Part shown: positions 1 to 64,000 of the stretch, one piece after another
How the letters are laid out: every line of letters begins with the position of its first letter
Position numbering within the stretch: the first letter of the stretch is position 1
Assembly (NCBI GenBank): GCA_965207885.1
Contig: OZ242311.1
Location: 320,001 to 384,000, forward strand
DNA: 64,000 nt
Origin: Candidatus Latescibacterota bacterium
GTDB taxonomy: Bacteria > Latescibacterota > UBA2968
Direction of reading: 5' to 3'
Notes under the pieces: generated by a model
The model's input: the letters and a program-made list of their open reading frames with translations, nothing else
The model's database searches: none
Told to the model about the DNA's origin: nothing
Program-made: the position numbers and the translations under genes

Positions 1-1625
1 ACCTTAATCTCCGTATCCGTTTGATATGAAAAACCACCGGAATTAGTTGAATCTGCCATAAAAGTCCAGAATTGATCGACAATATCTTCAGGCAATGTGT
101 AGTCTTCAAATCGACTGGAGAACGCTTGCGTCGTTGCAAAATCAACTGCAAAATCAAAAATCAGGCCTGCGCGCAATAACGCCAGCACCAGCCGCGGCCT
201 GCGCTCTTGTTGCACCACCACATCGGGTTTAATCCCACCGCCACCATAAACCTTGCGCTTAGTCACGCGCGTTGTAAATACCTTTTCAGGGTCGATATCT
301 TCGGGTCCGTTATGCGCGCTGGAAGCCAGACCTAACAACCCTTCCAATCGCATTCCAAGGACCTCTTCTGCCAGGTGATTTTCCAGACCAAATCTTTCCT
401 CGAGTTCTGTAATAACATCGTCTCGCCGTTCAGCCTGACCTATAATGCCAAAGAGTTCATAGGCCGAGACCTTGGTTGAATTTCCCACTGTAATCTCAAT
501 GGGACCGCCGCGATATCGGCGTTTTTCAGCATTGTGAATGCTGCGCCCGCTCGGCGTATAATAGGCTGCTGTCGTCAACTTCAAAGCTTTATCGCCATCA
601 CGACCCAATGGACGCACGGTTTGTACAGAGCCTTTCCCAAATGTTTGCGTGCCCACAATCAAACCCCGATCCCAATCCTGAACTGCCCCTGCGACAATTT
701 CTGATGCACTGGCACTGCGCTCGTCAACCAGGATCACAAGTGGAATATCGGCGGGTAATATGGGGTCGGACCGCGTTTTGTGACTGCGACTCTGTTCTGC
801 AAGGCGACCTCTGGTTGACACCACCAGATGATTGGATGGCAAAAACTTATCGACCACATCAACCGCTGCGTTGAGCAAACCGCCCGGATTGCCGCGCAGG
901 TCCAGGATAATCCCCGTAGCACCATTATTGAGCGATTTGATCAGTGCCCGTTGCAACTCCCTACCCGTGCGTTCAGTAAATCGAGAAGAACTGAGCCAGG
1001 ACATGGAAATATACCCGATATCGGGATCGACTTCGCCCGGAATTTGGACACTTGAAATGTCAATGCGCGCCCGAATAATTGGCTGATCAAATGGTTTCTC
1101 CAGGCCTGGTCGTTCAATCTTAATCGTCACGCCAGCACCTGGATCACCTCGCAAGGTACCGACAATTTCGCGCAGATCCTTGTCAAAAGTCGGATCTCCG
1201 TCAATGGCGATGATGCGATCTCCTACAACGAGCTTCGAGGTGTCCGCAGGCGTGCCTTCAATAACATTCATCACAACTGGAGGGCCTTCTTCCTTCCCCC
1301 GCTTGCTGATCATAATCCCCAGCCCACCAAATTTGCCCTGCGTTTCAATCTGGAGTTGTTTGAGGTCTCTGCTATCAAAAAAGGTGGTATAGGGATCCAG
1401 ATCCCACAACATGCCGGAAATGGCAGCCTTGCTCAAATCTTCTGCCTTTAGCTCATCGACATACTCGTTGAAGAGCAACTGGTAGGCTTCGTTAATCGCC
1501 TCAAAGCCGCGCCCCAATTGTTCATAAGTATCTTCGCCGGTCACCAACCGGGAATCAAGCACAAGATAAACACACAAAACACCAATTAAAGTTGTAAAAA
1601 TGGCGAATCTTCTTCGGACAAACAT
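1..1625 (-). CDS. ctpA: S41-family carboxy-terminal processing protease, truncated at window edge
   Basis: Manual translation from ATG 1625 (SD GGAGG upstream): MFVRRRFAIF...AISGMLWDLDPYT..GKFGGLGI, PDZ segment, DLRGNPGG, SASASEIVAGAVQDWDRG, TFGKGSVQ; no stop before base 1. Confidence 0.9.
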   Translation of the reverse strand, partial: MFVRRRFAIFTTLIGVLCVYLVLDSRLVTGEDTYEQLGRGFEAINEAYQLLFNEYVDELKAEDLSKAAISGMLWDLDPYTTFFDSRDLKQLQIETQGKFGGLGIMISKRGKEEGPPVVMNVIEGTPADTSKLVVGDRIIAIDGDPTFDKDLREIVGTLRGDPGAGVTIKIERPGLEKPFDQPIIRARIDISSVQIPGEVDPDIGYISMSWLSSSRFTERTGRELQRALIKSLNNGATGIILDLRGNPGGLLNAAVDVVDKFLPSNHLVVSTRGRLAEQSRSHKTRSDPILPADIPLVILVDERSASASEIVAGAVQDWDRGLIVGTQTFGKGSVQTVRPLGRDGDKALKLTTAAYYTPSGRSIHNAEKRRYRGGPIEITVGNSTKVSAYELFGIIGQAERRDDVITELEERFGLENHLAEEVLGMRLEGLLGLASSAHNGPEDIDPEKVFTTRVTKRKVYGGGGIKPDVVVQQERRPRLVLALLRAGLIFDFAVDFATTQAFSSRFEDYTLPEDIVDQFWTFMADSTNSGGFSYQTDTEIK

Positions 1626-1705
1626 GGGGCGCCTCCAGGCGGTGTACAACTGCATCAGCAGTTCTTTTTGGATAAACGGCAAATTCACATGAAATCATAT
1701 CGCGA

Positions 1706-2335
1706 TTATTTCGTCCCCGACATTCGATCGACAACCACCTTTTTAACATCATCAAACACATCGCTTATGGGCTGAGAGCCATCAACTTTAAAAATGCGAT
1801 CGGGTTCCGATTTATATCCCGCGGCAAAACCCTGTCGAACCCTTTGAAAAAATGCTTCATCTTCCTTCTCAATGCGATCTGCCCCGATTCCCCAACCGCG
1901 TTTTCGCGCAGTCTGTAAATCGACATCTAACCAGATCGTGATAGCTGGCATCAAACCCCCCGTGGCCACATTTTGAATCATTCTCAGGTCATTGAGATTC
2001 AAACCGCGACCATAGCCCTGATAAGCCAGTGTAGAATCGACATACCGATCCGAAATCACCACTTTGTCTGCATCCAGCGATGGTCGAATCACTTCGTTGA
2101 CATGCTGTGCGCGATCTGCTGCAAATAAAAACATCTCGGCAGTTGCATCAATCTCGCCTTGTGGTTTCCAGTCGAGTACCAGGTGGCGAATCTCTCCACC
2201 AAGTTGTGTGCTGCCCGGCTCATAAGTAAACACAACTTCGTGATCGCTACTCCGCAGATGATCAACCAGCAATCTGGCCAGGGTACTCGTCCCGCTTTTA
2301 TCAATGCCTTCAAATGAAATAAAAAAACCAGACAT
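1706..2335 (-). CDS. tmk: Thymidylate kinase
   Basis: FISFEGIDKSGTST P-loop, LFAADRAQH, SDRYVDSTLAYQG. Confidence 0.95.
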   Translation of the reverse strand: MSGFFISFEGIDKSGTSTLARLLVDHLRSSDHEVVFTYEPGSTQLGGEIRHLVLDWKPQGEIDATAEMFLFAADRAQHVNEVIRPSLDADKVVISDRYVDSTLAYQGYGRGLNLNDLRMIQNVATGGLMPAITIWLDVDLQTARKRGWGIGADRIEKEDEAFFQRVRQGFAAGYKSEPDRIFKVDGSQPISDVFDDVKKVVVDRMSGTK

Positions 2336-2360
2336 TTGTTCCCAGTTTTTCTACAAAGAA

Positions 2361-2392
2361 AAAAAGAACCCGGCGATATGCCCCCGGGTTTT
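2361..2392. terminator. Probable intrinsic terminator between pgsA-like gene and tmk
   Basis: AACCCGG...CCGGGTT stem with adjacent A-run (U-tract on minus strand). Confidence 0.55.
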
Positions 2393-2418
2393 ATCATCCA
2401 GCATTGGACAATCGGTCC

Positions 2419-3033
2419 CTATGATTTTGTCAGCTTTCGAAAGTGAATTACCCGCTCCATCGCAGTAAAATTTCCCAACAGAGCAATTGCCCAGACCACA
2501 ACGATCAGACCAATATCCCCAATCAAAGGAACGATCACCCCGCCAGCGCCAATGGCAATAACGCGTTCGGGCCGCTGCATAAATCCAACCTTGCACTCTG
2601 CCCCAAGCCCCTCAATGCGCGCGCGCACATAACTCACCATCAAAGATCCTGCCAGTGCAAAAAAGACCGCCGCGCTTGTCCAGAGATCATCCGCCCGTAT
2701 AAAACTGATCGCAATGCCAAACCAGATGAAAATTTCGGAATATCGGTCAACAGTGGAATCGAGAAGCGCACCAAATTTGGACTCTGTCTTGCCCTTGCGC
2801 GCCACCTGCCCGTCGAGAAAATCAAAAACACCCGCGACAAGCACCGTCAACCCCGCCCACATATACAATAATGGTGCCGAAGTAGGCGAGGCAAAGCCGA
2901 AGAGCACTGCGGCACCTATATTGAAAACAAACCCGATCATGGTCAACAAATCGGGCGTAAAGCGCTTTTCTACGAGAAATTCTGTAGATGGTCCCAAAAT
3001 CTCGGCGACATCATCTTTAACTTTTTCAATCAC
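2419..3033 (-). CDS. CDP-alcohol phosphatidyltransferase (PgsA/PI-synthase family)
   Basis: DFLDGQVAR...FGALLDSTVDR signature; start moved to GTG 3033 because the upstream extension runs toward the DnaA-box region. Confidence 0.9.
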   Translation of the reverse strand: MIEKVKDDVAEILGPSTEFLVEKRFTPDLLTMIGFVFNIGAAVLFGFASPTSAPLLYMWAGLTVLVAGVFDFLDGQVARKGKTESKFGALLDSTVDRYSEIFIWFGIAISFIRADDLWTSAAVFFALAGSLMVSYVRARIEGLGAECKVGFMQRPERVIAIGAGGVIVPLIGDIGLIVVVWAIALLGNFTAMERVIHFRKLTKS

Positions 3034-3176
3034 TGTAAACCCACAGAGAGTGAAGTTTTTGGTTGAATTTTCTAATGTTAGAACAAATCCAAATATAGGC
3101 CAATTCTGTAGGTGTTGCAAGCGAAATATCCCTTCAAAACAGGTGAAAAAACAGCCTGAACAGCCTGCATTTCAGT

Positions 3177-3303
3177 GGTGGAAAACCCGAGAGATAATGT
3201 GGAAAAGTATGTGGATAACTTTGGGCAAGTCGCATAAATTTAGTACTTTTATTCAATAAAATCAACTACTTAAATTGTTGATAATATTATCCACTTTTCC
3301 ACA
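3177..3303. promoter_or_regulatory. Cluster of DnaA boxes outside oriC
   Basis: TGTGGAAAA 3198-3206, perfect TGTGGATAA 3210-3218, TGTTGATAA 3276-3284, TTATCCACT 3287-3295, TTTTCCACA 3295-3303, AT-rich spacer between the two groups. Confidence 0.75.
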
Positions 3304-3346
3304 TTCAATGCGACACCCCTTTGAGTGTCCATATCTTCTCATCTAT

Positions 3347-4036
3347 CTATCGAAACACATCTATGCGCTTGATCACCACGGGTTTTAGAGGTCGATCCCC
3401 CGGCGCAGTTTCGACCATTGCAATATTGTTAACCACATCCATTCCCTTTGTCACTTCTCCAAAAGCAGTATATTGATTGTCCAAATTGGGCGAAGACCCA
3501 TGCATAATAAAAAATTGTGACCCGGCACCAGCCGACACATCCGAAACGCGAGCCATGGAAAGAATTCCCGGTACATGGTTTGTATCATTAAATTCATGAG
3601 GGATATGCACGAGCGGTCCCCCCATCCCATCATCAGACGGATCATCGTCCTTTGAATTGGGATCGCCCCCTTGAATCATGAAATTTCTAATTACGCGATG
3701 AAACTTGGTATTATCGTAAAACCCGCTTTCTGCTCTGGTGATAAAAGCCAAACAATGAACAGGTGCTTTTTCGGGATGGAACTTCAATTCGATATCGCCC
3801 ATATTTGTCGCGATACGCGCCGTCACACCCCGAATCTGATTTACCAGAAATAGCATTCGGCCGCCGATCTCACCGGCTCGCTTAATCTGGTTTTGCGCCT
3901 TGCTCAAGGAGCTTTTCAACGACCGATTCTCATTGTTCAACTTCTCATTGGCTTGTTTTAAATCTTCCATTCCGCTACCTCCACAGCTCGCTATCGAGAG
4001 ACATAATCCCAAAAAAACAAATCGTTTCATAGACAT
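3347..4036 (-). CDS. Cyclophilin-type peptidyl-prolyl isomerase with lipoprotein signal and coiled coil
   Basis: FHRVIRNFMIQGGDP, LSMAR, GSQFFI, LDNQYTAFGEV; N-terminal hydrophobic stretch with SIASC lipobox-like motif. Confidence 0.9.
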   Translation of the reverse strand: MSMKRFVFLGLCLSIASCGGSGMEDLKQANEKLNNENRSLKSSLSKAQNQIKRAGEIGGRMLFLVNQIRGVTARIATNMGDIELKFHPEKAPVHCLAFITRAESGFYDNTKFHRVIRNFMIQGGDPNSKDDDPSDDGMGGPLVHIPHEFNDTNHVPGILSMARVSDVSAGAGSQFFIMHGSSPNLDNQYTAFGEVTKGMDVVNNIAMVETAPGDRPLKPVVIKRIDVFR

Positions 4037-4222
4037 TTCTCCTTACAAAAATAATACCCCCCAAATCTCCCTTGACAGTGGTTCTTCTCCACGCTTTATT
4101 GTTCGCGCTATGATGATACAGGCGCAACACAACGCCGGTCAATCTCATTGCGCCTATCGCGGGGCTGAAACACCGCCGCGCAGAACAACATAAACCTCCA
4201 CATTCCCAAGGACAATATCATT

Positions 4223-5083
4223 ATGCGACTCGTTACATTTACACACCGGGGACAGTGTCGGCTCGGTGCCCGATCAGGCGATTCAATCATTGACCTCAGT
4301 GCTGCCGATCCCTCAATTCCATCCACCATGAAAGAATTTCTCGAAGCGGGCGATAATGCCATTTCCAAGGCTCAAGCAGCGATTGATAGAGGAACGCATG
4401 CTATTTCAGCAAACGATGTCACCATTCAGGCGCCCATCGACAATCCAGAAAAAATCATTTGCATAGGTCTCAACTACGCCGATCATGCCGCCGAGAGCAG
4501 TATGCCCATTCCCGACGAACCCATTGTCTTTTCTAAATATGCATCATCCATCATCGGCCCCGATGAGAATATCGTGGCTCCCAGCGCGAGTTCCCAGGTT
4601 GACTACGAAGTCGAGCTTGTCGTCGTTATTGGCAAACGCGGTCGCAACATCTCGGAAGAAAATGCCCTCGACCACGTTGCAGGCTACATGGTTGGACACG
4701 ACGTGAGTGCTCGTGATTACCAACTCGAAAAGCCAGGTGCACAATGGATGATGGGCAAGACCTTTGACACATTTGCTCCAATAGGACCTGACCTGGTCAC
4801 AACCGCCGATGTGCCCGATCCTCATAACCTGGGCATTCGTTGCATTCTCAATGGCGAAACAGTACAGGATTCCAATACTTCTCAACTGATTTTCGGCGTA
4901 CCCAAACTCATTGCTTATCTCGCACATGTATTCACGCTTACCCCCGGAGATTTGATTTTTACCGGCACACCACACGGTGTGGGTATGGGACGTGAGCCAC
5001 AACTCTGGCTCAAACACGGCGATCATGTGATATGTGAAATTGATGGGTTAGGACGGCTCGAAAATCCAGTTGTTTCAGATTGA
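4223..5083 (+). CDS. Fumarylacetoacetate hydrolase family protein
   Basis: KIICIGLNYADH, DYEVEL, DVSARD, GKTFDTF, GDLIFTGTP. Confidence 0.92.
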   Translation: MRLVTFTHRGQCRLGARSGDSIIDLSAADPSIPSTMKEFLEAGDNAISKAQAAIDRGTHAISANDVTIQAPIDNPEKIICIGLNYADHAAESSMPIPDEPIVFSKYASSIIGPDENIVAPSASSQVDYEVELVVVIGKRGRNISEENALDHVAGYMVGHDVSARDYQLEKPGAQWMMGKTFDTFAPIGPDLVTTADVPDPHNLGIRCILNGETVQDSNTSQLIFGVPKLIAYLAHVFTLTPGDLIFTGTPHGVGMGREPQLWLKHGDHVICEIDGLGRLENPVVSD

Positions 5084-5139
5084 GATCTCCCAAAGTCAAT
5101 GGGAGGACTCTTGGAGGGACTTGGCGTCTGGGAGGAATA

Positions 5140-5490
5140 TTAAACGGAAGGCAAACGGCTCCGCAATTCTGCCAATTCGCGTTCGAGATGATCCAATCTG
5201 AGTGAAACTTCACGCTCGTGCAAGAACCGATCAGCGGTACCCATACTATCGTGTATGATCGAAAGCCTGCGCTTGAGCTGTTCGCAGATGTGGCCGACTT
5301 CAGATATATCGGCCTCGACCTGAGTCTGGCGTGTGCTTATTTTGCGAATCTCATCCTGTACATTCTGAATATCAGATCGAATATCGACAAACTGCTTGAC
5401 GACCATTTGAGCGAATTTTTCTTGCGAAGACTCAATAGCATCGCGAACGGCTTCTCGAATAAGGTCGAGTTCGCCACCATCAAGGGCCAT
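5140..5490 (-). CDS. Hypothetical coiled-coil protein
   Basis: 116-aa ORF with heptad pattern filling the gap; no recognised motif. Confidence 0.65.
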   Translation of the reverse strand: MALDGGELDLIREAVRDAIESSQEKFAQMVVKQFVDIRSDIQNVQDEIRKISTRQTQVEADISEVGHICEQLKRRLSIIHDSMGTADRFLHEREVSLRLDHLERELAELRSRLPSV

Positions 5491-5786
5491 GGGCGAATTC
5501 CTGAAAAAGGCAGACGGAGTCCGAAAAATAGCAATACTTAAACGAAAAAAAGGAGGAGAAGGTGGGGAAATGGGGAGGATAAGCCTGACGATCTGGGGAG
5601 AAAGGGGAATCAGAGCAAGATCGGTTTACCCTCCCCACCCAATAAAGAGAGACTTGAATCCAGGAGAAATAGAATGTAACTGAATCTCGTTTCTCTTTAT
5701 TTTTCAGGACGTTAAGTTCTTAATACACACAAACAAGTGTGTATGTATTGCGTTCTGTGTGGGGAGTTCCAGAATGCAATTGCCTA

Positions 5787-5815
5787 AATATACACTCTCA
5801 AGTTTGTGTTGTCAA
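5787..5815 (-). promoter_or_regulatory. Sigma70-type promoter on minus strand
   Basis: TTGACA-17 nt-TATATT on minus strand. Confidence 0.7.
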
Positions 5816-5933
5816 GAGTAAATATATTCATTTAACCTATCTGTTTCTCAAGGATTTAGCTTGCCACACGGCACTTTTCAATTCATATTAGGGCATCAAA
5901 TATTTGAACGCGACTGACCATTGGGAGAGGTGT

Positions 5934-6437
5934 ATGAGGTTTGGTGAAATAATTAAACGCGCTCGTAATGGGCGATTTAGCCAGCAGGCTTTGGGTGAAA
6001 CTATTGGGGTGTGGGGCACTTATATCTATCAAATAGAAAAAGGCGAACGCATACCATCCGACGACGTGTGTACGTATCTTGCAAAAGCACTCGATCTCGA
6101 TCCTCAAAGGCTTCTTTTTTTAGCATATAAAGAACGCGCACAAAAAACGCCCGAAGGCCGCAGACTTTTTTCTCAGATGGAAAAGCTGATGACAGATCCT
6201 GTCATCAGCCAGGTAATTGTCAACCCTAAAATGCTCGATGCAGGCATTGTCAAAGCACTTCAGAGTCCCGATATTCGCAAGGTGCTCAAGAACAAGCAAT
6301 GGTGCGAAGCCCTGAGCGCGAGTGCTGCAACCACAGACCGGGATATTCCCGAACTCATTAAGATCATCACCCGGATCCCCGTCCAACAATGGCAGGTATT
6401 GCTCAGTACAGCAAAAGCTTTTGCTGATATAAAATAA
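5934..6437 (+). CDS. XRE-family HTH transcriptional regulator
   Basis: FGEIIKRAR..SQQALGETIGV..YIYQIEKGERIPS; SD GAGG before ATG 5934. Confidence 0.88.
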   Translation: MRFGEIIKRARNGRFSQQALGETIGVWGTYIYQIEKGERIPSDDVCTYLAKALDLDPQRLLFLAYKERAQKTPEGRRLFSQMEKLMTDPVISQVIVNPKMLDAGIVKALQSPDIRKVLKNKQWCEALSASAATTDRDIPELIKIITRIPVQQWQVLLSTAKAFADIK

Positions 6438-6497
6438 ATAAAGAGGGTTGGGGACTGGGGCGGTGCGCTCCCCCTGTGTAACACCTTAAAATGAAAA

Positions 6498-6530
6498 AAA
6501 GCCCGTTTCTCGCGTAGAGAAGCGGGCTTT
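6498..6530. terminator. Bidirectional intrinsic terminator
   Basis: AAAGCCCGTTTCTC-GCGTA-GAGAAGCGGGCTTT between convergent genes. Confidence 0.75.
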
Positions 6531-6585
6531 CTCTCTGGTTATATGATAAATAATTCGTTAATATAATCTTCTATTTACTAACTTA

Positions 6586-6601
6586 TGTTTCACGTGGAAC
6601 G
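6586..6601. promoter_or_regulatory. parS centromere-like site
   Basis: TGTTTCACGTGGAACG, matching the parS consensus TGTTNCACGTGAAACA, near oriC. Confidence 0.85.
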
Positions 6602-6678
6602 ATGTATGAAGGCGAGTGAGCGGTGTACAACTCCGCCAGCAGTTCAATCGCGCATGACTGGTCGTATCCCAGAGCAGT

Positions 6679-7317
6679 TCAACATCTTTTAAGAAAGACA
6701 AAGGAGCGCTTTCGTCGTGAAAATGGTAATCTCAAAGTGGTTTCAGCGGCATAGATGTGGTCTGGAACACCGTTCGCAAACTCACTGAGAGAACCTGGAC
6801 CTTTCATTGCAATAAGTACACCGGGGGGGGCGAGAAGAGGTTCAACCCAATTCCAGAGTTGAGGAAGCCTTGCAACTGCGCGCGCTGTACCAATTAGAAA
6901 TTTGCCCGAGAACGAGGAATCTCCAACAAGTGTCTCAGCGCGACTTCTAATAGCGAAGGTGTCTTGAAGGTCGAGCGTTGTGATAGTTTCCTTGAGAAAA
7001 AGGGTTTTCATGCGGGCGGGTTCGAGGAGATAAACTTTGAGGTCGGATCTCATAATCTTGATCACAATACCCGGCAGACCTGCCCCGGAACCCAAATCAA
7101 GGAGAGGGCCATCTATTGGAAGGTGCGGTACCAGCGAAAGACAATCGAGAATATGACGTTCCCATATAAAATTGCGGTCATTGCGGGAGACCAATCGAAC
7201 GCGAGCCGACCAATCGGTAAGCAAATCGACGTATTGAACGAGCAACGCGACCTGTTCAGGGGAAAGTGAAAGATCAAAGGACTTCTCCGCAAGCTCAATT
7301 GCTTCATCGGGTTGCAT
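6679..7317 (-). CDS. rsmG: 16S rRNA m7G527 methyltransferase
   Basis: RHILDCL, LLDLGSGAGLPGI, RAE, TARAVA, LIAMKG; start at MQPDE. Confidence 0.93.
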   Translation of the reverse strand: MQPDEAIELAEKSFDLSLSPEQVALLVQYVDLLTDWSARVRLVSRNDRNFIWERHILDCLSLVPHLPIDGPLLDLGSGAGLPGIVIKIMRSDLKVYLLEPARMKTLFLKETITTLDLQDTFAIRSRAETLVGDSSFSGKFLIGTARAVARLPQLWNWVEPLLAPPGVLIAMKGPGSLSEFANGVPDHIYAAETTLRLPFSRRKRSFVFLKRC

Positions 7318-7398
7318 TGGATATACCTTTAGAAGAGGGAGTAAGAGGTAATACGCAAGAGGAGAGTACACAGCCCAACGCACCAGCCCCTCTTTGCA

Positions 7399-7414
7399 TG
7401 TTTCACGTGGAACG
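7399..7414. promoter_or_regulatory. parS centromere-like site
   Basis: Identical 16-mer TGTTTCACGTGGAACG. Confidence 0.85.
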
Positions 7415-7478
7415 TTTTACAACTGATCGTATCTCAGACCAGTTCAACGGGGTACAACTGATTCAGACCAGTTCGACA

Positions 7479-8825
7479 TTATTTGCCTATGCAAAAGGTT
7501 TTGAAGATTCGATCGAGAACATCATCCGGGGTAGTCTCCCCAATAATCGCGGCAAGCGCGTCCAGTGCAACGCGGAGATCCATGGCAATAATTTCCCCCG
7601 GATTGCCGAATTCAAGGCTTTGAAGTGCCTGGGAGAGTCCCGTTGAAGCCTGTTGAAGTGCGAGAACATGCCGTTCTCTGGTAACGATTTCTTCGGGCAG
7701 GTCGCTCTTTCCCAAGAGACTCTCACGAAGGCGATCCCGCAAAGAGGAGATACCATCGCCTGTTTTGGCTGAAAGAACGATCTGGGGGTGGAGAGACTGA
7801 ATGCTTTGCCAACCGGTATGAATATTCAAATCGCTCTTATTGAGAACGAGAAATGCGTGATCATAACGACTGATGTTGTCCAGATCCGCGCAAGACGGGG
7901 GATGCGATCCATCCACAATATAGAGAACAATGGCTGCGCGTTCTATGAATCGTTGAGACCGACGCGTACCCTCTCTTTCCACCGGGTCATCAGTGTCGCG
8001 AATACCAGCAGTGTCAACCAGTGTAACAGTAATTCCATCGAGATCAATTTGCTCTTCAATTGTGTCTCGCGTTGTACCGGGAATATCTGTAACAATCGCA
8101 CGGTCTTCTTCAAGGAGCCGGTTAAGAAGGCTGGATTTTCCCACATTGGGTTGACCTGCAAGGGTGATGACAGCACCTTCCCGAATAATTTTTCCACGAT
8201 CATACGAAAGAATGAGATCTTCAATATGCTCTAAAGCCTGCGAGAGCGGTGGCTTAATCATCTCGAAATCTATCTCTACATCTTCGGAAAAGTCTAAATT
8301 AGCTTCAAGAAGCATAGCTGCCTGACGAATAGACTCTGCCATTTTTACGAAATGGCGATGAAGCCCACCGCGGAGTTGAAAAAAAGCAGATTGGAGGCTT
8401 AGATCGGATTTCGCGGTGATCATATCAGACACTGCTTCGGCCTGTGAGAGGTCCATTTTACCGTTGAGAAAAGCTCGTCTGGTAAATTCTCCAGGTCCAG
8501 CCGGTCGAGCACCTTCTCGAAAAACGGCTTCCATAATCCGTCTGAGGAGAAATGGTCCCCCGTGGCAGTTAAATTCAACTGTATCTTCACCGGTAAAGGA
8601 ATTGGGAGCACGCATGACCGAGATCAGGACCTTGTCAAAATCTCGGCCCTGAATGTAGAGATGTCCAAAAGAAAGTTGGTGAGAAGGAAGGTGGCTGAGG
8701 GGGGTTTTGCTTCTGAAGAAACGTTCTCCAATTGAGATGGCATCAGGTCCGCTGAGTCTAATAATGCCAATTGCACCTTCGCCTGGCGCAGTGGCGATTG
8801 CCGCGATGGTGTCATTGTCGGACAT
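7479..8825 (-). CDS. mnmE: tRNA modification GTPase
   Basis: DTIAAIAT, FTGEDTVE, GQPNVGKSS, DTAGIR, NKSD, C-terminal FCIGK. Confidence 0.97.
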   Translation of the reverse strand: MSDNDTIAAIATAPGEGAIGIIRLSGPDAISIGERFFRSKTPLSHLPSHQLSFGHLYIQGRDFDKVLISVMRAPNSFTGEDTVEFNCHGGPFLLRRIMEAVFREGARPAGPGEFTRRAFLNGKMDLSQAEAVSDMITAKSDLSLQSAFFQLRGGLHRHFVKMAESIRQAAMLLEANLDFSEDVEIDFEMIKPPLSQALEHIEDLILSYDRGKIIREGAVITLAGQPNVGKSSLLNRLLEEDRAIVTDIPGTTRDTIEEQIDLDGITVTLVDTAGIRDTDDPVEREGTRRSQRFIERAAIVLYIVDGSHPPSCADLDNISRYDHAFLVLNKSDLNIHTGWQSIQSLHPQIVLSAKTGDGISSLRDRLRESLLGKSDLPEEIVTRERHVLALQQASTGLSQALQSLEFGNPGEIIAMDLRVALDALAAIIGETTPDDVLDRIFKTFCIGK

Positions 8826-8838
8826 AGAAATAAACCAA

Positions 8839-10542
8839 TCAGGACGTGCCCAACATCGATTTGGTTCTTTCCATGATGATCTGCTGGGCGAGGGTCAACA
8901 CATTGTAGAGCGTATAATAAAAGACGAGGCCAGAGGACATACTCCAGAAAATATAGGTGAGAAAGACGGGCATGATATAAACGAGAATAGCCTGTTTGGG
9001 ATCTTTCATCATCATCTTTTGCTGAATAAACATCGACACGCCCATTAGAAGAGGCAAGAGGTGCAGGTCAAAACCACCAATAGGAATGGTATCTGGTTGG
9101 GAAAGGTCGGTGATCCAGAGAGCGAATCCAGCTTGCCGGAGTTCAATAGTACCGCGAAACAGAGAAAAAAGAGAAAACAGTATGGGCATCTGCAAGAGCA
9201 TCGGTAGGCATCCACCGATGGGGTTGATCTTCTCGTCCCGGTAGAGTTTCATCATCGCCTGATTCACTTTTTGCTGGTCGTTGGCATAACGTTCGCGAAG
9301 TTCGGCAATTTTGGGCTGAAGCGTCTGCATCTTGGCAGTAGATTCAAGACTCTTGTGCGTGAGTGGGAAAACAACGACCTTGACGAGAATAGAAAAAAGA
9401 ATTATGACCACGCCGTAATTTGGAACTAGAGCATGCATGGCGAGGAAGGCTTTGAGAATTAAAATTGTAACTGGCTTGAGAATGGCGCGCACAAAATAAG
9501 GACCGTAATCGACAAAGTCATCGAGGTCCAGTTCTCGTTCAAGTCCATCGAGGTCGCGGTTTTGTGCACGCAAAATGTCATAAGAAATTGGACCAATGTA
9601 TGCGGAGTAATTGATAATATTAAGTCCAGAATCAGCATACATATCAAAAGCAAAATCGCGATAAGAAAAGCCAAATGGATCAGTCTTATTATCACCGTAT
9701 AGCGCGAGGTCATAACGACCTTCGTTGGGGATAATCGCGGCGAGAAAGTATTTATTTCTTATGCCAATCCAGGTTAGCTGACCGCTCGGGGGTGTCTCTT
9801 TCTCCTGAAGGCGACCCGTATCCCATGTTTCAACTTCCCCTCCCATGTAGGTGACGATTTGTTCGTAAACACCTTCGTAAAAACTCTCTGAAGTCCCGCG
9901 CTTATCTTCTGTATCAGCGAGACCACCATCCCACGTTATCGCCAATTTATCATCTCGAGCAAGCCCCTCAGCTATGATGGAAACGTGAATGCGATATCGG
10001 TTGCCCTGAAAACGGAAACGTTTCTCAACTGGACCACGCGGAGATTGAGCGCGAAATACGATCAGGTCTTGCGTATCACCATAAATGTCAAGGCGGTCGC
10101 GATCGGGGATAAATTCGAGACCATTGAGAGACTCACTTGCAACAGTAGCTCCAAGTCCAGCACCGTTGGATGGGATCAATTCCAGCCAATTGCCATTGCG
10201 ATCAAAATAGCTCTTGAGTTGCCAACTGGTAATTACGCCACCGCGCGTGGAGATGACAGCGCGGTAAAGTTCCGCGTCTATGACAACATCACGAGCCTGG
10301 AAAGTCGATGTAGTGGCTGGACTTTTGTCCTGTACAGGAGGTTGTTGGGTTTTGGGTTGTTGTGTGGGTTGAGGTTCGGGATGTGTATCAGTAATATGGG
10401 GTGGATCAATCTCGCGAGGGGCGGCTTTTTTTACAGGATCTGGCGACTGAGGTTCGTCACCTTGAAAGAATTGCATGTAATACGGCATCAGTATCAAGAT
10501 CAGGCCGATTAACGCAAACGCAATTACTGTACGTCTATCCAT
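8839..10542 (-). CDS. yidC: Membrane protein insertase
   Basis: NYGVVIILFS, LQPKIAELRERY, NPIGGCLPMLLQMPI, WITDLSQPD. Confidence 0.96.
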   Translation of the reverse strand: MDRRTVIAFALIGLILILMPYYMQFFQGDEPQSPDPVKKAAPREIDPPHITDTHPEPQPTQQPKTQQPPVQDKSPATTSTFQARDVVIDAELYRAVISTRGGVITSWQLKSYFDRNGNWLELIPSNGAGLGATVASESLNGLEFIPDRDRLDIYGDTQDLIVFRAQSPRGPVEKRFRFQGNRYRIHVSIIAEGLARDDKLAITWDGGLADTEDKRGTSESFYEGVYEQIVTYMGGEVETWDTGRLQEKETPPSGQLTWIGIRNKYFLAAIIPNEGRYDLALYGDNKTDPFGFSYRDFAFDMYADSGLNIINYSAYIGPISYDILRAQNRDLDGLERELDLDDFVDYGPYFVRAILKPVTILILKAFLAMHALVPNYGVVIILFSILVKVVVFPLTHKSLESTAKMQTLQPKIAELRERYANDQQKVNQAMMKLYRDEKINPIGGCLPMLLQMPILFSLFSLFRGTIELRQAGFALWITDLSQPDTIPIGGFDLHLLPLLMGVSMFIQQKMMMKDPKQAILVYIMPVFLTYIFWSMSSGLVFYYTLYNVLTLAQQIIMERTKSMLGTS

Positions 10543-10595
10543 AAATTCAGTCTTTCTGCACAGAAAATAATAAAGGAAGGGATTGCAAAAACGGA

Positions 10596-10925
10596 TCAGG
10601 AGTCGATAAGACCGAGCTTTTGAAATGCGAGGTGTAGTTCAAGGTGGAGTTCAGTATAAGAGACACCGCAGGCGTGATCTCCTATGGAGATAAGTACCAG
10701 ACGGTGAGGATGGCCTGAAGGTATTAGTTCGGAACATACTGCACGTACTTGCCGGCGGATGCGATTGCGCCGAACGGCGTTTCCAAATTTTTTCCGAATT
10801 GAAATGAGCGTTAGATCCATCTCGGAAGTACCTATCCGAACATTAACCCAACGCCCACGAAAGATCTGACCGTGCTGTCGAATTTTCGCAATCTCGCTTC
10901 GAATACGCAGGTTGGGTGTTCCCAT
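10596..10925 (-). CDS. rnpA: Ribonuclease P protein component
   Basis: KKFGNAVRRNRIRRQVR RNR motif; synteny with rpmH and yidC. Confidence 0.92.
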   Translation of the reverse strand: MGTPNLRIRSEIAKIRQHGQIFRGRWVNVRIGTSEMDLTLISIRKKFGNAVRRNRIRRQVRAVCSELIPSGHPHRLVLISIGDHACGVSYTELHLELHLAFQKLGLIDS

Positions 10926-10939
10926 AACACACCTACATA

Positions 10940-11074
10940 TCAATGCGATAGCTGCTTGCGACCCTTTCGGCGCCGTCGATTCAGCACATGGCGACCACCA
11001 GGAGAACTCATGCGAGCGCGAAAACCATGTTTATTTTTGCGCTTGCGATTATGTGGTTGAAACGTGCGTTTCAT
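10940..11074 (-). CDS. rpmH: 50S ribosomal protein L34 (absent from ORF track, 44 aa)
   Basis: Manual translation [44 protein letters not shown]. Confidence 0.97.
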
Positions 11075-11194
11075 CAAACCACCTCGTATCTACAAAAATT
11101 TCAATTATCTATATCGACAAAGATTTTGGAATATAGAGGTGCATACCTCCTTTGTCAAGCTATTTCCCTTTGACTGGAGGCTCCTGTGACTATA

Positions 11195-11239
11195 CTACTA
11201 TATATGGTGTACATTTTTTTTGTACACTATATCTTGACT
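11195..11239. promoter_or_regulatory. Tandem NrdR-box-like sites in the rpmH-dnaA intergenic region
   Basis: CTACTATATATGGTGT (11195-11210) and ACACTATATCTTGACT (11224-11239) resemble acaCwAtATaTwGtgt. Confidence 0.6.
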
Positions 11240-11600
11240 GTTTACTATTATTTTACTATTTTTCAAATGTTTACTAATATTTTCCTTTGACAAAACCCTC
11301 TTGACATCGCTCATTTCATTGCTTAGTTTTCGATTAGCTTTCAGAATCTTTTGAAATCCACTTTTGAAGTGGATTCCCCCACCGTGGTCTGCTGTTAAAA
11401 ATAACCGAAGTATTTCGATTTCAAAGTTTCAGAATACTTTCAATTTTCCTTCCTCCAATTGAGAGTCCCCCATTTCCTGAAGCGAAATCAGGCCTCCCTT
11501 ATATTCGGATTTCTCAGACAACGGTTTCCAGCACGTAAAGTATCCTATTGATATTCCCTTAGTTGGCGCGTGTTTGCCAGCCATAGACGGATATTGCCCT

Positions 11601-12983
11601 ATGGATGAACGCTCTTCTGACTTATGGAACCGGTGTCTCTACGCCATCCAGGAAAAAATACAGGATCAGAGTTTTGAAACCTGGTTCGCTCCAATCAAGG
11701 CGCGGCAGTTTACCTCCGAAGAAGTTATTCTGGTGGTACCCGAGAGGATTTATGCCGATTGGTTAGAACAAAATTACATCGGGTTAATCAAAACGACCAT
11801 CCAGGAAGTCTTCACATGGAATCCACGCATAACTTTTGCGGTTGGTGATACTCACCAACAAATGCCATCCCATGTAAAAGATGCTCCCGGATTCATGCGG
11901 GGAGCACCTCTCGATTCTGTATCTACTGCGCCATCTATCCATCCAGAACCTATCCAACCAGTATTTCCCCTCAATCCACGCTACAGGTTTGATAATTTTG
12001 TTGTTGGTGAAAGCAATGAAGTGTCGTTTTCTGCGGCAAAAGCCACAGCAGAGTCGCCTGGACAAACGGCTTTTAATCCGCTTGTCCTTTACGGCGGCGT
12101 TGGATTGGGAAAAACTCACCTGCTCCAGGCCATTGGTGCACACTGTATCGAAATGGGAACAGGTCAACGCGTAGTTTATGTTACTGCACAACAGTTTCTC
12201 ACAGATTATTTAGAAGGAATCAATCGCGGAACAATCTCTAATTTCCATCAAACCTATCGCCAGGCGGATGTGTTGCTGGTGGATGATATCCAGTATTATG
12301 TGAAAACAGAAGGTTGCCAAAGAGAGTTTATCCATACATTTAATGCCCTATTTCAAGCAGATAAGCAGATTATCATCAGTTCTGATCGCCCACCATCTCA
12401 CCTCAAGGGATTTGAGGATCGGTTGATTTCTCGATTTCAATGGGGTTTAGTTACAAATATCGAAGCACCTGATCTGTCCACGCGGGTGGCTATTTTAATG
12501 CAAAAAGCAGAAGAGATGGGTGTTTTATTGTCCCACGAAATTGCCAGTTTCTTAGCTGAGCAGATCGATACCAACATACGCGAACTTGAAGGCGCATTAA
12601 AACGCCTGGTCGCTTATACCAAATTACAACGCTATCCACTCACGATTGAAACAGCGCGAAAGACCCTGTTAAGCCCGCCTCAAAAGACCAAACCGACTGT
12701 TACTATTGAAAGCATTCAAAAAGCAGCAGCCCACTTTTTTGAAATACCTTTAGATAAACTGGTTGGTACAACGCGGAAGCAGGATGTGACAACAGCCCGT
12801 CATGTGAGTATGTATTTGAGCAAATCTCTTACAGGTGCTCCTCTCAAGACGATTGGTTTGCAATTTGGAAACCGCGATCACAGCACAGTTATTCACGCAT
12901 GCCGGAGAGTAGAAGACAAGATATCAGCGGATCCAGAATTTGAACATCTTGTGAGTGAACTACAAGATCATATCGTAAGTTAA
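11601..12983 (+). CDS. dnaA: Chromosomal replication initiator
   Basis: LNPRYRFDNFVVG, NPLVLYGGVGLGKTHL, LLVDDIQ, NIRELEGAL, FGNRDHSTVIHAC. Confidence 0.98.
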   Translation: MDERSSDLWNRCLYAIQEKIQDQSFETWFAPIKARQFTSEEVILVVPERIYADWLEQNYIGLIKTTIQEVFTWNPRITFAVGDTHQQMPSHVKDAPGFMRGAPLDSVSTAPSIHPEPIQPVFPLNPRYRFDNFVVGESNEVSFSAAKATAESPGQTAFNPLVLYGGVGLGKTHLLQAIGAHCIEMGTGQRVVYVTAQQFLTDYLEGINRGTISNFHQTYRQADVLLVDDIQYYVKTEGCQREFIHTFNALFQADKQIIISSDRPPSHLKGFEDRLISRFQWGLVTNIEAPDLSTRVAILMQKAEEMGVLLSHEIASFLAEQIDTNIRELEGALKRLVAYTKLQRYPLTIETARKTLLSPPQKTKPTVTIESIQKAAAHFFEIPLDKLVGTTRKQDVTTARHVSMYLSKSLTGAPLKTIGLQFGNRDHSTVIHACRRVEDKISADPEFEHLVSELQDHIVS

Positions 12984-13030
12984 GGAGTCAAAGCCCAGTA
13001 ATGACATAAACAGATAGATCTTAAATATAT

Positions 13031-13066
13031 GCCCCGGACTCTCATAGAGGTCTGGGGTTATTTTTA
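13031..13066 (+). terminator. Terminator downstream of dnaA
   Basis: GCCCCGGAC...GTCTGGGGT stem followed by T-rich tract. Confidence 0.6.
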
Positions 13067-13114
13067 TCAATTATATTCCTGTTTTAGATGTGCAGGTGGT
13101 CATTTACTCACAGT

Positions 13115-13497
13115 TTCTGTTTATATTATTAATAAAATCAAAATATGTACTTGATATACGATAATAATAATAACACTGTGGATTCTGTGGAAAATGCGTC
13201 AATAAAAGGAAAACTCGCTTAAAAATAGTGGGTTAAGAATGTTCCTGCCAATATGACATTGTGAATTTCTATGTGCAGAACATGTGGAAATCTGTGTGGT
13301 TTTCCACAATTTGGAATGTGGATTTCTTTTTCACACAAAAAATCCACAATCTATCCAGATTCTTTTCCACACCCAAAATCTTGTGCACAGCACTGTGCAC
13401 AGAAAGCGTTTCTCTTTAAAAATCAATAACTTTTTATTTTTATCATTAAGAGATTGCAAATTGAGTTATCCACATCGGGCAAATCTATTGTTGATAG
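13115..13497. other. Probable chromosomal replication origin oriC
   Basis: AT-rich stretch, (TAA)4 trios 13162-13173, tandem boxes TGTGGATTC/TGTGGAAAA 13177-13194, more boxes at 13283, 13300, 13317, 13340, 13363, perfect TTATCCACA 13466-13474; directly downstream of dnaA. Confidence 0.85.
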
Positions 13498-13610
13498 GCA
13501 TCATACAGGTAAGAGGATTTTCTCTTTTTCGTTGAGGATATGTTTATATTGTTCCGTGTCGTCAGGTGTAAGCTATCTCACCATGCATACATAAATAGGA
13601 GACGGTTGAG

Positions 13611-14228
13611 GTGCTGACTTATGATTCTCAAAAAGCGATGCGCGCATTGTGCAAAAATGATCGCACACTCGGTCAATTAATCAAGCAGGCAGGACCAATA
13701 ACCCTTGATTTGCCAAAACGATTAAACCCTTTTGATGCGCTTTTGCGGTCGATTATCTATCAACAACTCTCAGGAAAAGCGGCTGCCGCCATTCACAAAC
13801 GGGTGCGCGTCCTGTTTTTTGGGGGAAATATCAACCCAAATCAAGTACTTGCGATGGATGACCAGGTGCTTCGCAATGCGGGAATGTCCCGGGCAAAAGT
13901 GGTCGCGGTAAATGATCTGGCGCAAAAAACCATAGATGGCCTGATTCCCCCGGGTTCACGCCTTCGCGAAATGTCGGATGCCGATATTGTAGAAAATCTC
14001 ACACAAGTGCGCGGCATTGGAGAGTGGACTGTTCAAATGTTTCTGATGTTCCAACTCGGCAGGCCCGATGTGCTCCCGACAAAAGATTTGGGGGTGCGCA
14101 AGGGATTTATGCTCACTTATGGATTGGACGAGTTGCCAGCAGAAAAAGATATGATGGTCTATTGTGAGCGGTGGAGACCTTATCGCTCGGTGGGAAGCTG
14201 GTACATGTGGCGGGCACTTGAATTGTGA
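13611..14228 (+). CDS. DNA-3-methyladenine glycosylase II (AlkA family)
   Basis: SIIYQQLSGKAA, HhH VRGIGEWT, PDVLPTKDLG, WRPYRS. Confidence 0.92.
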   Translation: MLTYDSQKAMRALCKNDRTLGQLIKQAGPITLDLPKRLNPFDALLRSIIYQQLSGKAAAAIHKRVRVLFFGGNINPNQVLAMDDQVLRNAGMSRAKVVAVNDLAQKTIDGLIPPGSRLREMSDADIVENLTQVRGIGEWTVQMFLMFQLGRPDVLPTKDLGVRKGFMLTYGLDELPAEKDMMVYCERWRPYRSVGSWYMWRALEL

Positions 14229-14259
14229 GGCTAACTTTCATGTATAAACGGAGCGGATT

Positions 14260-15618
14260 ATGCCAAACCTGATCGTTTTATTGAGTGACCAGTTGCGCCG
14301 ACAGGCTCTTGGAATTCACGGTGACCCGGATGCACGCACACCGCACCTGGACGCCTTTGCACAACAGGGTGTTCGATTTGACAATGCGTGTTCCACGTAT
14401 CCGATCTGTGTGCCTTTTCGATTTACACTTATGACTGGCGAATATGCCCATGTCCGCAAAATACCGGGTATTGAATACGCAATGTCCACGGAAGAGCGCA
14501 CGCTGGCAGATGAGTTTAATGAGGCGGGGTATGAAACCATTTATGTGGGCAAATGGCATCTCGATGGCGGGCACGGGCGGTTGGGATCTGCTGTGCAGGT
14601 CAACCGCACGCGGATACCGCGTTCTCGGCAGGGTCGCTGGCAAAAGTGGTACGGGTTTGAGCTGCGCAATGATCCCTTTGATACCTGTTATTTTGAGGAC
14701 GACGATCCCACGCCGAAAAAAATTGAAGAGTATCAGACCGATGGCTTGTTTCAAATTGGTATGGATTATATAAAAGACCGCGTGGATGACCGTCCCTTCT
14801 GCATGGTCATTTCTGTGGAACCACCTCACGATCCTTTTGTGGCTCCCGAAGATGTGCAATCCGCATGGGAAGCGAGAGATATTGTATTACCCGAAAACTT
14901 TGATGTGGCGGATCCCACACAGCGCGAAGCGTTTATTCTCAGTCGCAAGCGCTACAATGCTATGGTTGAGAATCTGGATGCCAATGTCGGACAGATGATG
15001 GTTTTTCTCAAGGCGGAAGGATTATTGGATGATACAGTCGTGATCTTTTTATCTGACCACGGCGAATTGGCGGGCGCACACGGCCTGCGCGCCAAGCAAT
15101 GGCCCTATGAAGAGTCTGTGGGGATTCCACTCATGGTGTGGGATTCCCGTGTGAGAGAACGCGCGGGAACGGTGATCAATGACCCGACATGCACCGAGGA
15201 TTTGTTTCCAACACTGCTTGGATTGGTGGGGTTAACCCCAAAAAATGAGGTGCCGGGGACGAACTTGACACCGCTCATTCACGGGGATGTAGATGCGCTT
15301 GATCGCGAGGGTGTTTTGCTCGAGTTTGTTGCAGAATTGCGGGAACGACCACCATTTTTCGATGAGGTCTGGCGGGGATTTCGCACGCGGGATTACAAAT
15401 ATACCGTGAAGGGCAATAACATGGGCGGCAAGCCCTGGCAATTTTTTGATCTGAAAAACGATCCCGGGGAAATGAATAATCTGGTGGATGATCCCAATTA
15501 CCGCGACCTGGTTGTCCACCATCATCGCTTGCTGTGCGAGCGGATGATTGAGACAGAGGATCACTTTGTCCTGCTTCCGGCGTTTGACTGTGAAGGTGTA
15601 AACGTCTGGGAAGAGTAA
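14260..15618 (+). CDS. Sulfatase (Cys-type)
   Basis: PNLIVLLSDQ, CVPFR..LMTG, GKWHL, SDHG. Confidence 0.92.
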   Translation: MPNLIVLLSDQLRRQALGIHGDPDARTPHLDAFAQQGVRFDNACSTYPICVPFRFTLMTGEYAHVRKIPGIEYAMSTEERTLADEFNEAGYETIYVGKWHLDGGHGRLGSAVQVNRTRIPRSRQGRWQKWYGFELRNDPFDTCYFEDDDPTPKKIEEYQTDGLFQIGMDYIKDRVDDRPFCMVISVEPPHDPFVAPEDVQSAWEARDIVLPENFDVADPTQREAFILSRKRYNAMVENLDANVGQMMVFLKAEGLLDDTVVIFLSDHGELAGAHGLRAKQWPYEESVGIPLMVWDSRVRERAGTVINDPTCTEDLFPTLLGLVGLTPKNEVPGTNLTPLIHGDVDALDREGVLLEFVAELRERPPFFDEVWRGFRTRDYKYTVKGNNMGGKPWQFFDLKNDPGEMNNLVDDPNYRDLVVHHHRLLCERMIETEDHFVLLPAFDCEGVNVWEE

Positions 15619-15620
15619 GT

Positions 15621-16560
15621 TCAGGGTTTCCAGATGGTCGCGCCGATATAGCGTTCGCCTTCGGGCGTATCGTTGTAATAATAGGCTGTTACGAGTACGC
15701 CATCGGGTCTCAGAACAGTGCGCGGATACCCGATATCCGCATTGCCACCATCTTCGCGCAGTACAATTTCCTCGCTCCAATTGGTTCCGGTCGTATCACT
15801 GATCCTCGCGCGAATACCATAAGGTGCTGCGCGATAACCGTAAGTTAGAACGACCCGTCCATCCTTCAGATGCGTCAACGTCGGCGGGTTCCCCCCCTGG
15901 CCAGAAGCCGGTACAGGCTGGCCGACATGTGTCCATGTCAACCCATCATCTTCGGATAAATACGTATCGATCCAGTGTTTAGACGCTGTAAATTCTCCGC
16001 GTTCCGTGCAGCGCACGGCGACGAGAATATGCCCATTACGGAGACGCAAACTTGCGGGCATGATCTGAAAACCCGCAGGCTCTTTACTCAACCACGATAG
16101 AAATCCAAATTTGCGCCCACCATCATAAGACCGCGCAGCAAATACGCGGCCTTCCAGCCCATTGCGCTTATTTGCCGTTAGAAATAGCGTGCATTGATCC
16201 GCGCTATCCACCAGATAATCCGTTCGCGCAGCGATCCCGGTTTGCCCCCACATTGGGAGATAGAAAGGCCCGTTCCACGACTGACATCGGTCCTGTGAAT
16301 AGTACCAGAAGGAACAGACCCCTGGACCCAGGCCCGTCCTGGCGCACATCAATGCGAAGTCAGGTTTCGCCGCCATCCACACTTCGCGCTTGCATGTTTA
16401 CAAATGGACGGTCTTTGTCTCGCGCGTGAAAACCGCCCTGGGGATCTGTATATCCCAGCGTAAATCCCAGTGCGATCTCGTCACCCCACGACCACACCCC
16501 GTAATTTGCAGGCCAACCCGCAAAACGCCCCGTTTCCCGGTACACGGTTACGTGTTTCAT
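15621..16560 (-). pseudogene. Frameshifted sialidase-like (BNR/Asp-box) protein
   Basis: N-part 16360-16560 ends in Asp-box SVDGGET then stop; C-part continues in another frame with Asp-boxes SYDGGRKF, SEDDGLTW and DIGYP. Confidence 0.75.
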
Positions 16561-17564
16561 AATTTAACCGTACCATCTTCCAGCATGCTCAACAGTGCCG
16601 AATCATCCACGTTTAGAGGTAGTACAACTCTGCCCCGACGGCGACTCGATTCATAAGTTGCAAAAATCAATTCTGTTGCTTGCAGTGCTTTGCGCCCCGA
16701 AAGTTCGGGTTCGCGTCCGTTTTTCACGGCATCGACGAGGTCCAGCACAGCAACGGTTGTCGCATCGCGCTGACTCACCATGCCGCTGAGATCCACATCT
16801 ACCTCCTGGGTGCCCGATACAACGCGGAGTGGGCGAGCATCGCGGCCCCCAATTTCAATGAACCCTTCGCTCCCGACCAACCGATTCGCAACGCCCTGCA
16901 TCCTGGTTATACCTGTTACCAACAACCCCTCGCGCCCATTTTGATACCGAATCCACGAAATTCCGCTGCCTTCCACGGGGGTCCCAAACACCTCGCGCCC
17001 ACCTTCTGCGTCGATTTGCCCGATTACCCACTCGGCGGGTTCATCGTCATTGTAAAAGAAAAACATATCGAACCAGTGCGTGCCCCAGTCGAACATGTTC
17101 GGGCAATTGCCCTCAAAACGCCGCAGTTCGCCAATGGTACCAGATTTTGCAATCTCCTTTGCCTTTATAAATTGCCCGGCAAACCGCCTCTGATGACAAA
17201 ATGTAATGACCACGTCGTTATCTGCGCATGCCTGATACAGCGATTTTGCTTCTCCCCAGGTCGGTGCCATGGGCTTTTCTGCGTGAATCGCCTGAATCCC
17301 ACTGCCCGCCGCATCTACAATCATGTCGTGATGCAATCCGGTCCAGGTACACACGCTGACAAAATCCAAGTCTTCTTTTTCCAGCATGTCGCGGTAGTCT
17401 TCGTAGCCATTTTCAACACCAAATTCCGCCATGTACGCCGAACGCGGCGCCTCAAACGGATCGGCACACGCTACGATCGCTACGTCGTCTGATGCGGTCC
17501 AACCGCGTGCATGCGCTTTTCCACGACCCCCACAACCGATGACACCAGCTTTAAAATTTGCCAT
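16557..17564 (-). CDS. Gfo/Idh/MocA oxidoreductase
   Basis: GVIGCGGRG, AEKPMA, DWGTHWFD. Confidence 0.92.
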   Translation of the reverse strand: MANFKAGVIGCGGRGKAHARGWTASDDVAIVACADPFEAPRSAYMAEFGVENGYEDYRDMLEKEDLDFVSVCTWTGLHHDMIVDAAGSGIQAIHAEKPMAPTWGEAKSLYQACADNDVVITFCHQRRFAGQFIKAKEIAKSGTIGELRRFEGNCPNMFDWGTHWFDMFFFYNDDEPAEWVIGQIDAEGGREVFGTPVEGSGISWIRYQNGREGLLVTGITRMQGVANRLVGSEGFIEIGGRDARPLRVVSGTQEVDVDLSGMVSQRDATTVAVLDLVDAVKNGREPELSGRKALQATELIFATYESSRRRGRVVLPLNVDDSALLSMLEDGTVKL

Positions 17565-17581
17565 TTTCTTTTCTCCTCTAT

Positions 17582-18553
17582 TTATGTTTTCCAAATCGAT
17601 GTCGCATCCACCACATATCCCCTCTGATTATCCACCACATTTAACAGGGGTTCTCCCGCGCAGAATCGACGCACATTTTCCACGATTAATGCCTTTCTGC
17701 GCTTGTCAATCTCTGGCGACACACCGGCCACATGCGGCGTCAATATCACATTTTCCATGGACCACAGGGCGTGATCTTGCGGCAGCGGTTCCTCTTCATA
17801 GACATCGAGACCCGCACCGCCGATCTGCCCGGATTGCAATGCGCTGGTCAGTGCGTGCAATTGGACCACTTTGCCGCGGCCGATGTTGATTAGAATGCCC
17901 GTATTTTTCATTGCGCGAAACATATCCGCATCGAATAACCCTTCGGTCTGGGCGGTGTGGGGTACGCAAATTACCACAAAATCCGACTCTCCGACCATAT
18001 CCGCAAGTTCATCGGGAGAATAAATACGCGCGATAAAATCGGGTTTTCCCTTTGGGGCTGGATCCATTCCCAGCACGCGCATGCCAAATACCGGGCCTCG
18101 TTCGGCAACGGCTAATCCGATGCCTCCCAATCCAACGACGCCCAAGGTCGTTCCCGCAAGATGGATTACGGGGGCGTCTTTTTCCCATTTGCTCTGGGAC
18201 TGATTGCGAATATAGTGATGCAATCCGCGCGCAAATGCCATGACCATTGAAAATACATGATCGGCGATTACATCGCTGTATATCCCACGGATATTCGTCA
18301 CTGTCAAGTCGCTTTTTCGCAGTTCTGGAAAGTAATAGCCATCCAGCCCGGCACTCGTCGCCTGTACCCACCGCAGTTTTTTCGCTGCTTTCAAAATCTG
18401 CGGCGTCATCCCTCCAAAATACGCATCTGCATCACCAATTTCCGACAGGATGTCTTCTTCGGACTTCACCACCACAGTTTCCACACCCAGGTCGTGGATC
18501 TGCTGCATGTATTCATCTTCCAACGCCCGCTGCAATACCATTTTTATCGCCAT
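17582..18553 (-). CDS. D-2-hydroxyacid dehydrogenase
   Basis: GVVGLGGIG, INIGRG, GAGLDVYEEEPL, LTPHVAG; start MAIK after SD AGGAG. Confidence 0.92.
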   Translation of the reverse strand: MAIKMVLQRALEDEYMQQIHDLGVETVVVKSEEDILSEIGDADAYFGGMTPQILKAAKKLRWVQATSAGLDGYYFPELRKSDLTVTNIRGIYSDVIADHVFSMVMAFARGLHHYIRNQSQSKWEKDAPVIHLAGTTLGVVGLGGIGLAVAERGPVFGMRVLGMDPAPKGKPDFIARIYSPDELADMVGESDFVVICVPHTAQTEGLFDADMFRAMKNTGILINIGRGKVVQLHALTSALQSGQIGGAGLDVYEEEPLPQDHALWSMENVILTPHVAGVSPEIDKRRKALIVENVRRFCAGEPLLNVVDNQRGYVVDATSIWKT

Positions 18554-18569
18554 TTGATAGATCTCCTTC

Positions 18570-19841
18570 TTATGCTTGCCAGGGCACACTGCCATTTTGT
18601 TGCATTTCCGTCTGCAACAACTCACCCATTTCCCGAAATGTGCCTGTTTTTGCCTGATCCGATGCTTCTTGAGGATCATTGCCCAGATCATAGAGTTCCA
18701 GTGGTTCAAAAGGACTGTTGTGCAGCAATTTGATATTGCCGCGTCGAACAGCGTGCTGGTTTAGTCCGAGGAATGAGGGACCCCCGTCTTTTCGCACCCA
18801 GTACATCGCGCGATCAGAAAAATCCTGGTTTTCTCCTCTCAGCGTTGGCAAAATAGACAGTCCTTCGATTTCATGGTTGACCGATGCACCTGCTATTTCG
18901 CAGGCTGTGGGGAACAGGTCCATCAGCATGGCAACGTTATCACATACCTGGCCTTTCTCAATTCCATCTGCCCACATTGCACAGGTGGGTACCCGAATGC
19001 CGCCTTCATACATCTGTCCCTTTCCGCCTTTTAAATCACCGTTGGTTGCGCCCACATTTAACTGTCCGCCATTGTCCGATGTGTAGATCACGAGAGTATT
19101 GGAAAGTTGTCCGGTTTGCTCAAGCGCGTCCAGGACCCGACCAATGCCCGCATCCATGTGCTCGACCAGTGCGATGTATTTCACCCGTTCGGGCGAGGCA
19201 TCAGGCTCGCGCTGACGCACCCTTTCTATCCAGTCCTCTGGCGGTTGAATGGGCGTGTGTGGCGCATTATAAGCCAGATACAGGAAAAACGGCTGTGACG
19301 CATGGGCGTGTCCGTGAATTACCTCGGTCGCCCATTCTGTAAATAGATCCGTTGCGTGTCCCCGCGGGTCAATCACCTCGAGGTCTTTCTGCATGTAATT
19401 CTGGTCGTGTCGCAAATGCGTGTAATAATCGTCCATCATGTCGCCCAGAAAACCGTGGAAATGATCAAATCCACGCTTGCACGGATGGTTCTCTGGCTCG
19501 AGGCCCAGGTGCCATTTTCCAATAATGGATGTGTGATAGTCTTTTTGTTTGAGCATTGATGGCAGTGTTATGGCATCGCGACTGAAATATCCCCAATTAC
19601 TCTCGGGGTAAGTGCGAATCACGCCCGGCACGCCAACTCGATCCGGATATCGCCCGGTCATCAGTGCTGCGCGACTGGGGGAACATACGGATGAATTTGC
19701 GTAGAACTGCGTCAAGCGAATGCCGTTTTCAGCAATGCGGTCGATATTTGGCGTTTGAATATGCGGTCCTTGATGTGCCGAGATATCGCCGTAACCGTGA
19801 TCATCGCCCAGGATTATCAGGATATTTGGCAAATGCGCCAT
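18570..19841 (-). CDS. Arylsulfatase-like sulfatase
   Basis: CSPSRAALMTGR, GKWHLG, SDNGG, YEGGIRVP. Confidence 0.93.
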   Translation of the reverse strand: MAHLPNILIILGDDHGYGDISAHQGPHIQTPNIDRIAENGIRLTQFYANSSVCSPSRAALMTGRYPDRVGVPGVIRTYPESNWGYFSRDAITLPSMLKQKDYHTSIIGKWHLGLEPENHPCKRGFDHFHGFLGDMMDDYYTHLRHDQNYMQKDLEVIDPRGHATDLFTEWATEVIHGHAHASQPFFLYLAYNAPHTPIQPPEDWIERVRQREPDASPERVKYIALVEHMDAGIGRVLDALEQTGQLSNTLVIYTSDNGGQLNVGATNGDLKGGKGQMYEGGIRVPTCAMWADGIEKGQVCDNVAMLMDLFPTACEIAGASVNHEIEGLSILPTLRGENQDFSDRAMYWVRKDGGPSFLGLNQHAVRRGNIKLLHNSPFEPLELYDLGNDPQEASDQAKTGTFREMGELLQTEMQQNGSVPWQA

Positions 19842-19862
19842 GTATCATCTCCTTTAATAAAA

Positions 19863-20153
19863 TTACATGTGTCGCAGCATTCGCCGCACCAGTTCGCGTT
19901 TTTCCGCGGGGTCTTTTGCCCAGCAAATTTCCTCAAACCGATCTTCAAATGTCCCCGAATTTTCGAGCTTTCGGTCCCGACTCAATTTTTGCAACTGCTC
20001 AATTTCACGAGGATCGAGTCTGTGGGACATGCGGTTTAGTGCAAATTTGAATCGTTTCGGATTTCGCAAAAAATAAGTGCCCAGATCCCGGAGCATATCG
20101 CCGTATTTCAAGCCTTGCTCCGCAACAGTTTCCGCGAGTTTGTCCTTTTGCAT
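19863..20153 (-). CDS. Hypothetical helical protein
   Basis: AGGAGG SD upstream of MQKDK; fills the gap between two sulfatases. Confidence 0.65.
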   Translation of the reverse strand: MQKDKLAETVAEQGLKYGDMLRDLGTYFLRNPKRFKFALNRMSHRLDPREIEQLQKLSRDRKLENSGTFEDRFEEICWAKDPAEKRELVRRMLRHM

Positions 20154-20169
20154 GACTAAAATCCTCCTG

Positions 20170-21582
20170 TTACTCATTGGGGCGTTTTCCAATTGTATCC
20201 GCGAGGTGGTCCATCAGATCGTCGAGTGCTTGCCGCGATGTGCGACCGCGAAATGCTTTGAGCGCCGGATCGTTTGTTTCCACCATCCATTCATCGAGCG
20301 CGTTTCTAAGGCCCTGGATATCATCGGCATAGTTGGGGTCGTCAATCAGGTTGTTCAGTGCATTGGGGTCGTTCTCAAAATCGTAAAATTCTTCGAGTAC
20401 GCGATAGCTGAACAAATGGTTTCTCGCAGCCAATTCCGGGTCGTTGGCTTCTGCTTCTTTCATCGCCTGCCAGGACCGACCATTCTGGGATTCATTTCGA
20501 AATTCCCGTTCGCCATCGGACCAGGGGTTGAAGATATAGCCGAACCGCGTATTTTGCACGCATCGCATCGGGTAATTGCGCCGCCCCGAGGTCTGGTGAA
20601 ATTGCGTGAACACACGCTCGCAGCCATCCTGTTTTTCGCCCCGCAATACGGGCAGACGCGATTTGCCATTGACGCCGTCCGGGATATCTACACCAATTGC
20701 ATCCAGTACTGTGGGCAAATAATCTACCCCGGAAATAAAATGCTCGGTATCCACGCGCCCGGCTTGAATGACCGCGGGCCATCGCGCCAAAAAAGGTGTG
20801 CGCGTGCTGTTTAGATAACAATTTGTTTTTGCAAAGGGAAATGCCATGCCATTATCGGACAAAAACATCACGAGGGTGTTCTCCGCCACGCCCGCTTCGT
20901 CCAGCACACCGAGCAATCGGCCCACAGTATCATCACAGCGGCGAACAGAGTTGTAATACTCGGCTATTTCCAGGCGCACATCCGGTAGATCGGGCAAAAA
21001 CTCGGGAATGACCACTTCTTCTGGATCAAATGTGCGCGAGGGCGGTACCGCAGGCGGGTCGAGTTCGCTGTACCATTCGGGCTTGTCATTGCCGTAGAAC
21101 GGACGGTGCGGATCGTGGGAGTTTGCCATGAGAAAAAATGGGCGCTCGCCATCTACGGCTGTTTGAACAAAGCTTTTTGCATGCTGATAATACGCATCGG
21201 GATTTCGTCCCTGCCCCAGGTCGATCTGATCATGCGCCATGTCCCACTGAAATGCCGCGTATGGCGTCGAGTGTGTCACTTTGCCCAAAATGCCCACGTC
21301 ATAGCCCTCATCGCGCAAGATATCGGGTAGTATGGGTATGCCTTCGTGTCGCAAATGGTAAAAGCCCTCGCCGCCGCTGAGATGCGGATAGCACCCGGTC
21401 ATCAATGCCGAGCGGCTCGGTTGGCATACTGCAATTGTCACATGTCCGTGGTTAAACCGCAATCCCCCCGCGGCCAATCGGTCAATATTTGGGGTCGTGC
21501 CCGCTGTTGGGCAACCAAATGCCCCCACTGCATCCCAGTTCATGTCATCTGCTGTTATCAACATAAAATTTGGTCTGTTCAT
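20170..21582 (-). CDS. Sulfatase (N-sulfoglucosamine sulfohydrolase-like)
   Basis: PNFMLITADD, CQPSRSALMTG, HDPHRPF, SDNGMAFPFAK. Confidence 0.9.
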   Translation of the reverse strand: MNRPNFMLITADDMNWDAVGAFGCPTAGTTPNIDRLAAGGLRFNHGHVTIAVCQPSRSALMTGCYPHLSGGEGFYHLRHEGIPILPDILRDEGYDVGILGKVTHSTPYAAFQWDMAHDQIDLGQGRNPDAYYQHAKSFVQTAVDGERPFFLMANSHDPHRPFYGNDKPEWYSELDPPAVPPSRTFDPEEVVIPEFLPDLPDVRLEIAEYYNSVRRCDDTVGRLLGVLDEAGVAENTLVMFLSDNGMAFPFAKTNCYLNSTRTPFLARWPAVIQAGRVDTEHFISGVDYLPTVLDAIGVDIPDGVNGKSRLPVLRGEKQDGCERVFTQFHQTSGRRNYPMRCVQNTRFGYIFNPWSDGEREFRNESQNGRSWQAMKEAEANDPELAARNHLFSYRVLEEFYDFENDPNALNNLIDDPNYADDIQGLRNALDEWMVETNDPALKAFRGRTSRQALDDLMDHLADTIGKRPNE

Positions 21583-21596
21583 ATTGCTCCTTTCCT

Positions 21597-22055
21597 CTAC
21601 TCTTCCCCATCGTAATATTCCACCTCGGTCAGGCGGCCCAATTTGCCCGGTGGACGGATCGCCCATTTATCCGAGTCGGGATAATAGACCGGGTCACTTA
21701 CGGGATTGTCGGCAATGACGTAATAAATCAGATCCTCTGTCGCACTTGTGTTGCGAATCTGATGCGCAGTACCGGGCGGCTGAACAAATGCGTCGCCTGC
21801 TCCCACTTCAAATGTGTGATCATTTCGGCGCACAGTGCCGTGGCCGCGGAGCACGATATAAAATTCCCACTGTACCTGATGCGCGTGGCACGGAAAATTT
21901 GTCTTTCCCGGAGGCAATCGCACCCATTCGACCTCAAATGGTTGTCCTTTGGTCTCCAATGCTCCAGAAATATCCTTTCGATGCAAACAGTATTTACCCG
22001 TGCGCGATAGGCGCGCTATTTCTTCTATTTCCGATTCGTTGATTTTTTCTATCAC
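21597..22055 (-). CDS. Cupin domain protein
   Basis: PCHAHQVQWEFYIVLRG...PPGTAHQIRN, YYPDS. Confidence 0.88.
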   Translation of the reverse strand: MIEKINESEIEEIARLSRTGKYCLHRKDISGALETKGQPFEVEWVRLPPGKTNFPCHAHQVQWEFYIVLRGHGTVRRNDHTFEVGAGDAFVQPPGTAHQIRNTSATEDLIYYVIADNPVSDPVYYPDSDKWAIRPPGKLGRLTEVEYYDGEE

Positions 22056-22080
22056 TCTGATTTTCCTTCACTTTGGTGGT

Positions 22081-22860
22081 TTACTGCGCGTTCCATCCAC
22101 CATCTACATATAGCGATGCTCCCGTCATAAAGCTGGATGCATCGCTCGCCAAAAACAACGCTGCGCCGCGAATTTCGTGCAACTCTGCCCAGCGATTTAA
22201 TGCCGTCAATTCCAATAACGATTTTACCTTCTCGGGCGTCTTTAGAAGCGGTACATTGATCTCGGTCAAAAAGGGTCCGGGACACAGGGCATTGCACCGC
22301 ACATTGGACTCGGCCCACTCCAGAGCCATCGTTTTTGTCATGCCGATTAATCCCGCTTTTGACGAACAATAGGCCGAGCGCTCTCTTAACCCGACGCCGC
22401 TTAATGCCGACGCGATGTTCACCACTGAACCCGATCCCTGGGGCTTCATAACCCGGGCAGCCGCACGGCAACACAACCATACGCCAGTTAGATTGATGTC
22501 GATTACTTGCTTAAACTCGTCGAGGGGAAACTCCTCTACGGGATGCCGAATATTAATCCCCGCGCTGTTGATCAACACGTCCAGCTTGCCGTATTTCTCG
22601 ATGACGGTATCAAATACCCGATCCACGTCTTTTTCACGGGTTACATCTCCAGCGATACCGAGACTCTCTTGCCGTGTTTCTTCTGCGATCTCTGCGGCCA
22701 CGCGGTCACAATCTGCCTGCGTCCGCGAGCAAATGACGGTTTTTGCACCGGCCTGCGCCAATCCCATCGCCATTGATGCGCCCAATCCTTTGGATCCCCC
22801 GGTGATTAACGCGACCTTTCCGTCTAACCGAAACAAATCCATTACATATATTTCTGGCAT
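22081..22860 (-). CDS. Short-chain dehydrogenase/reductase
   Basis: TGGSKGLG, NSAG, YCSSK, VDGGW. Confidence 0.93.
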   Translation of the reverse strand: MPEIYVMDLFRLDGKVALITGGSKGLGASMAMGLAQAGAKTVICSRTQADCDRVAAEIAEETRQESLGIAGDVTREKDVDRVFDTVIEKYGKLDVLINSAGINIRHPVEEFPLDEFKQVIDINLTGVWLCCRAAARVMKPQGSGSVVNIASALSGVGLRERSAYCSSKAGLIGMTKTMALEWAESNVRCNALCPGPFLTEINVPLLKTPEKVKSLLELTALNRWAELHEIRGAALFLASDASSFMTGASLYVDGGWNAQ

Positions 22861-22892
22861 ATTTTTCTCCAGTGGTCAGCAATCAAATCAGA

Positions 22893-22964
22893 GGGCGACC
22901 ACAGGGGGTCGTCCCTACAGACCGGATAACATATCATCGTAGGGGACGGCCCCTGTGCCGTCCC
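22893..22964. repeat. Inverted pair of GTAG-type REP elements
   Basis: GTAGGGACGACCCCCTGTGGTCGCCC (minus, 22893-22918) and GTAGGGGACGGCCCCTGTGCCGTCCC (plus, 22939-22964). Confidence 0.75.
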
Positions 22965-24046
22965 TATGGTCTCAATGTAACCTTTACAGACTGCGTTCCA
23001 TCTGCGACGAGGTCCATACCCTTGTGAAAATCCTTAAGTGGCAATTGATGGGTTACGATCTGGTCCATTGGGAGGAGGCCCTGTTCGAGCATTCGAATGG
23101 CAATGGGATAACAATGCGGACTCAGATGAGCGCCGTGAATATTGAGTTCTTTTGTGTCGCCAATAATCGTCCAATCCGTTGTCACGGGTTCGCGCATTAC
23201 GCTGAATTCGACAAATGTGCCGAGTTTGCAAATCATAAGCAGTCCCTGTTCCACTGCCGCGGGATGCCCGGTCGCCTCGATATACACATCGCAACCATAA
23301 CCTTCTGTCAATTTATGGACTTCGTCAACCACATCCACCGAATTTGGATTCAGCCCCAGATCCGCCCCACACGCTCTGGCTATTTCCAGCCGTTTATCAC
23401 TTAGGTCTAAGGCAATTAGCAATGCGGGATTCTTCATTCGCGCGGCAGCGACCATACCCAGGCCCAGCGGTCCTGCGCCAGCAATGACGACTGTGTGGTT
23501 TAACTGAATATTGCCGCGTTCGACCGCGTGAATCGCACAGGCGAGGGGTTCTACATACGCCGCATGCGCGGCGGGTATGGATTTTGGCACGCGATAATTC
23601 AGGGCTTTGGCAGGCAACCTGCAATATTCAGCCATTGCGCCAAAGGTCGCCTGGCGAAAGCCGTAAATATCGTGTACCATGCACATCCAGTATTGCCCGC
23701 GCAAGCAATAACGACACGCGCCGCACGGCACGATTTGCTCCGATACTGCGAGGTCGCCAATCGCCAACCCGTATTTGTCACCCGCACCGTCGCCGAGTGC
23801 AACGACCTCTCCCACAAATTCGTGCCCGGGAATAATTGGTGCTTGGCAATAGCCCTCGCGGTGGGAATCGCCCCAGAACATGGGTGCTCCCAGATAGCAC
23901 TTTAAATCGCTTGCACATATACCGACCGATTGCACGCGAAGTAGAACCTCTCCCGCCTCTATCTGGGGTACTACGTATTCTTCCAGGCGATAATCTTCGG
24001 GCGCGCGGCACATGACTACGGGCATTGTTTTTGGCAGATCACCCAT
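22964..24046 (-). CDS. Zn-dependent polyol dehydrogenase (erythritol/L-threitol dehydrogenase-like)
   Basis: GICASD, PGHEFVG, CGACRYC..C structural Zn, GAGPLG. Confidence 0.88.
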   Translation of the reverse strand: MGDLPKTMPVVMCRAPEDYRLEEYVVPQIEAGEVLLRVQSVGICASDLKCYLGAPMFWGDSHREGYCQAPIIPGHEFVGEVVALGDGAGDKYGLAIGDLAVSEQIVPCGACRYCLRGQYWMCMVHDIYGFRQATFGAMAEYCRLPAKALNYRVPKSIPAAHAAYVEPLACAIHAVERGNIQLNHTVVIAGAGPLGLGMVAAARMKNPALLIALDLSDKRLEIARACGADLGLNPNSVDVVDEVHKLTEGYGCDVYIEATGHPAAVEQGLLMICKLGTFVEFSVMREPVTTDWTIIGDTKELNIHGAHLSPHCYPIAIRMLEQGLLPMDQIVTHQLPLKDFHKGMDLVADGTQSVKVTLRP

Positions 24047-24152
24047 ATCGAATCCTTTTCTTGACAAGAGAAAGCCCTTAGGATACACTTTAACGGTTTG
24101 ATAGTATAAAGAAAAACACAAAAATTTTCATCTCTAACGTTATGAGGTAAAA

Positions 24153-25448
24153 GTGGCAATTGGTATTGGCTTGATTGGCATGGGTGTTGTGGGTGGCGGT
24201 GTGGCCCGCATCCTTCGAGATCGGGAACGCGAATTCAAAGACGTTCGGGATCTCGATCTCGATATTCGCAAGGTTGCTGTGCGCGATTTGTCCAAATCTC
24301 GCGCAATTGATTTGATTCCCGATTGTTTTACGACCAATCCTATGGATGTGGTCACGGATCCGACAATCCAGATTGTGGTCGAGGTGATGGGCGGTGTTGA
24401 TGCGGCTTATGATCTCGTTCTCGCGGCGCTTCAAAATGGGAAAGATGTTGTTACGGCGAACAAAGCTCTTCTTGCCGAACGCGGCGACAGCCTGTTTGAG
24501 GCTGCGGTAAAAAATAATGCAGGACTCGGCTTTGAAGCCAGTGTATGTGGCGGTATTCCCATTATCCAGACTCTCAGTCAGGGTCTGGTGGCGAATAATA
24601 TTCAATCGCTTTACGGCATCCTCAATGGCACGACGAACTACATCCTCACCCGGATGACAGAAGCCGGAGAGGACTTTGGTCCCATGCTCAAAGAAGCACA
24701 GGACAAAGGATTCGCCGAAGCCGATCCCACCATGGATATCGATGGCACGGATGCAGCTCAAAAGCTCGCACTTCTCTGTCGCCTCGCCTTCCGCCAGCGC
24801 GTTTCGTCCGGCGAGATTCTCAAAGAGGGGATCTCTCACATTACCGCATTGGATATTGATTTTGCCCGCGAACTCGGTTATACCATCAAATTGCTCGGCA
24901 TAGCCCGCGTGGTGGGTAATCGCATTGAGGTGCGCGTGCATCCCGCCTTTGTGCCTCACGATGCACTCCTGGCCGATATTCGCAATGAATTTAACGCTGT
25001 GGAAATTGTCGGCAGTGCGGTTGACGCCCAGGTCTTTTATGGCAAAGGCGCCGGTGAATTGCCCACAGCCAGCGCGGTGGTCGCCGATCTGGTCGCCATT
25101 GCCGAACGGCGCAAAGCCGGTCTTGGTCCCGCGGGAGCACCACTTGCTCCGCTACCCGAGGCGGACCTCGTTCCCACCGGCGATATTCAGACTGGCAGCT
25201 ATTGTCGGCTTACCGTTTACGACAAACCCGGGGTTCTGGCACAGGTTGCAGCGCTCTTTGCCGGTGAAGATATCAGCATAGAAACGGTCATCCAGCACGG
25301 GCGCTCGGAAACAGAAGGTGGCACGGTCCCTCTGATCATGATCACGCACGATGCTCCCGAATCCGCGATGCAACGCGCCATCGTGCGCATCGGGAATTTG
25401 TCCGCTGTGACAGAAAAACCGCAGATTATTCGGATTTTGCATCCGTGA
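24153..25448 (+). CDS. hom: Homoserine dehydrogenase with ACT domain
   Basis: GMGVVGGG, VVTANK, FEASVCGGIP, GILNGTTNY, GFAEADP, GAGELPTASAV, DKPGVLA. Confidence 0.96.
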   Translation: MAIGIGLIGMGVVGGGVARILRDREREFKDVRDLDLDIRKVAVRDLSKSRAIDLIPDCFTTNPMDVVTDPTIQIVVEVMGGVDAAYDLVLAALQNGKDVVTANKALLAERGDSLFEAAVKNNAGLGFEASVCGGIPIIQTLSQGLVANNIQSLYGILNGTTNYILTRMTEAGEDFGPMLKEAQDKGFAEADPTMDIDGTDAAQKLALLCRLAFRQRVSSGEILKEGISHITALDIDFARELGYTIKLLGIARVVGNRIEVRVHPAFVPHDALLADIRNEFNAVEIVGSAVDAQVFYGKGAGELPTASAVVADLVAIAERRKAGLGPAGAPLAPLPEADLVPTGDIQTGSYCRLTVYDKPGVLAQVAALFAGEDISIETVIQHGRSETEGGTVPLIMITHDAPESAMQRAIVRIGNLSAVTEKPQIIRILHP

Positions 25449-25466
25449 GGGGATGTGAAAACAAAA

Positions 25467-25494
25467 AAGCGGCAGAGAAAATTCTCTGCCGCTT
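25467..25494. terminator. Terminator hairpin between convergent hom and gyrA
   Basis: AAGCGGCAGAGA...TCTCTGCCGCTT with upstream A-run. Confidence 0.75.
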
Positions 25495-25515
25495 CGGATC
25501 AAAAGATTGTGTTGT

Positions 25516-28095
25516 TCACTTCCATCCTGTTCGCTTTTGTACCTCGCGCCATAATGCCTTCATCGTTCCGTTTTCCTCAGCCGTGTTCTCATCTCCAGTT
25601 TCACTTACTTCTTCAGATGTTGCATCCATCGCGGTTTCGCCTTCTTCTTCCTCGTCTTGATTGATCACCTGTGCCACATCAATCACCTGATCGCCGTCAT
25701 CCGGATTGATCAAACGCACGCCTTGTGCATTGCGCCCAATCACGCTCACGTCCGCTACTTTCTGTCGGATCAAGATGCCATTCTGCGTCACAATCACCAT
25801 ATCGTCGCGGCTGTCTTCCATCACGCCCATCATCGATACCACAGGACCATTGCGATCTGTGGTCTTGATGTTGATCACGCCTTTTACACCCCGGTTTGTC
25901 AGGCGATAATCCGAAACCGGCGTGCGCTTGCCATATCCATTGGCACATACCGTCAATAAATGAGACTGCTCTAACTCTTCAGGTCTAACGACGACCATGC
26001 CTACCACGACATCATCGCCTTGCAAGGACACGCCGCGCACGCCCTGTGAGTTGCGCCCCATAGCCCGCACTTTGTTTTCGTCAAAGTACACAGCTTGTCC
26101 GTTCTTTGTGGCAATGATAACCTGGTCGTCACCCCCTGTAACCGCGGCTTTGATTAGCTGATCGTCTTCCCGGACATTCATCGCAATAATGCCACCCTTG
26201 CGCGGGCGACTATAAGCCGATAGCGCGGTCTTTTTTGTTAGCCCCTTTTGGGTTATAGACAGCAGATAGCGATCTTCATCAAATTCGCGCACTGGCACGA
26301 CCTCGGCGACCTTATGCCCAAAGGGGATATCCACGACATTGACAATGGGCCGACCGCGCGCTTGACGCGTACCCCGCGGAATTTCATGCACTTTTAGCCA
26401 CACACAGTGTCCGCGGTCTGTCAATACAAGGATATAACTGTGCGTGGAAGCCACGAATAAGCTTTCTACAAAATCTTCATCTTTTGTTCGCATACCCGTG
26501 ATCCCGCGTCCGCCCCGGTTTTGTGCGCGATAGGTGGATACTGGAATGCGTTTGATGTATCCATTGTGAGAAATTGTAATGACCATATCTTCTTCGTGGA
26601 TCAAATCTTCAATACTGAACTCAGAGGCCGCGAACACGATTTCTGACCGCCGATCGTCGCCGTATTTTTCGCGCATCACACCCAATTCGTCTTTGACTAT
26701 TTGCATGCGCGATTCTCGGTTGTCCAGAATAGAGCGCAATCGTTCAATCTCCTGCACCAGGTCGGAGTATTCGTCTTCTATCTTTTGTTGCTCCATGTTG
26801 GTCAATCGCTGCAATGTCATGGACAAAATGGCCTGTGTCTGGCGTTCAGATAATTCGAGTTGTGCCGTTAACGCGCGCCGCGCTTCATTGGGATCTGCTG
26901 AGCCGCGGATAATGCGGATTACTTCGTCGATGTTGTCCTGCGCGATTATCAATCCTTCCAAAATATGTGCGCGATCTTCAGCGACTCGCAGTTCGTATTC
27001 CGTGCGTCGCTTTACGACATCGTGGCGGTGGTCGATATAGCACTGTAACATGTGTTTCAAGGTCACTTGTTGCGGCCGGCCGTTGACCAGCGCAACCATA
27101 TTGGCCGCAAATGTCGATTCCAATTGGGTATTTTTGTAGAGTTGGTTCAAGATCACGTCCCCGACCACATCGCGTTTGAGTTCCACCACGATGCGCAGCC
27201 CATCGCGGTCGGATTCATCCTGAATATTTGAAATCCCTTCAATGCGTTTTTCGCGCACCAGATCCGCCATTTTTTCCAATAGCGTTGTCTTGTTTACCAT
27301 ATAGGGGATTTCTGTGATGATAATGGTTTCTCGACCAGTTTTGTCTTCTTCTATATCGGCTTTTGCCCGGATCCGCAGATGTCCGCGTCCCGTCTGATAG
27401 GCGTCTAAAACGCCACCTATACCATAAATGATGCCACCGGTTGGAAAGTCGGGTGCTTTGACATATTCCATCAATTCAGCGATATCCAATTCGGGATTGT
27501 CGATCAATGCGACAAGGCCATCGGCGACCTCCTGCAAATTGTGCGGCGGAATTGCCGTGGCCATTGTGGTGGCAATTCCCACAGCGCCGTTGCAAATCAT
27601 GTTTGGAAACGCAGAAGGCAATACCTGGGGCTCTTCCAGGCGCTCGTCGTAGTTGGGGCGATAATCAACGGTCTCTTTCTCGAGATCGTTCAACATTTCT
27701 TGCCCCGGTCCGGCCATACGCGCTTCTGTGTAGCGCATTGCAGCGGGTGGATACCCGTCGATGGAGCCAAAATTACCCTGTCCATCTACCAGTGGATAAC
27801 GCAACTTAAAATCCTGCGCCAGATGCACCAGCGTTGGATAGACAATGTCTTCACCGTGCGGATGATAATTGCCCGAGGCATGACCGGCAATATGAGCGCA
27901 TTTTCGATGCTGTCGGTTTGCGCCCAGGCCGAGGTCATTCATCGCCACCAAAATGCGTCTTTGCGATGGCTTCATCCCATCGCGCACATCCGGCAATGCG
28001 CGATTGACCAGTGTGCTCATCGAATAATCGAGCATGGACTTCTTCAACTCATCGCCAATTTCAACAGGGATCACCCGTGATCGTTCTATCATCAT
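25516..28095 (-). CDS. gyrA: DNA gyrase subunit A
   Basis: RALPDVRDG, YHPHG, AAMRYTEAR, GyrA-box QNRGGRG, acidic tail. Confidence 0.97.
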   Translation of the reverse strand: MMIERSRVIPVEIGDELKKSMLDYSMSTLVNRALPDVRDGMKPSQRRILVAMNDLGLGANRQHRKCAHIAGHASGNYHPHGEDIVYPTLVHLAQDFKLRYPLVDGQGNFGSIDGYPPAAMRYTEARMAGPGQEMLNDLEKETVDYRPNYDERLEEPQVLPSAFPNMICNGAVGIATTMATAIPPHNLQEVADGLVALIDNPELDIAELMEYVKAPDFPTGGIIYGIGGVLDAYQTGRGHLRIRAKADIEEDKTGRETIIITEIPYMVNKTTLLEKMADLVREKRIEGISNIQDESDRDGLRIVVELKRDVVGDVILNQLYKNTQLESTFAANMVALVNGRPQQVTLKHMLQCYIDHRHDVVKRRTEYELRVAEDRAHILEGLIIAQDNIDEVIRIIRGSADPNEARRALTAQLELSERQTQAILSMTLQRLTNMEQQKIEDEYSDLVQEIERLRSILDNRESRMQIVKDELGVMREKYGDDRRSEIVFAASEFSIEDLIHEEDMVITISHNGYIKRIPVSTYRAQNRGGRGITGMRTKDEDFVESLFVASTHSYILVLTDRGHCVWLKVHEIPRGTRQARGRPIVNVVDIPFGHKVAEVVPVREFDEDRYLLSITQKGLTKKTALSAYSRPRKGGIIAMNVREDDQLIKAAVTGGDDQVIIATKNGQAVYFDENKVRAMGRNSQGVRGVSLQGDDVVVGMVVVRPEELEQSHLLTVCANGYGKRTPVSDYRLTNRGVKGVINIKTTDRNGPVVSMMGVMEDSRDDMVIVTQNGILIRQKVADVSVIGRNAQGVRLINPDDGDQVIDVAQVINQDEEEEGETAMDATSEEVSETGDENTAEENGTMKALWREVQKRTGWK

Positions 28096-28113
28096 TGTCT
28101 CATCGTCTCCTTT

Positions 28114-30092
<1,979 letters not shown>

Positions 30093-30191
30093 CCCGCCCC
30101 GCCACCCAACTGCTATCGTTGATGAACTGGCCTGGGAACTGGCGCAGTTGTACATCACTCGTTGTGTACCATGAATTTTTGGGACATTTAC

Positions 30192-30545
30192 CTATTGTAA
30201 CCGAATTTTTTTTACCACATCACCGCCAACTTCGCGGTTCAAATTTTGACGTATTGTCTCGCATTGAAAGGTCAACCAATGCCGCCATGTGGGATTTTGT
30301 ACTGAGACAGATAACTGCCCCCATCGAAAGCTGTTAACTTGCGTTACCGCAGCAATATCTTTCCCCACAATTTTTTCCCACAATGACAACACGCGCTGTT
30401 CTCTCAATTTTTCCGCAAGTCCCAGGCTATCCACCACCTGGCGAATGGCATCACCTGCGGAAACCGGGTCAGATGTCCCACCAGTCCGATACCTGTAAAC
30501 ACCGCTCTTGCGTCTGTCTGTCTCGGCATCCATAGTATTATTCAC
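30192..30545 (-). CDS. DUF721/DciA helicase-loader family protein
   Basis: LWEKIVG..IA, LSVSV..PTWRHWL; position between recF and gyrB. Confidence 0.88.
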   Translation of the reverse strand: MNNTMDAETDRRKSGVYRYRTGGTSDPVSAGDAIRQVVDSLGLAEKLREQRVLSLWEKIVGKDIAAVTQVNSFRWGQLSVSVQNPTWRHWLTFQCETIRQNLNREVGGDVVKKIRLQ

Positions 30546-31627
30546 AATTTCAACAGCCGAAATCCGTGTTCTTCAAAATCCAAATCCGGATCGCGTGCTG
30601 AGGTTACGACCACCTGCCCAAAATCGGGAATCAGGTTCAATACGGCTTTTGCCCGTTTGGGATCGAGTTCTGAAAACACATCGTCCATCAGCAAGACAGG
30701 GCGCCACCCGGTCTGTTGTTCTAAAAATGTGGCTTCGGCCAGTTTCCAGGAGATCAGAACGGTTTTCAGTTGGCCCTGGGACGCGAATTGATGTACAGCT
30801 TTGCCGTCAAGTGTAAAAATCAGATTGTCGCGATGTGGTCCCGTAAGTGTATATCGCAGTTCGACTTCCTGTGGCAACCGGGTCGTCAGCGCGTCGAAGA
30901 GTATTTCCCTACCCTGATCGCGCGTTTCCAGGGATATGGGACTGCGGTAATTCGCTTTCATTTTTTCTGCTGTGGGCGCGATGGTCCGATAGTATTCAGA
31001 TAGAAGATGTTGTATATCATTCAGCGCTTCGAGACGGCGAGATATTATGCGAGCACCTAAATTGGATAATTGCTCATTCCACGGTTCAACTTGTTCGGGA
31101 TGTGATAAAAGTGCTGAACGGCGGTCTTTTAACAACCGATTGCGCTGTGCCAACACGCGCTGATACCCTTCCAAATCAGACAAATAGGACGCGCTTGATT
31201 GCGAAACGAGAATATCTAAAATGCGGCGGCGCTGAGCCGGTTCGCGCAATACGAGATCTACATCTTCGGGAGAAAATAAAACAGCGTTGAATGCGCCAAT
31301 GAGGTCCGAAAGGCGGGGAAGAGAGGTCTCTGCAACAGAGGCTTGTTTTTTGCCAATAAGGGGATCGTAGGCAATGCGAATGGGGAAGGAACGATCTTCG
31401 CGCTCAATCTGGGCTTCGATCACAAAATAGTTAGCACCCCACCTGAGCACATCCCGATCTCTGGCACCACGACCCGATTTGGCCAGTGCCAAAAAATACA
31501 ACGCTTCTAAAACATTTGATTTGCCGCGGGCATTATCTGCCCAAATTGCCGTTTTTGCCTGATCAAATGTAAATTCAGCATGCTCAAAGTTTCGAAAATT
31601 GGTGAGTTTAAGTGAGGAGACATACAT
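30542..31627 (-). CDS. recF: DNA replication/repair protein RecF
   Basis: NFRNF, GKSNVLEA, FSPED, GPHRD, ASQGQ, LLMDDVFSELD. Confidence 0.96.
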   Translation of the reverse strand: MYVSSLKLTNFRNFEHAEFTFDQAKTAIWADNARGKSNVLEALYFLALAKSGRGARDRDVLRWGANYFVIEAQIEREDRSFPIRIAYDPLIGKKQASVAETSLPRLSDLIGAFNAVLFSPEDVDLVLREPAQRRRILDILVSQSSASYLSDLEGYQRVLAQRNRLLKDRRSALLSHPEQVEPWNEQLSNLGARIISRRLEALNDIQHLLSEYYRTIAPTAEKMKANYRSPISLETRDQGREILFDALTTRLPQEVELRYTLTGPHRDNLIFTLDGKAVHQFASQGQLKTVLISWKLAEATFLEQQTGWRPVLLMDDVFSELDPKRAKAVLNLIPDFGQVVVTSARDPDLDFEEHGFRLLKL

Positions 31628-32802
31628 CAGTCATTGAGCCGCAAGGGCATAAGGAGACATAGATAGTCTTCGCCTTCGAGTTGTTCACCAGGCCTGATGA
31701 TTCCCGCGGCAACAGCACTGTCGAGTTCAAAGAGGATTTCGTCACAGTTAATGCGCCGGAGCACGTCTTGTAGATAGCCGGAATTATATCCAATAGTCAT
31801 TTCATCTTCATCGTATTCAACGCCCATAGATTCGCGTGCTTCGCCTCCTATTTCCTGGCTGGTCGCTGATAATGCGAGTTCATCCTTTTTGAGTTCGAGC
31901 CGCAATTGATGGGTCTGCGCACTTGCCAGAATGGAGACGCGCCGCACCGCAGGCAGCAATTGGCTGTTCGAAACGCGAAGGCGCTTACCGTTGTTTTGGG
32001 GAATCACCTGTTCGTAATCGACATAGGGACCTTCAATCAGTCGAGAGAAGATCTGGATGGCGTCTTCGTCGCCCAATGAAAAAAGTACATGGCTTTGCCC
32101 GAGTTGTACTTTTTGAAGATCTGACCCTCCCCCCATGAGTTTTACCACCTGATTCAAAGCATGAGGGGGGACAATGGCCTCTCTGTTGTTATCGGGTAAC
32201 CCATCCTGAATCCGCGAATATTTGACCAGACGGTGACCATCTGTTGCCACCATGGTCATGCGTCCATTGCCAACCTGCCAGAGCACCCCTGTGAGTACCG
32301 GGCGGGTTTCATCGCGAGATACAGCAAAGATCGTCTTAGAAATCATTTCGCTGAGGACATTGCTATCAGCCGAAGAATCCTGAGCATCCTCATCTTCATC
32401 GGATAAAAACGCGATCTCGGGACCATCGATCTCCGTAGGCAAGTCGGGAAAATCGTCAGATGGCACCGACATCAAGGCATAAGTTCCTTCGGCACCACTT
32501 TGGCGCTGGAGCGTTACACGACCTTCTTCTGCGGTGAGGGATAGGGATTCTTCGGGCAACTCGCGCACAATTTCTGAGAATTTGCGCGCTGGCACCGTTG
32601 TTGCCCCGGGGGCTTCGATGGTGGCCGAAAGTTTGCAGGTTATTGATATATCGAGATCTGTGGCACTCAAACACACATCGCTACCATTGTTTGCATCTAT
32701 CAGGATATTGGACAATACTGGCAATGCGGTTTTGGAGGGCACGATATCGATCACAGCCTGGATACCTTTGAGGAGTTCATCTTTTTCTATTGATACTTTC
32801 AT
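31627..32802 (-). CDS. dnaN: DNA polymerase III beta clamp
   Basis: LPVLSNIL, ATDLD, DETRPVLTGV, VATDGHRL, RLIEGPY, LLMPLR. Confidence 0.97.
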   Translation of the reverse strand: MKVSIEKDELLKGIQAVIDIVPSKTALPVLSNILIDANNGSDVCLSATDLDISITCKLSATIEAPGATTVPARKFSEIVRELPEESLSLTAEEGRVTLQRQSGAEGTYALMSVPSDDFPDLPTEIDGPEIAFLSDEDEDAQDSSADSNVLSEMISKTIFAVSRDETRPVLTGVLWQVGNGRMTMVATDGHRLVKYSRIQDGLPDNNREAIVPPHALNQVVKLMGGGSDLQKVQLGQSHVLFSLGDEDAIQIFSRLIEGPYVDYEQVIPQNNGKRLRVSNSQLLPAVRRVSILASAQTHQLRLELKKDELALSATSQEIGGEARESMGVEYDEDEMTIGYNSGYLQDVLRRINCDEILFELDSAVAAGIIRPGEQLEGEDYLCLLMPLRLND

Positions 32803-33054
32803 GAATGCGTCTCTCCCAAGCGCGTGAAGCCCTTTGTAAATGATTTTTTGAGGTGTTGTATAGCGCGTTTTTTTGAGGTCAAAAGTGGATGATTTTTTGT
32901 TCAATTACAGACATCATAATTTACTGAATTTTAACGATTTTGTCAACCTTGCTTTTTGTCCGAAAACCCTCTGTGTCCCAAAGAGTTGTCAGGAAAAAAA
33001 AGAACAACTTAAATGGTTAAAAATTCACGTCTTGCCGTATCCTTTGTAATAACC

Positions 33055-33083
33055 TTGACATGTGCATCATTTGTGCATATATT
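33055..33083 (+). promoter_or_regulatory. Sigma70 promoter of brnTA
   Basis: TTGACA-17-TATATT with TGTGCA repeats in the spacer. Confidence 0.75.
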
Positions 33084-33089
33084 TGTTTT

Positions 33090-33371
33090 ATGAATTATCA
33101 ATGGGATCCAGAAAAAGCAGAATCAAATTTCCATACACATGGTGTTGATTTCGCTGACTCAATAGGCGTATTTGAGGATATCTGGGCATTGACCTTGAGA
33201 GAAGAGATTGTATCGGGTGAGCAACGATTTGCCACTCTTGGGACCGATTTCTTTGGACGAATTTTGGTTGTCGTTTATACATATCGAGACGAAGACATCC
33301 GTTTAATTTCCGCTCGTCCCGCAACGCGTCGGGAAAGGAGAATATATGAGCAAAAAAGAATATCATTTTGA
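33090..33371 (+). CDS. BrnT-family toxin
   Basis: WDPEKA..N..HGVDF, EQRFATLG, VVVYTYR, IRLISARPA. Confidence 0.92.
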   Translation: MNYQWDPEKAESNFHTHGVDFADSIGVFEDIWALTLREEIVSGEQRFATLGTDFFGRILVVVYTYRDEDIRLISARPATRRERRIYEQKRISF

Positions 33372-33606
33372 GACCGCCCAACAAGGCCCTGTCGTTCAGC
33401 CACCACCCGGCAAAACGCGCATCACCATTCGCCTTGACACAGACATTCTGAATTGGTTTAAGAAACAGGTTCACGAAGCAGGGGGCGGAAATTATCAGAC
33501 GCTTGTGAATCAGGCCCTCAGGGAACACATCCAGGCTAACAATGGCGCATTGGAACAAACACTGCGCAAAGTCATTCGCGAAGAACTCGGTTCATACTCA
33601 GTATAG
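33346..33606 (+). CDS. BrnA-family antitoxin
   Basis: KTRITIRLDTDILNWFK, GNYQTLVNQALR; overlaps toxin. Confidence 0.92.
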   Translation: MSKKEYHFETAQQGPVVQPPPGKTRITIRLDTDILNWFKKQVHEAGGGNYQTLVNQALREHIQANNGALEQTLRKVIREELGSYSV

Positions 33607-33675
33607 CAAAAAGAAAAGACGCCATTGCGACTCAGGTATCGGCGTCTTTGTTCATAAATGACAGTGTCGATTCTC

Positions 33676-34692
33676 TCACATCTCCAGGTACGTTCTCAAC
33701 TCATTGGCCAAATTTTCTGCTTCATCCAGAGAAAGGTATGGCACTTTAATGGTTCGAGCGAAGAAAAAGCTCTTTCCAGTAATTTCAGATACTTTTCGAA
33801 AGGGCATGGCAGGTATCTCTTGACCCCTTTCGGGAACTGGAGTAATAAATTCCACAGCCCGATACTTGGCATTTTCATCATCCAGTGACACTATATTACC
33901 TGTTACTCGGCCAGCAGCAACAAGGCCAGTCCATCTGTGTGAAAAGAACACAATGTCACCCGGATAAATATATTCAATAAACCGCTTTGTATTTCCCCAT
34001 GCAGCTACTCGGTTATTTTCTATCATATACCAAATATAGTCTTCATCATAAGTTCTATTAGTATCGAACAACACCCCTTTGGTATCACTTGGGTTCCTGT
34101 GCTTATCATAAGGTAATGCAAAGAACTCAAAATATTGTTCGCCGTTCAGGTCATAGATTCTATACGGCAGAAAGTCGATTGAAATTCCCTGGTTTTTCCA
34201 ATAATCAACAGCATTTATGAGGCTATCGTCTGCGGCACTGCCGATTATTATTAGTCGTTGTTTGTTATTTATTTCTTTTTCGTCCAGTTTATGCTCAAGC
34301 TCAAAAGCCTCTTTGTGCGCCTTGCGTAAATCGGTATCTTCTTTTGTATATTGTCGGTATTTATTTTGCAAGGTTTTGTAACTCCATTGTCCGGCCTCTT
34401 GTGCATAACGTAGAGCCTGATGTACAGCATCTTCCCCAGCAGTTTCTCTTTTTAGTTCAAATATAATCAGTCTGCCTTTTTCATCTAATGCATAGATATC
34501 CGCTTCAGCTTGATATTGCCGCTCTTGAAATATTGGCATTAAACTGGCATCCTCAAATAGAACATCAAGAATGTTCCTCGCTATCAAATCCTCCAGGTCT
34601 TTTTCACGATTTCCAAAGCTAGAAAAATTCTTGAATGCTACGGGTTCGAGTGTATTGAACTTCCCGTCAGTTGAGCCAAGTTTGTACAGCAT
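33676..34692 (-). CDS. PD-(D/E)XK nuclease (NucS/Mrr-like) with C-terminal EVE/PUA-like domain
   Basis: EKDLE..ADIYALD..IIFELKR..QALRY nuclease pattern; C-terminal PGDIVFF..GLVAAGRV resembles EVE/PUA-like readers (inference). Confidence 0.7.
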   Translation of the reverse strand: MLYKLGSTDGKFNTLEPVAFKNFSSFGNREKDLEDLIARNILDVLFEDASLMPIFQERQYQAEADIYALDEKGRLIIFELKRETAGEDAVHQALRYAQEAGQWSYKTLQNKYRQYTKEDTDLRKAHKEAFELEHKLDEKEINNKQRLIIIGSAADDSLINAVDYWKNQGISIDFLPYRIYDLNGEQYFEFFALPYDKHRNPSDTKGVLFDTNRTYDEDYIWYMIENNRVAAWGNTKRFIEYIYPGDIVFFSHRWTGLVAAGRVTGNIVSLDDENAKYRAVEFITPVPERGQEIPAMPFRKVSEITGKSFFFARTIKVPYLSLDEAENLANELRTYLEM

Positions 34693-35013
34693 AACATCTT
34701 CTCCTTTCGTCTATAATAGTCAAGATTGAGCTCGGTCCTTTCGGAGACCGAAACCATAGCATTTAACTGGCAGGAAGTTGTATAGATGATTCGGGATTAA
34801 CGGGTTATTGACGTGGAGCAGAAGGGTCTATTCCCCCAAATTTTTGAGTGAATTTACCTGTAATTCAGGCTTGTTACCTTAGTCCTTTTCGCTGTTGAGG
34901 CATGTAGAAAATGTGTTGTTTCGCCAGCAAGTATTTACTATAACAGCGAAAATTGGTGAGGAGATATTACCAGTATCCCCTCACTGAGGTTTTCATCTGA
35001 AAGGAAACAAGCT

Positions 35014-35925
35014 ATGAGTATTATTAAAGTGGTGGAAAAGTTCAAAAGTCAAGAGGATTGTATAGAGTTCCTTGAGTATTTGAGGTTCAACGACAATCCG
35101 TATTGTCCTCTGTGCAGTAGTCACAATGTAAGCAGGAAGAATCCGCAGGACAAAACAGAACGCTGGAGATGTCGAAGCTGTCGAAGTTCATTTAATGTCC
35201 TATCTGGAACAATATTCAGTGGAACGAGGACGCCTTTGAGAATCTGGTTTCTCGCAATCGTCTTGATGACTCACTCAAAGAAAGGAATATCGAGCTATAC
35301 GCTGGCAGAACTGCTTGATATATCACAAGATAACGCTTGGAGAATACAGGACAAGATAAGGCAAGAGATGTATGCTGAAGTCAACGAAACGCTTGTGCAA
35401 GCAATTACTGGAATATCTGAAATGGACGAGTCGTATGTGAGCATTAAAACAGAGTATCCACATAGTTCTTGGACAGACAAAATGGCAATTCTCGGAATTG
35501 TTTCAAGAAACGGCAAATTATCCGCTCGTAGGGTATATAGCACTGACACAGAAACGATGCAATGGTTTGCCTCCCAATACCTCGACCTGAACAACTCGAC
35601 GCTTTATACTGACCAATATCGCGGATACAACAAAATGAAAGAAATTGTAGAACAGGCGTATGTAAAAAGAAGGTACGGGAAATTTATTGACGATATACAT
35701 ACAAATAATATTGAGAGTCTTTGGGCAGTTGTCAAACGTACGTTCAAAGGAACGTATCATCATTGCAGCGAGGAACGTATAAATTGGTATCTCGCTGAAA
35801 CCTCGTTTAGATATAATTGGAAGCATTTGGATAAAGAGTCAGTATTTAGATATTTTCTCAAATTCTGTCTGTTCAAGCATCGTGATATAGCATATCACGT
35901 TATGAATGATAGCTGGTTGCTATGA
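35014..35925 (+). CDS. IS1595-family transposase
   Basis: Zn ribbon CPLC..CRSC, KKGISS HTH, EMDESY, YTDQY, HTNNIES, FRYN. Confidence 0.93.
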   Translation: MSIIKVVEKFKSQEDCIEFLEYLRFNDNPYCPLCSSHNVSRKNPQDKTERWRCRSCRSSFNVLSGTIFSGTRTPLRIWFLAIVLMTHSKKGISSYTLAELLDISQDNAWRIQDKIRQEMYAEVNETLVQAITGISEMDESYVSIKTEYPHSSWTDKMAILGIVSRNGKLSARRVYSTDTETMQWFASQYLDLNNSTLYTDQYRGYNKMKEIVEQAYVKRRYGKFIDDIHTNNIESLWAVVKRTFKGTYHHCSEERINWYLAETSFRYNWKHLDKESVFRYFLKFCLFKHRDIAYHVMNDSWLL

Positions 35926-36002
35926 TCATTAGAAGGAAGCCCGTTTATTGTAGAAGTCCATTTTAGTTTGACAGATTCGGATAGGTAGTTATCTTTCTAA
36001 AC

Positions 36003-36218
36003 GTCACAATCACGGCGGACCCGCTATGTCGGGTATCTGCTAAATACAACAACTCATTAAGCGATTTGGGGTAGCTCCCTGAATCCGAGTGAATAGGTAG
36101 AACTATCCCGCATTTTAAATCCGCGTGACTGTGACAATACCCGACACTTTTCGGTGTCGAGGCAGAAATCACGAACGGAGGACAGAATGCGGTATTTTTA
36201 TTCACAATAAGGATTCAG
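36003..36218 (+). ncRNA. Candidate structured leader RNA (two alternative folds)
   Basis: Several 6-16 bp complementary segments (see findings) downstream of TTGACA-16-TATCTT at 35968-35995. Confidence 0.55.
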
Positions 36219-36219
36219 A

Positions 36220-36588
36220 ATGAGCGAGAATCAACAATCGAAAGAAGATTCGGAAACTATCTTCTGCTGGCAAAATCTGAAATTGTCACCTAAGATATTC
36301 TGGATTGCTATGATCGTGGCGATAGGAGGTGTTTGGATCAGATTTGATAACACACTATATGCTTTTACTTTAGGTCCGTTGGTAGCTGTTGGAGGATGGA
36401 TTTTATACCTCTGGTATTTCCTGCCGATGATCCTATCGCACAGGAGAAACCATCCCAAGAAGTACCAACGAGTAGTGACAATTATTAACTTCTTTCTTGG
36501 TTGGACTACAGTAGGATGGATTGTAGCACTATTTCTCGCCTTCGCACCTAAAATAAAGGAAGATAAAAATGAGGAAATGGGAATATGA
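36220..36588 (+). CDS. Superinfection immunity (T4 Imm-like) membrane protein
   Basis: YFLPMIL..RRNH..IINFFLGWTTVGWIVAL matches the Imm_superinfect pattern; extra N-terminal TM helices. Confidence 0.82.
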   Translation: MSENQQSKEDSETIFCWQNLKLSPKIFWIAMIVAIGGVWIRFDNTLYAFTLGPLVAVGGWILYLWYFLPMILSHRRNHPKKYQRVVTIINFFLGWTTVGWIVALFLAFAPKIKEDKNEEMGI

Positions 36589-36754
36589 AGTTATAGACTG
36601 TCTTTTAACGGATTTGAAGAAGCAGATGAACTTGAAAAAGCACCTAAAAGAAACCAAGAAAGATAGATTCAAAGTAAAACCGATGGGGTTGGCTACCTAC
36701 GAGGAAGACGGTCAAACAAAATGTGTTCTGGCGTACGGTTGGAAGAGAAGATAG
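36569..36754 (+). CDS. Small hypothetical protein
   Basis: 61-aa ORF overlapping the Imm-like gene end, MRKWEYEVI start. Confidence 0.55.
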   Translation: MRKWEYEVIDCLLTDLKKQMNLKKHLKETKKDRFKVKPMGLATYEEDGQTKCVLAYGWKRR

Positions 36755-36866
36755 ATACTTGACAAAGTTTCAGAGTGTGATATTTTGGAGAAGGTGGGCA
36801 GGGCAACCCAACCAAGAACCGCTCTGCCCGTAGCCGATCATAACCCTGCCCTATAAAGGAACCAAT

Positions 36867-37019
36867 ATGACCGACCAGAAATCAGTTGAAAGAGACCAGA
36901 GAATTGCAGAATTGAGACGTGAATTGCAAGACTTAACAAACGAGAAGAACCGTGTAGAAACCGCACCTATCTTGGCGAGATTTAGAGAAATGCAGAAGAT
37001 ATTACCTTGGATGAAGTAG
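36867..37019 (+). CDS. 50-aa coiled-coil microprotein (absent from ORF track)
   Basis: MTDQKSVERDQRIAELRRELQDLTNEKNRVETAPILARFREMQKILPWMK; SD AAAGGA, own promoter (TTGACA 36759) and terminator. Confidence 0.6.
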   Translation: MTDQKSVERDQRIAELRRELQDLTNEKNRVETAPILARFREMQKILPWMK

Positions 37020-37042
37020 GTATCGGAAACAAACGCAATTTT

Positions 37043-37078
37043 AATCCGCCTTAAAGAAATTGAGGCGGATTTTTATTT
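37043..37078 (+). terminator. Intrinsic terminator near IS right end
   Basis: AATCCGCCTTAA-AGAAA-TTGAGGCGGATT then TTTATTT. Confidence 0.8.
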
Positions 37079-37251
37079 ACCCTACTGTTTTTACTGAAGA
37101 TGACTAATTGCGCCAACTACCCGTTGTTCCCGATGATTCCTTTCGCTCCTCCCTGCCGTGACTGTGATTCTGAGGTATGCGCCATTAGGATATAGCATTA
37201 AGAGAGCAGTTGTGAAAAAAATGGTCTAACTTGGGTCGGGTGGGGCGCACT

Positions 37252-37875
37252 TCAGGCTATAGACTTTAGCGAACTTTTAATGTCTTTTTTTAAGTCACTG
37301 GCTCGGGCACCGGATTGAATAAAATTTTTAACATGGCTACGCCAAAATTTAGATCCAAATTTGCAATTGTACTTTAGTATTAGATGCTCTGTAAGATCAA
37401 TAACAGACCTAAAGACAGTCATGTTTAGCGTTATGTCAAATCCCTGTTGGTCTGCTTTTATCAGTACAGTCAAAATAGCCTCCAATCGTCTGGTGGCAGC
37501 ATTATTGTCGGACTTGATACCAAGATCATGGAAACGGATTCGTTCCTCCATATTAGTCGCCCATCTTTCATAGTGTTCTGTTAGTGAGCTAACAGCATCT
37601 CCTCGGTTACAGAATTCATCCCAGCGTTGGATAGCGAGACTAAATGTTTTCTCGTAGTTATCAAGCCAGTTATACCTTTTTGTTTCATACAGAGTGTAGG
37701 CGACGAAAATAAGAGCTGGAATGGTTAACAGGCCTCCAACATACGAGCCAAAGCTTCCCCAATCGAATTTATGTGACCCTGGAAATCCTACATGACAGAA
37801 GTAGCAGCCTAACACGGCGCAAACGTAGATGACTACAATCACAAAATAGATGCGCCACTTGGTTCTGTATTTCAT
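37252..37875 (-). CDS. Membrane-anchored hypothetical protein, Abi-like N-terminus
   Basis: Two TM helices around WGSFGSYVGG, resembling the GxFGD-xx-GG motif of putative abortive-infection proteins. Confidence 0.6.
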   Translation of the reverse strand: MKYRTKWRIYFVIVVIYVCAVLGCYFCHVGFPGSHKFDWGSFGSYVGGLLTIPALIFVAYTLYETKRYNWLDNYEKTFSLAIQRWDEFCNRGDAVSSLTEHYERWATNMEERIRFHDLGIKSDNNAATRRLEAILTVLIKADQQGFDITLNMTVFRSVIDLTEHLILKYNCKFGSKFWRSHVKNFIQSGARASDLKKDIKSSLKSIA

Positions 37876-38122
37876 ATATGGTTTCTCCCCTCACAACTCG
37901 GACGCGGTTTCCAGCCAGCCCAAATATGAGAGATTTTTGAAGTAACACCTCTACGGGGATGCCTCTGTTATCCAAAATAGCGTGTTGTGGTCTGTTTGTC
38001 CAGTCCTGTAAAGAGATCCATGACCCTCTCAAGAAGAAGGTCCCTTATCCCACACAAAAACGCTCTTATTCCGAGGAATAAAAACGAAGGTAGGCGTAAG
38101 GCAAGCGAGGGTTTCGGGCAAC

Positions 38123-41100
38123 TTAAACTCCTTTAAATTCCCTTCGTTCCGTCAGCCACAAGCCCTTTGCGATGACCGTTTCACCGGTGAATTTCGTCCA
38201 GTGTCTGGCATAGGTGTTTACCTGGTCGGCTGTTTGTTCACACAGTGCCTGTACATCTTCGTCGGTTTTCACTGCATTGGTTTTGTAATCGACGATTTTC
38301 CATCCTCTGGGCAGGCGATAGACCAGGTCGATGACGCCGCGAATAATTTCGCTGGCGTTGTTCTTCGCTTGCGATACCGCAAAGGGGACTTCGGTATAGA
38401 CGGTTTCCGAGGCCTGTATTTCCGTCCATATCTCCGAGTTGCGAAATTGCTGCAATGCATCCAGTGCGTTCGGTAAAAACTCGGCGTCTGCACCTGCCTC
38501 CTGTAGCAAATGTATGACATAAGGTGTGGGATCATCGGGCAATCGCATGTTGATGGCGTCGTCGAATATCCGGTGGATTACGGTGCCATACGCAGCGCCT
38601 TTGCCTGCTGCTGATCGCTCTTCGTCCGTATATGTGATGTCCGCCCGGTCATCTGTTACCTGTATTACTTCAAAGGATTGTTTTTGCACGGTTTTCCAGA
38701 ATTGATCTCTTTGTACTCGTTCCATTTCTACAGACGGTGTTTTGGTTGATGGGGTTTCTGGGGTGGGTTGCGCTGAATGGTCGCCGTGCGCCAGTTCGGG
38801 CACGTTTTTTAGATGGGGATAGAGCGGCGACCACGGTCCATGGTCGGGTTTTTCCTCGTAGGTGGATACTACGAGCAAGTTTTCTGCGCGCGTTGCTGCT
38901 ACGTAGAGCAATCGCAGTTCTTCGCCTTGCAAAAATTGCGTTTCTTCAGCTTGGGCATCTTCCCAACTCACAGGTTCGGCGACAACCTCGCGTTGATACG
39001 GTCCGCGGGGTTTTGTAATGGGCAATGCCAAAAAGGGCTCTTCGCGGGTGCGAGATACGTGAAATTCGGGACCATAGCGCGTGTAACTCGTGTCATAGGG
39101 GTCGGCGAGGAAGACGATTTTGCCCTGTAATCCCTTGGCCTGATGCAGGTTCATCAATCGCACGACGTTTTCCTGTGCGGAGGGGATGGTCATTTGTTCA
39201 ATTTTGTAGTCTCTGTCGTCAATGAGGGCGCGCAGTTCGGTCACCACCTGCCCCCAATGCATTCCCTGTGCGCTCCATTCGCGGATGAGAGATAATATGC
39301 GGATGAGATTGCCAGCGTGTGTTTCTCCCATGGGCAGGGTGCGCACAAAAGGCAGGAGGCCGAGTCTTTCTACACAGCGCGCTATGGCAGTATCTGGCGA
39401 TAGGGAGTGTAACCATTCCAACGCTTTTTTGAGATGGTCATAAGCCTGCTCGAATGTTCGGCGCAATTCTCGATCCATTCCTTTGGGTAAATCGCGTGTC
39501 CAATTAAAATCACCACCTGCTTTTTTGAACGCATAGAGGGCATCATCTCCCAGGCCGACGAGATCTCCCCGCAAATAGGCGAGTAGTGGTAGCGGATTGT
39601 CGGGCATATAAACGGTTTCCAAAAAATCTGTGAGCGTATGCAATACGTCTGCTTCACCCAGGCGATTGCCTCCCGTGATTTCAAAGGGAATGCTGCGTTC
39701 CTCCAGTGCCTGGGCGTAATGGGACAAATAGCCAGAGGTGCGCGTTAAGATGAGAAAGTCGCCCGGCGATGCGTTGGCGGCTTCTCCATTAATTTCCGTT
39801 TTGCCTTCTATGGCTGTTGCGATGAAGTTTGCAATCCGCGCGGCGTCTTCCTCTGCGATCTGGCTTCGGCTGTTGCGATAGACTTTGTCGATTGAGATTC
39901 GGCGGACCGCCATATTTTCACCATTGGGTCTGTATTTGAATAGCGGAGCAAATTCGGCTTGATAGGGTTTTTCATGCGCGGTGAACAGGGGTTCAAATGC
40001 CGCGTTGATCCAATCGCAGAGGTGACCCAGTGAGCGAAAGTTCGTGTTCAGGTTGACGATATCGCCATTGGTATTGTCAATGCGGTTGCGGACGAGGTCA
40101 AAGGTTTCGACATCCGCGCGGCGAAAGCGATAGATCGATTGTTTGCCGTCGCCTACTAAAAATAAGCTGCCCGGGCGGGGTGTGAGTTTGCGCCAATCGG
40201 TTTCTTGCAGGTTTTCGCCGGTTAAATACAGCAATATTTCGGCCTGGATGGGATCGGTATCCTGAAATTCATCTACGAATAGGCAGTGATAGCGATCCTG
40301 AAAGTGGCGGCGCACTTCGGGGTGGTCGCGCAGTAATCGCGCGGCGAGTTCGAGCAGGTCTTGAAATGTGAGGCGGCCGGATTCGCGGCGGGTTCTGGCG
40401 TATTCTGCAACTGCGTCATCGACAAAAGGAGCAGCGAACCGGTAGATGTATTGCCGCCATCTGGTGAGGGTGGGGTCGAGTATTTCGGTTTGAAATTCGG
40501 GTAATAAGGTGTCTCGCAAGTGTTTTGCAAAATCCTGGTTGGGCGTCCAGCTTTTGAGGGTGACACCGAGGTTTCCGCTGAGTATTTTCAGGAGTTCGAT
40601 GCGATCCGCGTCGGACTGAATCCCCCGGTTCGACAGGAATAATCGCGCGCGGGACAATGCTGTCTGGAGGGCATCGCGTCTGCCGGAAAGTGGATCGGGG
40701 ATATGGGCTTCCGTGCGTTGCAGAAATGCTTCAAGTTGTGAAACTGCGGTCGATAAATCGGGTTTTTGTACTGGTTCGCTTACGAGCGGTACATCGCTGA
40801 ACTGGTAGCGTCTTTGAAAAAATCCATACAGGTCTTCCGGGCGCAGACCCAGTTCTTCAAATTTGACGAGTCGCGGGTCTTCAGATAGAAAACGCTGCTG
40901 GACAAATTGATCCCACGCTTCGCGGCGCATGACGGCTTCTTCGCGTTCTTCGACTTCTGAAAAGTCGGGTGGCAGGCTCGCTTCAACGGGTCGTTCTCGC
41001 AATAACTGGCCGCAGAATGAGTGTATGGTGCCAATAAAGCATTGATCTACTTTTTCGAGTGCGTTTTGAATGCGGTCCAGGTCCTCACCGTCTGCGTTTT

Positions 41101-41332
41101 TGGCACGCGATTTTAATTCACTGAAAAATCGCCCGCGCATTTCACCTGCTGCTTTGCGCGTAAAGGTGATGGCGGATAGTTGATCTACGGCTACGACCCC
41201 TTTTTCCACCGCGTTCACCATCCGCTGCACCAGCGCATAGGTTTTTCCCGCACCAGCTCCTGCGAGCACCATCATATTGCGATCCAGTGCTTCGGCTATT
41301 TTATCGCGTGCTTGTTGATCTCGAAGGTTCAT
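38123..41332 (-). CDS. addA: UvrD-type helicase-nuclease, AddA-like
   Basis: AGAGAGKT, ITFTRKAA, VDEFQDT, VGDGKQSIYRFR, YVAATRA, C-terminal GVIDL..IVDYKT. Confidence 0.88.
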   Translation of the reverse strand: MNLRDQQARDKIAEALDRNMMVLAGAGAGKTYALVQRMVNAVEKGVVAVDQLSAITFTRKAAGEMRGRFFSELKSRAKNADGEDLDRIQNALEKVDQCFIGTIHSFCGQLLRERPVEASLPPDFSEVEEREEAVMRREAWDQFVQQRFLSEDPRLVKFEELGLRPEDLYGFFQRRYQFSDVPLVSEPVQKPDLSTAVSQLEAFLQRTEAHIPDPLSGRRDALQTALSRARLFLSNRGIQSDADRIELLKILSGNLGVTLKSWTPNQDFAKHLRDTLLPEFQTEILDPTLTRWRQYIYRFAAPFVDDAVAEYARTRRESGRLTFQDLLELAARLLRDHPEVRRHFQDRYHCLFVDEFQDTDPIQAEILLYLTGENLQETDWRKLTPRPGSLFLVGDGKQSIYRFRRADVETFDLVRNRIDNTNGDIVNLNTNFRSLGHLCDWINAAFEPLFTAHEKPYQAEFAPLFKYRPNGENMAVRRISIDKVYRNSRSQIAEEDAARIANFIATAIEGKTEINGEAANASPGDFLILTRTSGYLSHYAQALEERSIPFEITGGNRLGEADVLHTLTDFLETVYMPDNPLPLLAYLRGDLVGLGDDALYAFKKAGGDFNWTRDLPKGMDRELRRTFEQAYDHLKKALEWLHSLSPDTAIARCVERLGLLPFVRTLPMGETHAGNLIRILSLIREWSAQGMHWGQVVTELRALIDDRDYKIEQMTIPSAQENVVRLMNLHQAKGLQGKIVFLADPYDTSYTRYGPEFHVSRTREEPFLALPITKPRGPYQREVVAEPVSWEDAQAEETQFLQGEELRLLYVAATRAENLLVVSTYEEKPDHGPWSPLYPHLKNVPELAHGDHSAQPTPETPSTKTPSVEMERVQRDQFWKTVQKQSFEVIQVTDDRADITYTDEERSAAGKGAAYGTVIHRIFDDAINMRLPDDPTPYVIHLLQEAGADAEFLPNALDALQQFRNSEIWTEIQASETVYTEVPFAVSQAKNNASEIIRGVIDLVYRLPRGWKIVDYKTNAVKTDEDVQALCEQTADQVNTYARHWTKFTGETVIAKGLWLTERREFKGV

Positions 41333-44304
41333 ATTCCCATCCAGCGATTGAGGCTGTCCAGCAAGAGTGCGAAGTCGGGGTCGTCGTCCATTGTTTCACG
41401 CGCGGTGGCGAGGGCGTTGGCGTCCAGGCGTTCTTTGCTGCAGACGCGGTTGTAGATGCAGTAGTCGCATTCCTGGGATTTTTGTATGTGAAAAAAGCCA
41501 CCGTTCTCTACCAGTTCGAGCAAGGGGCGCAACACATTGGCGAGTGTTTCGGGTGCTGGCGGCGTTTCTGAAAGCCTGCGGCCGTGTTCTCTGTCGCCGG
41601 GAAAGACGTAACCGGATAATTGTACGCGGCCAGGTTCGCGTTGTTGTCTCAAGATCGAATTCAGAGCATAAGCGTACAGTGCCCATTGCAGATGCGTGCC
41701 GCGTTTGAGCAGGTCCCGTTCGTCGTATTGCGCCATGGATCCGGTTTTGTAATCCCAAATTGCAAAGTTGTCTTCGACTCGATCTACGCGGTCAATACGC
41801 CCGCGGATGCGAATCGCGACATCTTCTGCGAGTTCGAGTGTCACAGGGGGTTCGCAATTCAGCCCGCCCGATTCGCCAAATCCGAAGCTCACTTCAAATG
41901 CGAGGGGATCGGCGTCTTTTTGATCGGACTCGACGGATAGAAATACCTGGGCGGCTTGCAATAGACGTTTGACGTCGGCGCGATACGCCGCTTCGTGTTC
42001 AACGGGATGGGTTTCTTTTTTGGCTTCTATTTCTCGTTCTAAGATTTCACGAATAAGCGTTCCGTGTCGTTCGCGGTCGGGGCGTTCTCCTCGCGCTTTC
42101 AGGGTTTGCATGAATTTGTGGAATAAGCTGTGTAATAACGCGCCAAAAGACAGGGGATCGAGCCATCGCGTGGGGTCGATTTCGATTTTTTCTATGGGTT
42201 GTATTTCGAGTACGTAGTTCAAAAAATACCGGTACGGACATCGGGCGAGCATTTCCAGTTTTGAGGGTGAAAAGATGCGGTGCTGTTCGGTAATCGCCAG
42301 TTCGGGTGTGGGCTTGCCGAGCCATCCATCATAGGTCGTCAATCCGTCCCATTCGCGATTGCGGCGCGCCTTTTGTCCTGCGACCAGATGGGGGAAGGTC
42401 TGATGCACAACGGATTCGTAGTCGGCTGAGGCGTGGTGCGCTATCAGTGCCTCTGCGTCGTCCAGCGCCTGTGTAGATGTTTGGGGCAAAGTGGGTGCAA
42501 CAGGTATAGGGTTGATGTTCATCTGTTCGGCGGCTTGCTGAAAGAGGGCGGCGGGATAGCGTTCCCGGCTGTCGGATAGGCTTCGATGGCAGGACAATAA
42601 TGTCACTTTGTTAGATGCCATGCCCAATACGCGGATGAGATGCCACACTTGCTCGGCGGGTCGCGTGCGGCGCAGTTCCAGTTCACCGGATACGCCCGAG
42701 CGCTCGCCATCTAATAGTATTGGGTCTTCTGTTGCGCCACCGGGGAAGGTGGCTTCGTCCAGGCCTGTGATGTAAATATGTGCGCGATTGGTGTATCCCG
42801 CGCGCGAAAGCGGGGCTATTGCCAGATGTCCGGATTTGGCTGCTTCGGCTTTAAAAGAGAGGTTGGCGATCAATTCAGATAGACGGTTTGCCAGTCGGCG
42901 TACAGGTGCTTTGCGGCGCACGGATTGGGCCACGTGGTGCAGACGATCCCGGATCGCGGTGAGGACCTCATCTTCGGCGTTTGCAAAGTGCGCGAGAAAT
43001 TGCAAGCCAGCATTGACCAGCGCACCAAGCGATACACGGGGTCCGCTGGGGATGAGATCGAATAAGCGTTTGAGTTCTTCTTCAACGGCTTCGATTTCCT
43101 CAAGGGTTAATCCGCGATGGTCGGTTTCCGAGTTTTCACTGTCTCTATGGCGCAGGTCGGCTTTTATCTGGTTCAGGGCAGTAAAATAACGCCGAGGACC
43201 TTCGCCTTCGCCAATATGCGCGTGTTGGAGGACGGTTGCAATTACAGGTGCGCCTTCGGTGGCGATCAGGCCCGCGCGGCACATCATTACGAGTTCGTCT
43301 GCGGGGTATCCAGCGCCTATCCACCGGTAGAAGTTCACCAGTGCGCGACCGGTTCGGGTTGTCGAAACAGGTATGCCTTCGGCAAATGTGGCGGGCAGCC
43401 CATATCGCTGAACCGCATCGCACAACAGGCTCACATAGGGCATTTCTGAGGTGTATGCGATTTCGACGGTGTCCAGGGGTATGGTTCCCGATCTTATGTC
43501 GCGCAATACGGTGCTGATTTCTGTTTCGATGCCGAGGGTTTCGCGCAGTTGGATTTGAGATTTGTCTCTGGGGAACAATCTCGATTTAGATATGTTTCCG
43601 CCTACTCCGATTTTGCCTGTGTTAGCGGGATAGGGTGCTTTGGGAAAGCGTTTTGCCGCACTGTGTGGCGGAGGCGATACACCCATATTATTTCGCCCGA
43701 TGCGGCAGATATAACACTGTGTTTTTTCACTGAGATAGTCGAATGCCAGTTTGGGTAATGGGGTTTCGTCCAGGATGGCATAGTGTGTGTTTTGTGAAGG
43801 TGTTAGATGTTTCAATGCACGTCGATACAATACGGCGTTGTCGTAGAGGTTATCTCTTTCAAATGTCGCGCAATACGTCTGGTAAAGTCGCTGTAATACC
43901 CGATGCCGCGTGCCTTTCTCAGAAAGCGAGTCGGGTTCCAGTTCCAAACCCGCTGCACGCAGGACGCGCAATGTGCGCAGGAAAGGTCGCGTGAGCGCGG
44001 TGGCCTGTTGTGCGAAGTAATCATCATTGACTTCGCGCACGGCCCGGGGGATCATTTCGTCCAGCCAGAATAAGTCCGCGTCTTGCACCATGCGCGCATG
44101 TCCTTCCGCGATGAGATGGGCACCCGCATCTTTTTCCGCGAGGCTGCGCGGGGTTTCGATTTGCAAGTTCAGCCACGAATATCCCGTTTCCGCAAGTGCG
44201 AGTGTCAGGTCGTGCCCTGTGGTCATGGTGGGGACGATCAGCACTTTTGCGTCGATTGGATGCGCGTCACAGAATGCTTTTAGTTGTGCGAGGTGGTATT
44301 GCAT
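41329..44304 (-). CDS. addB: AddB-like PD-(D/E)XK nuclease
   Basis: SPSKLE..RCPY, RGRIDRVD, WDYKTG, CDYC..C Fe-S staple; ATGA overlap with addA. Confidence 0.85.
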   Translation of the reverse strand: MQYHLAQLKAFCDAHPIDAKVLIVPTMTTGHDLTLALAETGYSWLNLQIETPRSLAEKDAGAHLIAEGHARMVQDADLFWLDEMIPRAVREVNDDYFAQQATALTRPFLRTLRVLRAAGLELEPDSLSEKGTRHRVLQRLYQTYCATFERDNLYDNAVLYRRALKHLTPSQNTHYAILDETPLPKLAFDYLSEKTQCYICRIGRNNMGVSPPPHSAAKRFPKAPYPANTGKIGVGGNISKSRLFPRDKSQIQLRETLGIETEISTVLRDIRSGTIPLDTVEIAYTSEMPYVSLLCDAVQRYGLPATFAEGIPVSTTRTGRALVNFYRWIGAGYPADELVMMCRAGLIATEGAPVIATVLQHAHIGEGEGPRRYFTALNQIKADLRHRDSENSETDHRGLTLEEIEAVEEELKRLFDLIPSGPRVSLGALVNAGLQFLAHFANAEDEVLTAIRDRLHHVAQSVRRKAPVRRLANRLSELIANLSFKAEAAKSGHLAIAPLSRAGYTNRAHIYITGLDEATFPGGATEDPILLDGERSGVSGELELRRTRPAEQVWHLIRVLGMASNKVTLLSCHRSLSDSRERYPAALFQQAAEQMNINPIPVAPTLPQTSTQALDDAEALIAHHASADYESVVHQTFPHLVAGQKARRNREWDGLTTYDGWLGKPTPELAITEQHRIFSPSKLEMLARCPYRYFLNYVLEIQPIEKIEIDPTRWLDPLSFGALLHSLFHKFMQTLKARGERPDRERHGTLIREILEREIEAKKETHPVEHEAAYRADVKRLLQAAQVFLSVESDQKDADPLAFEVSFGFGESGGLNCEPPVTLELAEDVAIRIRGRIDRVDRVEDNFAIWDYKTGSMAQYDERDLLKRGTHLQWALYAYALNSILRQQREPGRVQLSGYVFPGDREHGRRLSETPPAPETLANVLRPLLELVENGGFFHIQKSQECDYCIYNRVCSKERLDANALATARETMDDDPDFALLLDSLNRWMGI

Positions 44305-44341
44305 GGAATTATTCCTGATAAATTTGCAATAATTTACGATC

Positions 44342-44368
44342 GGGCGGGCACAGGGGCACCGCCCCTAC
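44342..44368 (-). repeat. GTAG-type REP element
   Basis: GTAGGGGCGGTGCCCCTGTGCCCGCCC on minus strand. Confidence 0.7.
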
Positions 44369-46837
44369 CTACTCATATCGCAATGTCTCAGTGGGATTTG
44401 TTCGGGCGGCTTTCCACGCCTGTGTGCTTACGGTTAATAGCGCGATTCCCAATGTCAAGAGGCTTCCGAGGACGAATGGGGTCGCGCCGAGTTCAATCCG
44501 ATAGGCAAAATGCTGCAACCATCGATCCATTGCCAGATAAATAATCGGATAGGCGATCAGGTTTGCGATTCCGACGAGTATGACAAATTCTCTGCACAGG
44601 AGTATAACGAGATTCCAGACGGATGCGCCCATTGTTTTGCGTATGCCTATTTCTTTTGTGCGCTGTTCTGCGGTGAAGGCTGCCAGACCCAGCAGTCCCA
44701 GACACGCTACGAAGATCGCGATGACAAATGCCGCGCTGAATATTTGTCCCGTGCGCTGGTCGTCCCGATACCAGCGTTCCAATTGGTCGGACGCAAAGGC
44801 GATTTCGGGCGAGCGGGTGGGCAGAAATTCCGTCCAGGTGCGTTGTAGAAATGCCATTGTTTCTGAGAGTCCTTGCGGTCGAACCCGCATGGAGAGGTGA
44901 CTGAGGCGATACCACGCGGCTGTGATGACCAGTGGTTCGATGGTTTCGTAGAGGGGCCGATAGTGAAAGTCTTTGACCACGCCGATCACATGTCCTTTTC
45001 GAACGTGTGAGTTCAGTGTTTTTCCTATGGGGTCTGTCCAGCCAAATACTTTTGCTGCTGTTTCGTTTATGACGAATAATTCGCCGGGTTTGCCGCGTCT
45101 TTCCCACGCGCGTTCCGCGTACGTGCGGTCGTAATTTCGCCCGGATAGCAGGGGTATGTCGTAGCAGTCTATAAATGCCTCGTCTGCGCCAAATACCCGC
45201 ACTTCAACGCCCCGGTTTGGGTCGCCTTCTGGGAAGAACCACTCGCGGTTGGGCCAGCTGTTTCCCGGCAGATTCGATGTTGCCGATACGGCTGTGATGT
45301 TCGGGTGTTGTGAGAATGCGTCTTTTATCTGAAGATACCGCTTTTGCAACTGTCCGCCATTGCTCTGATATCGGTCTTGCCGGAAGATTGAGGCGACGAC
45401 GACTTCTTCTTTGTTAAATCCCAGGTCTTTTTCCTGGATCAATCGCATTTGATCGGCTACAATGATGGTTCCTATGATCAATATAATAGATATTGCAAAT
45501 TGCAATACGACGAGTCCTTTTCGCACATGAGCCTGGGCTGATCCGGCTTTGATTGCCCCGCCTTTCAATACGGTCGCGGGTTCGAATGCGGAGAGGTAGA
45601 GTGCGGGATAGCTTCCGGATAATAGCCCGACGAACAGGGTGATTCCCAGGATCCAGAGGGTTAATCCGCTGTTCAGGGTGAGGTTTTCTTGCACAAATGC
45701 GCTGAACGGAGGTAGTGCGAGATATACCAATCCGAGGGCTATACAGGCGGATAGGGAGGCTAAGAGGAGGGATTCGCCCAGGAATTGCTTTATGAGGTGC
45801 GAGCGATATGCACCTACGACTTTTCGGAGTCCCACTTCTTTTGCGCGGCTGGCGGATCGGGCTGTGGAGAGGTTCATGAAGTTGATGCAGGCTATTGTGA
45901 GGATGAAAAAGCCCACGAGTCCCAGCAGATAGATTTGCTGTATGTCTTTGTAGGGTCTTCCCGCGTCGCCTATAAATCCGGGCATATCGATTTTGGAATA
46001 CAGGTGCATGCGCGAGACGGGATGGAGATAATAGCGCACGGTTTCGCTTTCGTCTTCTGCGATTTCCGCATAGCGTTCGACGAGTTCCGGCAATTTCCGA
46101 GCGATGTCTTCGGGGTTGGCTCCGGGTTTCAGGCGCAGGTATGTGTTTGCCGGGCGCGAGTACGCTGGCGGCAACCAGTGATCCCACGATCTGCGCTGGC
46201 GAACGCCCTGTGGCATGGTGGCGGTGATGAAGTCATATTGAAACCGGGAGTTGTCGGGTGCTTGTCGAATGACGCCAGTGATTTGATATGTGCCGCCAAA
46301 TAGATTGTGATCTACGGTGATTATTTTTCCGATTGGATCGGTGGTTCCGAAGAATTTTCGTGCGATGGATTCTGTTATGACGACGGAAAATGGGTCTTGT
46401 AATACAGTTTGGGGATCGCCTGTCAGGACTTCAATGCCGAAGAATGCGAATACGTTGGGGTCGCTTAGCCAGAACATCTGTTGAAACGATTTTTCCCCGG
46501 CGTTTATCCAGCGGAGGCCAGCCCAAAAGCGCGTGGCGTCTTCCACGTCTGGAAATTCTTCGGGCAACACAGTTGCCAGTGGTCCCTGCTGGCCCGTGTT
46601 CCACGCTATCCGCCCGTTTGCATGGCGGGTTTGTTTCATGACGCGGTAGGTGCGCGCTACTTCTGGGCGAAACCGGTCGTAGCTCAGTTCATAGGAGATG
46701 TAGATCGCGAGCAATACCGCACACGCCATTCCGAGTGCCAGTCCCGATAAGTTGATCAATGAATAGCCCGGATGTCTCAGGAGGTTGCGGATGGCGATGG
46801 TGAGGTAGTTTTTTGCGAGGTAGAGGGTTTGTTTCAT
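44369..46837 (-). CDS. ABC transporter permease (duplicated MacB/FtsX type)
   Basis: KNYLTIAIRNL, IACINFMNL, RAKEVGLRKVVGA, RTKEIGIRK, NPTETLRYE. Confidence 0.92.
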   Translation of the reverse strand: MKQTLYLAKNYLTIAIRNLLRHPGYSLINLSGLALGMACAVLLAIYISYELSYDRFRPEVARTYRVMKQTRHANGRIAWNTGQQGPLATVLPEEFPDVEDATRFWAGLRWINAGEKSFQQMFWLSDPNVFAFFGIEVLTGDPQTVLQDPFSVVITESIARKFFGTTDPIGKIITVDHNLFGGTYQITGVIRQAPDNSRFQYDFITATMPQGVRQRRSWDHWLPPAYSRPANTYLRLKPGANPEDIARKLPELVERYAEIAEDESETVRYYLHPVSRMHLYSKIDMPGFIGDAGRPYKDIQQIYLLGLVGFFILTIACINFMNLSTARSASRAKEVGLRKVVGAYRSHLIKQFLGESLLLASLSACIALGLVYLALPPFSAFVQENLTLNSGLTLWILGITLFVGLLSGSYPALYLSAFEPATVLKGGAIKAGSAQAHVRKGLVVLQFAISIILIIGTIIVADQMRLIQEKDLGFNKEEVVVASIFRQDRYQSNGGQLQKRYLQIKDAFSQHPNITAVSATSNLPGNSWPNREWFFPEGDPNRGVEVRVFGADEAFIDCYDIPLLSGRNYDRTYAERAWERRGKPGELFVINETAAKVFGWTDPIGKTLNSHVRKGHVIGVVKDFHYRPLYETIEPLVITAAWYRLSHLSMRVRPQGLSETMAFLQRTWTEFLPTRSPEIAFASDQLERWYRDDQRTGQIFSAAFVIAIFVACLGLLGLAAFTAEQRTKEIGIRKTMGASVWNLVILLCREFVILVGIANLIAYPIIYLAMDRWLQHFAYRIELGATPFVLGSLLTLGIALLTVSTQAWKAARTNPTETLRYE

Positions 46838-46869
46838 GGGATATAGGTATAAAGGGAGAAGAGAGGATC

Positions 46870-46904
46870 CCGTCATCGCGGCATGCAGTTGAGCCGCGAT
46901 CCAG
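46870..46904 (+). repeat. CGTC-type REP-like palindrome
   Basis: CCGTCATCGCGGC-ATGCAGTTGA-GCCGCGATCCAG; second copy at 50876-50909 (minus). Confidence 0.7.
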
Positions 46905-47001
46905 AATGTTTTGAACTGTCATCCAAAAACCAACGCCGCTCGCCGCGCGAATTAATTATACGATACCTCTCCTGATAACAGAATTAAAATCCGTGAACAC
47001 A

Positions 47002-47673
47002 TCATATTGTATTCATACGAATAACTTTACGACGACGCACTTCGACCTTTGTGATATTTTTTAACGTCCATTCTTCTGGCTCACCCCCTCGTCGGCCATA
47101 CCGAGCATAAAAATGTATAATATCCCCTTCAGTAATATACTCAGCCCATTTTCCTTTACTCACAGATGTATAAGTACATGTAATAGATTCTCCAAATGTA
47201 CCATAATGAAATAGCACTCGTGTATCTGATACTTCTCCGCACTTATCACAAACTAAAAACACATCGGATAAACGTACCATTTCCAATTCTTCCGGTCCCT
47301 TAAACCAATAATTCGGTTCTTTGTAAATTTTTTCAACTGTGGCACAAAAGCGTTTTCTGGGCATCTTGTTTGTCCTCGCAACAGGATAAAATGATAATAC
47401 AGAAAAATTTTCGCTGTGCTGTACCAATTCTAAATTTTTTCTGTGTATCCCTGTATGTTCGGACAAAATATCCAATGCTTCTTTTTCACCCCAACAACCC
47501 TCTATATCTACCAGCCATCTCTCAGGCAACAATCCGTCAATCACAGGATAAAAACCAAGTTTTTCTGGTTCTTTTTCCACATGTCCCAAATACTTACCCG
47601 TCGTATTATCCCTTAATCCGTACAAGCCAGATTCAAAATTTGAATTAGCAAAAGAAAGTGTTTTTTTGCTCAT
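47002..47673 (-). CDS. Hypothetical AT-rich protein
   Basis: 223-aa ORF in visibly AT-richer DNA; no confident family. Confidence 0.7.
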   Translation of the reverse strand: MSKKTLSFANSNFESGLYGLRDNTTGKYLGHVEKEPEKLGFYPVIDGLLPERWLVDIEGCWGEKEALDILSEHTGIHRKNLELVQHSENFSVLSFYPVARTNKMPRKRFCATVEKIYKEPNYWFKGPEELEMVRLSDVFLVCDKCGEVSDTRVLFHYGTFGESITCTYTSVSKGKWAEYITEGDIIHFYARYGRRGGEPEEWTLKNITKVEVRRRKVIRMNTI

Positions 47674-47837
47674 GTGAGACCCTCAATGTGTAGCAAACAT
47701 CAAATCCTATCTACTTTCCACACCTTCCATCTTACCCTGACACACCGGACGGTTTGTCTTTTTTATCATAGTTAGACTGTTATATTCTTTCAAGGCATTT
47801 TTTTGTGGAACGGCATAAGGACGAGGGGAGCAGTCCA

Positions 47838-49154
47838 ATGGAATATGGCAGCCCGATTTTATATAAGCGAGTGGAGATTCCGCCTGAGTTCTGTGTTACG
47901 GGAGAGGAGGGGACCTATGGCGGGGATATCCGGATGGGCGATCTGGTGGGAAATGGGCGGGCAGATTTTCTGGTGTACCGGTCAGTTGACGATGCGCATG
48001 ATGGCGGGGGCATGAAGCCGTGTTTTCTCGGTGCTTTTACCGCGGATGGTGAGGTTCTGTGGCGGGTGGGAGAGGGTGGCGTCCAGCCCAGTCGGCCCGG
48101 TCCTGTCGCTATTTGCGATATTGATGGCGATGGTGCCGAGGAAATTATTTGCTTTTTTTTGGATCCCGCGGTTGAGGCGGATCCCGATTCGATGGCAAAT
48201 GTGGTTGTTCAGATTCGGGACGGGGCGAATGGGGATCTCGTGAAGCAAGATAGTCCCGCTGAGTTGCGGACGTGTCGGGGACAGGGGGCGAATTGGGTCC
48301 ATCAGCGGATTATGATTGCCAATTTTCGGGAGACCGATACGCCTCGAGATTTTGTGATTAAGCTCGGGGGCAAGGTTATTGCTTTTGATGAGGATCTTCA
48401 GGTTCTCTGGACCTATGAATCCAGGTGGACAGAGTACAGCCGATGTCCTGCGTACATTCCCTCGGTTGGAGATATTGACGGCGATGGCAGGGATGAGGTC
48501 AATGGCGGGTATTTTTTATTAGATCACGATGGGACGGTGCTCTGGGAGAAGCAACTTGGATGGAATATGGATTCGGTGTCTATCGCGGAGTGGGATAACG
48601 GGCAGGTGCGCGCGATTTGTTCCGGGTTTGGGCATGTGATGGACGGTTGCGGAAATGTGGTTCTGCGTCTCGGCGAGGAGAAGGTTCCCCACGGTCAGGA
48701 GGTGAGGGTGGCGCGGTTTAGCGCGCACGATCCGTCTCCCCAGATGGTGATTCGATATCAGGGGCACAATACGGATGTTATGGTCATCGATACAAAGGGG
48801 AATTGTCTCAATGATTTCCGTCTCAATCCTTCGCCCAACAATACGGGTATGGAGGTCGTGTACTGGAACGGATCAGACGCGCCTGCGCTTCTGTACAATG
48901 GTGGGATGCTGTGGCTGCCTCTTGAGGGGACCTCTATCCCACTGCCGGGTCTTCCGGATCCCAGACCCGTTGGACGCATGGCCTGGTATCACTGTATTCC
49001 GGCGGATGTGTGCGGAGACGAAAGAGAAGAGGTGGTTTTGTACAATCCGTGGGATACCGCGATCTATATTTATACCCCGTATCCCCTGGATGAGAGTCTG
49101 TATCGGGGATACCAGTCCTCTGCGAGACAATATAACGTGAGGTTGATGGATTGA
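47838..49154 (+). CDS. FG-GAP-repeat beta-propeller (rhamnogalacturonan lyase-like) protein
   Basis: Repeated DIDGDGxEE/DE and DVCGDEREE Ca-binding motifs. Confidence 0.7.
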   Translation: MEYGSPILYKRVEIPPEFCVTGEEGTYGGDIRMGDLVGNGRADFLVYRSVDDAHDGGGMKPCFLGAFTADGEVLWRVGEGGVQPSRPGPVAICDIDGDGAEEIICFFLDPAVEADPDSMANVVVQIRDGANGDLVKQDSPAELRTCRGQGANWVHQRIMIANFRETDTPRDFVIKLGGKVIAFDEDLQVLWTYESRWTEYSRCPAYIPSVGDIDGDGRDEVNGGYFLLDHDGTVLWEKQLGWNMDSVSIAEWDNGQVRAICSGFGHVMDGCGNVVLRLGEEKVPHGQEVRVARFSAHDPSPQMVIRYQGHNTDVMVIDTKGNCLNDFRLNPSPNNTGMEVVYWNGSDAPALLYNGGMLWLPLEGTSIPLPGLPDPRPVGRMAWYHCIPADVCGDEREEVVLYNPWDTAIYIYTPYPLDESLYRGYQSSARQYNVRLMD

Positions 49155-49252
49155 GGGCGGTGCTCAGCAAGAAAACTATCTGGTTAATATTGTCATTTGA
49201 AGTTATATTTTAAGTCAACAAAGCACTACCCTTTGTGTAAGAAAGGACAGCC

Positions 49253-49600
49253 ATGGCTACTCTAACAGATCGTATCACGGTCAATCCCAATCAGTGCGGG
49301 GGACGACCCTGTATTCGAGGTATGCGGATTCGCGTCACGGATGTGCTGGATTTGCTCGCTCACGACTTGACGTGTGAACAAATCCTATCAGAGCATCCAG
49401 ACCTTGAATCTGAGGACATCCGCGCTTGTCTGCGATTTGCCAGTGATCGGCTTAACCATCCGGTTCTCAAAGATGAGCAGGCCTGGACAGAACGTTTTGA
49501 GGCTACAACGGATGAGCAGTGGGATCGTTTGGCTGAATCAGCGCGAAAGGAAATTGCTGCGGGTGATACGGACTATGACCAGTTACTCAAGCGTCTGTAA
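49253..49600 (+). CDS. DUF433 antitoxin-like protein with chimeric C-terminus
   Basis: RITVNP..CGGRPCIRGMRIRV..EDIRACL DUF433 pattern; about 43 extra residues. Confidence 0.8.
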   Translation: MATLTDRITVNPNQCGGRPCIRGMRIRVTDVLDLLAHDLTCEQILSEHPDLESEDIRACLRFASDRLNHPVLKDEQAWTERFEATTDEQWDRLAESARKEIAAGDTDYDQLLKRL

Positions 49601-49640
49601 TTGAAGTGTCGCGAAAGATGTATTGAACCTTATTTTTTTA

Positions 49641-49675
49641 GCCCAACGGACTCTGTCAAACCGTTGGGCTTTTTC
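49641..49675 (+). terminator. Terminator hairpin
   Basis: GCCCAACGG...CCGTTGGGC flanked by T-run. Confidence 0.7.
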
Positions 49676-49698
49676 TATCTTCAGGAGGAGATGGCAAC

Positions 49699-50064
49699 AT
49701 GAGTAATTTGAGTTTACTGACCGGCGTTTACGCAGATGTCGAAGCGTATGCCGTGCTGATAGATAGGGTAATTGAACGGCTGGGACGAGGAGAGATCGGT
49801 TCGCCCGATCCAGATCAGAAGAAGCTCGGACAACTTCTCGTTGATGCCATTGATCAGGGCCTCGAATCACAATCTCTTGAGGCTCTGACTCTGGACAACT
49901 TGCTACGGTCAAACACCGGTGAGCCTTTGCCAGGTCTGAAGAGGCTTGGCGAGTGCCTGCTCAGTGGCAAAGTTGATATCAACTATCATAAACAGTTAGA
50001 GACGCTTGCCCAAAGACTGGAACAGGAACGGGTGGGGATAGCTCGTCAACTATGGGGACGTTAA
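49699..50064 (+). CDS. Hypothetical helical protein
   Basis: SD AGGAGG upstream; 121 aa, no recognised motif. Confidence 0.7.
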   Translation: MSNLSLLTGVYADVEAYAVLIDRVIERLGRGEIGSPDPDQKKLGQLLVDAIDQGLESQSLEALTLDNLLRSNTGEPLPGLKRLGECLLSGKVDINYHKQLETLAQRLEQERVGIARQLWGR

Positions 50065-50104
50065 TTGACCAATCACTGGATCGGGCACGACATTTATACC
50101 AATC

Positions 50105-50362
50105 TTACGGCTTCCTATAAATCTCATGAGTCCCAACTCGGCGCAGACGGTAGGTATCGCCCACGATCTTGAATGTGAACCTGTAACTTTCGGTGACGCG
50201 GGCTTCCCAGATATCGGCTTGACCTCGCATCTTCCGGGTCTGAAGAGAACCGTGATGTGGATTAGCAAAGAGAAGCGAGAGTTGTTTGTCCACACGTTCC
50301 TGGATGTTCCGTGGCAGTCGCGCATAGTCGCGGTCAAATGATTTCTCAATAACGATTTTCAT
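50105..50362 (-). CDS. RelE/ParE-superfamily toxin
   Basis: FDRDYARLP, NPHHGSL, WEARV..YRFTF, RVGTH. Confidence 0.85.
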   Translation of the reverse strand: MKIVIEKSFDRDYARLPRNIQERVDKQLSLLFANPHHGSLQTRKMRGQADIWEARVTESYRFTFKIVGDTYRLRRVGTHEIYRKP

Positions 50363-50781
50363 GCACGCTGCTTATGAAGGTGGGCAAGGAGCCCCTCTGC
50401 CGTTTCAAATTCACTGGAAGACCGGCCCTCTCGCTCGTCTCGCTCAGCTTCTCGCTCGCCTTTCTGCCATGACTCCAGCCACCAGTACTTCTGCTCTGGA
50501 TCAATGAGACCTGCTTTTGTAGCCACGTTGACCTCTGCCTCGGTTAATCCTTTGGAATTAAGCATATCCTCGTTGATGGTCTTGATCTTGTCTTTTGCCC
50601 GCGCGAGAATCCGTTGTTCTTTTTTTGAAAGCTCTGGGGGACTCATCTGCTGCGGTATGAGGACGACTTTTCCATTCTCTTCAATTACCTCAATCATATC
50701 ACCCACTTTGAGGCCGAGTTTCTCAAACACCGGCTTGGGGATAGTGATCCGGTGGCTGGAGGTAATTTTTGAATGTGGCAT
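50359..50781 (-). CDS. AbrB/MazE/SpoVT-domain antitoxin
   Basis: ITIPK..LGLKVGDMIEV; C-terminal DPEQKYWW..WQKGEREA; ATGA overlap with toxin. Confidence 0.85.
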   Translation of the reverse strand: MPHSKITSSHRITIPKPVFEKLGLKVGDMIEVIEENGKVVLIPQQMSPPELSKKEQRILARAKDKIKTINEDMLNSKGLTEAEVNVATKAGLIDPEQKYWWLESWQKGEREAERDEREGRSSSEFETAEGLLAHLHKQRA

Positions 50782-50875
50782 TTCTCGTCTCCTATTTGTC
50801 ATTGCAAGTACTGAACATAGAATAAAATTAAAAAGCCCTGAAAAAAAGTCAATGACTTGCTGATAGGCAAAACCA

Positions 50876-50976
50876 CTGGATCGCGGCTAAAACCCTGCCG
50901 CGATGACGGCTTTAGTAATGGGTCGGGAAAAGAAATTCCTTCCTACCTGATGGCTCAACATCTTGCCGCGATGATG
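50876..50976 (-). repeat. CGTC-type REP copy plus partial copy
   Basis: CCGTCATCGCGGCAGGGTTTTAGCCGCGATCCAG (50876-50909) and a degenerate copy at 50952-50976. Confidence 0.65.
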
Positions 50977-51027
50977 AGGGCTGATGGGTCAGGTCATGCC
51001 AGTGGTGCAAGTTATTTATTGCACTAT

Positions 51028-51352
51028 TGGCAAGTATTTGTCAACGATTTTGTTGACAAATACTTATTAAAAAAACAACAGGGAAGCGATAAAGTTATAA
51101 TAAACAAGCCTTTACTTGCAGTTCAATGAGTTGTTCTTGAGGCTCATTCAACAAGCCTATTGCACCTTCGCCTATGGCAAGGGGCAGGGGAAGAGTCAAC
51201 CGCGAGTTTTTTTGTTATGTCTTGCACATAAATGTGGAGTTATATTTTCAGTTAGCTGGTAAATATTTGTCAACAGATTTGTTGACAAATATTGTTAAAA
51301 AACAATTGGAAAGCAATAACATTATAATAAACAGGTCTTTGCTTGCAGTTCA
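51028..51352. repeat. Diverged about 97-bp direct repeat containing a 14-bp-arm palindrome
   Basis: Copies at 51028-51125 and 51257-51352. Confidence 0.85.
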
Positions 51353-52977
51353 TCTACGAGCACTTTCTGGTTTTCCGAGTAATCCACGGGTATTTCGACG
51401 AGGTGTACGCCGCCTTTGGTATAACATTTTTCCAGCAGGGGTACTGTCATTTCTGTGGATTTCACGCGGTGTCCATGCGCGCCGTAGCTGTTGGCGTACA
51501 TGACAAAATCCGGGTTGTCGAATTCCAGTCCAAAATCGGGAAGCCCCATCCCGTATTGTTTCCAGCGGATCATGCCGTAGGCATTGTCTCTTAAGATCAG
51601 GACGACGAGATTGAGGTTGAGTCTTACGGCTGTTTCCAATTCCTGGCTGTTCATCATAAAACCACCGTCGCCGCAAATCGCCATGACCCGCCGGTTGGGA
51701 TAAAACCGCGCGGCTTCCATTGCCGAGGGCAGGCCCGCGCCCATGGTGGCAAGGGCGTTGTCCAGCAATACGGTGTTGGGTTGCGTGGTCGGGTAGTTGC
51801 GCGCAAACCAGATTTTGTACACGCCGTTATCCAGCGCAATGATGCCGTCTTCGGGCAGGACTTTGCGGACGTCCCAGACGAGGCGCTGGGGTTTTATCGG
51901 GAAGCTGTTGTCGTTTTCTCCCAGACGAATGTGTTCCTGAATCTGGTCGCGGATGCGCATGTAATAGTCGAAGTCGTGCGAGGCTGTTTTGCCAGTTTTG
52001 TCGGCGAGGCGCTGGATCGTGTTTGCAATGTCGCCTACTACTTCCAGTTGTGGAAAATAGACATTATCTACCACGGCGGATTGGAAGTTGATGTGGATGA
52101 CCCGGGTTGCCCCTTCGTCGTGTGACATGAAAAATGGCGGTTTTTCCACGACATCGTGTCCGACGTTTATGATCAGATCGGCGCGTTCAATGGCGCAGTG
52201 GAGATAGTCGCCATCGGATAGTGCTGCGGTGCCCAGAAATAGAGGATGGAGACCGCCAACGACGCCTTTGCCCAGCTGGGTATTGAAAAAGGGTATGCCG
52301 GTTTTGTCGAGGAAGTGTGCCACGGATTCCCAGATGCGCTTGCGGTTGGTGCCCGCGCCCAGGAGGAGCAAGGGCCGCGTGGCTTCTTTGATCATTTTTA
52401 CCGCGTCGTCAATGGCGCGTTCATTGGCGTCGCCGCGTCTGCATGTGCTGATGTTAAAAACCGGCGTGGTGTGTTCGTCAACGGGTTCTTCGGCGACATC
52501 TTCCGGCAATTCCAGGTGTACGGCGCCGGGGCGCTCTTCTTGTGCGAGGCGAAATGCCTCCCGCACCATGGAGGGAATCATATCTACGTTGACGATTTGT
52601 CGGGTGTATTTTGTGAGGGGTTCCATCATGCTCACGACGTCGATGATCTGAAATTGGCCCTGTTTGCTCTTTTTGATGGGTTTTTGGCCCGTGATCATGA
52701 GCAGGGGCATGCCGCCCAGTTGGGCATAGGCGGCGCCCGTCACAAAATTGGTCGCGCCGGGACCGAGTGTGGCAAGGCAGACGCCGGCTTTGCCCGTGAG
52801 CCGTCCGTAAGTCGCAGCCATAAACGCAGCACCCTGTTCGTGGCGGGTCAGGATGAGTTTGATGCTCGATTTGCGAAGGGCTTCCAGAAAGGCGAGGTTT
52901 TCTTCTCCCGGCACGCCGTAGATATATTCCACGCCTTCATTTTCCAGTGCTTTGACAAATAGGTCCGAAGCGTTCAT
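51322..52977 (-). CDS. Acetolactate synthase large subunit (TPP enzyme)
   Basis: GVPGEEN, TRHEQGAAF, TLGPGATN, GDGGFMMN..DNAYGMI. Confidence 0.93.
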   Translation of the reverse strand: MNASDLFVKALENEGVEYIYGVPGEENLAFLEALRKSSIKLILTRHEQGAAFMAATYGRLTGKAGVCLATLGPGATNFVTGAAYAQLGGMPLLMITGQKPIKKSKQGQFQIIDVVSMMEPLTKYTRQIVNVDMIPSMVREAFRLAQEERPGAVHLELPEDVAEEPVDEHTTPVFNISTCRRGDANERAIDDAVKMIKEATRPLLLLGAGTNRKRIWESVAHFLDKTGIPFFNTQLGKGVVGGLHPLFLGTAALSDGDYLHCAIERADLIINVGHDVVEKPPFFMSHDEGATRVIHINFQSAVVDNVYFPQLEVVGDIANTIQRLADKTGKTASHDFDYYMRIRDQIQEHIRLGENDNSFPIKPQRLVWDVRKVLPEDGIIALDNGVYKIWFARNYPTTQPNTVLLDNALATMGAGLPSAMEAARFYPNRRVMAICGDGGFMMNSQELETAVRLNLNLVVLILRDNAYGMIRWKQYGMGLPDFGLEFDNPDFVMYANSYGAHGHRVKSTEMTVPLLEKCYTKGGVHLVEIPVDYSENQKVLVDELQAKTCLL

Positions 52978-52991
52978 CACTTCCTCCGGGT

Positions 52992-54395
52992 TTATGCGGG
53001 GACACTGCGTCCCCTCGTTTTGTACTGGTTGAGCAGGTCGGTCAATCGCGATACGATTTCGGGGTGTTGCGCGTAGAGGTTTTCGCGTTCTCGGTAGCCG
53101 GTTTCCATGTCATAGAGTTGGCCGGGAGCATCATCCGGAGGGTCGTCGGGATAATCATTGCCGCCGGAGCTTTGGTGGAGGAGCAATTTCCATTTGTCCT
53201 GGCGGATGGCAAATTCGCCTTTGGAAGAGTGATGCACGGTGGCTTCGCGGATGGATGTCGCGCTCTGGCTCGTCAGGATGGGTAGGATGCTGCAACTGTC
53301 TTCGCCGGCATTTTCGGGAAGGGTATGGCCGATAATGTCGGCGGCTGTTGCGATGAGGTCTGTGAGACATACGATTTCGTCGCTGAAGGATCCAGACGCG
53401 ACTTTTTCGGGCCAGCGGGCGATAAAGGGGATGCGATGTCCGCCTTCCCAGTTGTCGCGTTTGCAGCCGCGGAAGTGATAGGCGCTGTAGTGATTGTATT
53501 CTTGTTTTCGCGCGTGCATAAAGCGTTCGGGTCCGTTGTCGCTGGTGACGATAAAGAGGGTGTTGTCGGTGGCGCCGGCTTTTTCAACAGCGTCCATGAT
53601 TTGACCCACTGCCCAGTCGCATTCGACGACGAAGTCGCCGTATTTGCCGGCCTGGCTTTTGCCTGTGAATGCTTTGTTTGGCGCGATGGGTGTGTGCGGT
53701 CCGGTTACGGGATAGTAGAGGAAAAAGGGCTGTTTGCCCGCTGCGGTTTCTTCGATGAAGGAGACCGCTTTTTTTGTGAGGTCTGGGATGACGTGTTCGG
53801 GTTTGAGGCCCGGCGCAGCGTGTCCTTCGCGTCCAAAGAGGCCCCTATGAGCACGGGCTGTTGGCTCGCAGATTGTGCGGTTGTTTTCGAGATAGACATA
53901 AGGCGGCATGTCCAGGGATGCGGAGATGCCGTAAAAGTAGTCGAATCCGAGGTCGCACGGTCCGCCGGTAAATGGTTGGGTGAAGTCTATGGCTTCGCCG
54001 CGGTTCCATCCCAGTTTGTAGTCTTCGAGGTGTTGGACGCCTTTTTTGCGCGTCCAGTTTAATCCCACATGCCATTTGCCGATGCAAGCGGTGTGATATC
54101 CGTGTTGTTTGAGCAGGGACGCGACGGTCAGGCGTTCGGGTTCGATGAGGGGTTCTGAGTATCCGTTGAGGACGCCATTTTGCAGTCGGGTGCGCCAGCA
54201 ATAGCGTCCGGTTAAGACGCCATAGCGCGAGGGGGAGCACACAGCGGAGCACGAGTGGACATCGGTGAAGCACATGCCTTCAGCGGACAGGCGGTCGATA
54301 TTGGGGGTTTGGATTTTGGATTCGGGATTGAGGTAGCTGATGTCCCCATAACCGAGGTCGTCGAAGAAGATATAGACGATGTTGGGATTGGACAT
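52992..54395 (-). CDS. Arylsulfatase
   Basis: DDLGYGD, CSPSRYGVLTGR, GKWH, WEGGHRIP. Confidence 0.93.
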   Translation of the reverse strand: MSNPNIVYIFFDDLGYGDISYLNPESKIQTPNIDRLSAEGMCFTDVHSCSAVCSPSRYGVLTGRYCWRTRLQNGVLNGYSEPLIEPERLTVASLLKQHGYHTACIGKWHVGLNWTRKKGVQHLEDYKLGWNRGEAIDFTQPFTGGPCDLGFDYFYGISASLDMPPYVYLENNRTICEPTARAHRGLFGREGHAAPGLKPEHVIPDLTKKAVSFIEETAAGKQPFFLYYPVTGPHTPIAPNKAFTGKSQAGKYGDFVVECDWAVGQIMDAVEKAGATDNTLFIVTSDNGPERFMHARKQEYNHYSAYHFRGCKRDNWEGGHRIPFIARWPEKVASGSFSDEIVCLTDLIATAADIIGHTLPENAGEDSCSILPILTSQSATSIREATVHHSSKGEFAIRQDKWKLLLHQSSGGNDYPDDPPDDAPGQLYDMETGYRERENLYAQHPEIVSRLTDLLNQYKTRGRSVPA

Positions 54396-54422
54396 TGGGG
54401 TCTCCAATTGGTTGTATAAGGT

Positions 54423-55499
54423 TCATTTGGCGGGCGCGATGAAGATTTTGTCGCCCTCCTTACACCCAAGTGTCTTTGAGGCGTTTTCGTAGTTGCGAGC
54501 AATCCTCAAGCGGCCTTCCGCTGTCAAGAATGCAACCCATTCTCCGCGCGGTACGTCTCCATAAGTGGTGGCAAGCAACACTGTGAACGTCTGCTCCCCA
54601 TAGCTGACCTGAAAACGAGTTTTGGGAGAGATGCCAAGTTGCTGCAGGTCGCCCTCGATAAATTCGGTGTTGATGTTGCCGTAGGTCGAGGAGATGCTCT
54701 CTATCTTTGTGTAAGCCCCTCCTTCCACAAATTCCGCAGACGACACATGATTCGGAGCGATGGTCGCATCTTTGTCTCGTTCAATCGCACCGGTGTCCAG
54801 ATAGGCGTCGAGCGCGCGCAACGCGGTTTCCCGTTCGATCTCTCTGAGGTTGACGTGTCCGTCGCGTGCCACAGACCAGAATACTGGCACAGTCGGTGCC
54901 TTTACCGCTTTCTGGATGTACGCTTGGGGTCCCTCCACTTCACTCTGGTTACTGACGAAGAGCAACGGGAGACGTGGGGTATAACGCCATTCGTGGGGGT
55001 GCTCTGTATCTCGCACTTGCAGTGCCGCCCCCAACGCGAGCAAGCCGTCATAACCTTCGGGAGCGGTCTCGGCGATCAGTGTCACGATCGCACCGCCCAT
55101 TGAGCTACCCTGTACAATTACACGTTCAGGCGCGCCATAAGTTTGGACAATGTGCTGGCGTAGCAGTTCGATGTCCGCTACCGCATCGACGACGATCGCT
55201 CCGTTGCGGCGGTAGCTGGTAGATGCGATCATCCAGCCATCGGCAAGCAGATGCTGGTACGTGGGTGAGTCTGTGCGAAAATCGGCGCTCAGGGGCGCAT
55301 TTTCGGGGCGATAGCCGTGCGCCAGCAGCAGGAGTTTTCCGTTCCATGACTCCGGTATGGCGATGACGAATTTTGATTGCTGGAGTTGACCTGCTTCGGT
55401 GCGAAATTTAACTGCCTCTGCGGCTGGGGCGAGCAGTCCGCCGATGAGCAGGAAATAGCATATCCCTTGTACGAGTGTTGAACGGTAGATCGTTTTCAT
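54423..55499 (-). CDS. Secreted alpha/beta hydrolase fused to SAM hydroxide adenosyltransferase C-terminal domain
   Basis: Signal peptide, AHGY, GSSMGG elbow, GH; C-terminal YGNINT..TYGDVPRGE..GRLRIARN..AS..LG. Confidence 0.72.
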   Translation of the reverse strand: MKTIYRSTLVQGICYFLLIGGLLAPAAEAVKFRTEAGQLQQSKFVIAIPESWNGKLLLLAHGYRPENAPLSADFRTDSPTYQHLLADGWMIASTSYRRNGAIVVDAVADIELLRQHIVQTYGAPERVIVQGSSMGGAIVTLIAETAPEGYDGLLALGAALQVRDTEHPHEWRYTPRLPLLFVSNQSEVEGPQAYIQKAVKAPTVPVFWSVARDGHVNLREIERETALRALDAYLDTGAIERDKDATIAPNHVSSAEFVEGGAYTKIESISSTYGNINTEFIEGDLQQLGISPKTRFQVSYGEQTFTVLLATTYGDVPRGEWVAFLTAEGRLRIARNYENASKTLGCKEGDKIFIAPAK

Positions 55500-55579
55500 G
55501 ATGGCTCCTTTGGATTGTTTTGCCGGACAGTTTGTGGTGTCTATGCCCAGCCCCAGCAGTTCATACGTCCAGAGGTCTG

Positions 55580-56779
55580 TTATGTTCCGATGGTGTTTTG
55601 GTCGGTGTGATTCTGTTCTTTGAGGATTTGTTTTTGGAGGTATTCGGGCAGTTTGAGGACGCGCTGGAAGTAGGTGGGTTCGTCAAAGCGCAGGTTGTTG
55701 TTTTTGAAGAGGGGACGGTCTGTGTCGCGGCTGAGGTCGCAGTCGAATCGGGCGAGGACGGATTCGCTCATGCTGCCCCCGCCGTCCGGGTTGATATGGC
55801 ACAGTCCCCAGGTGATGCCGCGTCCATCGCCGTTGTCGGCAAATGCGTCGGGAACAAAGGGTCCGGGGGCGACAGGGGGCACCTGGAGCAGGGATTTCAT
55901 TTCGAAATGGAGGCCATCGGGCGCGTATTGTACGGTGTTTTTTTCGGGTCCGTCCAGGCTGACGATTGCGGCGATGCCCTCTTTGTAGGGCCAGAGGCAG
56001 GTTTCGTGGCCGGAGTTGAGGACGGGGTTTAGCGGTGATTTTTGGTATGGTCCTTCCGGATGGTCGGCAATGGCAACGCCCTGAGCGCGGATGATGTTTG
56101 CGCCGCCGCGTTTTTGTCCGGGCGAGCCTTTGTAATACATATGGATTTTGCCTTTGTAGATGAGGGGGAAGGGGTCGTGTATGCAGTTGCAGTCCCAGTC
56201 GTCGGGGCCGCCGGGTACTACGATCGGCCTACCCAGTCGAGTCCAGGGTCCATGGGGAGAGTCGGCGATGGCGATGGTGACGGGGCACGAGTCGCCGCCC
56301 TGAATGACTTCGCTATATGCCTGGTGGTAGAGGTAGTATTTGTTTTTCCAGACGAGGATGTCGGGGGTGCAGTTTGAGCGCCAGCCAAATTCGCCTTTTG
56401 AGGGACGGGTGGCGGCTGGTCCATGTTCTTCCCAGTGAAAGCCGTCTTCGCTGGTGGCATACCATATATCTGCAAGGTCCCAATCGACAGAGGGGATTTC
56501 GTCGGTGGCGTTTTCGTGTCCGACGGGCGGGCCTTTTGTGCGCCGGCAGGTGTACCAGATGTAATAGGTGCCGTCGATGCGGAGGACTTTGGATGGGTCA
56601 CGGCGAGAGACGTTGGGTTCTCGTGAGAATCCCGCGAGGGGGGAGTATTTGAAGTTGCTGAAAAATTCATTGCCGCGGTCTTCATGGGGGTTCCATATAT
56701 CGTACATGCGTTCCATTGAGGCACTGAGTTCGCGGTCTGGTTTTTCAAGTGGTAGTTTAGCGGGGAAGGGCGTTTGCAT
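55580..56779 (-). CDS. Glycoside hydrolase family 117-like protein
   Basis: SRRDPSKV, DWDLADIWYATSEDG, HDP, NPVLNSGHET, DGPEKNTVQYAPDG. Confidence 0.85.
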   Translation of the reverse strand: MQTPFPAKLPLEKPDRELSASMERMYDIWNPHEDRGNEFFSNFKYSPLAGFSREPNVSRRDPSKVLRIDGTYYIWYTCRRTKGPPVGHENATDEIPSVDWDLADIWYATSEDGFHWEEHGPAATRPSKGEFGWRSNCTPDILVWKNKYYLYHQAYSEVIQGGDSCPVTIAIADSPHGPWTRLGRPIVVPGGPDDWDCNCIHDPFPLIYKGKIHMYYKGSPGQKRGGANIIRAQGVAIADHPEGPYQKSPLNPVLNSGHETCLWPYKEGIAAIVSLDGPEKNTVQYAPDGLHFEMKSLLQVPPVAPGPFVPDAFADNGDGRGITWGLCHINPDGGGSMSESVLARFDCDLSRDTDRPLFKNNNLRFDEPTYFQRVLKLPEYLQKQILKEQNHTDQNTIGT

Positions 56780-58319
56780 GGGGGGTCCTCTGGTGATAAA
56801 TATCCAGTAGTTTTTCAGAGAGGGATTCGATGAGGTGGCTGTGTTGTTCTGATGTGATGAGGTTCTGGCGTTCGTCTTCTGTGGGGTTGTCTTTTAAGTT
56901 GAAGAGAGCGTGGTATTTTAATTTGTCTTCCAAAATGAGTTCTTGCCCGACGATCAATTTCCAATCGCCATCTCGCAGCGAGAGCATAGGTCCCATGATG
57001 TAGTCGTCGTGGAGGACGAGGGGATGGGGTTCAAATTCATCGTCTTTCAGGCCCGTGAGAAAGGGCGCGATGCTGGTGCTGTCTTCGGCAAATCCTTGAC
57101 GTGAGGATGCTTCGATGCCGACGAGGTCTGCGATGGATAATATGAGGTCGTTGAGTCCATACGTGATGTGGCTGGTGCGCCCGGAGGTCGCGTCGTTGCC
57201 GTCGCCGATGTTGCCCTGTTTCCAGAAGGCGATTGTGGGCACGCGATGGCCGCCTTCGTGGATGTGGGCTTTGCGACCGCGGTAGTAGCCGCTGGATTCT
57301 TTGCCCGCGTTTTCCGCGCCGTTGTCGCTGGAGAAGATAAAGAGGGTGTTGTCGATGAGTTTGTGGCCCGGGTTGCGCGGGTCGTCGTGGGTTTCGAGAT
57401 AGTTGAGCAATTGACCGACTGCGACGTCGTTTTCGTATATGAAGTCGAGGCGTTCGGGCGTGTTGTGCTCGCAGCCGCCGACCTGGTCGCGCTGTTTGCC
57501 CCATTCGGTGCTTTCCCAGCCATTGGGGTCGTTGGTGGTTGCGTGTGGGCGCGAGAGTTCGCGTTTGCCGTTTTTGAAGTGCGCCTGTCCCGTGATGGGT
57601 ACGCCGTTGAGTGCGTCGCACGGTGTGTGGGGTGTGTGATTGGAATTGGCGGCGTAGTAGAGGAAGAAGGGTTGTTGTTTTGTGTCTTCTTCTGCGAGAT
57701 GGGTGTCGAGAAAGCCAACGGCGTGCTGGAAGTTCATGGACCCGGTTTTGTACAGGTCGTAACCCGAGATGTCGTGAGGGTTTTTGCCGGTTGCGCCGAT
57801 GCAGCGGCGGTTTTCGATCCAGCCCGCATTGGCAGAGGTTCCATGGCTTCGGTTGGTGATGAAGTGGTAGTCAAAGCCGTGTTCTTCGGGGCAGTCGGTC
57901 AAGGGTTGGCGCACGTCTGCGTCGTCCCATCCCTCGGCGGGTGAGCCGTCGGATTTTGTGTAGGTCAGGCCCACGTGCCATTTGCCCGAGATGCCCGTGC
58001 GATATCCGGCTTCTTTGAGGATGGTGGCGAGTGTGGGCCGTTCTTTTTCGATGAGCGGCGGATAGTGGGGACCAAAGGCGACTTTGTGTTTGAGTTGCGT
58101 GCGCCAGCAATAGCGTCCGGTGAGGAGTGCGTAGCGCGTGGGAGTGCATACGGTTGATGGGGTATGTGCATCGGTAAAGCGCACGCCCAGGCGCGCAAGG
58201 CGTTCCAGGCTGGGGGTGTGAAGTTGTTCGTCGTCTCTATTGCCGGTCCAGTCCTGATACGCGCTGGTGTCGCCCGTGCCCATGTCATCGACGAGGAAGA
58301 TGATGATGTTGGGTTGCAT
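56757..58319 (-). CDS. Arylsulfatase
   Basis: PNIIIFLVDD, CTPTRYALLTGR, GKWH, SDNG, EGGHRVP. Confidence 0.92.
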   Translation of the reverse strand: MQPNIIIFLVDDMGTGDTSAYQDWTGNRDDEQLHTPSLERLARLGVRFTDAHTPSTVCTPTRYALLTGRYCWRTQLKHKVAFGPHYPPLIEKERPTLATILKEAGYRTGISGKWHVGLTYTKSDGSPAEGWDDADVRQPLTDCPEEHGFDYHFITNRSHGTSANAGWIENRRCIGATGKNPHDISGYDLYKTGSMNFQHAVGFLDTHLAEEDTKQQPFFLYYAANSNHTPHTPCDALNGVPITGQAHFKNGKRELSRPHATTNDPNGWESTEWGKQRDQVGGCEHNTPERLDFIYENDVAVGQLLNYLETHDDPRNPGHKLIDNTLFIFSSDNGAENAGKESSGYYRGRKAHIHEGGHRVPTIAFWKQGNIGDGNDATSGRTSHITYGLNDLILSIADLVGIEASSRQGFAEDSTSIAPFLTGLKDDEFEPHPLVLHDDYIMGPMLSLRDGDWKLIVGQELILEDKLKYHALFNLKDNPTEDERQNLITSEQHSHLIESLSEKLLDIYHQRTPHANALPR

Positions 58320-58327
58320 GTGTCTCC

Positions 58328-60550
58328 TTATTTCATGTCGAGGAGTTGAACGCTCAGATAAGAGGGTTTTTGAGAGGGTAAGAGGATGGCGCAGATTGTG
58401 TTTTCGCCGGGGATCAGGATATCGAATTCGTCGGGATGGAGCAGGGCGCAGGTTTCCGAGATGGGTGCGGAGTGCTGCCTGACGCGGAGGCTGCGGATGA
58501 GTTGGCCGTTGATGAAGATCTGGCAGTCGGCAGATGAGGTGACGTAGAATAGGGGTTTATCAGGGCGTTGGTTCAGGTCGATGGTGGTGCGAAGATAGAC
58601 GGGGGTTCCTTCTGCTGTGCCATAAGGGCCTTTGCCCGCGTTCCAGGATGAATCGTCGAAGTGGGTTTGACACCAGTCGCCGCCGCAGTTTGGCAGGTTG
58701 GCGCGGGGCGAGGTGTGGATGGCGGGGAGAGGGGATACGTCGCCCGTGCTGTATCGCCATTCGGTGTGGGGACCGATGGTGGTTTCAAATTGCGGGGAAT
58801 CCCAGAGTGTGGCGTGGATTTTTCCGAGTTCGTCGGGGTCGATTTTGGAGATTTTGCGGTCGTAGGTGAGCCAGCCGTTGAGTTCGTGTTCGACGTCGGT
58901 GATCTGGGTATAGACGATGCCGTTGAGGGGGGTGAGGCCGACCATTGCGCGGAGGTTTTCGACCCAGAAGCGATAGTCGTCTTCCATCGCCTGTGGCGTT
59001 GGATATGTGGGGCGGGTGATGTCGTTGATGTGGTCGATGTGTTCGGATGGCTCTTCGTGGTCGTACCAGGTGTGACCCGGGATGCAGAGGTTGAATCCGC
59101 CCGCTTCGCCCAGGAGGACGATGCGGTCATTGGCGCTTTGTTGTTGCGCTGTGGCAGGATAGAAGGTGTAGTCGTGTATATCGCAGATGTCGCCCGTGCC
59201 CATGTCGGCCCAGCCGCTGGCGCTGGTGACGAGGCGAGAGGGGTCGCGTTGTGCGACGCGGTCTGTGAGGCGTTCGGTGTCGTGTTGCCCCCAGCCTTCG
59301 TTGAAGATGATCCACTGGACGACACTGGGATGGTTGTGCAGCCAGTCCATGATGTTGTCAAATTCGGTCTGCCATTGTTGTGCGGCTTCGGGGGTGACGT
59401 TTTGTCCGAATTTGGGCATGCAGACCATGTCTTGCCAGACCAATAGGCCGAGCCGGTCGCAGTGATAGTACCAGCGATCGGGATGGGTTTTGACGTGTAC
59501 GCGCACCATGTTGCAGGCGATTTGTTTGAGGTACTGGAGGTCGAAGAGGATGGCTTCGTCAGATGGCGGGGTGAGGATGCCGTCGGGCCAATAGCCCTGG
59601 TCCAGGGGTCCGAGTTGAAAGATGGGTTTGTCGTTGAGGAGGAAGCGTTTGATGCCGTTTTCGTCTTCGCCGATGGATATTTTTCGCATGCCAAAGTAGC
59701 TGTCGATTGTGTCGATGGTTTCGCCGTTGTGTTGTACTCTGACTTTGAGGTCGTAGAGGAAGGGGTGGTCCGGATGCCAGAGTTTTGCGTTTGGGATGCT
59801 GAGGGAGATGGTGCGGTCGGCCCGTCCGGTTGCTTCGGAGACTTGCTGGTTGCCGTCATAGGCGATTGTTTGAATTTGGGAATTCTCTAACCTTTCGCCT
59901 GAGACAATAATATCTATCTTTTCAGCGTCTATATCGGGTGTGAGACGAAGGGTGCGGATGGATTGCTCTGGTACGGCTTCGAGCCAGACGGTTTGCCAGA
60001 TGCCGCCGGTGGGTTGATACCGAAATCCCTGGCGGTTTTCCGGCATGATTTGTTTGCCAAGGGCTTGGGGCTGTTGCTCGGTGGCGTCCCAGCAGGAGAC
60101 GGTGAGTTCGTTCGCGCCGTCTGTTAAATGGTCGGTGATGTCAAAGGTGAAGGGGTCGTATCCGCCGCGATGTTGACCCGCTTGCTCGCCGTTGATATAG
60201 GCACTGGTTTCCCAGTCAGATGCCTGAAAATGGAGGAGTACGCGTTTGCCCTCCCATGCGTCGGGAACGATAATATTCCGACGATACCAGAGTCGCTGGT
60301 TCGGGCGGAGGATTTCCATGATGCCCGAGAGGGGGGCGTCTATGGCAAAGGGTACGAGGATTTGACCCTGATAGGTATCAGGTGCGCTGGTGTTGCCGAT
60401 GGGTTCGAGAGCGTAGTCCCACAATCCGTTGAGGTTTTGCCAGTGTTGGCGCACCATTTGAGGGCGCGGGTGTTCTGGCAGGGCGTTGTCGGGGGAGACG
60501 TTTTCCGCAAAAGGCGTTGAGATGTGTTTGGTCACGGGGTTCCAGGTCAT
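58328..60550 (-). CDS. Glycoside hydrolase family 2
   Basis: PRPQ..WQNLNGLW, HRGGY, GIWQTVWLE, LDQGYWPDG, NHPS..FNEGWG, GEAGG. Confidence 0.9.
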   Translation of the reverse strand: MTWNPVTKHISTPFAENVSPDNALPEHPRPQMVRQHWQNLNGLWDYALEPIGNTSAPDTYQGQILVPFAIDAPLSGIMEILRPNQRLWYRRNIIVPDAWEGKRVLLHFQASDWETSAYINGEQAGQHRGGYDPFTFDITDHLTDGANELTVSCWDATEQQPQALGKQIMPENRQGFRYQPTGGIWQTVWLEAVPEQSIRTLRLTPDIDAEKIDIIVSGERLENSQIQTIAYDGNQQVSEATGRADRTISLSIPNAKLWHPDHPFLYDLKVRVQHNGETIDTIDSYFGMRKISIGEDENGIKRFLLNDKPIFQLGPLDQGYWPDGILTPPSDEAILFDLQYLKQIACNMVRVHVKTHPDRWYYHCDRLGLLVWQDMVCMPKFGQNVTPEAAQQWQTEFDNIMDWLHNHPSVVQWIIFNEGWGQHDTERLTDRVAQRDPSRLVTSASGWADMGTGDICDIHDYTFYPATAQQQSANDRIVLLGEAGGFNLCIPGHTWYDHEEPSEHIDHINDITRPTYPTPQAMEDDYRFWVENLRAMVGLTPLNGIVYTQITDVEHELNGWLTYDRKISKIDPDELGKIHATLWDSPQFETTIGPHTEWRYSTGDVSPLPAIHTSPRANLPNCGGDWCQTHFDDSSWNAGKGPYGTAEGTPVYLRTTIDLNQRPDKPLFYVTSSADCQIFINGQLIRSLRVRQHSAPISETCALLHPDEFDILIPGENTICAILLPSQKPSYLSVQLLDMK

Positions 60551-60553
60551 CTC

Positions 60554-61963
60554 TCAAGCTACCTTTTTGGGTCTTCTTTGTGTCTGACCTCTGGGTTCGC
60601 TGTCCCAGCGCAGTGCCTGGAGGCGATGCATGGCGGCTCTGAGTGCTTCGGGCGTGCCGATGCGATAGAGGCCGTGTACCGCAAATCCTCGAACGTAGTG
60701 GTTGCCATCGCGCATGGCGTCTGCCAATTCGGGAATGGCTTCTTCGGCATGGATGCCCAATCGCGCGAGGGAGAGGGCGGCGTTGCGTCGCACAAAGTCG
60801 CTTTCATCCGTAGATAGGATGTCGGCGAGCGGGCGCACGGCTTCCGTGCTGTTCTGACTGGTGGTGCCCAGGGATTCCGCGGCGTGTGCGCGTGTGTCTT
60901 CGTCGGTGTCCTGCAACAGGGCGATGAGATCGGGCGTGGCTGAGTTTGCTCGCAAGCCCAGGTCGCCGAGTACATCGACTGCGCGCATGCGGATTTTTGG
61001 GTCCGGATTTTTGGTGAGTTCGATCAGTGCGGGTACGGCGACTTCGCCGACGTTTGTGAATCCGTATCCGGCGTTTCGAGGTGGGGCTTCATCTTCCGTA
61101 TCTTTGAGTGCGTCAATCATGGCGGGAATCGCTTTTTCGCCCTGTAATCCGAGGGTGTAGGACGCATGGAGCGCGGCGGCTTCGCTGGGGTTAGATAGTT
61201 GCTCGCTCAGGGTTTGGATTGATGTCCCATTGCTCGCGTGTTCGGGTGCTTTGCCCAGGTGCCAGTCCCACATGGCCTGCCATATCGGTTCTTGTGGATC
61301 GTCGGATGCGATCCATGTTTCGTCTCTGTGATCCCATGTGGGTTCGGTAGGCTCGGTCATGCGCGTGAATAGGAATTTGACCATGTGGCGCGTGATCTCT
61401 GTGTAGTTGGCTTCTTTTTTGTGGAGGATGTCGTAGTGGATAAGTGCGACGGTTCCAGCCGGTCCGGATGTGAAGAGGTGTTCTCCTTCCTGGTCGCGGG
61501 CGGTGATGTATTGCGATCTGGGGGTTACGCTGGTCGGTCCCATTTCGCGGGGTGTGTCCTGGGGGTAATACATCGCCATCATCCAGCGGCAGTGGTGATG
61601 ACGGCGGTTTTGGTCGGCGCAAAATCGGCTGTTGTGCAAGCTGTCTTTGTGCATGGTGCGCGCATCGCTGCCGGGACGGCTTTCGTGTACGTGGCGGTGC
61701 AGGTGCAGATAATAATCGGGTCCGAGGATGCTGGAAAATGCGCCGTGTACAATGGGGTGATCCCATACGTCTTGCAGTTCTGGTACGGCGGGGAGGAGGT
61801 TGTTGCCGGGATTTCTGCCGCTGTTTTTTTCAAAGGATTCATCGATGCGTTTATAGACTTTTTCGTGGAATCCCTCCGGGAAGTCGGGGTGGAGGATCAA
61901 ATATCCGTCGCGGATGAATTGCTGCATTTGCTCGTCGGTCAATAAGACGGGTTTGTCTGCCAT
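60554..61963 (-). CDS. PhyH-family 2OG-Fe(II) dioxygenase fused to HEAT repeats
   Basis: FIRDGYL, HKD, HYDILH triad; C-terminal PBS/HEAT repeats. Confidence 0.85.
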   Translation of the reverse strand: MADKPVLLTDEQMQQFIRDGYLILHPDFPEGFHEKVYKRIDESFEKNSGRNPGNNLLPAVPELQDVWDHPIVHGAFSSILGPDYYLHLHRHVHESRPGSDARTMHKDSLHNSRFCADQNRRHHHCRWMMAMYYPQDTPREMGPTSVTPRSQYITARDQEGEHLFTSGPAGTVALIHYDILHKKEANYTEITRHMVKFLFTRMTEPTEPTWDHRDETWIASDDPQEPIWQAMWDWHLGKAPEHASNGTSIQTLSEQLSNPSEAAALHASYTLGLQGEKAIPAMIDALKDTEDEAPPRNAGYGFTNVGEVAVPALIELTKNPDPKIRMRAVDVLGDLGLRANSATPDLIALLQDTDEDTRAHAAESLGTTSQNSTEAVRPLADILSTDESDFVRRNAALSLARLGIHAEEAIPELADAMRDGNHYVRGFAVHGLYRIGTPEALRAAMHRLQALRWDSEPRGQTQRRPKKVA

Positions 61964-62056
61964 GACAGTTTCCTTTCTGGTGTTATGGATGGTTGAATAT
62001 ATAAATATTTCATAATACCTCTATTTAATCAAGGACATTTTGTTTCTGAGCACATG

Positions 62057-62839
62057 CTACAATTGTAACGCGATACTGCCCCGATTTTTCTCGTTGAGTC
62101 TGTCCATGTAATCCCTGCGCTCAAAGAACTGGCTGGTGTCGTAGAGAAAGGCGTATTTGCCGTTCCGAGCACAGCCGGTTTCGAGGGCGACGCGGTTGAT
62201 TTCGGCGATGTTGGGATAGGAGGGCCAGAGTATGCCTTCTTCGCAGTAGGAGGTGTCGATGAAGTAGCGTTTGTAAATGCCGCCGCCGGGTTTGGGTCGG
62301 CGGGCGTGTTGCAGGGCGGAGTGGACGATGATGATGGATCCGGGGGCCAAATTGTCGATGGTGCGCGAGCCGGGCAGGTCTTCGAATTGAAATTGGCGAT
62401 AGGCATCGTTGGCCATGACTTTTTTGTGGGTGCCGGGCATGACGAGGAGGTCGCCCACTTCGCCGTTCAGGCCGTCCATGTACATGAATACATGGACCAT
62501 GAGGTGCGAGCGATTGGTCTGCGGGAGTTGTGCATAATCCTGATGCCACGGTGCCCCGCGTTCTCCGGGCAGTTGCCATCGGGCGTGGATGTGGTGATGG
62601 ACAAATTTTTTTCCATTCATCAGATCGGCCACGCGATCGACAACACCGGGTTCAGATGTGAGGAGGCCGAGTTCTGGATACGCCATGAGCATGGGGCGTT
62701 CACCTTTTTCGCGGTCGATCATGAGTTGATCGACATCGGCTTTGATGCGCTCGTTGAGGTCGTGGTCGAAGAGGCCTTCGAATACGAGGTATCCCTCTTC
62801 GTCGAATTGGGCGATGTCATCGGGTGTGAGATGGTTCAT
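62057..62839 (-). CDS. PhyH-family dioxygenase
   Basis: FDEEGYL, WHQD, PGTH, HSALQH. Confidence 0.88.
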   Translation of the reverse strand: MNHLTPDDIAQFDEEGYLVFEGLFDHDLNERIKADVDQLMIDREKGERPMLMAYPELGLLTSEPGVVDRVADLMNGKKFVHHHIHARWQLPGERGAPWHQDYAQLPQTNRSHLMVHVFMYMDGLNGEVGDLLVMPGTHKKVMANDAYRQFQFEDLPGSRTIDNLAPGSIIIVHSALQHARRPKPGGGIYKRYFIDTSYCEEGILWPSYPNIAEINRVALETGCARNGKYAFLYDTSQFFERRDYMDRLNEKNRGSIALQL

Positions 62840-62852
62840 GGGTCCTCCTTAG

Positions 62853-62974
62853 CGAATCAACGAATCAACGAATCAACGAATCAACGAATCGAAGCTCGTA
62901 GTGATTTGGGGTGGTTGGGTGGGATTCGTCTATTCGTCTATTCGCGCTTTTCTCGTCTATTCGTCTATTCGTCT
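62853..62974. repeat. Inverted blocks of octamer tandem repeats
   Basis: (CGAATCAA)4 plus partial at 62853-62890 facing ATTCGTCT units at 62924-62974. Confidence 0.85.
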
Positions 62975-62976
62975 GT

Positions 62977-64000
62977 TCATCGCAGTTGTAAACTACCATT
63001 GTCGTACACGAATGCCAGATGCATATCGGGGTTGCCGTGGGCAAAGTTGCCGTCGCAGGCTCTGAGGAGTTGGCGTGCGAGTTGATCGACTTTGTCGGGA
63101 TATTCGACGGCGAGGTCGTTTTCTTCCCGGTAGTCGTCCAGGATGTTGTAGAGTTGAAAGCCGTTGGTTTTGTTGATGTGGCGCAATTTCCAGCCATCGG
63201 CTGTGGTGAGGGCGGGACCCAGGCGCGATGAAAAGACGACGGGTGCATGGGGGCGTTGCTCTTTGCCCAAAAGGGTGGGTAAGAAGGATTCGCCGTCTTT
63301 TCCGCCGGGTGTTTCCTGCCCTATGAGATCGGATAGCGTGGGCATAAAATCGTAATTGGCGATCATGTGATCGGTTGTGCCGGGGGAGATGTGACCGGGC
63401 CAGCGCGCGATGTAGGGCAGGCGAGTGCCGCCTTCCCAACTCGTCCATTTGAGACCGGCCATGCCGTCGTTGCCGTTGAAGATGTCGCCGCTTTGTTCGG
63501 TTGTGTGCCGGGTGGTGATGTCGTCATAGCGGATGCCGTCGAGGTTTTGCCTCTTGACAGTACGGCCTTGTTGTGCGGCGTAGATTTCGTGGCCGTTGTC
63601 AGAGCTGAAGAAGACGATGGTGTTGTCGGCAATGCCGAGTGCGTCGAGTTCCTCGAGGATGATGCCAACGGTGTCGTCGAGGCGAAGAATCATGGATGCG
63701 TATTCTTTTTCAAAGCCGGTGAGTTCTGGCGCGTCTTTTACGCCCGGGTGAATTTCGGGAACGGAGATGGGTCCGTGGGGCAGTTGTGAGGGGTGGAAGA
63801 GGAAGAAGGGGTGGTGGCGATGTTTGCGGAGGAAATCGACGATTTTGTCGTTGAAGAGGTCCTGGGAGTAGGTGACTTTCCCGGTCATGTCGTGGCGGAT
63901 GGCTGCGTTTTCCGGAGATTCTGAACCGGGGTGGTTGCCACAGTCGGGATGGGTGTTGCCGGGTATTTCGACTATGTCGCCATTTTCAAAGAGGAATGGC
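62977..64000 (-). CDS. Sulfatase, 5' part outside window
   Basis: PFFLF, PHGP, SSDNG, WEGGTRLP, FQLYNI; frame open toward window end. Confidence 0.85.
   Translation of the reverse strand, partial: PFLFENGDIVEIPGNTHPDCGNHPGSESPENAAIRHDMTGKVTYSQDLFNDKIVDFLRKHRHHPFFLFHPSQLPHGPISVPEIHPGVKDAPELTGFEKEYASMILRLDDTVGIILEELDALGIADNTIVFFSSDNGHEIYAAQQGRTVKRQNLDGIRYDDITTRHTTEQSGDIFNGNDGMAGLKWTSWEGGTRLPYIARWPGHISPGTTDHMIANYDFMPTLSDLIGQETPGGKDGESFLPTLLGKEQRPHAPVVFSSRLGPALTTADGWKLRHINKTNGFQLYNILDDYREENDLAVEYPDKVDQLARQLLRACDGNFAHGNPDMHLAFVYDNGSLQLR

Follow-up and report, generated by a model that had tools for sequence, protein, structure and literature searches.

The element described here lies in a variable island that carries a BrnT/BrnA pair and an IS1595 transposase, the end of which is 43 nt upstream of the element, within a 64,000-nt stretch of the genome of a Candidatus Latescibacterota bacterium (contig OZ242311.1; hereafter the window). 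It precedes a gene, here termed Imm-like, for a 122-aa membrane protein whose residues 66-108 match the superinfection-immunity domain PF14373 (47.5 bits, cut-off 27.9, E 1.6e-12), and follows a sigma-70-type promoter that had been proposed in the initial annotation and was read directly in the sequence.

35968..35995, + strand: predicted sigma-70-type promoter (-35 TTGACA 35968-35973, 16-nt spacer, -10 TATCTT 35990-35995; promoter scan score 10/12)
36220..36588, + strand: the regulated, Imm-like gene (122-aa membrane protein with superinfection-immunity domain, PF14373)

The promoter-like site is located 7 nt upstream of the first helix of the element (P1) and predicts a transcript start at about 36002. 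Promoter-like hexamers are found at an equal distance upstream of the first helix in 25 aligned relatives; on the minus strand, promoter-like sites score only 9/12 and are no more frequent than in shuffled sequence. The Imm-like gene starts 18 nt past a U-tract described below, the promoter scan giving no promoter-like site in between, and in most family members a Shine-Dalgarno sequence and a start codon follow 20-60 nt after the end of the element. Judged from this arrangement, the leader is predicted to be a 5′ untranslated region between the promoter and the regulated ORF, which is the position taken by riboswitches, and would control the Imm-like gene. The evidence for transcription consists of contigs from one study: RNA-library contigs 35996-37100 and 36013-36392 each extend across leader, terminator and gene, with DNA carry-over possible, and positions 35973-35995 are uncovered in four metatranscriptome runs of one study, the contigs being of a kind that cannot show starts.

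The leader had been described as one long nested hairpin capped by a small stem-loop. Direct reading of the sequence located every helix named at the coordinates given for it, and the minimum-energy fold of 36000-36240 on the + strand (-73.3 kcal/mol, ViennaRNA) is this same hairpin. The elements of this fold, referred to below as the terminator state, are as follows.

36079-36086 with 36211-36218, + strand: outer helix, CTGAATCC with GGATTCAG (direct reading)
36089-36095 with 36199-36205, + strand: outer helix, GTGAATA with TATTCAC (direct reading)
36199..36218, + strand: 3′ sides of both outer helices, whose partner strands lie within 36079-36095; they cover the AAGGA (36209-36213) of the Imm-like gene
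36108..36114, + strand: linker CCGCATT, the 5′ arm of terminator stem T1, pairing with 36186-36192 (ViennaRNA fold, lineage covariation)
36120-36128 with 36169-36179, + strand: T2 helix, TCCG-CGTGA with TCACG-AA-CGGA (direct reading, ViennaRNA fold)
36142..36159, + strand: hairpin E, the cap CGACAC-TTTTCG-GTGTCG (ViennaRNA fold), incompatible with the pseudoknot
36169..36181, + strand: competitor segment, with the 3′ arm of T2 (36169-36179), overlapping GGAGG 36177-36181 (fold and state energies)
36186..36202, + strand: predicted intrinsic terminator, T1 3′ arm AATGCGG (36186-36192) followed by the U-tract TATTTTTATT (sequence, covariation)
36187..36210, + strand: 7-codon ORF MRYFYSQ* (direct reading, ORF list)

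None of 200 dinucleotide shuffles is as stable as the + strand of 36000-36240 (z -3.82), and the minus strand folds less strongly (z -2.28, 4 of 200 shuffles as stable). The structure of the leader exceeds chance, the core of the element being found again in relatives with compensatory changes. However, while the long hairpin is present in the window as described, its two outermost helices are particular to this copy and not a property of the family: the outer-helix duplex in the window (-19.3 kcal/mol, z -4.67) is the strongest among the 20 members tested, only three others of which have an outer-helix pairing with z below -2.

The partners at the 5′ end that had been proposed to compete with this hairpin, among them a pair in pseudoknot order, correspond to the conserved, covarying core of the family, which consists of P1 and the pseudoknot and which, together with a hairpin arm, makes up the following sensor domain.

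36003..36019, + strand: P1 5′ strand GTCACAATCACGGCGGA, pairing with 36120-36135 (15 bp, interrupted by an A.C mismatch, 36009/36129, and by a single bulged G)
36020..36023, + strand: conserved CCC(G) from the alignments, which can form a hairpin with GGG 36031-36033 outside the pseudoknot state, its putative role
36027..36035, + strand: pseudoknot 5′ strand TGTCGGGTA, pairing with 36138-36146 and crossing P1
36036..36101, + strand: hairpin arm of P2, internal loop, P3 and P4 (alignment pairing rates)
36036-36040 with 36097-36101, + strand: P2 (98.3% paired)
36041-36049 and 36091-36096, + strand: conserved, near-symmetric internal loop with an AAUA core on each strand
36052-36055 with 36087-36090, + strand: P3 (92.8% paired)
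36063-36071 with 36077-36085, + strand: P4, with apical loop UAGCU (83% paired)
36120..36135, + strand: P1 3′ strand, whose 5′ part (36120-36128) pairs with 36169-36179 (T2) in the terminator state
36138..36146, + strand: pseudoknot 3′ strand TACCCGACA, overlapping the 5′ arm of hairpin E

In the window the P1 duplex has an energy of -21.3 kcal/mol and the pseudoknot duplex one of -14.1 kcal/mol, the latter pairing extending to a perfect 10 bp between TGTCGGGTAT (36027-36036) and ATACCCGACA (36137-36146). Among 108 distinct sequences, 92.5% of the cells of the consensus structure are paired compared with 70.4% in shuffles (0 of 500 as high), and double changes occur at 34 of the 42 consensus pairs; the large alignment (A5) is model-fitted and many of its sequences are close kin, so that its statistics overstate independence. 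With slid partners only 33-41% of the structure is paired. A MAFFT alignment that was not fitted to the structure gives 92.3% paired compared with 79.5% in shuffles, again with 0 of 500 as high, and RNAalifold recovers P1, P2 and P3 unaided. As the initial annotation would have required of homologous leaders, both P1 and the pseudoknot covary: P1 has double-sided changes at all 15 of its pairs among the 108 distinct sequences (13/15 in the MAFFT-only alignment), and the pseudoknot has an invariant core with U-G to U-A changes and an outer pair that covaries (CG 31, AU 24, UG 20, GC 10, GU 8, UA 6). The U-G pairs of the pseudoknot are consistent with the + strand only. The nucleotides of the internal loop in the hairpin arm are invariant or nearly so (n=111 sequences). 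Strain variants in the metatranscriptome contigs point the same way as the alignments at two positions, 36129 C>T converting the A.C mismatch of P1 to A-U and 36081 G>A converting a U.G pair of P4 to U-A; the remaining two leader variants sit at positions unpaired in the consensus. The element therefore contains a sensor domain with covarying helices, as expected of a riboswitch. GUCGGG could pair with any of three segments (CCCG upstream of it, CCCGCA in the linker, or CCCGAC), so that more than one active fold is possible.

The sensor domain of the window copy folds on its own to the consensus structure, and the proposal that this structured 5′ leader has two mutually exclusive folds is supported, since P1 and the pseudoknot share nucleotides with the terminator state. 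For the transcript 36002-36200 the two are near-isoenergetic (P1 state -63.3 kcal/mol, terminator state -62.8 kcal/mol), and the terminator-state fold also contains the local hairpin of 36020-36023 with 36031-36033. In the modelled folds of the window copy, then, the expression platform and the sensor fold are predicted to be mutually exclusive. Within the platform, the GGAGG and the 7-codon ORF were found where they had been placed, but the reading of the latter as an upstream ORF needs correction, since its ATG belongs to the 3′ arm of a putative terminator and the T residues that follow make up the U-tract. In some relatives the counterpart of this ATG is the start codon of the regulated gene (MRFF.., MRIF..), and the frame is not conserved as an ORF, the ATG of relatives being either the gene start or the opening of an unrelated frame. 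The G+C-rich stem T1 (-11.6 kcal/mol, z -3.4 in the window), which covaries between lineages, followed by the U-tract, is a predicted intrinsic (Rho-independent) terminator. A simple terminator scan of the window made no call here, because its rule admits loops of 3-8 nt only and the enclosed loop is longer than 8 nt. Since the ATG of the short ORF and the T run form part of a predicted terminator with a covarying stem, the first layer of control is most likely transcription termination, and not burial of the ribosome-binding site alone.

Family-wide, support for the switch is partial. In only 29 of 107 members does a downstream segment compete clearly (z < -2) for the P1 3′ strand (median z -0.88); a run of five T within 140 nt occurs in only 27 of 107, and a matching terminator stem in only 7 of 20 distinct members. 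An equivalent of hairpin E at or below -8 kcal/mol is found in 75 of 93 members (z < -2 in 29 of 93); this hairpin, which overlaps the pseudoknot strand, recurs with arms that differ complementarily between members. The platforms thus vary, with terminators in some members and start-site-proximal pairings in others, and such variability between members is typical of riboswitches.

A covariance model of the element detects 9 copies in the window's own genome, copies (1-13 each) in 62 of the 151 genomes sampled from its phylum and 109 matches from 97 of the 100 searched sources; the three pattern sources without a model match are L075 (titled Parabacteroides), L098 and L127. Twelve pattern matches were excluded from the alignments, lacking the 3′ pseudoknot motif or lying at the end of a locus, and six sequences were dropped ahead of one alignment (A3), five being longer than 160 nt and one running off its locus. 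By record titles the motif matches fall in at least eight phyla, including Latescibacterota, Gemmatimonadota, Acidobacteriota, Binatia, Nitrospirales, Thermodesulfobacteriota, Alpha- and Gammaproteobacteria and Limisphaerales, and cultured carriers by title include Gluconacetobacter, Komagataeibacter and Kaistia (model scores 36-56 bits). Four copies are identical; copies within one genome are only about 75% identical, save for a repeat, at least 3 kb long, in which the entire gene is included. At one locus there are four tandem minimal copies, and members from one genus have a strong terminator with no gene in the next 380-680 nt or so. Some copies resemble free-standing small RNAs. No match to the motif was obtained in a scan of 2.9 million viral contigs, and a distant blastn search with the window's leader gave none in plasmids.

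The genes downstream of the element share no dominant protein family in Pfam and NCBIfam scans of 99 ORFs, the largest group being four CPBP proteases, and PF14373 was found once among the 99 proteins. A PEP-CTERM or other single protein family as the common downstream target was rejected, given that the families were scattered over the 99 ORFs. A hydrophobic N-terminus is present in 60 of the 99 downstream proteins compared with 126 of 836 control ORFs, and a lipobox in 20 of 99 compared with 23 of 836. On these sequence criteria, the family appears to lie mostly ahead of genes for exported proteins. The downstream genes offer no metabolic logic that points to a ligand.

In line with the failure of the initial annotation to place it by eye, the element matches no Rfam 15 family. 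Covariance-model searches with Rfam 15 (4227 models) gave no match at gathering in the whole window, and with E up to 10 the sole match in 35700-36700 was an unrelated snoRNA model at 36622-36646. At the element, no match was found in 18 loci at gathering or in 9 loci with E up to 1; a weak His_leader match (E 0.31, below gathering) in one relative lies outside the element. No description of the motif was found in the literature searched, which included passages of PMC7266159 and the main text of PMC5737381; an earlier description is possible, the motif lists of the large discovery papers being supplementary.

We consider it probable that the leader belongs to a widespread riboswitch-like cis-regulatory class absent from Rfam 15, with a candidate ligand-driven switch. 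In this model the 5′ leader of the Imm-like gene (36002-36202) would comprise a sensor domain (36003-36146) of P1, the P2-P4 arm with its conserved internal loop, and the pseudoknot, in which GUCGGGU of the 5′ junction would pair with CCCGAC just 3′ of P1, and an expression platform (36108-36202) that would refold to hairpin E, T2 and T1 plus the U-tract. Since P1 and the pseudoknot share nucleotides with the terminator, only one could form at a time. A ligand, either a small molecule or an ion, would most likely stabilise P1 and the pseudoknot, allowing polymerase to read through into the Imm-like gene, and transcription would stop at about 36200 when it is absent. The terminator fold would also hide GGAGG and the ATG at 36187, and in the window copy a third layer is possible, in which the ribosome-binding site of the gene pairs with the P4 3′ strand.

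This organisation resembles that of terminator/antiterminator riboswitches, including orphan classes, in having a covarying sensor at the mRNA 5′ end with the P1 3′ strand shared with the platform, and that of riboswitches generally in its pseudoknot and in platforms that vary between members; it differs from the known ones in having no sequence or structure match in Rfam 15. By pattern of gene association, the nearest analogue is the c-di-GMP-I (GEMM) riboswitch class, which like the present family has several copies in a genome, upstream of genes that are heterogeneous and for the most part secreted or envelope-related. c-di-GMP is not favoured as the ligand and was dropped as unsupported, because a single GGDEF protein of the window's genome scores above the cut-off; RF01051 (c-di-GMP-I) had no match in this genome, a negative that carries no weight because the control of that search matched in none of 14 genomes. 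Leader-peptide attenuators of the trp/his type also have alternative hairpins in the 5′ leader and a short ORF close to a terminator, although the ORF lies upstream of the terminator there and inside the terminator 3′ arm in the window.

The same leader and folds could respond to a macromolecule, namely a regulatory protein that binds RNA, a small RNA, or the machinery of translation or of export, which we regard as unlikely. Such a trigger would suit regulated genes that are united by the fate of their products and not by a pathway, as the proportions of hydrophobic N-termini (60/99) and lipoboxes (20/99) suggest, and the near-symmetric internal loop and self-complementary apical AGCU could dock a protein or RNA. 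However, any partner would have to be as conserved as the invariant nucleotides, which are shared across at least eight phyla, and no conserved neighbouring regulator gene was noticed in an unsystematic look at the loci. That the element is instead a free-standing, trans-acting small RNA of about 195 nt, running from the promoter at 35968 to the terminator at 36202 with incidental read-through, seems improbable. It has its own promoter-like site and terminator, the next gene is about 380-680 nt away in one genus, and the four tandem copies at one locus recall the arrays that are common for small RNAs. Yet most members lead straight into a Shine-Dalgarno sequence and start codon, few have the T run (27/107) or the terminator stem (7/20), and in the window RNA-library contigs span leader and gene, with the gene beginning 18 nt past the U-tract and no promoter-like site between.

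The initial annotation had likened the leader to the phage-immunity antisense RNAs P1 c4 and P4 CI or to a type I toxin-antitoxin leader, an analogy that failed and that we now consider largely refuted and very improbable. In its favour are the long-range 5′-3′ pairing, the short ORF, the superinfection-immunity domain downstream and the variable-island setting described above, with its IS1595 transposase and BrnT/BrnA pair. Like P1 c4 and P4 CI, the leader is a small structured RNA with alternative pairings and a tie to superinfection immunity, but those are antisense RNAs within phage genomes, whereas the leader is sense, precedes many unrelated genes and is chromosomal in many phyla, with no hit in the 2.9 million viral contigs, no plasmid match for the window's leader and no relevant Rfam match, C4-type models included, at E up to 10. 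We rejected assignment as an antisense immunity RNA on these grounds, these searches having given neither a model match nor a sign of phage residence. In hok/sok-type leaders of type I toxins, a long-range 5′-3′ pairing decides the opening of the ribosome-binding site, and a short upstream reading frame is present. The window leader has similar pairing over the ribosome-binding site and a short ORF; its helices, however, are conserved ahead of unrelated genes, PF14373 occurs once among 99 downstream proteins, no antisense gene was identified, and the product of 122 aa is not a small (under about 60 aa) hydrophobic toxin, so this assignment too was rejected. A repeated mobile element, such as a miniature inverted-repeat element or IS end mimicking RNA structure, is equally hard to credit: the multiple copies in the genome, the four identical copies and the nearby IS1595 transposase end would fit, but same-genome copies, outside the repeat of at least 3 kb with the whole gene, are only about 75% identical, helix changes are compensatory, G-U pairs are strand-specific and the element keeps a constant placement with respect to promoter and start codon.

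Returning to the riboswitch-like reading, a broader version of it is possible and we put it forward tentatively: that the family is a previously undescribed, phylogenetically broad riboswitch class with a ligand that controls, as one regulon, proteins that are exported, at the surface or in the membrane, including secreted WD40 and ankyrin 'eukaryote-like' proteins in sponge-associated bacteria. If true, the class would be a direct chemical handle on what uncultured symbionts display to their host or environment. A riboswitch of this kind would be a new class with more than 100 representatives across many, mostly uncultured phyla, and its ligand would reveal a signal for exported and surface proteins, whose regulons are rarely covered by known riboswitches. 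Because cultured carriers exist, the question of what the leader does is directly testable. For annotation, the family would explain a recurrent 'empty' stretch of 150-200 nt ahead of hypothetical lipoproteins, and the short ORF in the window would be a by-product of the terminator stem.

Every feature listed in the initial annotation was found at its coordinates when the sequence was read directly. The features of the leader and its two flanking genes are as follows.

Features at the leader (positions in the window)
35014-35925: ORF 5' of the leader, IS1595 transposase (domain scan)
35968-35995, + strand: promoter-like TTGACA-16-TATCTT, score 10/12
36003-36019 with 36120-36135, + strand: first alternative 5' pairing (helix P1), read in the sequence
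36027-36036 with 36137-36146, + strand: second alternative 5' pairing (pseudoknot), read in the sequence
Between 36079 and 36218, + strand: four nested helices and a cap hairpin, read in the sequence
36177, + strand: GGAGG, read in the sequence
36187-36210, + strand: 7-codon ORF, read in the sequence
36220-36588, + strand: ORF 3' of the leader, superinfection-immunity domain PF14373 (domain scan)

Folding 36000-36240 of the + strand gives the long nested hairpin proposed earlier as the minimum-energy structure (-73.3 kcal/mol, z -3.82, with none of 200 shuffles equally stable), and the minus strand of the same stretch folds less well (z -2.28).

The leader belongs to a family and is not a single-locus feature. 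With the region as the blastn query, two further partial copies (~75% identity) were detected in the genome that holds the window, together with matches in 29 of 61 related genomes, and an alignment of 25 copies delimits a conserved block running from the promoter to the T-run. A degenerate 24-25-nt pattern, derived from the most conserved stretch and scanned across one genome per species, matched at least 118 stretches. According to record titles, the 80 pattern matches listed comprise 32 from Latescibacterota MAGs, 12 from Gemmatimonadota or Longimicrobiales, 7 of Acidobacteriota type, 4 from Binatia, 15 from Alphaproteobacteria (including cultured Gluconacetobacter, Komagataeibacter and Kaistia), 5 gammaproteobacterial or related and one each from Nitrospirales, Thermodesulfobacteriota, Limisphaerales, Parabacteroides and an unclassified bacterium. 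Inspection of the neighbourhoods revealed that the pattern matches have a whole core of ~130 nt in common, beyond the pattern alone. Covariance model R1, built on the nested part of the structure only, gave 109 matches in 97 of the 100 sources searched, and 9 matches in the window's own genome. Among 151 genomes sampled from the phylum, 62 have between 1 and 13 copies by this model, a patchy distribution that is yet dense in some genera (18/19, 15/15 and 18/22 genomes).

The consensus structure comprises P1 (15 bp), P2 (5 bp), P3 (4 bp), P4 (9 bp) and a 10-bp pseudoknot that crosses P1. RNAalifold predicted P1, P2 and P3 from A4, an alignment of 29 diverse copies made by MAFFT alone, with compensatory changes in 17 of its 29 pairs. 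In A4, 92.3% of cells are paired, compared with 79.5% after column shuffling (none of 500 shuffles reached the observed value) and 35-46% after sliding the partners 1-3 columns. The corresponding values for A5, an alignment of 108 distinct rows that was fitted to the model and contains many close kin, are 92.5% against 70.4% shuffled and 33-41% slid, with changes on both sides in 34 of 42 pairs. The alternative 5' pairings claimed by the initial annotation, including their pseudoknot order, are therefore borne out by covariation among homologous leaders: all 15 P1 pairs covary in A5, and although the pseudoknot core GUCGGG/CCCGRC is near-invariant, with U-G to U-A switching, the pair adjoining it covaries freely (CG 31, AU 24, UG 20, GC 10, GU 8, UA 6). 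Since U-G pairs would become C-A on the opposite strand, the RNA is read from the + strand of the window. Across 111 sequences, some of the strongest conservation falls in an unpaired internal loop with the consensus YGAAUACAA opposite GAAUAG (UAAAUACAA in the window) and in the apical GGG-UAGCU-CCC.

Partly overlapping this sensor domain, the window's copy carries the parts of a predicted intrinsic terminator.

Terminator parts (positions in the window)
36108-36114 with 36186-36192, then TATTTTTATT, + strand: stem T1
36120-36128 (5' part of the P1 3' strand) with 36169-36179, + strand: helix T2
36142-36159, + strand: hairpin E, whose 5' arm is the pseudoknot 3' strand

Because of these shared strands, P1 and the pseudoknot are in direct competition with T2 and E for the same nucleotides, and the formation of T1 would require crossing P1. 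ViennaRNA returns the consensus P1, P2 and P3/P4 for the isolated sensor domain (36002-36148; -48.6 kcal/mol). Over 36002-36200, as far as the U-tract, the most stable structure retaining P1 (-63.3 kcal/mol) and the most stable one containing the terminator helices (-62.8 kcal/mol) are essentially equal. Extension through the gene's ribosome-binding region (36002-36222) tips the balance to the long hairpin (-67.8 vs -62.6).

Judged from sequence, T1 is conserved across lineages: it is formed by CGCATTT with AAATGCG in the lineage nearest the window, by CCCGCATCC with GGATG..GCGGG in another genus and by GCAGTATCT with AGATAACTGC in a second copy from the window's own genome. A significant duplex between the linker and the sequence preceding the T-run was found in 7 of 20 distinct members having a T-run. 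An equivalent of hairpin E at or below -8 kcal/mol is present in 75 of 93 members, with arms that differ complementarily (GGCACCC/GGGTGCC, GGCTCCC/GGGAGCC and GGCCCCC/GGGGGCC), and 29 of 107 members contain a clear downstream mimic of the P1 5' strand. No more than 27 of 107 members show a T-run in the next 140 nt, and the remainder run directly into a Shine-Dalgarno sequence and start codon. Platforms thus vary by member, some being terminators and others probably translational.

The ATG of the 7-codon MRYFYSQ ORF exists because of T1, being the complement of the conserved linker CAT. Preceded by the same GGAGG, this very ATG is in some relatives the start codon of the long gene 3' of the leader (MRFF.., MRIF..); one relative has it in frame with the gene, and in others a short ORF in another frame begins there. 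The reported uORF is present without being conserved as a leader peptide. What the window retains is a remnant of 7 codons, which may still be translated, and beyond it lie a new ribosome-binding site and the Imm-like gene. The burial of the imm ribosome-binding region depends on outer helices, in which the P4 3' strand and GAAUAG loop pair with the U-tract and the gene's AAGGA. At -19.3 kcal/mol (z -4.67), this pairing is unusually strong in the window and ranks first among 20 members compared, but it is significant in only three of the others; it appears to be an additional translational lock peculiar to this copy.

The contigs of four metatranscriptome runs, which carry the label sponge metagenome and come from a single study, were compared with the window over 35500-37100. 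One RNA-library contig spans 35996-37100 and another 36013-36392, placing leader, terminator and gene on continuous contigs, which carry no information on starts, ends, strand or level and may include DNA carry-over. They differ from the window at four leader positions: 36129 C>T mends an A.C mismatch of P1, 36081 G>A converts a P4 U.G to U-A, and 36061 and 36152 fall in consensus-unpaired positions. By our own mapping, the natural variant at 36081 improves P4 but would break an outer-helix G-C pair, weakening that pairing.

The first ORF with a Shine-Dalgarno-like sequence was scanned 3' of 99 distinct copies. No family dominates among the encoded proteins (CPBP or CAAX proteases 4, surface-lipoprotein-like proteins 3, secreted nucleases, WD40 and ankyrin proteins 2 each), the majority of ORFs have no family, and PF14373 follows the window's copy only. 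A strongly hydrophobic 12-mer lies within the first 45 residues in 60/99 downstream ORFs compared with 126/836 other long ORFs at the same loci, and a lipobox occurs in 20/99 compared with 23/836; this control set is crude and includes spurious ORFs, but the contrast is large nonetheless. Another copy in the window's own genome (L002:1701-3128) precedes a secreted WD40 beta-propeller protein and two ankyrin-repeat proteins likewise follow copies elsewhere, which brings 'eukaryote-like' repeat proteins into the regulon. Four of the nine copies in this genome (C1:304986, 631098, 2368377 and 2611362; L155-L158) are identical and share identical flanks of at least 3 kb. Each precedes a 210-aa protein whose N-terminus is hydrophobic and which matches no Pfam family; one sits 15 kb before the window. 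The repeat looks like a recently multiplied unit, possibly mobile.

We favour a riboswitch-type leader as the probable reading, because the covarying, pseudoknotted sensor has invariant unpaired nucleotides, its place between promoter and gene is fixed, and several copies per genome precede different genes with interchangeable platforms. That the ligand favours read-through is the more likely, if unproven, direction of switching. The same switch could conceivably be driven by a protein or RNA partner, for which we see a minor chance. A trans-acting small RNA is more doubtful again; terminated copies far from genes speak for it, as do four tandem minimal copies at one locus. At that locus (L059:3299-3898, titled Parvibaculaceae) the shortened copies, with P3/P4 cut down to a few pairs, lie ahead of a 103-aa membrane-like ORF, an array that would fit tandem sensors or small RNAs alike.

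In contrast to the riboswitch-type reading, the analogy with phage-immunity or type I toxin RNAs drawn by the initial annotation is very improbable, the motif being absent from the viral contig collection and the leader having no match in the plasmid search; we give equally little credence to a mobile repeat. As in the initial annotation, which could not match the leader to a known family, no Rfam 15 family was found at the element, whether in the surrounding 1 kb (E up to 10), in 18 distant loci (gathering threshold) or in 9 close ones (E up to 1), nor anywhere in the window at the gathering threshold. The literature search, which covered articles without their supplements, where an earlier listing is possible, returned no description of the motif. 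Cis-acting structured leaders with antiterminator logic are a well-known kind of element; this particular family seems to be uncatalogued, and it is broad and tied to an unusual regulon.

The surrounding region looks like a variable island: it holds the IS1595 transposase and is flanked by a NucS_C-domain protein (33676-34692, minus strand) and by a UvrD-type helicase of 1069 aa that ends in a PD-(D/E)XK nuclease domain (38123-41332, minus strand). A BrnT toxin and BrnA antitoxin pair with overlapping reading frames lies at 33060-33606 (PF04365, 1.3e-24; PF14384, 2e-11). A second strong promoter-like site, TTGACA-16-TATTTT with TG (36759-36786, 10/12), is located 3' of a small ORF (36569-36754); downstream of the site come a G+C-rich inverted repeat and a 50-aa ORF (36867-37019). 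The RNA-library contigs differ from the window at 36849, 36871, 36872 and 36975 and by an inserted T after 36855, so that strain variation surrounds the start of this last ORF.
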